NCBI GenBank assembly: GCA_964458565.1
Contig: CAYWJO010000037.1
Location: forward strand, 1-34,598
Direction: 5' to 3'
Source of the DNA: an uncultured archaeon
GTDB lineage: Archaea > Asgardarchaeota > Thorarchaeia > Thorarchaeales > Thorarchaeaceae
Length of the DNA stretch: 34,598 nt
Shown: piece after piece, positions 1 through 34,598 of the stretch
Layout: each line of letters starts with the position of its first letter
How positions within the stretch are numbered: position 1 is the stretch's first letter
The notes under the pieces: model-generated
The model's input: only the letters and a program-made list of their open reading frames with translations
The model's database searches: none
Told to the model about the DNA's origin: nothing
Translations under genes and position numbers: made by a program

Positions 1-1893
1 CACCTGAAGAACATCAGACCATGAAAATGGTTGACTTGATGGGGATGTTGAGGTAGGTGTAGATGTTTCTGGGGGTGATGTAATGACAGATTCCGTGGTG
101 ATATAGGTTGTATCAAAAGTTGATGTATCGTAAGTAGAGCTTTCAAATGGTGTACTGCTGTAGGGATGGCTGTATGTTGATTGTGACCAAGGAACACAAC
201 AAGGATTATAGCTGTAGAAGTACTCAGGATTGAATGTAAGCTCACAGAATTCATCATTGACATGATTCGATACATTAAACGGACCAGATGTTACCATTGC
301 ATCAAGAGGGGGATTAGGGTTCGTTGTATTCCAATTGTCTAATCCTATTGAGAGGTATACATGTTTTGGGATGATAGGTTTGTAACCAACTGAATGAAGA
401 TACCAATATGACTCTGAATTGAACTCAATAATAACCATATATGTCGTAGGTGCATAGGCTGCTGTCATATCTACAAGACCTGCACTATAGGGATTCCCAG
501 GTGAATCACGATAATAGTTTAGAGTATAGGCTACATCTTCACCTGTAATAGGCATTCCATCTGACCAAGTTGCATTTGTAATCATATTGAAAGAAAAGCG
601 AGTATATCCAATCGGTACTGACGGATTATCATCATGTGTTTCTACGGTATAACTATCTGCCAACCAGAGAATAGCATTACCTTCAGAATCAGTCTTAATC
701 AAGCTGTCATAAAGCATTTGTAATATACTCATGGAATAACTAGAGGATGAGATCATAAAATTGAATGTATCGAGATCAAGCGGATTACTCCAACGTAGCG
801 TACCACCCCAAGGTGCACCAGATTCACCTACTTTAAGATGAACTTTATAGTTGGTCCACCAAGAAGCGATTCCGTCATTTATATCATTAACAAATCCATC
901 AAACTTGTCAGTACGATAAGCAGATAGCAATATGTCTTCGTAACATACTATCATAGGGCAAGCATGAACCCATATCTTCTGCATCTCAAAGGCTGCCTCA
1001 TATAATTCAGCATATGAGGTTCCATAAAGCAACTGGTTTCTCCAGCTATCAAATGTTGCATTCATCCATCCAGGCCAGTTCCAGTAATCTTCATAGGCAT
1101 ATTCAGACCAGAATTCATAGGCTAACCAATCAACATCAAAATTATTGAATGAACTTGAGTAGAACATAATATCATAGTTACTATAATAGGAACGCCAATT
1201 AGGAAGTCCCTGATAATAATCAGTAGGTTCATGATTTCCAAGTATGTGAAGGTTATCCAATGCGTCCTGTATAATTTCACCTACTCCGAAAGCAATTTCT
1301 GATGAATATGGAGTTGTTATAGTTAGATAAAATGGGTCACCCTGAGGGGTTAGACGATAACCATCTGGATGAATAACAAAACCTGCTGCATCTAGTAACT
1401 GATTTCCTTCTTCCACCTTTGCTTCATAATAATTGTAATCAAGAAGACCCTCACATGAAAATGGATTAATAGCAGGTATGCATGAGTCTTGTGGTACTGA
1501 GAGGCCGTTCAATACATCATCTGAAATGGCCTGTTTATCTAGTGCAAATGCGATAGCTCGACGAAGAGCTGTGTTATTCAGTGGATTCTTTTGAGTATTC
1601 AGAGTCAAGAAACCATAGCCATTTCTCATTATATTCGTGACCTCAATGTTCTCAGCCACTTCAAGTGTTCCCAAATGAGCTGGATCTATTATATCCCCGA
1701 TTAAATCGACTTCATCATTCAACAAAGCAAGAATTTGTTGATCATCTTGCGGAATTACATTATATACTATCTTTTCGATGTATGGTCCTGTCTTTTTTCC
1801 CCCAGGTAGGACGTATTGTGAATCTACGTCTGTAACACCAAATGAAAGTGTTAGTGATATGACGATGAAACACAAGACCAATTTCCTAGACAT
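1..1893 (-). CDS. ABC transporter family-5 (Opp/Dpp-like) substrate-binding protein, permuted archaeal type; 3' end runs off the window
   Basis: Absent from the ORF track because it has no stop in the window. Manual translation from ATG 1893 gives MSRKLVLCFIVISLTLSFGVTDVDSQYVLPGGKKTGPYIEKIVYNVIPQDDQQILALLNDEVDLIGD...NGYGFLTLNTQKNPLNNTALRRAIAFALDK, and it ends in a Ser/Thr-rich linker (...TPTSTSPSSQPFSWSDVLQV). Colinear paralog of 4595..6571. Confidence 0.9.
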   Translation of the reverse strand, partial: MSRKLVLCFIVISLTLSFGVTDVDSQYVLPGGKKTGPYIEKIVYNVIPQDDQQILALLNDEVDLIGDIIDPAHLGTLEVAENIEVTNIMRNGYGFLTLNTQKNPLNNTALRRAIAFALDKQAISDDVLNGLSVPQDSCIPAINPFSCEGLLDYNYYEAKVEEGNQLLDAAGFVIHPDGYRLTPQGDPFYLTITTPYSSEIAFGVGEIIQDALDNLHILGNHEPTDYYQGLPNWRSYYSNYDIMFYSSSFNNFDVDWLAYEFWSEYAYEDYWNWPGWMNATFDSWRNQLLYGTSYAELYEAAFEMQKIWVHACPMIVCYEDILLSAYRTDKFDGFVNDINDGIASWWTNYKVHLKVGESGAPWGGTLRWSNPLDLDTFNFMISSSSYSMSILQMLYDSLIKTDSEGNAILWLADSYTVETHDDNPSVPIGYTRFSFNMITNATWSDGMPITGEDVAYTLNYYRDSPGNPYSAGLVDMTAAYAPTTYMVIIEFNSESYWYLHSVGYKPIIPKHVYLSIGLDNWNTTNPNPPLDAMVTSGPFNVSNHVNDEFCELTFNPEYFYSYNPCCVPWSQSTYSHPYSSTPFESSTYDTSTFDTTYITTESVITSPPETSTPTSTSPSSQPFSWSDVLQV

Positions 1894-2011
1894 GGAATCG
1901 CCCTAAGTTATATTTCCAATACGACACCTATAATTTCTTGTGTATTTTGAAATACATTGATTAGTCACATTAGGAACACTTTAGTTAGGAATACAATGTC
2001 AGTTTGATGAA

Positions 2012-2914
2012 ATGCAGACAACAGCTGAGATGATTCTTGGAGTTGCTATAGGTCTATTTACAGCCTTTCTCTGGGGAATATCTACAAATATATACAAATC
2101 CCAAAGTGATGATGCCTCTCCTCTATCAATCTCAGCTATCAAAATGTGGTTATCTGGCATTTTCATGACATTCTTAGTGATTCTCCCATTTAGAACAACA
2201 CCATTCTATGTTCCACTTGAATCACTTTTCTTCCTCGTTGCTTCAGTCACAATTGGATTGGTTGTTGGAGACCTTGTATACTTGATTGGTCAAGAAAGGA
2301 TAGGAGTTTCTTACGCATTTCCAATAGCAAACATCTATCCGATCACTACATACTTCATCGCAATCTTCCTTGTTGGTGAGGAGCTCATCATTACTCGGTT
2401 CTTTGGTGTTATTTTGGCTATCATAGGTGTTGGTCTAATTTCCAATGCTCAACAAAAAGGGAATCGGAATGAAATAGGATTTAAGACCGATTTCATTGGG
2501 ATAGGTCTTGCACTAGTTGCTGCATTATGCTGGTCAATTGGTAGTGTATTCTTACAGATTGGAGTCACGGGAATTGATCCAATCGATGCCAATTTCGTTC
2601 GAATGATGTTTGGTTCGTCGATTATGATACCACTCTTCTTTGCTGCCCGAAATAGAGGAATGGAAACTCCTCCCAGAAAATCGATTAGGATTATCCTGAT
2701 AGGAGGATTTCTTGGAATGACGCTTGGATCACTCCTTTACACTTATTCTGTGAATTTCATTGGTGCTGCGGTTTCATCTGTGCTTGGTTCGACTGCTCCA
2801 TTATTTGCATTGCCTATCTCTATTTTAATTCTTAAGGAGAAATATACACTGCAATCTCTTCTCGGTGCTATCTTGACAGTGAGCGGTGTTATTCTAGTCG
2901 TTACTGCTCTCTAG
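2012..2914 (+). CDS. DMT/EamA family transporter
   Basis: 300 aa, about 10 TM segments in two EamA repeats (GVSYAFPIANIYP...LVGE; GAAVSSVLGSTAPLFALPISILILKEK). Confidence 0.9.
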   Translation: MQTTAEMILGVAIGLFTAFLWGISTNIYKSQSDDASPLSISAIKMWLSGIFMTFLVILPFRTTPFYVPLESLFFLVASVTIGLVVGDLVYLIGQERIGVSYAFPIANIYPITTYFIAIFLVGEELIITRFFGVILAIIGVGLISNAQQKGNRNEIGFKTDFIGIGLALVAALCWSIGSVFLQIGVTGIDPIDANFVRMMFGSSIMIPLFFAARNRGMETPPRKSIRIILIGGFLGMTLGSLLYTYSVNFIGAAVSSVLGSTAPLFALPISILILKEKYTLQSLLGAILTVSGVILVVTAL

Positions 2915-4513
2915 ACACTTTTTCTCAATTCGCATCAAGCGAGTTGAGTATGAGGTCTTTCCAAAAGGTTGAGTTATGTGTGCGTCTTTCAATGCCTTCA
3001 GAGCTTTGGTCAAGTCAGGACTCTCTTTACACCCCTTCATATCAATCTCGATCTCTCCACGTCGTTTAATCACATATTGTACTGAGAACAGAATACCTGA
3101 AAACATGAGGTACGCGACAAATGCAAACCCGAAGATTGTGAATCGCTCTTCGAAAGATGCTACTGTTGGTGATAGAAATGCATACAGCATAGATATAGCT
3201 AGAAATAGTACAAGGAATGAAACAGCATACTTAGCATACCGATCTTGTTTTTTCTGAAAGAGCGTCCGTTCAACGTCTGTTTTGATGAATGAAGTAAGTG
3301 TTTGCGTATTAGTTAGAACCTCAAGAATTGGTGGAGAAATTGTATAGATTATATTATCACGATTTTCATCAATCACGTTGATAATAATCTCATCATTTGG
3401 TAATCTATCTGAACGCACAATAAGACCTCGAAGAATCGCAGTACTGCGGAATGATTCTTCAATTTGTATACTTCTAGAATCCTGAAACTCATCAGTAGTA
3501 TCTCTGGGTTTGCGCATCATTTTCCATATTTTGTAGATTGGCCATGAGACGAAAACTATCAGGAAAACTGCTCCAGCAATAATAATTGAAAATAGAATTG
3601 GCATTAGGTGTCCTAGAACGGGAGACACCCCATAGGCAATGTATAGGATTGGGAGCGATATGAGTAAAGAGATAAATGAGATCACAAACGCGGTTTTCAT
3701 AGCTTTTCGCTTTTCGTTTCTAATATCGGAATCTGATTCATTTGAAAGCATGTCATCCAACATTGCCTGAGACGAAGAGATACCTCCAAAAACCTGCATT
3801 CTTGCTGCGATTGGAGGAATACCATAAAGCTCAACGATCTGTTCTTCAGATGTGTCCTTTCGATAACAGAATACTATAGGTAGAATAAACATCATCGATA
3901 CAAAAATGATGGCTGTGAGAATGATAATTGAGAAACCATTTGTAATGAAAAAGTCAAAATCAAGGACTTGGATAAAGAAGATTCCACCCTCAACGACGCT
4001 ATAAAATGTAAATATGATTGCGCCTTTGAGTAAATTCCAAAGCACACTCTCCCGTGATATCCTGAGTATAGTTTCAGCCAATACAACCTTTGCCATTTCT
4101 GGATGCTTCAATAAATCATGAATTGCGCTCTCAGAGAATAAAATTGCAGTGAATAATATGTTAGATGTATGTGAGTAGATACTTCTATCACTAGAACGGA
4201 GCCATACTTGGATTGGCTTAAAATACTCCATGTCAGTGACAACTGACTTCAGCAACACATCCAGTTCTTCCTGAGTATATGGATTATTGAAACGTCTAAA
4301 TTTGAGATAGTATACACATATTTGAAATCCAGTTCCTAATAGAAATGATAAGAAAATCCAAATGAAGAAATCCTTGTATGGATCAAAGAAAATGATTGAT
4401 AGAATCACCCATGGAATCGCAAGTATAAGATACCCCGAAGTTCCATCGCTTCCAAACAGGGGAACTGATTTATCATCAAAGAGACCAAGTGTTGTTTCTG
4501 ACTCTGGACACAT
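2894..4513 (-). CDS. Multi-pass membrane protein with two degenerate M48/HtpX-like repeats lacking HExxH
   Basis: 539 aa. ILFSESAIHDLLKHPEMAKVVLAETILRI and RRGEIEID...DLTKALKAL...SYSTRLMRIE resemble M48 peptidase motifs by eye; no HExxH is present. Confidence 0.6.
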   Translation of the reverse strand: MCPESETTLGLFDDKSVPLFGSDGTSGYLILAIPWVILSIIFFDPYKDFFIWIFLSFLLGTGFQICVYYLKFRRFNNPYTQEELDVLLKSVVTDMEYFKPIQVWLRSSDRSIYSHTSNILFTAILFSESAIHDLLKHPEMAKVVLAETILRISRESVLWNLLKGAIIFTFYSVVEGGIFFIQVLDFDFFITNGFSIIILTAIIFVSMMFILPIVFCYRKDTSEEQIVELYGIPPIAARMQVFGGISSSQAMLDDMLSNESDSDIRNEKRKAMKTAFVISFISLLISLPILYIAYGVSPVLGHLMPILFSIIIAGAVFLIVFVSWPIYKIWKMMRKPRDTTDEFQDSRSIQIEESFRSTAILRGLIVRSDRLPNDEIIINVIDENRDNIIYTISPPILEVLTNTQTLTSFIKTDVERTLFQKKQDRYAKYAVSFLVLFLAISMLYAFLSPTVASFEERFTIFGFAFVAYLMFSGILFSVQYVIKRRGEIEIDMKGCKESPDLTKALKALKDAHITQPFGKTSYSTRLMRIEKKCLESSND

Positions 4514-4594
4514 TTCTCCAGTTCCCCATCTGAACCGGTGTGAAACACTCTTTTAATAATAATGCATAATAGATATTTGTCTACTAAATGAAAA

Positions 4595-6571
4595 TCAACT
4601 AGTCCTGTTTTTTATAATTAAAATGCTAAAAACCACAATGACCGCAAGTGAGCCTAGAGTTACTGCAAACCCAAGATAGGTTGCTAATTGGGTCCATTGG
4701 TCTGTTGTAAGAGTGTTCTCAGTTGAAGGTAAGGAACTGGCTATGGATGTTTCACTGATTGAAATTGTGTGGGTGGTTGTGAATTCCATCGTAGTGAAGG
4801 TTTCAGAAGTGAATGTGGAACATATACTGCCGCAGCAGGGGAAACATGGCCATTTTTCCTCACGCTCAATCATAAAGAAATAATCCGGATAAAATGTAAG
4901 TTCTATATATTCACCCGCCACATAATCTGTTATGTTGAAAGGTCCGGAAGTGACCATTTCTTCGGATACGGGCTGAGGATTCCAAGTATTCCAATTCTCA
5001 ATTCCAATGTCTAGAAATACGTGTTTTGGAATTATGGGTTTGTAGGCAACTGAATTTAAATGCCAAAATGACTCAGAATCGAATTCTACTATTATACGAA
5101 ACTGTGTTGGAGCATAAGCTGAAACCATCTCTGACAAACTAGCTCCATATGGATTGCCAGGTGCATCTCTATAATAATTCAATGAGTATGCAATATCCGC
5201 TCCTGTAAGTGGTGTACCATCCGTCCAGGTTGCGTTGTCGATGATATCAAAAGTGAAGCGAGTATGACCAATTGGAACAGAGGGATTATCCAAATGAGTC
5301 TCGGCAATGTAATTCGTTGCTAACCACAACATATCATTCCCTTGAGAATCAGTCCTCATTAGACTATCATAGAGCATTTGAAGGGAATTCATTGTATACG
5401 CAGACTGCGAAGTCATGAAATTGAAAGATTCTAAATCTAGACCATTGCTCCAACGGAATTCACCCCCCCAAGGAGCACCAGGTTCACTTGGCATGAGGTG
5501 CACCTTATAGTTTGTCCACCAACATGGTATTCCACGTGAATAATCACTCACGAATCCGGTAAATTTGTCAGTGCGATACGCGGAGAAAATACTATTCTCG
5601 TAACAGATAATCGCTGGCGATGAATGTACCCAGATCTCCTGCATGGCGTATGATGCATCTAAGACATCCTCATAACTGGTTGCATGAAGCAATTGGTCAA
5701 TCCAACCATCGAAACTTGCATTGCTCCAATTTGGCAAATTAATGTAAACTTCATCAACATAATTTGTACCGTATTCACGAGCAATCCATGTGATATCAAA
5801 CGTTTCGAAGGTTGTTCCCAGAAACGCCATGTCATAGTCTCCATGGAAATACAACCGCTGAAGAATATCACTACAGAAACAAAGATTCTCAAGAGTTATA
5901 TTCAATCCAATCCCAGTCATATCTGACACAAACTGATCACAAACCAAAATAGCAATATTTGATGATAGTGCAGGTTCCAAGAGTATTGACAGATCTGACC
6001 CATCAGGGCATTCTCGAAAACCATCCTCATCGATATCAGTGAATCCTGCGATATCCAACAGGTGATTGGCATAATCATAATTTGCATCGTAATAGTCGTA
6101 ATCAAGTTGGCCTTCAATTGAGTAGGGATTTGTCTTTGGTAATAACGAATCCTGAGGTTCAGAATAATCTTGCCATATCGTTTCACTCACATGTATCTTA
6201 TCGAATGCGAAAGCACAAGCTCTCCTGAATTCTGTAATGTTAAAGGGATATTTTGCACAATTGATTAGTATATAGCCATAGCCATTACGTGGGATGCTAT
6301 CTACTTGGATATATTCTGCTGATTCTAGAATTGGTAGATACATTGGGTCAAACATATCTCCAATCAGGTCAATTTCATTATTTTGTAATGCAAGAACTTG
6401 TTGGTCGTCACCTACTATGACTTTGTAGACGAGCTTATCAACGTAAGGCCCGTTTTTTGGGCCTGCAGGAACTATGAACTGTGCATTTACTTGTGTTGGG
6501 AAATATGAGTAACAGATAAGCAATGCCACAGTCAATAAGACAACTCGTCTTTTCACACCAATCTCCTTCAT
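4595..6571 (-). CDS. ABC transporter family-5 substrate-binding protein with signal peptide, Ser/Thr linker and C-terminal TM anchor
   Basis: Motifs PFNITEFRRACAFAFDK, ANHLLDIAGF, LYDSLMRTD, WTDGTPLTGADIAYS, TSGPF; hydrophobic N- and C-termini. Confidence 0.9.
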   Translation of the reverse strand: MKEIGVKRRVVLLTVALLICYSYFPTQVNAQFIVPAGPKNGPYVDKLVYKVIVGDDQQVLALQNNEIDLIGDMFDPMYLPILESAEYIQVDSIPRNGYGYILINCAKYPFNITEFRRACAFAFDKIHVSETIWQDYSEPQDSLLPKTNPYSIEGQLDYDYYDANYDYANHLLDIAGFTDIDEDGFRECPDGSDLSILLEPALSSNIAILVCDQFVSDMTGIGLNITLENLCFCSDILQRLYFHGDYDMAFLGTTFETFDITWIAREYGTNYVDEVYINLPNWSNASFDGWIDQLLHATSYEDVLDASYAMQEIWVHSSPAIICYENSIFSAYRTDKFTGFVSDYSRGIPCWWTNYKVHLMPSEPGAPWGGEFRWSNGLDLESFNFMTSQSAYTMNSLQMLYDSLMRTDSQGNDMLWLATNYIAETHLDNPSVPIGHTRFTFDIIDNATWTDGTPLTGADIAYSLNYYRDAPGNPYGASLSEMVSAYAPTQFRIIVEFDSESFWHLNSVAYKPIIPKHVFLDIGIENWNTWNPQPVSEEMVTSGPFNITDYVAGEYIELTFYPDYFFMIEREEKWPCFPCCGSICSTFTSETFTTMEFTTTHTISISETSIASSLPSTENTLTTDQWTQLATYLGFAVTLGSLAVIVVFSILIIKNRTS

Positions 6572-6631
6572 TTGGGTAGAGGTAATTTGATGTAAAGATT
6601 GTTGTGTTTCTTAATATACATAAAGAAGAAG

Positions 6632-6702
6632 AAGATAGGGCTTTCGCATCTTGTTTCTGAGAGGGAGTGAAGGAACTCTCCCTCTCAGTTTTGATGCGAC
6701 AT
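6632..6702 (-). other. 3'-UTR stem-loop of the small ORF (possible terminator or stability element)
   Basis: Perfect 11-bp stem 6657-6667/6678-6688 nested in a 7-bp stem 6644-6650/6693-6699. It starts a few nt after the stop codon (6707-6709) and is followed on the minus strand by a pyrimidine run (CTTCTTCTTCTTT). Confidence 0.75.
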
Positions 6703-6706
6703 ATTT

Positions 6707-6907
6707 TTACCGATAGTATGTACTTCTTGTTTCAATAAGCGCCCTATCTTTTACTCGATTGAATTCTTTCTCAGCTTCATAACCTGCTTGTATGCATCGC
6801 TGATAGTGAGCGAGATCAACGTATGCTCGTTTCTTTCTTTCGCTTACGTAACTCTCAACTTGTGCAGCAACTCGTCCAATTATCGGTATTGATTTTAATT
6901 CCATCAT
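6707..6907 (-). CDS. Small hypothetical protein (66 aa; in-frame upstream ATG at 6961 would give 84 aa)
   Basis: GTGTGTGAT RBS-like motif precedes ATGATG at 6907. Product MMELKSIPIIGRVAAQVESYVSERKKRAYVDLAHYQRCIQAGYEAEKEFNRVKDRALIETRSTYYR looks helical and charged; the ORF is flanked by structured UTRs. Confidence 0.65.
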   Translation of the reverse strand: MMELKSIPIIGRVAAQVESYVSERKKRAYVDLAHYQRCIQAGYEAEKEFNRVKDRALIETRSTYYR

Positions 6908-6923
6908 TTTTATCACACACTTT

Positions 6924-6998
6924 TTTTGAACAAAAGAGAGTAACCAAAGAATGGCAATCATGTCGCATCTGCTATTCGAGTTACCTCTTTTATCAAAA
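6924..6998 (-). promoter_or_regulatory. Long 5'-leader hairpin upstream of the small ORF
   Basis: Minus strand: TTTTGA-T-AAAAGAG-GTAAC-TC-GAAT-A-GCA-[GATGCGACATGAT]-TGC-C-ATTC-TTTG-GTTAC-T-CTCTTTT-GT-TCAAAA, about 25 bp of interrupted stem. Confidence 0.7.
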
Positions 6999-7216
6999 TG
7001 TAAGAATTAACGGCAACTATATCACATCAGTATGCCATTGTTTTTACACAATGAAAATTATGGCAAGTATATATATAAATGTTATTGCCTACGCTGTTAT
7101 TGCTTTGAGGTTGCCATAGAAATAACTAATTGCAAAAAGCGGTAGTATTATATTTAAGTACCATTGCCAATATTTATTATAGTTTAAAAGTTAATAAATC
7201 ATGAGTTGAAGGTAAC

Positions 7217-8302
7217 TTGTTGCTGAAAATAGAATTGGATGACATAGATAAACAAATCTTGAAGGCTATGGAAGAAAATGGTGGAGATCTTTCTACTCGT
7301 GATATCAGCGAGAAATTAAAGGTACCTGCGAGAACAATCCGTTACAGAATCAATAGAATGAGGGAAAATAAATTACTCCTTAAACCATCCATCCAGACCT
7401 ATGAAAGAAAACTCGGAATGGGAGAGAGCCTTCTCTTGCTGCAAAGTTATCCGGATAAGGAAGAGCTTCTCTCAAAGATATTGAATGAATTCTCAATATT
7501 CTATTACTTCGCACCCACCTACGGACGTTTTGAGGGATTCATGGTTTATACGATGTATCCACTTGTTACTCCTCAGATCATCTCCCAAGTTGCTGACGAA
7601 TTGAAAGCACTTGAAATTGTTAGAGATTATTTCATCTTTGACCTTGTTGACTATACACGGCAGGAAGTTAAGATTTCTGCATTCTTTAGTCCAGACTCAT
7701 GGAGCTGGGACGATTGGTCAAATCAGGCTGAAGGTGTGATGGAGAAGGGGTGCAAGCTTCAACTTAACCTTGAAGAATTTCCGTCACAAGTTCCTTTTGA
7801 CTTTGAGGATGTCAAGATCATAAAATATATGGTAGAGAACACAGAAGCCACATTGAAAGAAGTAGCAGACACAACTTCCCTATCACTCACTCAGGTACAT
7901 AAAAGAGTCAAGAGATTGGAGGATACGGGAATAATGAGAGGATGCGGAAAGTGTATGAGCCCATTCGAGGAGTATATGGGCATCACCGTTTTCTTTAACT
8001 CTCGTGAAAAAGCCGAGAATATTCTTTGTGCATTTTCGAAATTTCCGTTTCAAATGACATTCTCCTTGGAAAGCAGTACTCACTATATGGTAACTGTAGG
8101 TCTTCCTGCCAGTGAAGTCAATCAATTTCTACAAAGAACCCGTTTTCTAAAGAAGTACACAAATGAGTTCTTCGTCCAAGTTATGCTTGAAGGTACGAGT
8201 AAGGGGTATGTTCATCTTCTTGAAGCATACAATAAGAAAACTGAAAGCTGGGAGTTACCTCAGACAAAGACTCTTGAAAGAATAAGAACGATGGCAAAAT
8301 AG
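7217..8302 (+). CDS. Lrp/AsnC-family transcriptional regulator with two tandem wHTH + effector-domain modules
   Basis: HTH1 LDDIDKQILKAM...STRDISEKLKVPARTIRYRINRMRE; HTH2 FDFEDVKIIKYM...TLKEVADTTSLSLTQVHKRVKRLEDTG. Confidence 0.85.
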   Translation: MLLKIELDDIDKQILKAMEENGGDLSTRDISEKLKVPARTIRYRINRMRENKLLLKPSIQTYERKLGMGESLLLLQSYPDKEELLSKILNEFSIFYYFAPTYGRFEGFMVYTMYPLVTPQIISQVADELKALEIVRDYFIFDLVDYTRQEVKISAFFSPDSWSWDDWSNQAEGVMEKGCKLQLNLEEFPSQVPFDFEDVKIIKYMVENTEATLKEVADTTSLSLTQVHKRVKRLEDTGIMRGCGKCMSPFEEYMGITVFFNSREKAENILCAFSKFPFQMTFSLESSTHYMVTVGLPASEVNQFLQRTRFLKKYTNEFFVQVMLEGTSKGYVHLLEAYNKKTESWELPQTKTLERIRTMAK

Positions 8303-8475
8303 GTTCTGCATATCTACCATCAGCATTTACTATAACTCACTAGCAAATAGTTATGTTGCCAATAGAGTCTCGGGCTGAACTTCAATGTAGGATTCAATGT
8401 CATCCAATCAATATAGCTAACCATTGCAGCATATTTATAGAGGAACTCGGAATTAAGAACAGGAGGAATGAGAAA

Positions 8476-9375
8476 TTGCAAAGTGATCCATTTTCATTAC
8501 TTCAAATGTGGTTGGAATCGATACTAGCACCCTTTAATCTACAGGGTCTTGCGCCGTTTATAGCAATCATTCCCGTACTTATCATGATCTATATTGCTTA
8601 TCTGATAGTTGTGCGAACCGCAAAAATATCCTTCAGGAAAGTTGATGCATCCCGAGAAGCAACAAGTGGTGTTATCTTTGCATTGCGCATGATTTTCTTC
8701 ATTCTTGCATTAACCGCCATTCTTGCAGCTGCTCAAGTCATACAAGGTGATACAGCGATTACAATAACTGCATTGGCGGGTACTGCCTTGGGTCTTGCAT
8801 TTTCAAAGGCGCTTTCCAACCTTGTTTCAGGTATCTACGTCCTTGCAGCAAGGCCTTTTCGAGTAGGCGATTATATCAAGATTGGCGATACTGAAGGGCT
8901 TGTATTGGAAATCACTCTCAATTATACGCGTCTTCTACAATCAGACTTCACTAGAAAATTCGTTCCGAACAGTAAAGTCGTTGATACAGATGTCATAAAC
9001 TACAGAGTTAGAATTGATGACTACGTTCTGGAGCGTGGTATTGAGTATGTGGATACGTCTGATCCTGAAACTAAGATTGGATATGCTATGGAGAAATTAA
9101 AATACCTGACAAAAGGAGAAGAAATTTATCGATATACTTTTGATATATTTGTTCACAAAGACTACCCATTAGAAAAAGTCGAAGCTCAATTTGAAAGTCT
9201 CTGCAATGAATGGAGATTCAAGTTTACTGAGAGACCAGAGTACTTCTACCTATCAAATCAAAACTTCGGTATCATCTATCGATTCGCATTTATAACCAAA
9301 GATCCAAAAGTAATTTTGACTGATGGTGCGGATTTTCAGACTGCATTAGCTCGTTCACTATTCCTGATGGAGTAA
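8476..9375 (+). CDS. mscS: Small-conductance mechanosensitive channel (MscS family)
   Basis: LGLAFSKALSNLVSGIYVLAARPFRVGDYIKIG...EGLVLEITLNYT...VPNS. The start is probably TTG 8476 after AGGAGG rather than ATG 8353. Confidence 0.85.
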   Translation: MQSDPFSLLQMWLESILAPFNLQGLAPFIAIIPVLIMIYIAYLIVVRTAKISFRKVDASREATSGVIFALRMIFFILALTAILAAAQVIQGDTAITITALAGTALGLAFSKALSNLVSGIYVLAARPFRVGDYIKIGDTEGLVLEITLNYTRLLQSDFTRKFVPNSKVVDTDVINYRVRIDDYVLERGIEYVDTSDPETKIGYAMEKLKYLTKGEEIYRYTFDIFVHKDYPLEKVEAQFESLCNEWRFKFTERPEYFYLSNQNFGIIYRFAFITKDPKVILTDGADFQTALARSLFLME

Positions 9376-9425
9376 AACTCCGGATTTGAAAAATTGCAAA
9401 TATCAGATTATTGCAGCAGGTCGAA

Positions 9426-10265
9426 TCAAAGCTTCTGACAAGTTGGGCAGAAATACGTTGGACCGCCTGCAAATTGAAATCGCTCAATGATAGTTCCACA
9501 TTGATTACAAGGTTTGTCTCTCATATGAGAACCAACAGATGGAATGTACTTCCCAGATTGTCCAAACAAATTGGTAAACTCAAATTTACCATGTTTGTTA
9601 ATGCGATTCTTTACAACCTTCTTAATGGTTGTGTAGAGAACCTTTCGTTCTTGAGATGAAAGTGAAGATGTCTTTCTCTTTGGATGTAATTTCGCTTGAT
9701 GTGCAATTTCTTGGAAGCCAGCATTTCCAAATCCCATTACAACTGCAGTTTTTCCAACGAGAGCCAATTTGATATATTGATTCTTCTCATCGAGTGCCCC
9801 AGAGAAGGTTTTCAGAGTGAATGTTTCATCAAGAGGTGAGTTTCCTTGAGAATCTCGACGATATACATAGACATTTTGTAGATCCGAATCCTTTGAGAAA
9901 TAAACTAGACCATATCCCTTTAATCGAACAGTGAAGAGCGTTCCATCTGAGAATTCGATAGAGAGATGGTATTCTTTAGGAATCGATTCAGAACTCTCAT
10001 GATATCGCAACTCACCTCCACCTTCGGGAGCAAGAAGCAAATTGGAATTCTTATCTAATTTAATTTGGATTACAATTCCAATTGGTACAACTTCAACTAT
10101 TTTTCTTCCAATCAACGAATCGTAGTCAGATGTATTCTTATTGAAGAAGCTACTCTTCTGTAGCTTCTCGTAGTTTTTCAATGAGTAGGACACGATTTTC
10201 TTTCCAACTAGATATTCATTCATTTGATGAGAGAGGATAACAACTTCAGGTAGCTCTATACTCAT
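9426..10265 (-). CDS. Fpg/Nei (MutM)-family protein with H2TH and C4 zinc finger, catalytic residues altered
   Basis: N-terminal IELPEV, H2TH-like GFGNAGFQEIAHQAKLHP, zinc finger PCNQCG...YFCPTCQ. Confidence 0.85.
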   Translation of the reverse strand: MSIELPEVVILSHQMNEYLVGKKIVSYSLKNYEKLQKSSFFNKNTSDYDSLIGRKIVEVVPIGIVIQIKLDKNSNLLLAPEGGGELRYHESSESIPKEYHLSIEFSDGTLFTVRLKGYGLVYFSKDSDLQNVYVYRRDSQGNSPLDETFTLKTFSGALDEKNQYIKLALVGKTAVVMGFGNAGFQEIAHQAKLHPKRKTSSLSSQERKVLYTTIKKVVKNRINKHGKFEFTNLFGQSGKYIPSVGSHMRDKPCNQCGTIIERFQFAGGPTYFCPTCQKL

Positions 10266-10284
10266 ATATTTCCCAACCTTCAGT

Positions 10285-11343
10285 TCATGATAGCCATCCT
10301 GTCTTTTTAAAATAAACCGCCAATATGATGGTAATACAGAACATTAAGATGAGTACGATGGGATATCCGTAAACCCATTGTGTCTCCGGGATGTAAAAAT
10401 TCATTCCATATATACTGGCTATCAGCGTCAATGGTATGAATATTGTAGATATCACCGTTAGGAGTTTCATTACTTCATTCATTCTGTTGCTGATACTGGA
10501 GAGATAAATATCCATCATGGAGGTGAGCGAATCTCTGTAGGTTTCAACTATGTCAGTTGCGCGGATGACGTGATCATAAAGGTCTCTGAGAAAGACCAGT
10601 GTATTCTCGTGAATCAGACCAATCTCATCTCTATTGAATCTTGAAACTACTTCACGTAGTGGCCAGATATGTCTCCGAGAATATAGAATTGCTCGTTTGA
10701 GAGCGTACAATTTTTCTAATGTAATAGTTCTAGGAGACGCAATAATATCATCCTCCAAATCTTCAATTTTCTCACCCAGAACCTCCAAAACAATGAAGTA
10801 ATTGTCTACGATGAGATCTAATAATGCATACGTGAGGTAATCTGAACTTTGACTTCGAATTCTAGTTCTCTCTGCTCTGATACGTTCAACTACTGGTTCA
10901 AAATTTGGATTTGTTGACTCTTGAAATGATAAGACATAATTCACTCCAACTAGGAAAGCGATTTGTTCAGAGGAAATTAAATCCGGACCATCATCAAGGT
11001 GAATCGCTCGAGCAACAATGAACACACCATCACCATAAATCTCCACTTTTGGTCGTTGTCTGGTGTTAACTAAATCCTCAACAACTAGTGGGTGAATGTT
11101 GAAATTTGCACCTATTTGTTCTATCATCTCAGATTTGTGAACTCCACCAACATGTATCCAACGAATGACACCTTTTGGTGGAGGTATGCATTCTTCCGAA
11201 GAAGTTACTTTCAATTCTGTAAAATTATCCGGTGAGAAATCAATTATGCGGATTTCTATTTCTCTACTAGTATATTTTCCCGTAAAAATCGGAGATCCTG
11301 GAGGTAATCCTGGAAGCTTACTTTTTCTATTCTTAATACTCAT
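10285..11343 (-). CDS. corA: Magnesium/cobalt transporter CorA
   Basis: GLPPGS N-terminus, HPLVVED...QRPKVE, YGMNF signature between two C-terminal TM helices. Confidence 0.95.
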   Translation of the reverse strand: MSIKNRKSKLPGLPPGSPIFTGKYTSREIEIRIIDFSPDNFTELKVTSSEECIPPPKGVIRWIHVGGVHKSEMIEQIGANFNIHPLVVEDLVNTRQRPKVEIYGDGVFIVARAIHLDDGPDLISSEQIAFLVGVNYVLSFQESTNPNFEPVVERIRAERTRIRSQSSDYLTYALLDLIVDNYFIVLEVLGEKIEDLEDDIIASPRTITLEKLYALKRAILYSRRHIWPLREVVSRFNRDEIGLIHENTLVFLRDLYDHVIRATDIVETYRDSLTSMMDIYLSSISNRMNEVMKLLTVISTIFIPLTLIASIYGMNFYIPETQWVYGYPIVLILMFCITIILAVYFKKTGWLS

Positions 11344-11408
11344 TCAAAGACCTCACTATTCTAATAGAGGGATAGAATTTTTCTCCAAATTTGTTTTACA
11401 CTCCTAAG

Positions 11409-12446
11409 TTAAAGTTCCTTTGTAAAGAATTGAATACGATTCGCTTCTTTAAATCCAGACTTTACATATGCACCAATTGCTCGAGTGTTGATTGTTGGTG
11501 TACCCACTCTAGCATATTCAATCCCGGCTTTAAGAAATTCGTTAAAGAGCGAATGGATTAGGTAACCTGCTAATCCTTTGCGACGGTGTTCCGGAAAAAC
11601 CCCCAAGTTTCCAATAATACCAACTCGATGTTCCAGATCAGGATTTATTTCAAAACCGAGAATGTACCCAAGAGGTTGGTCATCTTTCGTTATTACACGC
11701 CACCATTCAGGAGGAGATAATCCGAAACCTCCATCGATTGTTCTCTGATGTATTGCTCGAATATGTTCTGGATTTGTAACTGCTTCATCCCATCCATGAA
11801 TTTGAAGATCTTCAGGTGTAGATGCGTAAGAACGGATTGCAAAATCTATAAAATCTTCAAGTTGGAAGTCTTTGCGGGTAAGAATCTCGTAATTATTTGT
11901 CACTCTCAGAGCTGTAAGATATTGTAGATTGACTACCATCTGATATCCTTCTGGTGCGCTCATTTTGAAACCATTCCTTTGAAGAGTATCAAAATGCCAT
12001 TCAACATTCTGTTTTGAAGCATATTTGATGGATGACGTTAGAGTAGTAATGCCTCTATTCTTCAAATAGTATTCTTGATATTCAAGTAACGCATCTCCAA
12101 TATTTGTATATTTGAAAGGGTCTGGAACTCCAGGCATCATGATACCATTGCGTGCATGATTATTACGACACGTGAATTCTAAAATGCCTAGGCCATTTCC
12201 ATCCTCATCCTTTGCTATCAAGTAGATGTGATTCTCATCATTGAATTCATTAATCAACTCCTCACGTTCTATATTTGCATTATAATCTGCTGGGTTTGGA
12301 TCGGTGAACCAGGAAAATTGTCCTAGTGAGGAATCCCAGATTAATCCAAACTCATCCCAACTTTCAGCATGAGAAATTTTGTAATTCATAAAATCTCGAA
12401 TCCACAAAGTAGAACATCCATATAGATTTGACTCTAATTTTATCAT
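11409..12446 (-). CDS. Tandem-domain GNAT family N-acetyltransferase (start may be ATG 12389)
   Basis: C-terminal motif A LGVFPEHRRKGLA and NTRAIGAYVKSGF; degenerate N-terminal copy PGVPDPFKYTNIGDALL...LQRNGF. Confidence 0.85.
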   Translation of the reverse strand: MIKLESNLYGCSTLWIRDFMNYKISHAESWDEFGLIWDSSLGQFSWFTDPNPADYNANIEREELINEFNDENHIYLIAKDEDGNGLGILEFTCRNNHARNGIMMPGVPDPFKYTNIGDALLEYQEYYLKNRGITTLTSSIKYASKQNVEWHFDTLQRNGFKMSAPEGYQMVVNLQYLTALRVTNNYEILTRKDFQLEDFIDFAIRSYASTPEDLQIHGWDEAVTNPEHIRAIHQRTIDGGFGLSPPEWWRVITKDDQPLGYILGFEINPDLEHRVGIIGNLGVFPEHRRKGLAGYLIHSLFNEFLKAGIEYARVGTPTINTRAIGAYVKSGFKEANRIQFFTKEL

Positions 12447-12584
12447 ATTTTGGAGAATTAACTAGGTAAACAAGTTAACTATGTATTTAAGTGTGCATTA
12501 AAAACCATTCTTAGAACAAAGGTTTTTTATATGTAGTAAGTAATAGATTTACTATTGTATAACAAAACACAATGAGGAGATTAT

Positions 12585-13523
12585 ATGGACGTAGTATACA
12601 AAAAATGGGAATCCGGAAAAGGTTTGGAGGAAATCCAAGCTAATATATACACTGAGGTTTCAGGATTACCTGCTAGACCTGAGGAAATTGGTCCAAGGAA
12701 TGATGAACGTGGGTCAGATATGACTCGCTATGTGCTAACGAAAAGTAATGAACCCCTCGCTTATGTCACATCATGGGAATCGTCTGATGAACCAGGTCGA
12801 TTTGGGATTGGTTACCCATGGTCTCTCTCCAATTGCCCCAAAGAAGCAAAAGAAAGAATTTTCACTGAACAATTGAACTATCTGAAATCGAAGGACGGTT
12901 GCAAGGAGTTAAGAACAGTTGTCGTTTTAGCATCGAAAACAGCTGATGATCAGATTGAGTTCTTCGAAGATCAGGGTTTTGTTGAGACTGAGAGAATTTA
13001 TCGGTACAACAAAGATCTTGCCCCTCATGACTCTAGTAAATTTGAAGTAAAAGGTAAAGCATCAAAACTGACAGCTCGTCAAGCAACGAATGACTATGTA
13101 GATACTCTAATCGAACTCCTCCATTCAGATCCTAGAATACGTAATGCATTTCCAACTGAAGAAGGCGCTAGAGGTTACTTCGAAGGTAGAGTACTCGCAG
13201 ACGGCCATGCCTTAATACTCTTTGAAGATGATATTGCCGTTGCTGCAAGTGCACTCTTAAAGTACGAACCTGACAATTTCTTTCTGAGTGCAGATTCTAC
13301 TAGAATTATTCCACGCTTTGTTGCTATTAGACCCGGTTATAACTTTGCATGGACCCGTCTCTTGGTTGAATTGTCGAAAGAAGCAATAAATGCAGGATGG
13401 AAAGATATTCCAATACGAGTAAACTTTGGATTTGAAACGAGCGACCCATCTGCCATAACACTAGCAGAGACCCAAGATGAACTTCAAACTTTTGAAATTG
13501 TTATGACTCTACCAATGGAATAG
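12585..13523 (+). CDS. Hypothetical protein, probable degenerate tandem GNAT fold
   Basis: 312 aa, preceded by GAGGAG. IEFFEDQGF, LTARQATNDYVDTLIEL and FVAIRPGY..AWTRLL resemble GNAT elements. Confidence 0.6.
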   Translation: MDVVYKKWESGKGLEEIQANIYTEVSGLPARPEEIGPRNDERGSDMTRYVLTKSNEPLAYVTSWESSDEPGRFGIGYPWSLSNCPKEAKERIFTEQLNYLKSKDGCKELRTVVVLASKTADDQIEFFEDQGFVETERIYRYNKDLAPHDSSKFEVKGKASKLTARQATNDYVDTLIELLHSDPRIRNAFPTEEGARGYFEGRVLADGHALILFEDDIAVAASALLKYEPDNFFLSADSTRIIPRFVAIRPGYNFAWTRLLVELSKEAINAGWKDIPIRVNFGFETSDPSAITLAETQDELQTFEIVMTLPME

Positions 13524-13536
13524 AATCCGGGGGTGT

Positions 13537-14142
13537 ATTGAGGTAGAATCTACAAGCTCAACACAAGTCTTAGGGATAATTGGTAGTCCCAGAATAGGAG
13601 GAAATACTGACACTTTGGTTAATGCAGTCCTCTCTAGTTGTCATGATAATGGCGCAATTACACATAGAGTCGTTCTTGATGAACTAATAATCCTTCCTTG
13701 CAAAGCATGTGATGGTTGTCAAGATTCGAGAAGTTGCATTCACGAGGATGATATGCAAGAAATCCTTACACTCATGGAGCAAAGCGATATCTGGATTCTT
13801 GGAACACCGATTTACTGGTGGGGGCCAACTGCACAGATGAAGACATTCATTGATAGATGGTACGGTGTCAAACAGTCACTCTTTCAAGGTAAGAAGATAT
13901 TGCTTGTCGTGTCAATGGGTGGTGGTAATGAGTATTATTCTCGACATGTTATAGGAATGTTTGAGGATATCTGCAATTATCTAGGTATGGATTTCCTTGA
14001 TCCCTTAATCGCACCACGAATGAGGACTAAGAATTCTGCGATAGAGGTATCATCCCTTCTTGATCGGGCAAAAGACTTGGGATCAATGATTTTGACATCA
14101 ACATGTCGTTGTAATGAGAACGTTAAAGGTTCTATAGCATAG
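13537..14142 (+). CDS. Flavodoxin-fold NADPH-dependent FMN reductase / iron-sulfur flavoprotein; start uncertain
   Basis: PCKACDGC...CIHEDDM, LGTPIYW, MKTFIDR. The conserved N-terminal VLGIIGSPRIGGNT lies in frame at 13567-13608, upstream of the ORF-track TTG at 13615. Confidence 0.85.
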   Translation: MEVESTSSTQVLGIIGSPRIGGNTDTLVNAVLSSCHDNGAITHRVVLDELIILPCKACDGCQDSRSCIHEDDMQEILTLMEQSDIWILGTPIYWWGPTAQMKTFIDRWYGVKQSLFQGKKILLVVSMGGGNEYYSRHVIGMFEDICNYLGMDFLDPLIAPRMRTKNSAIEVSSLLDRAKDLGSMILTSTCRCNENVKGSIA

Positions 14143-14160
14143 GAGGGAACACCCTCCTAT
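14139..14160. terminator. Hairpin between convergent genes
   Basis: Perfect 9-bp stem ATAGGAGGG-AACA-CCCTCCTAT overlapping the flavoprotein stop and lying just past the eutA stop. Confidence 0.6.
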
Positions 14161-14168
14161 CAATCTCA

Positions 14169-15638
14169 TCAAGATGAATTCTTATCAAAAACCAATGTTT
14201 TGATTACAACAGGAACCACAACATTCTCAATAATGGGCTCTCCGATATCAACAAAATCGCCTTCAGCAAGATCAATCTCATCAATTGAGAGAACTTCATT
14301 GATAATTCCAGTTTCACGTCTCATCACATTTCCAACACTGTTCCCGATATCCCCTGTGAAACACATCATAATGGGTTTACCAGATTTCACAGTATTTGGA
14401 AGTCCTCTAATGACTCCTTTGGCAAATATCGTGAGATTCTCATATGATGGTCTTACAGCATCACGAAAAGCTAGTAGAATTCTATCCTCCCCCTCGATAA
14501 TATCAAATCTCTTGAAGGCATCCTCTATCGCATCTGCCACTTCCTCAATTGTTAGTTTTCCAAGAGGTAAGGTTGGGACTATCACCGGTAAGTTACGTAA
14601 GGGATATTCTAACCCAGCTGAAAGAAAAGTTGTTGAGCCACTCACATGAAGGCTTGATTGCCCAGCTCCGATTACTGTAGCTCGTATTCGATGGTGCGGT
14701 TCTGAAAGTGGAAGATTTTCTCTCTCGACCACAGCTATAATTTCATTAGCTAGATGCTGTCCTAGATCTCCGTAGGATTTGTTCTCTTTTCCATAAATAT
14801 ACTCGGCGACTCCTCCTGAAAATGTTAGTCTATCAATCTCATATCCTAACTCAAGTGGGGGAGTCATCATCAGCATTTTTCCAATAATACTTGATGGAGT
14901 TCCGGTTATAGCCTCAAGTAGTGCATCTGCTAAAGCCTTGGATAAAGATTGGATTATTTGTTCTGAGAGACGGTCCCCGAGGGATAACTCAAATCCAAGC
15001 TCTAACGCGATTTTATATCCAGTATTCTCTAACCTTATGATGCATCCATTCTCATCTATTGCAACCAACCTTCCACCAACATTTGTTGCAGCAGTTTCTA
15101 CTACTCGCCCATTTTTACAGACTGCAATATTCGAAGAACCCCCACCAACATCAACATTCATTATTGTAAGTCCTGTCTCCTCTGATTCAGCTACAGCTCC
15201 TGAACCGAATGCAGCTAAAACAGATTCAAAATTAGGGCCTGCAGTTGCAGCAACAAATTTACCGGTTTCATCAGCGAGTAGTCTCACAATTTCATCAGCA
15301 TTTTCCTTCTTCGCAGTTTCGCCTGTTACTATGACAGCTCCTGTATCGATTTCTGATATCTCAAATCCTGCATTTTGGTAGTCAGCAAGTATCAGTTCTC
15401 TTAGATGTTTGAAATCAATATTCTGAGGATCAATGAATGGGGTGAGATGAATAGGACCTGAATGAATAATCTCACGTTTCTTAATTTCGAATTTTTCAGT
15501 TCTACTATGGGGATCTTTCTCAAGAAGGAGCCTACTGAAAACAACATGGGAAGTCGAAGAACCCACATCTACTCCAACACTAATCAAAGATTTGCTGGTG
15601 GTCTTTACGTACAAACACTCTTCGCCTCTGTTTGTCAC
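14169..15638 (-). CDS. eutA: Ethanolamine ammonia-lyase reactivating factor EutA (ASKHA ATPase)
   Basis: SVGVDVGSSTSHVVFSRL, IDTGAVIVTGETAKKENA, FVAATAGPNFESVLA, NVDVGGGSSN, FSGGVAEYI, IRATVIGAG, VPVVIKTLVF. Confidence 0.9.
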   Translation of the reverse strand: MTNRGEECLYVKTTSKSLISVGVDVGSSTSHVVFSRLLLEKDPHSRTEKFEIKKREIIHSGPIHLTPFIDPQNIDFKHLRELILADYQNAGFEISEIDTGAVIVTGETAKKENADEIVRLLADETGKFVAATAGPNFESVLAAFGSGAVAESEETGLTIMNVDVGGGSSNIAVCKNGRVVETAATNVGGRLVAIDENGCIIRLENTGYKIALELGFELSLGDRLSEQIIQSLSKALADALLEAITGTPSSIIGKMLMMTPPLELGYEIDRLTFSGGVAEYIYGKENKSYGDLGQHLANEIIAVVERENLPLSEPHHRIRATVIGAGQSSLHVSGSTTFLSAGLEYPLRNLPVIVPTLPLGKLTIEEVADAIEDAFKRFDIIEGEDRILLAFRDAVRPSYENLTIFAKGVIRGLPNTVKSGKPIMMCFTGDIGNSVGNVMRRETGIINEVLSIDEIDLAEGDFVDIGEPIIENVVVPVVIKTLVFDKNSS

Positions 15639-15737
15639 GCGGAAAAAATTGAGCCTTTTAGGTTTGTCATTAGGGCGATGGATTTTCCGCCTTCGACATT
15701 TTCATTAGCAACGATAAACATCCAAATATGAACGATT

Positions 15738-16250
15738 ATGGACATCTCGGAAGTAATTAAAAAACGAAGAAGTATCAGAAAATACCTCTCGAAAGAAGTG
15801 GAGGAGGAAAAAATTCGTAAGGTGTTAGAGGGAGCTAGATGGGCACCTTCTGCATCAAATAAACAGCCATGGCATTTTATTGTTGTTAGAAATTCTGAAA
15901 CCAGAAAGAAGTTAGCTGATTTGCATAGCTATGGACGTTTTATGGCGGAATCACCTGTTGTGATAATTGTGTTAGGAGACCCATCTAAACATCAGAAATA
16001 TCATCTTGCTGATCCACATAATGCTGTGGAAAATATGATTCTCCAAGCTTGCTCATTAGGTCTCTCAACATGCTGGATTGGAGTTCGAGATACAGACGTT
16101 GAGGATGACTTCAAACAAATCTTGGTAATACCTAGTGAGCTAAGAGTTATCTGTGCTGTTGCAATGGGATATTCCGATATGGAACGCGAGAGCTCACGAG
16201 TACCTTTCGATGACATTGTATCATGGGAATCTTTTGGTAATAAGGGTTAG
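15738..16250 (+). CDS. Nitroreductase family protein
   Basis: IKKRRSIRKY, ARWAPSASNKQPWHF, ENMILQACSLGLSTCWIG. Confidence 0.92.
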   Translation: MDISEVIKKRRSIRKYLSKEVEEEKIRKVLEGARWAPSASNKQPWHFIVVRNSETRKKLADLHSYGRFMAESPVVIIVLGDPSKHQKYHLADPHNAVENMILQACSLGLSTCWIGVRDTDVEDDFKQILVIPSELRVICAVAMGYSDMERESSRVPFDDIVSWESFGNKG

Positions 16251-16738
16251 ACTGAGATTATCACTTCCTTGGATTTCTTTCCACTCATCTCGTGGATTGA
16301 AATCCTGCCAATACCTACTCTTGCTAGGGATTTCTTTGTGATCTGTTTCTCAGCTACCTTTGCAGGTTCTTCCTCAAGTTGACTAATCATTACCATTAGT
16401 GCGAGCCGCTTTTCATCCACGTCTGTGATTATCTCTACTTCCCCACTAAATTGAACGGTCGCGTAAAAATGATCGCAAGCACCTTGTATGTATCCGTAAT
16501 CTACGAGAGCCTGTCCCCAAATTCTGTTATTTTTTTGGAGAATGTCAATTTTTTTCCCCTCTTGAGCACAATGAAAATAGATACAATTCCGTTCCTGGTC
16601 ATAACCATGACTCAGTGTCACAAGGTATGGCATATTTTTATCACACATTGCAATGGTGACATACTTTGCAGCCTTTAGGAGTGAGATCATTTCATTACGA
16701 TCTGTAATTGCCTTCTCTTTCCTTCGGATATCCCGCAT
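16247..16738 (-). CDS. Pyridoxamine 5'-phosphate oxidase-like (NimA-type) flavin-binding protein
   Basis: IRRKEKAI, PYLVTLSHGY, IYFHCAQEGKKIDIL, MSGK. Confidence 0.88.
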   Translation of the reverse strand: MRDIRRKEKAITDRNEMISLLKAAKYVTIAMCDKNMPYLVTLSHGYDQERNCIYFHCAQEGKKIDILQKNNRIWGQALVDYGYIQGACDHFYATVQFSGEVEIITDVDEKRLALMVMISQLEEEPAKVAEKQITKKSLARVGIGRISIHEMSGKKSKEVIISV

Positions 16739-16756
16739 AGATTAATCCTCTCAATA

Positions 16757-17113
16757 TCATACCCTGAATTTTCGTTTGATGCTTCCTTGATTCAAATAGA
16801 CTACAATAATGAGATTGATGATTAATGTCAACCAGCTGATACTTGGATAAGATAGAACCGATATCAAGAGGTTCAATAATGCGAAGAACATATCAACCCA
16901 CCAAGCCCAAGACATAAGGGAAAATAGACCAAACCCAAGAATTATGTAAAATAATCCAATTATGATCGCTGCGCCTTCAATACTTGTTAACCACGGTCCT
17001 ACGATTAAATTGCCATATCCACTAAGTAATGACAAAGAACCTAGGATCATGAGAATACCAACTAACATGTTAAGGACTGCTAGTATAGCTACACCTGCTG
17101 GAACTTTCGCCAA
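16757..17113 (-). CDS. Small 4-TM membrane protein of unknown function
   Basis: AGGTGA RBS then TTG; PAGVAILAVL...GFGLFSLMSWAW...IIVVYLNQ..IKRKF. Confidence 0.75.
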   Translation of the reverse strand: MAKVPAGVAILAVLNMLVGILMILGSLSLLSGYGNLIVGPWLTSIEGAAIIIGLFYIILGFGLFSLMSWAWWVDMFFALLNLLISVLSYPSISWLTLIINLIIVVYLNQGSIKRKFRV

Positions 17114-17221
17114 CTTGATTCACCTTAGCCGTGTATGAATCGCAATATACATCTTATCTTTTTCGGAATAATCTTGAGCTGTTTCGATTCACTTTTTGGT
17201 AGGTTTGGAGTGTAATAAGTT

Positions 17222-18199
17222 ATGATTGATATCAAGGATATAATTGAAGCATATAACAGAATTCAAGGTGCAGTAAATCACACACCTGTTTTGAAGTCGC
17301 GAACTATCAATAAAATAACCAATTGCACTGTATTTTTCAAATGTGAAAATATGCAACGCGGAGGCGCATTCAAATTTAGAGGAGCTTATAATGCAATCTC
17401 ACAGCTTAGTGAAGAAGAAAAGAATCGTGGAATAATCGCTCATTCATCTGGTAACCATGGACAGGCAGTATCCTTGGTTTCTTCACTTCTCGGCGTTAAG
17501 GCTACGATTGTAATGCCTGAGAACTCGCCTCTAGTAAAATTAATAGCTACACGCAGTTATGGTGCTGAGGTTGTATTATGTGAATCGACACCGGAAGGTA
17601 GAGTGAAAAAAACAAACGAGTTGATTGAGGAGTATAACTATTGCCTTATCCATCCCTATGATAATGAGAATATCATCGCAGGAGCAGGAACAGCAGCATA
17701 TGAGCTGGTTCAAGAAGTCGGAAAATTAGATTATATTTTCGCACCAATAGGTGGTGGAGGTTTAATTAGTGGTACTTCAATTGTTTTGAAATCTGAATGC
17801 CCTGAATCAAAAGTGATTGCCGTTGAACCTGCAAATGCAGATGATGCATTCAAATCATTTACGTCTGGCAATCTTCATCCAAGCATCAATCCAAATACTA
17901 TTGCTGATGGATTACGTACTCAGCTTTCATCTCTAACTTTCAAATATGTCCGTCAAAATGTTGATGAAATTGTATTGGTGAGTGAGGAAGAAATTCTAGA
18001 TGCTATGAGGTTATTATGGGAAAGAATGAAACTTGTTGTCGAGCCATCTGGAGCAGTTTCGCTTGCTGGGTTGATAAAGAAATCTAAGATTTTTGATAAA
18101 CATATTCCTGAATTTCCACGTGTAGGTGTAATAATTAGCGGTGGAAATATCGATTTAGAAGAGTTCTTTCTATTCTTAAGAAGAAAAATCGCAATTTAG
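17222..18199 (+). CDS. PLP-dependent Ser/Thr dehydratase / serine racemase-like enzyme (fold type II, no ACT domain)
   Basis: FKCENMQRGGAFKFRGA (PLP lysine), HSSGNHGQA, PIGGGGLISG, TIADGL, VEPSGA, ISGGN. Confidence 0.9.
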   Translation: MIDIKDIIEAYNRIQGAVNHTPVLKSRTINKITNCTVFFKCENMQRGGAFKFRGAYNAISQLSEEEKNRGIIAHSSGNHGQAVSLVSSLLGVKATIVMPENSPLVKLIATRSYGAEVVLCESTPEGRVKKTNELIEEYNYCLIHPYDNENIIAGAGTAAYELVQEVGKLDYIFAPIGGGGLISGTSIVLKSECPESKVIAVEPANADDAFKSFTSGNLHPSINPNTIADGLRTQLSSLTFKYVRQNVDEIVLVSEEEILDAMRLLWERMKLVVEPSGAVSLAGLIKKSKIFDKHIPEFPRVGVIISGGNIDLEEFFLFLRRKIAI

Positions 18200-18312
18200 T
18201 AGATCTTTACATTCGGGCATCTCTCCACTATCTCCATGTTCATGCTGGTAAACTTTCATCAATAGTAATTTGTAAGTTAGAGTGTATAGATTAAAAATAA
18301 CGGCTGATTATA

Positions 18313-19413
18313 TTGGATCGTTGGATCATGCATATAGATATGGATGCATTCTTCGCAAGTGTTGAACAGTATCGGAATCATCCAGAGTTAATAGGACAAC
18401 CAGTTTGTGTAGGTCACGATCCTAAGAAAGGTAGGGGGAGAGGCGTAGTAAGAGCTGCGTCATACGAAGCAAGAGCTAAAGGTATTAGGTCAGGTATGCC
18501 TGTTTCAGAAGCCTATCGTCTGTGCCCAGAAGCCGCGTTTATTCAAGGTGAGTTTTCATCATATGGAGAAGCCTCTGATGAATTTATGGAAATATTAACC
18601 GATTTTGGAGATGACGGGCGAGTAAGAAGAGCATCTATCGATGAAGCGTATATAGAAACAACCTTTCGCACCTTGGAGTACAATCATCCAAGAAACCTTG
18701 CAAAAGAAATCCAGTCAACAATAAAGAATGAAACTGCTCTACCTTGTTCTATTGGAATTGCTTCAAGTATTAGTGTGGCTAAGATTGCTACGGGTCAGAA
18801 TAAACCAATGGGAGTGACATTTGTCCCTCAAGATCCAGAAGCAATCCTAGAGTTCCTAGCTCCTTTGCCTGTAGATGCTATCAATGGCATTGGTAAAGTC
18901 ACGGGTGAACGGTTACGAAAATACGGATTGGAAACGCTAGGTCAAATTCAGGAATTGGATATTCCATCGTTGTGGCCTATTATGGGCCGATCTTCTTCAT
19001 GGATTCTAAACCGTGCACGTGGTATCGATACAAGACCATTAATTGATAATGGTCCAAGAGTCAGGAAATCTATTAGTAAAGATAGAACTTTTCTTGAGGA
19101 TGTAGAACCTGAATCGATAGATTTTCTTCACGAATCAATTAGCAAGATATGTTCTCGTATCTCTGAAAAATTAACAAAGAAGCATCTATCATTCAAAACA
19201 GTCACTGTGAAGATTAGATATGGAGATTATAAAACAATTCAGAGAAGCAAAAGCCTTCCTGTGTTTACAAACAAGGGTGATTCCTTAGAAAGGCTTGCAC
19301 TTGATATATTTGATCAAAATAAAAATCCCGAAAAAAATATTCGTTTAATTGGAGTGAAGGTTTCAGCTCTTAGGGAAACTGAATCACAGGTACTGCTAAC
19401 CCAATTCTATTAA
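18313..19413 (+). CDS. dinB: Y-family DNA polymerase IV
   Basis: HIDMDAFFASVE, ASYEAR..G..SGMP, SIDEAY, GIGKVT, little finger IRLIGV, C-terminal PIP box QVLLTQFY. Confidence 0.95.
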   Translation: MDRWIMHIDMDAFFASVEQYRNHPELIGQPVCVGHDPKKGRGRGVVRAASYEARAKGIRSGMPVSEAYRLCPEAAFIQGEFSSYGEASDEFMEILTDFGDDGRVRRASIDEAYIETTFRTLEYNHPRNLAKEIQSTIKNETALPCSIGIASSISVAKIATGQNKPMGVTFVPQDPEAILEFLAPLPVDAINGIGKVTGERLRKYGLETLGQIQELDIPSLWPIMGRSSSWILNRARGIDTRPLIDNGPRVRKSISKDRTFLEDVEPESIDFLHESISKICSRISEKLTKKHLSFKTVTVKIRYGDYKTIQRSKSLPVFTNKGDSLERLALDIFDQNKNPEKNIRLIGVKVSALRETESQVLLTQFY

Positions 19414-19447
19414 ATATGACCACATATCAGATACACGGAGATTCTAC

Positions 19448-20161
19448 GTGAATAGAATGAATATTGTCGAAGCGAGGTTCATTGATAGACCCAATCGCTT
19501 CTTAGGCCGTGTGGAACTAAATGGAACTCTAGTTGAAGCTTTCATTCCAAATCCTGGAAGAATGAATGAATTAATGATACCTGGAAAAAGAGTGTATCTG
19601 AGAGAGAATGCAGCAGTACATAGGAAAACAAGTTATGATATGATAGCTGTAGATCATGAAGGTTTACTGATTTCAATCGATTCTAATCTTCCGAATAAAT
19701 TCATGAAGCGTATTCTGAGTAACAAGAGACTCCCCATGTTCAAGGACTATGACCACATTAAATCTGAACCTCCCATGTATCAAGGCCGGTTTGATTTTCT
19801 TCTTACCGGTGAAAATTCCAGTATTGTTATTGAGATAAAATCTTGCACACTAGTTGAGAATAACCGTGCAATCTTTCCTGATGCTCCAACAATAAGAGGA
19901 GCGAGACACATGAAACATCTTGCCAGTGCCCTTAAGGATGGAATGGTGAATCGAGCTGCAGTTATTTTCGTGATACAACGACCAGATGCCAATGTATTCT
20001 CACCAAATGATCCGACTGATCCACAATTTGGCGATAACCTTCGAGAAGCAAGGAAAGCTGGTGTAGAGGTGATTCCAATCCTCACAGAATTAAAGGATTG
20101 GGACTTAAAATTTCTCAAGATTCTACCTTATGATCTTGATTACTTTCTTACTAGCAATTAA
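19448..20161 (+). CDS. sfsA: DNA/RNA nuclease SfsA
   Basis: RPNRF, PNPGRM, RFDFLL, EIKSCTLV, FPDAPTIRGARHM. Confidence 0.93.
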   Translation: MNRMNIVEARFIDRPNRFLGRVELNGTLVEAFIPNPGRMNELMIPGKRVYLRENAAVHRKTSYDMIAVDHEGLLISIDSNLPNKFMKRILSNKRLPMFKDYDHIKSEPPMYQGRFDFLLTGENSSIVIEIKSCTLVENNRAIFPDAPTIRGARHMKHLASALKDGMVNRAAVIFVIQRPDANVFSPNDPTDPQFGDNLREARKAGVEVIPILTELKDWDLKFLKILPYDLDYFLTSN

Positions 20162-20222
20162 TGCTTTAGACAAATGACATTAAAGGAGTATTTTTTTACT
20201 TCAGGAGAACCTTTCAATAACT

Positions 20223-21302
20223 ATGGAGTATTGGCATATGCAACGAAGAGAAATCTGGCTCCTCATATTAGCCGCAATAATTCTGATGTACATTATCCCG
20301 TATTTCATAATTATTGATGGATCAGGAACAGATCCAATCACAGGAGCCTTTAGCGTTCTTTGGGATTTCTCAAGGAGAGTATTACCAGAAAACATAGCCA
20401 AGGAAAACCTCCTCCCTCCAGCTATTCTCACGCTGGTTATGCTTGCGCCTGGTCTTTACTATATATTCACCATGACTAAAGAGGGTGAAAAGCCGCAATA
20501 TCTTCATCAGATGATTATCATATTCGTGATTTCTTGGTCAGCATTGCTTTTTCTTGTACCAAGTTCAATATGGAGTTACGAGGGAATATCTCTAAAGCCC
20601 GAGGCAGATTATTGGATTACTCTCCCTAACTTTGTAACATTATCTTTGATACTCTTCGTTCTTATCCCATCACTTATGCTACATCAATCGAAGAAAAAGA
20701 AAACTGCTCTTGATATAGAAGTAGAGAAAAAACGCCCAATTTATCGACAGCCTGGAGTGATACTCGCGTTAGTGATTCTATTTATTCCCGACTTCATATC
20801 ATTTCATACTCATTCAACTAGAATCTGGAACTCTCAAACCTACCTAGAGTTTGGGACCATAGGCTATACACTTAGTATTCAGTTCGTCCGAACCTTTAAT
20901 CAAACAAATACATCATTATTTCTGATAATTACTCCAGCACCTACATTTCCTGCATTTATTCTTAGGTGGATAATCTGTGTTGGTTTTTCCTATCAAGTGT
21001 TAGCTTATCTCAAGGATGAAACTACTCACAAACAAGCCATTATTGTAACACTTCTATCGGTTGCTGCAATGCTATTCCTGTCGATTATGTATTCAACCGA
21101 CTTCTTAGTTGGTGACTATTTTCGATATCCGATCCCATTTCCAATATTACAGCTTGCGGGATTCTCCTTGATTCAGAACCACCTTGAATCTAAACAAAGA
21201 GTAGCGAAGGATCCCGAGCAAAAAATAATCAAAATACCTCTTGTCTATATTCTCTATTCCAAATTCAGGAAGCAAATTGAGAAAGAAAGCGAGGTTACCT
21301 AA
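20223..21302 (+). CDS. Hypothetical multi-pass membrane protein
   Basis: 359 aa with about 8 hydrophobic segments; its stop abuts the ABC ATPase start. Confidence 0.7.
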   Translation: MEYWHMQRREIWLLILAAIILMYIIPYFIIIDGSGTDPITGAFSVLWDFSRRVLPENIAKENLLPPAILTLVMLAPGLYYIFTMTKEGEKPQYLHQMIIIFVISWSALLFLVPSSIWSYEGISLKPEADYWITLPNFVTLSLILFVLIPSLMLHQSKKKKTALDIEVEKKRPIYRQPGVILALVILFIPDFISFHTHSTRIWNSQTYLEFGTIGYTLSIQFVRTFNQTNTSLFLIITPAPTFPAFILRWIICVGFSYQVLAYLKDETTHKQAIIVTLLSVAAMLFLSIMYSTDFLVGDYFRYPIPFPILQLAGFSLIQNHLESKQRVAKDPEQKIIKIPLVYILYSKFRKQIEKESEVT

Positions 21303-21303
21303 C

Positions 21304-22230
21304 ATGGATACTCTCTCATTACTACAGAAAATGTCTGATGCCGAGCTCATTGAATTAGCCAAGTCTGTATCTTTGCCATTGACCGAACGCACAGTTGGGC
21401 GGAAATGGTTGTTGGATACTCTCTCAAATGCAATTGACAAAAAACAACTCGGATTGAATGATTTCCAACAATCTGCACTCAACGATCCAGCAATCAAGCT
21501 AACAGAACTCTCAAAGCACTTTGGTTCTACTATCGCAGTTGATTCATTAGACTTGGAATTAAAACCTGGCGAGATAATCGGACTTGTTGGTCCCAACGGA
21601 GCTGGTAAGACTACGACGATGCGAATGCTTACAGGTATTATCCAACCAACTTCTGGGAAAGTTTCAGTTAACGGCTTTGATATTCGAAAAGATCCAATAA
21701 AGGCAAAGACTGCCATAGGGTACATTCCTGAACGCCCTACATGTTACCCAAGTTTGAGTGTCAGAGAATATCTGACATTCATCTCAAGAATATATGAGGT
21801 ACCTCGTAGTAGGGCTTTATTAAGAATTAGAAGCTATGTGGAATTATTTCAGTTGAACCAATATCTGAATTCATACATCGGTACTTTATCAAAAGGGAAT
21901 CTACAGCGTACTCTTCTTGCGGGTATTTTCGTTCGAGATCCTCCATATATTCTAGCCTTTGATGAGCCAATATACGGCCTAGATCCTAGAGGCGCATGGA
22001 GTTTAAAACACCATCTTAAGACTTTAAGAGATGAGGGTAGTGCCATCCTAATTTCTACACACATTTTAGAGGTCGCGGAAGGACTTTGTGAAAAGTTTGT
22101 TATTATGAATGAAGGTGTTGTTGTAGGTAGTGGAACAATGGGTGAGATGAGAAATGAACATCCAGGAACCAACACGTTGGAGGAAATTTTCCTCGAGCTG
22201 ACAGGAGGAATTCCAACATACGACAGGTAG
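21304..22230 (+). CDS. ABC exporter ATP-binding protein with short N-terminal helical extension
   Basis: Walker A GPNGAGKTT, signature LSKGNLQR, Walker B ILAFDEP, H-loop STH. ATG 21304 follows GAGGT and the upstream stop. Confidence 0.92.
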   Translation: MDTLSLLQKMSDAELIELAKSVSLPLTERTVGRKWLLDTLSNAIDKKQLGLNDFQQSALNDPAIKLTELSKHFGSTIAVDSLDLELKPGEIIGLVGPNGAGKTTTMRMLTGIIQPTSGKVSVNGFDIRKDPIKAKTAIGYIPERPTCYPSLSVREYLTFISRIYEVPRSRALLRIRSYVELFQLNQYLNSYIGTLSKGNLQRTLLAGIFVRDPPYILAFDEPIYGLDPRGAWSLKHHLKTLRDEGSAILISTHILEVAEGLCEKFVIMNEGVVVGSGTMGEMRNEHPGTNTLEEIFLELTGGIPTYDR

Positions 22231-23823
22231 GTGAGTGGATTGTATTCAAAGACTGTGTTACTGATTAGAACTGAAATGAAGATGTTATTCAATCAATTTC
22301 GCAATACAATTTCTAATCCTTCAATGCTTACTTTCTATGGTACCTCTCTTGTGGGAGCATACTTTGTGAGTAACATTCTCTCAACTCTCATAGGTTTTGC
22401 TCCTATGTTTACAGGCATATCCTCAATATTTCAAACAAATCTTGAATTATCAGTCATGTATACTAGCTTTGCATTCATTACAGCATTAGCTGTAGTTGGA
22501 GGCTTTTTTGGAATTGGTCGAGCTGATGTTCTTGTACAGACTGATGAACACATAATCATGCCCGCGCCGATTCAACCATACCAACTTTTCATCACTCGTT
22601 ATTTTAGAAGATTTGTTAGAAGACTGGTCTATGTGATGGTCTCATTAGTAGTACTGCTACCTGTAATCAGCTCTGGAAATCTGATGTTTAGTGACGTACT
22701 ACTATCTGTTTCAGCTATTCTTTTGTTCTTTGAGGCAAATTACTTCATTGGAGGAATCGCATCCCATATACAGCGAAAAATATCTAGAAGCGCAAATCGT
22801 GGTTTACGTTATGGCATTTTATTTCTGATGATTTTGTTGGTTCTAATACCCTCAATTCCCCTATTAATTTACAATCCTGTCTTTCAATTTTTTGTACCAT
22901 CTACAAGCACAGTATCAACAATCATTGCATTAACTGGTATTCAATCAATAGGTGTAGACCCGCTTCTAAGCTTTGGTGGACTTCTATTGACCTTTCTCAT
23001 TCTCGGTTTAATACTTTCAATATTATTCAATTTTCAAGACTATGAGATTTATTCTACAAATCGAGACATAATGCACGAAAAGAGTGGTTTTAGAAGTCTT
23101 GTTAGAGGACAAATCGATTTCTCTAACACACGTTTTAGAGACCCTATGATTTGGATAATGTTGAAAGATTTCTGGACTAGAATGAGGTCTCCCTTTCAAT
23201 TTTGGAAGTATGTGTATATCTTGGTTGGAACCATCTCAGTTCTCCTTCTTAACCTAATACAACCTGTAGGAATTGATCCCATTCGTGTACCCGGTGAATT
23301 CAATTATGCGGCAATTCCAGCATTTCTGATAATGCTCCTACTATTGTCACAAATGACAAGTGTGACGTCATTACTAAGTTTTGTAGATGAACGTGAGAAT
23401 ATTTACTTGCTAAAAGTAAGTCCATTCAGCTCGAAAGATATTGTTCTTGGGAAATATCTACTGAGCTTAATTGAATCAGGTCTTGCAGCGATACCTATCT
23501 TTGGAATCCTCGTCTTCTTCTTGCGAGTGGATAATTCAATAATACTACTTACTATTGGGATTCCATTTCTCCTGATATTTTCAGCAACAGGTACTATGTT
23601 TGGAGCGTATATACCTGTATTTACAAACGATCCAAGAACTCCGCCCGTGCCTCTTGCATTTGCATTTCCAACTCTCAATTTAATCATTGGCGCTGCAATA
23701 ATCTATCTACTCACAGTCACAAAAGCCGGTATCCTCTTCACTATTATGCTACCCGTGATAACGCTAAGTCTTGTTATCGTCTTTCTTATGCTATCAATTA
23801 TTGCGTTGAGGTCATATCTTTAG
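22231..23823 (+). CDS. ABC exporter permease
   Basis: Starts immediately after the ATPase stop. 530 aa multi-TM with two halves (APIQPYQLFITRY; LLKVSPFSSKDIVLGKYL). Confidence 0.82.
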   Translation: MSGLYSKTVLLIRTEMKMLFNQFRNTISNPSMLTFYGTSLVGAYFVSNILSTLIGFAPMFTGISSIFQTNLELSVMYTSFAFITALAVVGGFFGIGRADVLVQTDEHIIMPAPIQPYQLFITRYFRRFVRRLVYVMVSLVVLLPVISSGNLMFSDVLLSVSAILLFFEANYFIGGIASHIQRKISRSANRGLRYGILFLMILLVLIPSIPLLIYNPVFQFFVPSTSTVSTIIALTGIQSIGVDPLLSFGGLLLTFLILGLILSILFNFQDYEIYSTNRDIMHEKSGFRSLVRGQIDFSNTRFRDPMIWIMLKDFWTRMRSPFQFWKYVYILVGTISVLLLNLIQPVGIDPIRVPGEFNYAAIPAFLIMLLLLSQMTSVTSLLSFVDERENIYLLKVSPFSSKDIVLGKYLLSLIESGLAAIPIFGILVFFLRVDNSIILLTIGIPFLLIFSATGTMFGAYIPVFTNDPRTPPVPLAFAFPTLNLIIGAAIIYLLTVTKAGILFTIMLPVITLSLVIVFLMLSIIALRSYL

Positions 23824-25732
23824 GTTTCCTTACTTGAGCTATTCGTAGTGCATTGAGTACAACAGCGATGGTAAGACCTACGTCACCCAATATTAGAGCT
23901 AGCCACAAGCTAATCATACCAATCATGGCTAACGCGGCTATCACAAGTTTTACTGAGATTGAAAACATAACATTTGCTTTGATCACAGACATTGTTCTCT
24001 TTGCTCTATCGATTAATGAAGGGAGTTTGGAAATATCTTCGTTCATCAGCACTACATCTGCAGTTTCAACTGCTATATCGGATGCGATTCCACCGACTGC
24101 AATTCCTACGTCAGCAGCGGCAAGTGAGGGAGCATCGTTAATTCCATCGCCAACCATTACAGTTGTCTGTTGATTTGAGAGTTCGCGTATCGCTTCAACC
24201 TTTTCATGTGGTAGGAGATTGGATTTATACCTTCTAATTCCAAGTGAGGTAGCAACTTCTTCAGCTGCAGATTTATCATCACCAGTGAGCATTATTGTTT
24301 CAATACCTAATCCTCTCAATTTTGATAATGTAATCTTGCTGGTTTCTCTAATTTCATCATTCAAGCTTATTGTGCCAAGTATCGACCTGTCCTGTAGCAC
24401 ATATACAAGAGTTCCAGAACCACAAACATGATCTTTTGGAATGGTAATGCTGAGATCGTCTAGTAAGGTGCTATTGCCTATCGAATATGATACGCCCCCT
24501 ATATCACCTGTAACTCCTTTACCCGCAATTGAAACAAAAGATGTCGCCGGTTTATACTCGGAATTTATTCCAGTTGCCGCTCGTGTTATTGCAGTAGCAA
24601 TTGGATGTTCAGACTTCGACTCAAGTTGTGCTGCAATCGAAATCAACTCGGATTGGTTCAATGACTCATGAAGACAGATATTCTCAACGCTAAGTATGCC
24701 TTTTGTTAAAGTTCCTGTTTTATCAAACGCAATTATTCTAGTATCACTCAAATATTCAATAATCTCAGATCCTTTTACCAGTACACCATCTCTAGCTGAT
24801 GAACCGAGCGCACTTACCATGCTAACTGGAATCGAAATCGCGAAAGCACATGGACATGATACAACAAGCAGAGCAAGTCCACGATATATTGCATCAGTCG
24901 GCGTGAAACCAAGAACGATAAACCCTACCGCAACAAAGAGTGCGGTGAATACAACTAGGGGTGTGTAAATATGTGAGAATCTAGACACAAATTTCTCAGT
25001 TGGTGATTTACGTTTTTTCGTTTCTGATACCAATTCGATTATTTTTGCTAGTACAGTTTCATGCGAATTTTTTGTCACTTCAACTTCTAGATATCCATCT
25101 AGATTCATCGTTCCTGCAAATACCTCGTCACCATAAGACTTTGATTCAGGTACGGATTCGCCTGTTATTGAAGATTGATCTACTGATGATTCTCCATCAA
25201 TGACCATGCCATCCAACCCAATCAATTGACCTGGCCGCACAATCATTACATCTCCCTCTATCACATCTTCAACATTGGCACATACCTCCGAGCCTTGGAC
25301 AAGTAACGTAACAGAAGGTGGCTCTAACTCGAGAAGGTCTTGGATTTCTCCTTTTACTATAGTTTCAGTTCTGCGTTCCAATAAATCTGCAATGAAGAAC
25401 AGAAAGAGAACTGATGCACCTTCTGCGGGAGCTCCAATTAAGAAAGCTCCAATAGACGCACTAGTCATGAGAAAATTTACATCTAAATGAAATTTAATAA
25501 CGCCTCTTAAACCTCTTGGGATTATCCAGCGACCCGCAGATAATGCTGCAATTACGTATGCTAAATACATTAGAACATCGTTAAAACCAGATATTTCTAT
25601 TAATATTCCAAGAGCCAGTGAGAATGCAGATACGACACCAAGAGTGTATCTCCTCCGAAGAGATATGTTCACTGCATGTTCTTCTTCAAGAGCACATACA
25701 GCACATGAATGACCATCAACTTGCTTGGACAT
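23798..25732 (-). CDS. zntA: Heavy-metal P1B-type ATPase, Zn/Cd/Pb (P1B-2) type
   Basis: TGES, CPC, DKTGTLT, SEHP, GDGINDAP. The TM7 Lys (SVK) and TM8 GDVG match P1B-2. It has a short N-terminal HSCAVC...H instead of an HMA domain. Confidence 0.92.
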   Translation of the reverse strand: MSKQVDGHSCAVCALEEEHAVNISLRRRYTLGVVSAFSLALGILIEISGFNDVLMYLAYVIAALSAGRWIIPRGLRGVIKFHLDVNFLMTSASIGAFLIGAPAEGASVLFLFFIADLLERRTETIVKGEIQDLLELEPPSVTLLVQGSEVCANVEDVIEGDVMIVRPGQLIGLDGMVIDGESSVDQSSITGESVPESKSYGDEVFAGTMNLDGYLEVEVTKNSHETVLAKIIELVSETKKRKSPTEKFVSRFSHIYTPLVVFTALFVAVGFIVLGFTPTDAIYRGLALLVVSCPCAFAISIPVSMVSALGSSARDGVLVKGSEIIEYLSDTRIIAFDKTGTLTKGILSVENICLHESLNQSELISIAAQLESKSEHPIATAITRAATGINSEYKPATSFVSIAGKGVTGDIGGVSYSIGNSTLLDDLSITIPKDHVCGSGTLVYVLQDRSILGTISLNDEIRETSKITLSKLRGLGIETIMLTGDDKSAAEEVATSLGIRRYKSNLLPHEKVEAIRELSNQQTTVMVGDGINDAPSLAAADVGIAVGGIASDIAVETADVVLMNEDISKLPSLIDRAKRTMSVIKANVMFSISVKLVIAALAMIGMISLWLALILGDVGLTIAVVLNALRIAQVRKPKDMTSTQ

Positions 25733-26033
25733 GGTCTTTGGTTCTCCTGAGGATATCTTCTATGCAATCATCTTCGATTTTGTAACCGATTCTTCTCCCA
25801 TCGGCAGGGTCTCTTCTTTTACTGACAAAACCAAGTAACTCAAGTAATGATAAGTGATGGCTCACATTGCTCTGACTTAGGTTTAGAATATCTGTTATGT
25901 CAGATACATACATTTCACCCTGTTCCATAAGCAACCACAAAATTCTGACACGTGACTCATCTGACAGGATTCTGAATATTCGTACAGTTTTCTGTAGCTC
26001 TTCTGAGTTAGTATCATCGATTATTGTCAGCAT
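25716..26033 (-). CDS. ArsR/SmtB family metalloregulator
   Basis: FRILSDESRVRIL...EMYVSDI...SQSNVSHHLSLL; overlaps the ATPase start. Confidence 0.92.
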   Translation of the reverse strand: MLTIIDDTNSEELQKTVRIFRILSDESRVRILWLLMEQGEMYVSDITDILNLSQSNVSHHLSLLELLGFVSKRRDPADGRRIGYKIEDDCIEDILRRTKDHVQAS

Positions 26034-26050
26034 AATTCATCACACTTTAC

Positions 26051-26066
26051 ATGAATATATGTTCAT
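26051..26066. promoter_or_regulatory. SmtB/CzrA-type operator palindrome
   Basis: ATGAA-TATATG-TTCAT (TGAA-N6-TTCA), 18-33 bp upstream of the arsR start. Confidence 0.8.
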
Positions 26067-26183
26067 ATAATTATATATTAATGTTCTTAAATGTACTAAC
26101 TATGATTCAATTCCCACAAGCATTCTTTATTTGTTTCTCCTCATGCATGTAATTGCAAAAACGAAACCGTTCCATACAGACTT

Positions 26184-27992
26184 GTGAATCACACCACTCT
26201 CCGAGAGTGTTATCACATGCAGGATGTAAGAGACAAAGACTCAGAGGTCGATAACAAATATCGAAACATCTTAGAGATGGCTAATGATGGCATTGTTGTT
26301 GTTCAAGATGAAGTAATAGTAATGTGCAATCCTGCATTTGCAGATATGCTTCAATATGAAACAAAAGACGTATTGGGGCGAAGATTTGTAGATTTCCTAG
26401 ATCCCGTCGCTACACACCTTTATCATGAAAATCAAGAGAAATTCATTTGGGGTCAACAGAATCGACCTAGCTTCAGAATAAGATTACTAAACTCGATAAA
26501 TGAAACGACTACATTCGAGGTTTCTACTGCTGATTTCATTTATGATTCTCAACCTGCGATATGTGTTATCGCTCGTAATATTACAGAAAAAATGGCTCTA
26601 GAATCAGCAATAGAGGCATCTGAATCACGGTATCGGAACCTTTTCAATTCCTCACCAATTGCGTATTTCACCTTGAGTCCTAGAGGTACTATCCAGCAAG
26701 TGAATTCTGCAGCATGTAGATTACTAGGTCATCAGGAATCTGATCTTCTGAAGAGGAATATATCTACATTCATACCTAAAGATGAATCTGATGTTGATAT
26801 TGCAGTTCAAATATTGATTGAAATAAACCAAGGAAAGAGCATAAAGAATTTTGAAATGAAGATGACTCGCAAAGGTGGAGAATCAATATGGGTGAGTTTA
26901 ACCGCCAGCCCTCTCCAATCTTCTCAAGGTGTTCCAGATATAGGATTCATGCTTGGTGACATTAATCGTAGAAAAATTGCAGAACTTCGAGAGCAACAAG
27001 AACGAAATAGAGCGAACCTCTATCTCGAAGTAATGACTCACGATTTGAATAATGTGAATCAGAGTTTGATGTTCTCGCTTGAGCTACTGAGAGAAAAAAT
27101 GGAATTGCCTCCAACTGTCGATGATATGCTGCGTGATACAAGATGGAGTGTTCGTCGTTCCTCTCGCTTGATTTCTTCAATGAGGTCGATCATTAATCTA
27201 AGAGATAATCCCCCTGAAACTGTAAAGTGTGACATCTATGAGTCAATTCAGAAGGGTATCAAACTTGCGCAAGACGACCTTCCTTGGAAAAATCTAGAAG
27301 TCAGAAGCAATATCGATCCTGAAACTTATTTTGTAGCAGGTCATTCATATCTTGATAATGTGTTCTTTCATCTTATTCATAATGCCTTAACTCATGATGA
27401 AAAGGATAATGTGAAAGTAGAGATAACCGGAGAGTACATGTCCTCAACCAATACGATAAGGATTTGTATTGCAGACTATGGTCTTGGAGTTCCGGATGGA
27501 ATTAAGGACCTCATATTCAGAAGAACCGGACATCCAGACCAGCAGTTGGTTGGAAGGGGACTTGGTTTAACACTTGTTGATCAAATCGTGCGAGATCTCG
27601 AAGGTGAAGTATACCTAGTTAATCGAGTTGAGAATGATTATACTAAGGGTGCAAAGGTCATCCTAGAATTACCTGTTTGGGTTGAAATAATTGGACTGGA
27701 ATGCGGTAGAAGTGCTTGTATTACCTTCTATAAATCGAATCATTGCCTATTTTGTGATCCTACGTATGAAGTATTATTGAGCGTCATTGAGGAGATGGGT
27801 CTTCCAAGTTACCTCGTTGAAGTTTTTAATGTTGATGACCCGGATGTGAATATATCTGCAAGTGAATTGCCTATGCTACCTTTCATCAAAATCTGCAACG
27901 AGGAACTTACAGGTTTTGTAGGCGCTGATACTGTTCGAACTGCATTAATGGCACTCATGGTCCAATCCTGTTATCCGGGTAATTTAGAATAG
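26184..27992 (+). CDS. Cytoplasmic PAS-PAS histidine kinase with C-terminal thioredoxin-like CxxC domain (start may be ATG 26217)
   Basis: Two PAS domains (NDGIVVV..CNPAF; IQQVNSAACRLLGH...GESIWV), H-box MTHDLNN, N-box LIHNALTH, G1 ADYGLGVP, G2 GRGLGL, then FYKSNHCLFC...MLPFIKIC. Confidence 0.88.
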   Translation: MNHTTLRECYHMQDVRDKDSEVDNKYRNILEMANDGIVVVQDEVIVMCNPAFADMLQYETKDVLGRRFVDFLDPVATHLYHENQEKFIWGQQNRPSFRIRLLNSINETTTFEVSTADFIYDSQPAICVIARNITEKMALESAIEASESRYRNLFNSSPIAYFTLSPRGTIQQVNSAACRLLGHQESDLLKRNISTFIPKDESDVDIAVQILIEINQGKSIKNFEMKMTRKGGESIWVSLTASPLQSSQGVPDIGFMLGDINRRKIAELREQQERNRANLYLEVMTHDLNNVNQSLMFSLELLREKMELPPTVDDMLRDTRWSVRRSSRLISSMRSIINLRDNPPETVKCDIYESIQKGIKLAQDDLPWKNLEVRSNIDPETYFVAGHSYLDNVFFHLIHNALTHDEKDNVKVEITGEYMSSTNTIRICIADYGLGVPDGIKDLIFRRTGHPDQQLVGRGLGLTLVDQIVRDLEGEVYLVNRVENDYTKGAKVILELPVWVEIIGLECGRSACITFYKSNHCLFCDPTYEVLLSVIEEMGLPSYLVEVFNVDDPDVNISASELPMLPFIKICNEELTGFVGADTVRTALMALMVQSCYPGNLE

Positions 27993-28023
27993 AATTAAGC
28001 AGGAATTTAAGTAATTGCAACTA

Positions 28024-28033
28024 TTTTTTTTTT
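28024..28033 (+). terminator. Oligo-T tract, possible archaeal terminator
   Basis: T10 run about 30 nt downstream of the kinase stop. Confidence 0.4.
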
Positions 28034-28054
28034 CAAAGGGGTTGTGCCAGGTAA

Positions 28055-28986
28055 ATGGATTTAGGTATCCAAATTGAACCACAGTTCGGTTATAATTATG
28101 ATGCTATTCAAAAGCTATCAATGAAAGCCTTAGACAAAGGATTCAATTCCATATGGTTCTCGGACCATTTTATGCTGAATCATGATGCTACAGATAGAGC
28201 ATTGCTTGACCCCTTGCTATTAATGGCTGCATTATCAAGGGACAACGAGGAAATAAGAATCGGTAGCCTGGTGTTTTGTAATAATTATCGTCATCCTGCA
28301 TTGCATGCAAAGATGGGAGCTACTCTAGATGTCCTCACAAATGGAACTCTTGAGTTTGGGATTGGAGCAGGCTGGAAAGAAATTGAATATAACGCATATG
28401 GATATAATTTTCCTCCAGATATGGTCAGAATCAGGCAACTAGAGGAGTCTATTCAGATAATTAGAAAGATCTGGACTGAGAACAAACCTTCTTTTGATGG
28501 AGAGTACTACCATTTAGATCAGCTTGTATCTCATCCAAAACCAGTTCAAAAACCCATCCACGTATATGGGTTGGGACTATGAAAGCAAAAAAGCACATGC
28601 TTGAAGTCACAGCGAGATTTGGTGATGGTATTAACATAGCTTGGTCTTTCTCACCAGAATAGGCACAGGAAATATTCAACCGTCTCGATGACTTATGTGT
28701 GAAGCACAATCGCAAACCTGAATCTGTTGAACGGTCAATTGGATTGTGGGTGCGACTATTTGAAAATGAAGACAAGATGGAAAAAGCTATTGTCAAAGGT
28801 GCCCAAAACCAAAAAGTTTCTTAAAGGGAATATCGCGAACGTGTCAGTGGAGCACTTTGGGGGGCCTCAGAAATAGTTGCTTCAAATCTTAAAGAATATC
28901 AAGAGCTAGGAGTCATATATACAATACTTATGTTTCCACATAATGAGGAAGATACATACATGACTCAATTTGAGTCTATAATTTAG
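28055..28986 (+). pseudogene. LLM-class (probably F420-dependent) oxidoreductase pseudogene
   Basis: IWFSDHF, RHPALHAKMGATLD, GIGAGW, PKPVQKP; then a 1-bp frameshift near 28554 (continues HPRIWVG), an in-frame TAG at 28660, a TAA at 28822 and a natural-looking end TAG at 28984-28986. Confidence 0.9.
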
Positions 28987-29558
28987 GATCTCTTTAGACT
29001 TCCAATAATAGCAATGAGTCCCAACATGGACAATGAAAGAATTGCTATATTTGGCAAATCATTTTCAGTTATCAAAGGAATTTGAGGAAGAACAGGTGTT
29101 GATGGTGAATAGGTTGTAGCATCTGAATAATAATGCACATGTACTACCAGACTATATGAACCACTTCCAGAATATGATCTTACCATTATGTACCAAGTGC
29201 CATGAGCCGGCGCCTCGATTGATTCATCTTCATAGCTATCTGAGTCATATCCCCTGAGGTCATACTCATCAGTTGTGGGTCTTACTGCATAGCGTGCATA
29301 AACATCAAAATCACCAGATGACCCTGATAGAACCACATTCAGGACATACGCACCAGGTTGGACCTCAATAGAGTACATATCAGTATCATAATCGGTGGTC
29401 AAGAAACCTGTTATGGATTCACCATTAGTAAGCTCTTGCTGGGCAATATAGTAGTGAACCTGAGGGGTCTCATCAACAATAAGCAGTGATGGCATTAGGA
29501 CTAAAGGGATTGATAAGATAATTAATAGTACCAGTTGAGGAAGTTTTGATTTTTGCAA
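28983..29558 (-). CDS. Membrane-anchored protein with a single PPC (pre-peptidase C-terminal) domain
   Basis: SGSSGDFDVYARYAVRPTTDEYD...ESIEAPAHGTWYIMVRSYSG; N-terminal signal and C-terminal TM. Confidence 0.8.
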   Translation of the reverse strand: MQKSKLPQLVLLIILSIPLVLMPSLLIVDETPQVHYYIAQQELTNGESITGFLTTDYDTDMYSIEVQPGAYVLNVVLSGSSGDFDVYARYAVRPTTDEYDLRGYDSDSYEDESIEAPAHGTWYIMVRSYSGSGSYSLVVHVHYYSDATTYSPSTPVLPQIPLITENDLPNIAILSLSMLGLIAIIGSLKRS

Positions 29559-29617
29559 GGTATATTGGACAATGTAATTCCATCATATAAGCTTCTTGTG
29601 ATGACATCTTACAATCA

Positions 29618-31588
29618 TTACATGACTCCTTTTCGTCTATGAGAGATGATTAATATTCCAACAATGACAATTACACCAATTGATGTGAGTGTAATGATGT
29701 ACGAAATGAGAGTAGCAACATCAGGAGGAGCTACGGAGTTGGGGTATTCAAAACCGTTTATGCTCTCATAGATATTAAGATTCATTGTGGATACAGTTCC
29801 GAATCCTGTACCACCGAGATATATCAATCCGTCTGACGATATACTCAATGATGTTTGCTTCATAAAGCCAGAGGAAAAGGCCCAATCCTGTAATGCTAGA
29901 TTGCACTCCCAAATCTTCGATCCATTAGAAGCGAACTTGAGCATCGATTTGAAGATGTTGAAATGAAGAGATTCCATTATTACTATTGCAGTATCATCTG
30001 GTCCAATTGCTACATTAACGCCAAGATTGTATTCAGCAACGCCTGGAGAATAAACTACCTTTCTTGTTGATTGCCAATCTACAGTACCATTTGGAAATCT
30101 GCGATTGATGTATAACTGCTCAAGAGGAGTTATTCCGACTGTGTAAATTCTATCTTGACTATCAATATCCATATCGAAAGCCCTGATGTTTCTTTTCCAA
30201 ATCATCTCGCCTTCATTATTCCAGAGACTGAGTGATTCATCGGTCAATGTTACGATATTTCCAATTGAATTAACAAGAACTTCTTTTACTCCATTTATGC
30301 TAGATGTATCATTTATTATAGTTCCCCAAATTTGATTGCCCTCTGGACTGTAGCAATTCAGAAAAGGATTATACTCGAGTATCAATGAACCATTCTGAAA
30401 TTCCTGAATAAATGAGATTCCTCCGACATATAGAAAACCATTAGAGTCTATTGCAATCGATTGTGCTGATTCATATCCACCCAAATTGAACTTACGGATC
30501 CAATTCGTGATTCCGTCAAAATTCCATTTTACTATGACTAGATCATCCCCATTTTCTCCGACCGTATAAACTGCAGAAGGAGTAACAGCAATTCCTCGAC
30601 CCATCATCTGTTCAGCTGTTGTACCTTCTAGGCTTTTATTCCAAAGAAGATTTCCAAGTCTATTTCGTTTAATCAACAAGTGCTTGAAAGAAGAAGTGGA
30701 ATAGTCCGCAATATATCCCACCATATACAATGATCCATCAGAACCTAACGCCAAATCTGAAAAGTATGTATCAATGCCGTGATGCCAAGTAGTTTTTCGA
30801 TACGGTTCATAAACCTCAATCTCTTGCTCAGAATAAACATATGCCACCATACTAATTGAATCGATTGTGAAGGTTACAGATCCGGTCCATTCATCGATTG
30901 GAGAAATCCCAAGGGGTGTGAAATACTCAAAATTGTAAGTCGGTGCTAGACCTATGCTTACGGTGAACGTATCGAGGGGATCTTCCTGAAAGCCCTCTGC
31001 ATCTTCGACCATCCCGCCAAATGTATCGATTATATCGAAAAATGATAGATCAATATTTCGGACTTGCTTAATCGAATAATAAGGAGGATAGGTTTCAAAT
31101 ACTTTGAGCCAATTTCCAGAAGAATCGATAAGCCACACATACACCTTGAATGTCTGAACTGCTACTGCTATGTTTGCGAAATCACCAGATAATTCAGTCA
31201 TAAAACTAATAGAGAAATTCATATCGTCAGGTAGAATCTCGTAGGTCCAGTTTATCTCTTGACTAGCAAGAATGAAATCCAATGTATTAGGAAGTTCAGA
31301 ATCTGGTACATCACGGAAATTGATGGGAGTACCAGCAGTATGAGACCATGATAATTTCAATTCTGATTCATGGTGTTGGTATGAGAATTCGGATGAAGAC
31401 CCATTAACGAATACACTAGGTATTGTATCTAACTCTGGGTCTGGATGTAACTCTACAGTATCGAACCAGTTGACAACTTCAGATTCTTTAAAAAAAATGA
31501 ATTGCGCATCACTTGATAATACTGAGAATGGAACTGTCATAATAAAAATCAACACACAACTGGTCAAGCGAGCATGAACCAAATCCAC
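29618..31588 (-). CDS. Secreted, C-terminally anchored protein with beta-propeller repeats
   Basis: Repeats DLALGSDGSLYMVG, SIAIDSNGFLYVGG, DMDIDSQDRIYTVG and G...W motifs; TM plus basic tail. Confidence 0.8.
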   Translation of the reverse strand: MDLVHARLTSCVLIFIMTVPFSVLSSDAQFIFFKESEVVNWFDTVELHPDPELDTIPSVFVNGSSSEFSYQHHESELKLSWSHTAGTPINFRDVPDSELPNTLDFILASQEINWTYEILPDDMNFSISFMTELSGDFANIAVAVQTFKVYVWLIDSSGNWLKVFETYPPYYSIKQVRNIDLSFFDIIDTFGGMVEDAEGFQEDPLDTFTVSIGLAPTYNFEYFTPLGISPIDEWTGSVTFTIDSISMVAYVYSEQEIEVYEPYRKTTWHHGIDTYFSDLALGSDGSLYMVGYIADYSTSSFKHLLIKRNRLGNLLWNKSLEGTTAEQMMGRGIAVTPSAVYTVGENGDDLVIVKWNFDGITNWIRKFNLGGYESAQSIAIDSNGFLYVGGISFIQEFQNGSLILEYNPFLNCYSPEGNQIWGTIINDTSSINGVKEVLVNSIGNIVTLTDESLSLWNNEGEMIWKRNIRAFDMDIDSQDRIYTVGITPLEQLYINRRFPNGTVDWQSTRKVVYSPGVAEYNLGVNVAIGPDDTAIVIMESLHFNIFKSMLKFASNGSKIWECNLALQDWAFSSGFMKQTSLSISSDGLIYLGGTGFGTVSTMNLNIYESINGFEYPNSVAPPDVATLISYIITLTSIGVIVIVGILIISHRRKGVM

Positions 31589-31669
31589 ACCACAATTCTG
31601 TGTTTCAAAGTGCTGTTTATTTCTTTTTTCCTGTTAATGGAAAATACTTTTTACCAAGTTTTGTATATC

Positions 31670-31782
31670 CAGATTTTGGTGGGATGCTATAAGGGCAAAC
31701 TTGTTTATCCGGATTCGCCCCCCCGTTCCCGGATTTGTAGTTCAAGTCTACCAGATTCCCTTTATGGATTCCCACCACTCTG
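31670..31782. ncRNA. Candidate structured ncRNA (multi-branch, T-loop-like hairpin)
   Basis: GC-rich island in an AT-rich intergenic gap. Stems TGGTGGGA 31677-84/TCCCACCA 31770-77, CTATAAGGG 31687-95/CCCTTTATGG 31758-67, ATCCGG 31707-12/CCGGAT 31729-34, and GTAG-TTCAAGT-CTAC 31737-51. Confidence 0.5.
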
Positions 31783-31872
31783 CTTCTAAAACCATACCGT
31801 CACAATCCCTCGTTATTTATCTACAACATCTATATATGCAAGTAACTGAGTCAGGCGTTAGAGGTGTTATAA

Positions 31873-32265
31873 GTGGGAATAATTGAACACGTTGCCACTC
31901 TGCTAGATCAAGTAGAAATCAAGTATACACAAGAAGGTAATGCCTTGCTCATGCGATGGCAGACCGACCATTTTGAAGACCTTAAGGTTCGGATTGTTAC
32001 AAACAAGGATGAATCTTGGTTATACATTGTTGCGCCATTCACGAATATTAGCCAAGTCGATGAGGAGAAGAAAACTGATTTCTTCTTCCAAATGCTAAAA
32101 GAATCTTGGAAAGCAAATGGTGTCAAGTTCGCAATAGATGAGGATGATGATATCATAGTCATCGCTGAAACAAATGATACTGACCTTACTGGTGAGGAGA
32201 TTCGTATTCTTGTAGGTCATGTAGTCCACGCCTGTGACACTCTTTGGGAAATTTATCCATCCTGA
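31873..32265 (+). CDS. YbjN / CesT-Tir-like chaperone-fold protein
   Basis: Acidic 130 aa preceded by GAGGTG; FFFQMLKESWKANGVKFAIDEDDDIIVIAE...LTGEEIR pattern. Confidence 0.75.
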   Translation: MGIIEHVATLLDQVEIKYTQEGNALLMRWQTDHFEDLKVRIVTNKDESWLYIVAPFTNISQVDEEKKTDFFFQMLKESWKANGVKFAIDEDDDIIVIAETNDTDLTGEEIRILVGHVVHACDTLWEIYPS

Positions 32266-32292
32266 TATTCCCACATTCATGATTCCTTAATC

Positions 32293-32316
32293 TGCCCGAT
32301 GAATCAGTATCGGGTA
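32293..32316 (+). terminator. Hairpin followed by T-rich run
   Basis: TGCCCGAT-GAATCAGT-ATCGGGTA (8 bp including one G-U), then TTCACTTTCTTT. Confidence 0.5.
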
Positions 32317-32383
32317 TTCACTTTCTTTATTGGTGTGACGACATCTTGATAAGACCGTAATCTTATCCTTCTATGATAGCGCA

Positions 32384-32923
32384 ATGAATGAATCCGATAT
32401 TCCTATTCAAATTGATCCTATGAATAGAGAACGTCTAGTCATGATGATTAGTCCTCGTAGAATATCTCTACTATTCTACTACGTATTTGGAGCCTGTCTA
32501 TTTATCATTGGCTTAACTTTCAATCTGAGTGCATCTGCGGAAATTATTCATCCTAGCTTCGGTTCATGGTTCATTGGACTTGCTAGTTTAATCAGCGGAG
32601 TGATTTTCATAATCCAAGCTGACTACAAAGTAAAAACAACTCTGTACATACTGACAACTTGGAATGTTCGTATTAGAACTGGGTTCTTCAACAAAAAGAC
32701 GGAACGTATTTTCTATGATGATATTGACAGAATTGAAACTCTGCATGAACCAGGGGAAAAAGTAGCACAGATGGGTGATGTAAGAATCTTCAAAAAAGGA
32801 GATTCAAATACTCCATATCTGATTCTTAGAGATGTACGCCATCCTGAAGGGCTCGTTGAAATAATAAAACGTTTTATTACCTCAATAACAGAACCCACAG
32901 AATGGGCACATATTGAGAAGTGA
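32384..32923 (+). CDS. 2-TM membrane protein with bacterial PH (bPH_2) domain
   Basis: YILTTWNVRIRTGFFNKKTERIFYDDIDRIE...GDVRI...LRDVRHPE. Confidence 0.8.
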   Translation: MNESDIPIQIDPMNRERLVMMISPRRISLLFYYVFGACLFIIGLTFNLSASAEIIHPSFGSWFIGLASLISGVIFIIQADYKVKTTLYILTTWNVRIRTGFFNKKTERIFYDDIDRIETLHEPGEKVAQMGDVRIFKKGDSNTPYLILRDVRHPEGLVEIIKRFITSITEPTEWAHIEK

Positions 32924-33792
32924 AAAAAGGTGTAGCTGCTGTGAAATATTCGATCATCTACAAAACAACTCAAGAAACCGAGAATGAAGTAGTCGTAGAT
33001 GACACTGACATGGCTTTAGATTTATCTGGTAATGATATTATTGATGTTGATGTGAAGCGAATAGCGAATCTCAATCATCTCCAATCTCTGAATCTATCTG
33101 CAAATCATTTGGAGGAAATCGATCTTGAACCCCTCTCTGAATGTGTGAGTCTAGAGAAACTGTTCCTTGGTTCAAATTTATTACGTGACATACAATTGGA
33201 ACCACTTGAAAACTGTAAAAATTTGAAAATACTATCTTTGGAAATTAACAGGCTTCATAGAATTAACCTTGGTCCTCTAGGTCAATGTATAAGCTTGAAT
33301 GAATTATATATTCACTCGAACAAAATGACAACAATTGAATTGACACCACTGCAATATTGTGAGGATTTAAGGTTCCTCAGAATTGATAACAACGAAATAC
33401 TCGACATAGATTTGGGACCTCTGAGTCAATTGACGCATCTTCAAGAATTCTTTCTAGAGCACAATCCAATTAGAAAAATCGAACTCTCACCACTTAGTGA
33501 ATGTGTTGCACTTGAAGGGCTCTGGTTAAGAGGGATTCAAATATCCGAATTAGATTTAACACCTATTGGGAAATGTGGCAATCTGTTATGGATGGATCTT
33601 CAAGATAATCCAATCGAAAGATTAGATCTGACTCCAATCTATAGACAACGTGAGCTTGAGAAATTATTGATTGATGATAATGTACCTCTATTTGTATCAG
33701 AGGAGCTTAAAGATGAACATACATCTCCTGCAATATCGAAAATAAAGGATAGAATTGAGTGGAAAAAAGAAACTAGTATAATATGGGATTAG
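32920..33792 (+). CDS. Leucine-rich repeat protein (start may be GTG 32941)
   Basis: About 9-10 regular 22-aa repeats LxxLxLxxNxIxxI(D/E)LxPLxxCxx. Confidence 0.92.
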   Translation: MKKGVAAVKYSIIYKTTQETENEVVVDDTDMALDLSGNDIIDVDVKRIANLNHLQSLNLSANHLEEIDLEPLSECVSLEKLFLGSNLLRDIQLEPLENCKNLKILSLEINRLHRINLGPLGQCISLNELYIHSNKMTTIELTPLQYCEDLRFLRIDNNEILDIDLGPLSQLTHLQEFFLEHNPIRKIELSPLSECVALEGLWLRGIQISELDLTPIGKCGNLLWMDLQDNPIERLDLTPIYRQRELEKLLIDDNVPLFVSEELKDEHTSPAISKIKDRIEWKKETSIIWD

Positions 33793-33808
33793 GGTTTGTC
33801 ATACCCCT

Positions 33809-34528
33809 GTGACACTAGCTCTCTTTTTGTTCGAAATACGAATTATGATTGTGTTTCCTATGAATGAACAAGATGAGGTTCTGGGACGGTATACATTGAG
33901 GATAGCTGGACTGCTACAAGAAGTTCAAAATCAATGGGCGCGTCGCCTTGAGAATTACTACACTCAACTTGAATCCTTAGTTGAAGGTGAGTGGTTCGAC
34001 TCCAATGACCTCATAGGAATTATTAGAGAAGCACGAGCTGCATCCAGAGAAGCGCTAGAAGGACTTGGGACTGATCTTAGTGCTGAACTCCTACACACAT
34101 CAGGAGGATTTCTAGCTAGATTTGAATCTGAGCGATCTACTTTGCACGAAGAAATATCGGACCTAAGAGCAGCTTATGGACGAGCAATTTCAGGAGATGC
34201 GAGGTCTGTCAGACAGGAGAATGAATCCTTATTTCAATCGATAATGTCTGTTCCTATGTTCAAACTTCTAGATGTGGTGCAAGAACTTAATGTGACGAAC
34301 TATAAAGAATTAACAACCAAATCTGGAATGAAGAAGGCCGATGTGAGGGAGCATATCAAATCATTAATGCGAGGTGGATTTGTTTCAATCAACAAAGACA
34401 AACGACCTCATGAGATTATTTTTCTTAGTGCTCCTTGGAATAAGCGAACGCAAGAGATACCTTCCTTCGATGTTCACCAGATTATATCCTCTGATGATCA
34501 GCACATTCATCTTCCAAATGAGAGTTGA
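33809..34528 (+). CDS. Coiled-coil protein with C-terminal winged-helix domain (start probably ATG 33860)
   Basis: Long amphipathic helices followed by FKLLDVV...NYKELTTKSGMKKADVREHIKSLMRGGFVSI. Confidence 0.7.
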   Translation: MTLALFLFEIRIMIVFPMNEQDEVLGRYTLRIAGLLQEVQNQWARRLENYYTQLESLVEGEWFDSNDLIGIIREARAASREALEGLGTDLSAELLHTSGGFLARFESERSTLHEEISDLRAAYGRAISGDARSVRQENESLFQSIMSVPMFKLLDVVQELNVTNYKELTTKSGMKKADVREHIKSLMRGGFVSINKDKRPHEIIFLSAPWNKRTQEIPSFDVHQIISSDDQHIHLPNES

Positions 34529-34598
34529 ATCATAACGGGTGTGCTGTTCTTTGCACAAACGTTATAAGTTTAGTATCGGTTGTGTAGTTTGTATCACA

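Follow-up and report, generated by a model that had tools for sequence, protein, structure and literature searches.

A predicted, partly conserved pairing between the two ends of a small-protein mRNA in Thorarchaeota

In the 34,598-nt contig of an uncultured Thorarchaeaceae archaeon analyzed here (CAYWJO010000037.1, called the window), we found that the leader of a minus-strand mRNA for a 66-aa protein can pair with the 3′ UTR of the same mRNA, and that this pairing is kept and extended in a homologous locus whose leader is 58% identical. We put the probability at about one-half that the pairing is a selected contact between the mRNA ends, clade specific and labile, that competes with conserved local hairpins in the mRNA of a regulator-linked small protein. 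What we show comprises sequences, how they are conserved, fold predictions, and the gene neighborhood; we infer that the contact would form in cells and have a regulatory effect. The features discussed below are listed in Table 1.

The earlier note on this DNA had reported that the 10-mer GATGCGACAT (6969-6960) is the exact complement of ATGTCGCATC (6702-6693), a segment following the stop codon of the small ORF. Direct reading of the minus strand confirms all of this and places the second 10-mer 4 nt past the TAA stop, and a repeat search of the window also returns the two as a pair of 10 nt with 100% complementarity. As a match within a single sequence, this is unremarkable. We counted 16 exact inverted 10-mers within 400 nt of each other in the whole window and 25 ± 7.6 in shuffled sequence, so a scan of 34.6 kb would meet such pairs by chance, while a 10-nt complement between a 150-nt leader and a 100-nt 3′ UTR is reached by 1% of dinucleotide shuffles. 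The match exceeds chance only because a homologous locus, L021, keeps both 10-mers. We rejected a reading of GATGCGACAT as a genome-wide motif, as it has 9 copies compared to about 7 expected.

Table 1. Features of the small-protein locus and its neighbors in the window
Feature	Position	Strand	Remarks
Solute-binding protein (SBP) gene, family 5	4595..6556	-	Downstream neighbor; Pfam SBP_bac_5, 9.4e-47
B and tail	6632..6650	-	GAUGCGA (6650-6644) closes the predicted local stem with A; GCCCUAUCUU at 6641-6632
3′ hairpin	6657..6688	-	11-bp perfect stem, CUGAGAGGGAG/CUCCCUCUCAG; from repeat search
A, (U)AUGUCGCAUC	6693..6703	-	Predicted to pair with A′ (long range) or B (local); identical in L021 and L015
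66-aa protein gene	6907-6707	-	TAA stop at 6709-6707 in the minus-strand reading; Thorarchaeota-specific family
AAGAUAGGGC, codons for K-D-R-A	6741..6750	-	5′ strand of the local 3′ domain's outer stem; predicted to pair with GCCCUAUCUU
Shine-Dalgarno (SD)-like GUGAU	6912..6916	-	Ends 4 nt 5′ of the AUG; outside helices A and B
Leader hairpin	6924..6998	-	20-bp stem with two 1-nt bulges; -23.9 kcal/mol, z = -3.0; presents A′ apically
GGCAA/TTGCC box array	6953..7089	.	GGCAA 7089-7085, TTGCC 7066-7062, GGCA 7036-7033, TTGCC 7016-7012, TTGCC 6957-6953
A′, GAUGCGACAU(G)	6959..6969	-	Leader partner in long-range helix A; holds the upstream AUG at 6968
Decayed B′ (AGGU, A, ACUCGAAU)	6974..6986	-	Aligned with GGGU-A-ACCUGCAU of L021
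TATA box TTTATATA of the small gene	7072..7079	-	Invariant in all close loci
Divergent tandem Lrp/AsnC-type regulator	7217..8302	+	Two HTH_AsnC modules, TTG start; Pfam, NCBIfam

The small-protein family and its divergent regulator

The 66-aa ORF is genuine. A search of 5.8 billion proteins, together with exhaustive HMMER and profile searches, found 26 small proteins, and the named matches are hypothetical proteins of Candidatus Thorarchaeota. The homologs that the earlier note proposed to collect thus form a real Thorarchaeota family, with a copy in 33 of 87 genomes searched from the order and up to three copies in some of them. In the family alignment, the proteins are 62 to 72 aa long and share conserved residues R37, A41, A45, E50, K53, and R61 and a C-terminal F/Y-x-R tail. 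The protein encoded in the window is hydrophilic and basic (GRAVY -0.64, pI 9.4, 33% charged residues), its maximum Kyte-Doolittle value over 19 residues is 0.65, and it lacks a transmembrane segment. An AlphaFold2 model (pLDDT 76) has two long helices, residues 9 to 26 and 32 to 64, both of them amphipathic, and the product is accordingly modeled as a soluble two-helix protein. Neither Pfam nor NCBIfam gave a family match for it, Foldseek gave none in the PDB, and the ESM Atlas returned nothing; a PADLOC match to a TPR protein reached only 17 bits and was disregarded. We also rejected a repeat or mobile element as the explanation of the locus, as the 700-nt region is single copy in the genome. 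In one subfamily (L158, L166, and L171), the long leader holds a second open frame of ~40 to 48 codons, ~150 to 300 nt upstream of the family ORF, that ends in …VRTEVYRTSF-x-R, the family's own tail; judged by its sequence, this frame looks like an upstream paralog.

On the other strand, the divergent gene has Pfam matches to PF13404 (1.5e-18) and PF13412 (6e-20), each over two stretches, residues 7 to 51 and about 198 to 241, and AsnC/LrpA/LysM-like matches in NCBIfam that fall below the cutoff. By these matches, it encodes a DNA-binding domain of the HTH_AsnC type. The earlier note had suggested that this tandem-Lrp regulator possibly controls the small gene, and the link is strong in the family: of 35 distinct loci, 28 have a homolog of the regulator upstream on the other strand, and conserved GGCAA/TTGCC boxes flank the TATA box. 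The divergent pair of tandem Lrp/AsnC and 66-aa protein genes spans 6707-8302 in the window and is seen at loci L006, L018, and L148 to L171. Both the small protein and the divergent module lack annotation. A prediction of a complex between the regulator and the small protein scored 0.00, in runs made without controls, and so speaks neither for nor against binding between the two.

The TATA box recurs across the family with the same flanking boxes. Since the usual archaeal spacing from TATA to start was applied to the box at 7079-7072, transcription is predicted most likely to start near 7049, giving a leader of ~142 nt; leaders in the family range from ~130 to 280 nt. The order GGCAA-TATA-TTGCC-GGCA-TTGCC and its spacing to the TATA box are shared by the family loci with a recognizable TATA box (about 20 of 37), and about 15 loci have a further TGCC box 35 to 55 nt 5′ of the start codon. 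We consider these boxes candidate operator sites, which the regulator may bind. A GUGAU or GUGA sequence lies 4 to 9 nt ahead of the start codon family-wide. Whatever the status of the RNA contact, these features define an unannotated, Thorarchaeota-wide module that combines a tandem Lrp/AsnC regulator, a long, structured, box-bearing leader, and a 66-aa helical protein.

The SBP gene is also the neighbor in L013, L017, and L005. Its start is likelier the GTG at 6556 than the ATG at 6571, with an SD sequence AAGGAG at 6568-6563, and the L013 homolog is called from the equivalent GTG. Upstream of this gene, a 24-nt block, AACACAACAATCTTTACATCAAAT (6608-6585, minus strand), is the same in the window and L013, is mostly kept in L021 and L015, and is better conserved than the adjoining coding sequence. 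This block could be the promoter of the SBP gene, an operator, or a 5′ UTR element.

Pairing of the mRNA ends in four close lineages

We found only four independent close lineages to compare, represented by the window and by loci L021, L015, and L013. L014 and L174 are identical or nearly so to the window, as is L175 to L021, so L174 and L175 add no new lineages. Protein identity to the window is 65% for L021, 67% for the lineage of L015, L016, and L017, and 65% for L013, and the L015 protein is 90% identical to that of L021. A search of the genome and metagenome contigs with a two-sequence alignment found no related loci. A DNA pattern for the hairpin, which was too loose, returned 120 unrelated hairpins from metagenome contigs, none of them at a locus encoding the family.

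The L021 leader reads GGGTAACCTGCATGAAAGATGCGACATC, with the same A′ block, and forms 11 bp with GATGTCGCATC after the stop codon (helix A). Five bases upstream of A′, L021 also has ACCTGCAT, the complement of ATGCAGGT, which comes after the 3′ hairpin. This second helix, helix B, has 8 bp and a 4-bp extension (GGGU/GCCC). The segments are ordered B′-A′ in the leader and A-hairpin-B in the 3′ UTR, as required by antiparallel pairing, and adding helix B to helix A makes a junction whose third arm is the 3′ hairpin. The minimum free energy (MFE) structure of the full-length L021 RNA has both helices, with pair probabilities of 0.93 to 0.99, and forcing the local A-B stem costs +9.2 kcal/mol.

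In L015, helix B is kept, A′ is lost, and A is unchanged. The extension of helix B is GAGC/GCUC in L015 and GGGU/GCCC in L021, so that one G-C pair is replaced, in compensation, by A-U and one U.G pair by C-G. As L015 keeps A exactly without A′, the conservation of A does not need A′. Neither helix A nor helix B was found in L013. This locus lacks the A and B flanks and has instead an 8-bp hairpin, ACCUGCAU/AUGCAGGU, around the stop codon (L013:1050-1082; pair probability 0.99); the pair of 8-mers in this hairpin is that of helix B in L021 and L015, placed elsewhere.

In the window, helix A is intact, with 10 Watson-Crick pairs and one G.U pair, the latter at a position where L021 has C-G. Helix B is degraded there, with 5 of the 8 core positions and 3 of the 4 extension positions still able to pair with 6649-6638. 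Two pairs of this helix differ from L021 on both sides, having gone from CU/AG in L021 to UC/GA in the window. Contiguous complementarity of at least about 10 bp linking the 5′ UTR with the 3′ UTR is therefore present in three of the four lineages (10 Watson-Crick pairs plus one G.U in the window, 11 and 12 bp in L021, and 12 bp in L015) and absent in L013, and four sequences are too few for a proper covariation test. Compared to shuffles, the leader/3′ UTR complement was 10 nt in the window (p 0.01) and 11 nt in L021 (0 of 150), and the L015 duplex had a p of 0.01; in about 30 other loci of the wider family, the complement was at chance. Conservation of the pairing in homologous loci was the test that the earlier note had set for its proposal, and the result is divided: L021 keeps and extends the pairing, but L013 lacks it, L015 has lost half of it, and the wider family offers nothing above chance.

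The leaders of the window and L021 are 58% identical, the same as at third codon positions, and AGATGCGACAT is the longest identical run between them; the two 3′ UTRs have ATGTCGCATCAA in common. The chance that both 10-mers would be kept under neutrality is roughly 0.58^10 x 0.74^10, so their neutral retention in the window and L021 appears unlikely from the sequences. When we scored a structure made up of helix A, helix B with its extension, and an outer stem across the lineages, it paired in 78% of cells compared to 37 to 47% for slid partners, and it showed two-sided changes at 8 pairs compared to 0 to 4 in the slid controls; the slid control is biased because the structure was taken from L021, and with only four sequences entered, this result is indicative only.

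Competing local folds and upstream AUGs

The earlier note had placed GATGCGACAT in the apical loop of the leader hairpin (6924-6998), and folding likewise puts it at the top of this hairpin. The centroid structure shows AUGCGACAUGA as an apical loop of 11 nt, and in the MFE structure, AUG and CAU pair as a weak mini-stem of 3 bp. For L021, L015, and L013, too, a leader hairpin is predicted at the aligned position, with differing sequences. RNAalifold gave a weak consensus of -4 kcal/mol for the sequence-aligned leaders, and these hairpins are conserved by position and poorly aligned by sequence.

At the other end, each of the four close loci keeps a 9-bp core of the 3′ hairpin, within which two G-C pairs have changed to G.U, and the fold of the whole 3′ domain has a predicted energy of -30.6 kcal/mol (z = -5.1). 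By these predictions, the mRNA has a stable, G+C-rich hairpin of the intrinsic-terminator-like kind after its stop codon. Most family loci, including L013, L021, and L015, end in a hairpin followed by a T5 to T7 tract; in the window, a run of five or more T residues is absent near the 3′ hairpin, where there is only CTTCTTCTTCTTT. The local stem UCGCAUC/GAUGCGA closes the 3′ hairpin with pair probabilities of 0.77 to 1.0, in agreement with the earlier note's view of GAUGCGA as a competing local partner for the segment after the stop, and this A-B stem is kept at 5 bp in L021 and L015. We also observed that the pyrimidine-rich tail GCCCUAUCUU and AAGAUAGGGC can form a duplex that encloses the final 14 codons of the ORF together with its stop codon and the hairpin (6632-6750). 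In the window, L021, and L015 alike, the duplex between ORF and tail is stronger than with shuffled tails (p 0.007 to 0.04).

For the window RNA, nested folding prefers the local folds; the leader stem has to be opened for A′/A to form, and enforcing this helix therefore costs +8.5 kcal/mol. In a pseudoknot-type calculation (RNAup-style accessibility plus duplex), in which the leader stem stays in place and its loop pairs with A, opening costs +11.1 kcal/mol and the duplex yields -15.6 kcal/mol, for a net -4.5 kcal/mol before any steric penalty. Taking the nested and pseudoknot-type values together, the local and long-range states of the window RNA plausibly lie within a few kcal/mol of each other in these models. 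Nested folding of L015 prefers the local folds by 6.9 kcal/mol. The antisense strand folds comparably to the sense strand (z = -4.7 and -4.1, respectively), so folding energy does not discriminate between the strands. In Rfam 15, we found no family match for this RNA, the only hit being mir-1473 at 20 bits (E = 0.96), for which the gathering score is 95.

The minus strand has an in-frame ATG at 6961, within A′, and the earlier note had pointed out that it would add a hydrophobic extension to the protein. The extension is present in the window, but it is not conserved in other loci: in-frame stop codons occur 2 to 12 codons upstream in seven other loci tested, and the upstream frame of L021, which is open, encodes a different, non-hydrophobic sequence. 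We therefore rejected an N-terminal extension from this AUG as window specific. A different AUG in A′, at 6968, is aligned in all four close loci and opens short uORFs of non-conserved sequence, with 37, 19, 12, and 21 codons in the window (6968-6855, minus strand), L021 (L021:113-172), L015 (L015:744-782), and L013 (L013:798-863), respectively. The uORF stop overlaps codons 2 and 3 of the main ORF in L021 and falls inside the SD sequence in L013. Judged by this layout, the frame could be a regulatory uORF or part of a termination-reinitiation arrangement.

Alternative readings and comparison with known systems

Of the readings that compete with a selected contact, one takes the complements for a neutral relic of an old inverted duplication or of chance that is now decaying, so that only the leader hairpin and the terminator-like 3′ domain matter. 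The distribution of the pairing is what speaks for a relic, as the complement is gone in L013, half lost in both L015 and the window, and absent from the rest of the family; the local folds, in turn, are shared by all four lineages, in three of which they make up the nested MFE, and inverted 10-mer pairs are common in the window. A decaying relic does not, however, sit well with two 10-mers that stay exact between lineages whose leaders are only 58% identical, with several two-sided changes that preserve pairing, or with L021, in which ~23 bp in two helices of the correct topology dominate the predicted ensemble. On this evidence, we regard a relic as somewhat unlikely. Decidedly less probable is a role at the level of DNA, with A′ and A as inverted, quasi-palindromic GATG-N3-CATC copies that flank the gene, which the tandem-Lrp regulator would use as operators or for looping or at which recombination would take place, and with RNA pairing as an incidental result. 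GATGCGACATC is self-complementary at 8 of its 11 positions, and two oppositely oriented copies would for that reason be complementary automatically; the region has other conserved DNA boxes, and the antisense strand folds equally well. But B′ and B are non-palindromic, and B lies a 45-nt hairpin away from A in the 3′ UTR, an arrangement natural for an RNA junction and strange for a DNA site. Read as DNA repeats, the helices would contain mismatches wherever they have G.U or U.G, and the motif is not enriched genome-wide. The copies also have the same orientation in all assemblies of each lineage, which is weak evidence against a DNA-level role because assemblies report the majority form.

The earlier note had likened the locus to hok and aapA, whose kind of fold-back toxin switch would mean a full-length RNA that is kept translationally inert by 5′-3′ pairing, becomes active by 3′ processing, and is countered by an antisense RNA antitoxin. 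Complementarity between 5′ and 3′ ends with a competing local partner is indeed what such a switch has, and the mechanism is established for aapA1 (PMC5416894). The analogy nonetheless fails for the protein (GRAVY -0.64), which is hydrophilic and basic and has no transmembrane segment, and for the SD sequence, which is not sequestered, as both it and the start codon lie outside the long-range helices. The family is moreover linked to a regulator and reaches three copies per genome, and the in-frame extension from the upstream AUG is not conserved. We consider a switch of this type highly improbable here. What stands of the conformational switch proposed in the earlier note is the pair of competing pairings and an estimate that puts the two conformers within a few kcal/mol of each other, whereas no link to a toxin-type switch was seen.

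For the selected contact that we favor, the proposed course of events is as follows. A transcript from the TATA box at 7079-7072 would carry the leader hairpin and a 3′ domain of three tiers, namely the ORF/tail stem, the A-B stem, and the 11-bp apical hairpin, similar to the ends of other family mRNAs, with their hairpin and oligo-T tract. Within the immediate clade, both flanks of the 3′ hairpin are complementary to the top of the leader hairpin, through A′/A after the stop codon and B′/B after the hairpin, and the mRNA ends could pair as a three-way junction at the cost of the local folds. Such a contact would probably make the stability or translation of the mRNA depend on the state of its 3′ end; a terminating ribosome that covers A is one example of how. 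A more specific version, in which terminating ribosomes or 3′-end trimming toggle a bistable clamp between a closed, end-paired state and an open, local state and so set the level of the small protein, is possible but tentative. If it were true, this would be the first sequence-defined, covariation-supported pairing between 5′ and 3′ UTRs in archaea; we know of no sequence-defined pairing of mRNA ends from this domain. A sequence-defined case in an Asgard archaeon would offer a concrete target, open to mutation, for the study of post-transcriptional control in those prokaryotes that are most closely related to eukaryotes.

The gene arrangement is like that of divergent Lrp/AsnC (feast/famine) systems in having a divergent HTH_AsnC regulator and repeated inverted boxes at the target promoter. 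Compared to the usual pairs, the regulator here is a tandem protein of two modules, and where those pairs have an exporter or a biosynthetic operon, its conserved partner is an uncharacterized helical protein of 66 aa. As an archaeal precedent in translational control, the abstract of a reporter study of Haloferax volcanii transcripts describes a need for both the 5′ and the 3′ UTR (Brenneis and Soppa 2009, PMC2636863). That abstract states no conserved base pairing, whereas the pairing at the present locus is predicted and partly conserved.

Pairing of mRNA ends has been described in a few bacterial cases, hok, aapA1 (PMC5416894, PMC6733600), and hbs (PMC5737220). With hok and aapA1, the present locus shares a small-ORF mRNA in which pairing of the ends stands against alternative local structures. 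In those two systems, the interaction sequesters the SD sequence, the encoded toxin is small and hydrophobic, and an antisense RNA and processing of the 3′ end also belong to the system (PMC5416894, PMC6733600); here, in contrast, the SD sequence is free and the protein is soluble and regulator linked. A′ (6969-6959) and B′ (6986-6974) lie ~40 to 65 nt upstream of GUGAU (6916-6912), which is outside the helices in the folds of both the window and L021. Given the free SD sequence, a protein unlike a toxin, and an upstream AUG found in the window only, the likeness to hok and aapA1 is one of RNA topology only. The hbs mRNA of Bacillus subtilis has a contact of 10 to 14 bp from a structured 5′ UTR to the 3′ UTR (Braun, Durand, and Condon 2017, PMC5737220), and it resembles the present case also in being an mRNA for a small protein of an abundant type, in a contact that lies off the Shine-Dalgarno site, and in a plausible role in RNA stability. 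It differs in being bacterial and in resting on RNase Y and RNase J1, whereas the host here is an Asgard archaeon and the contact is a predicted one. The predicted contact, unlike that of hbs, is bipartite around a 3′ hairpin, with a three-way junction in L021, and competes with conserved local hairpins. By these comparisons, the hbs contact is a closer analogue of the Thorarchaeota mRNA than hok or aapA1.
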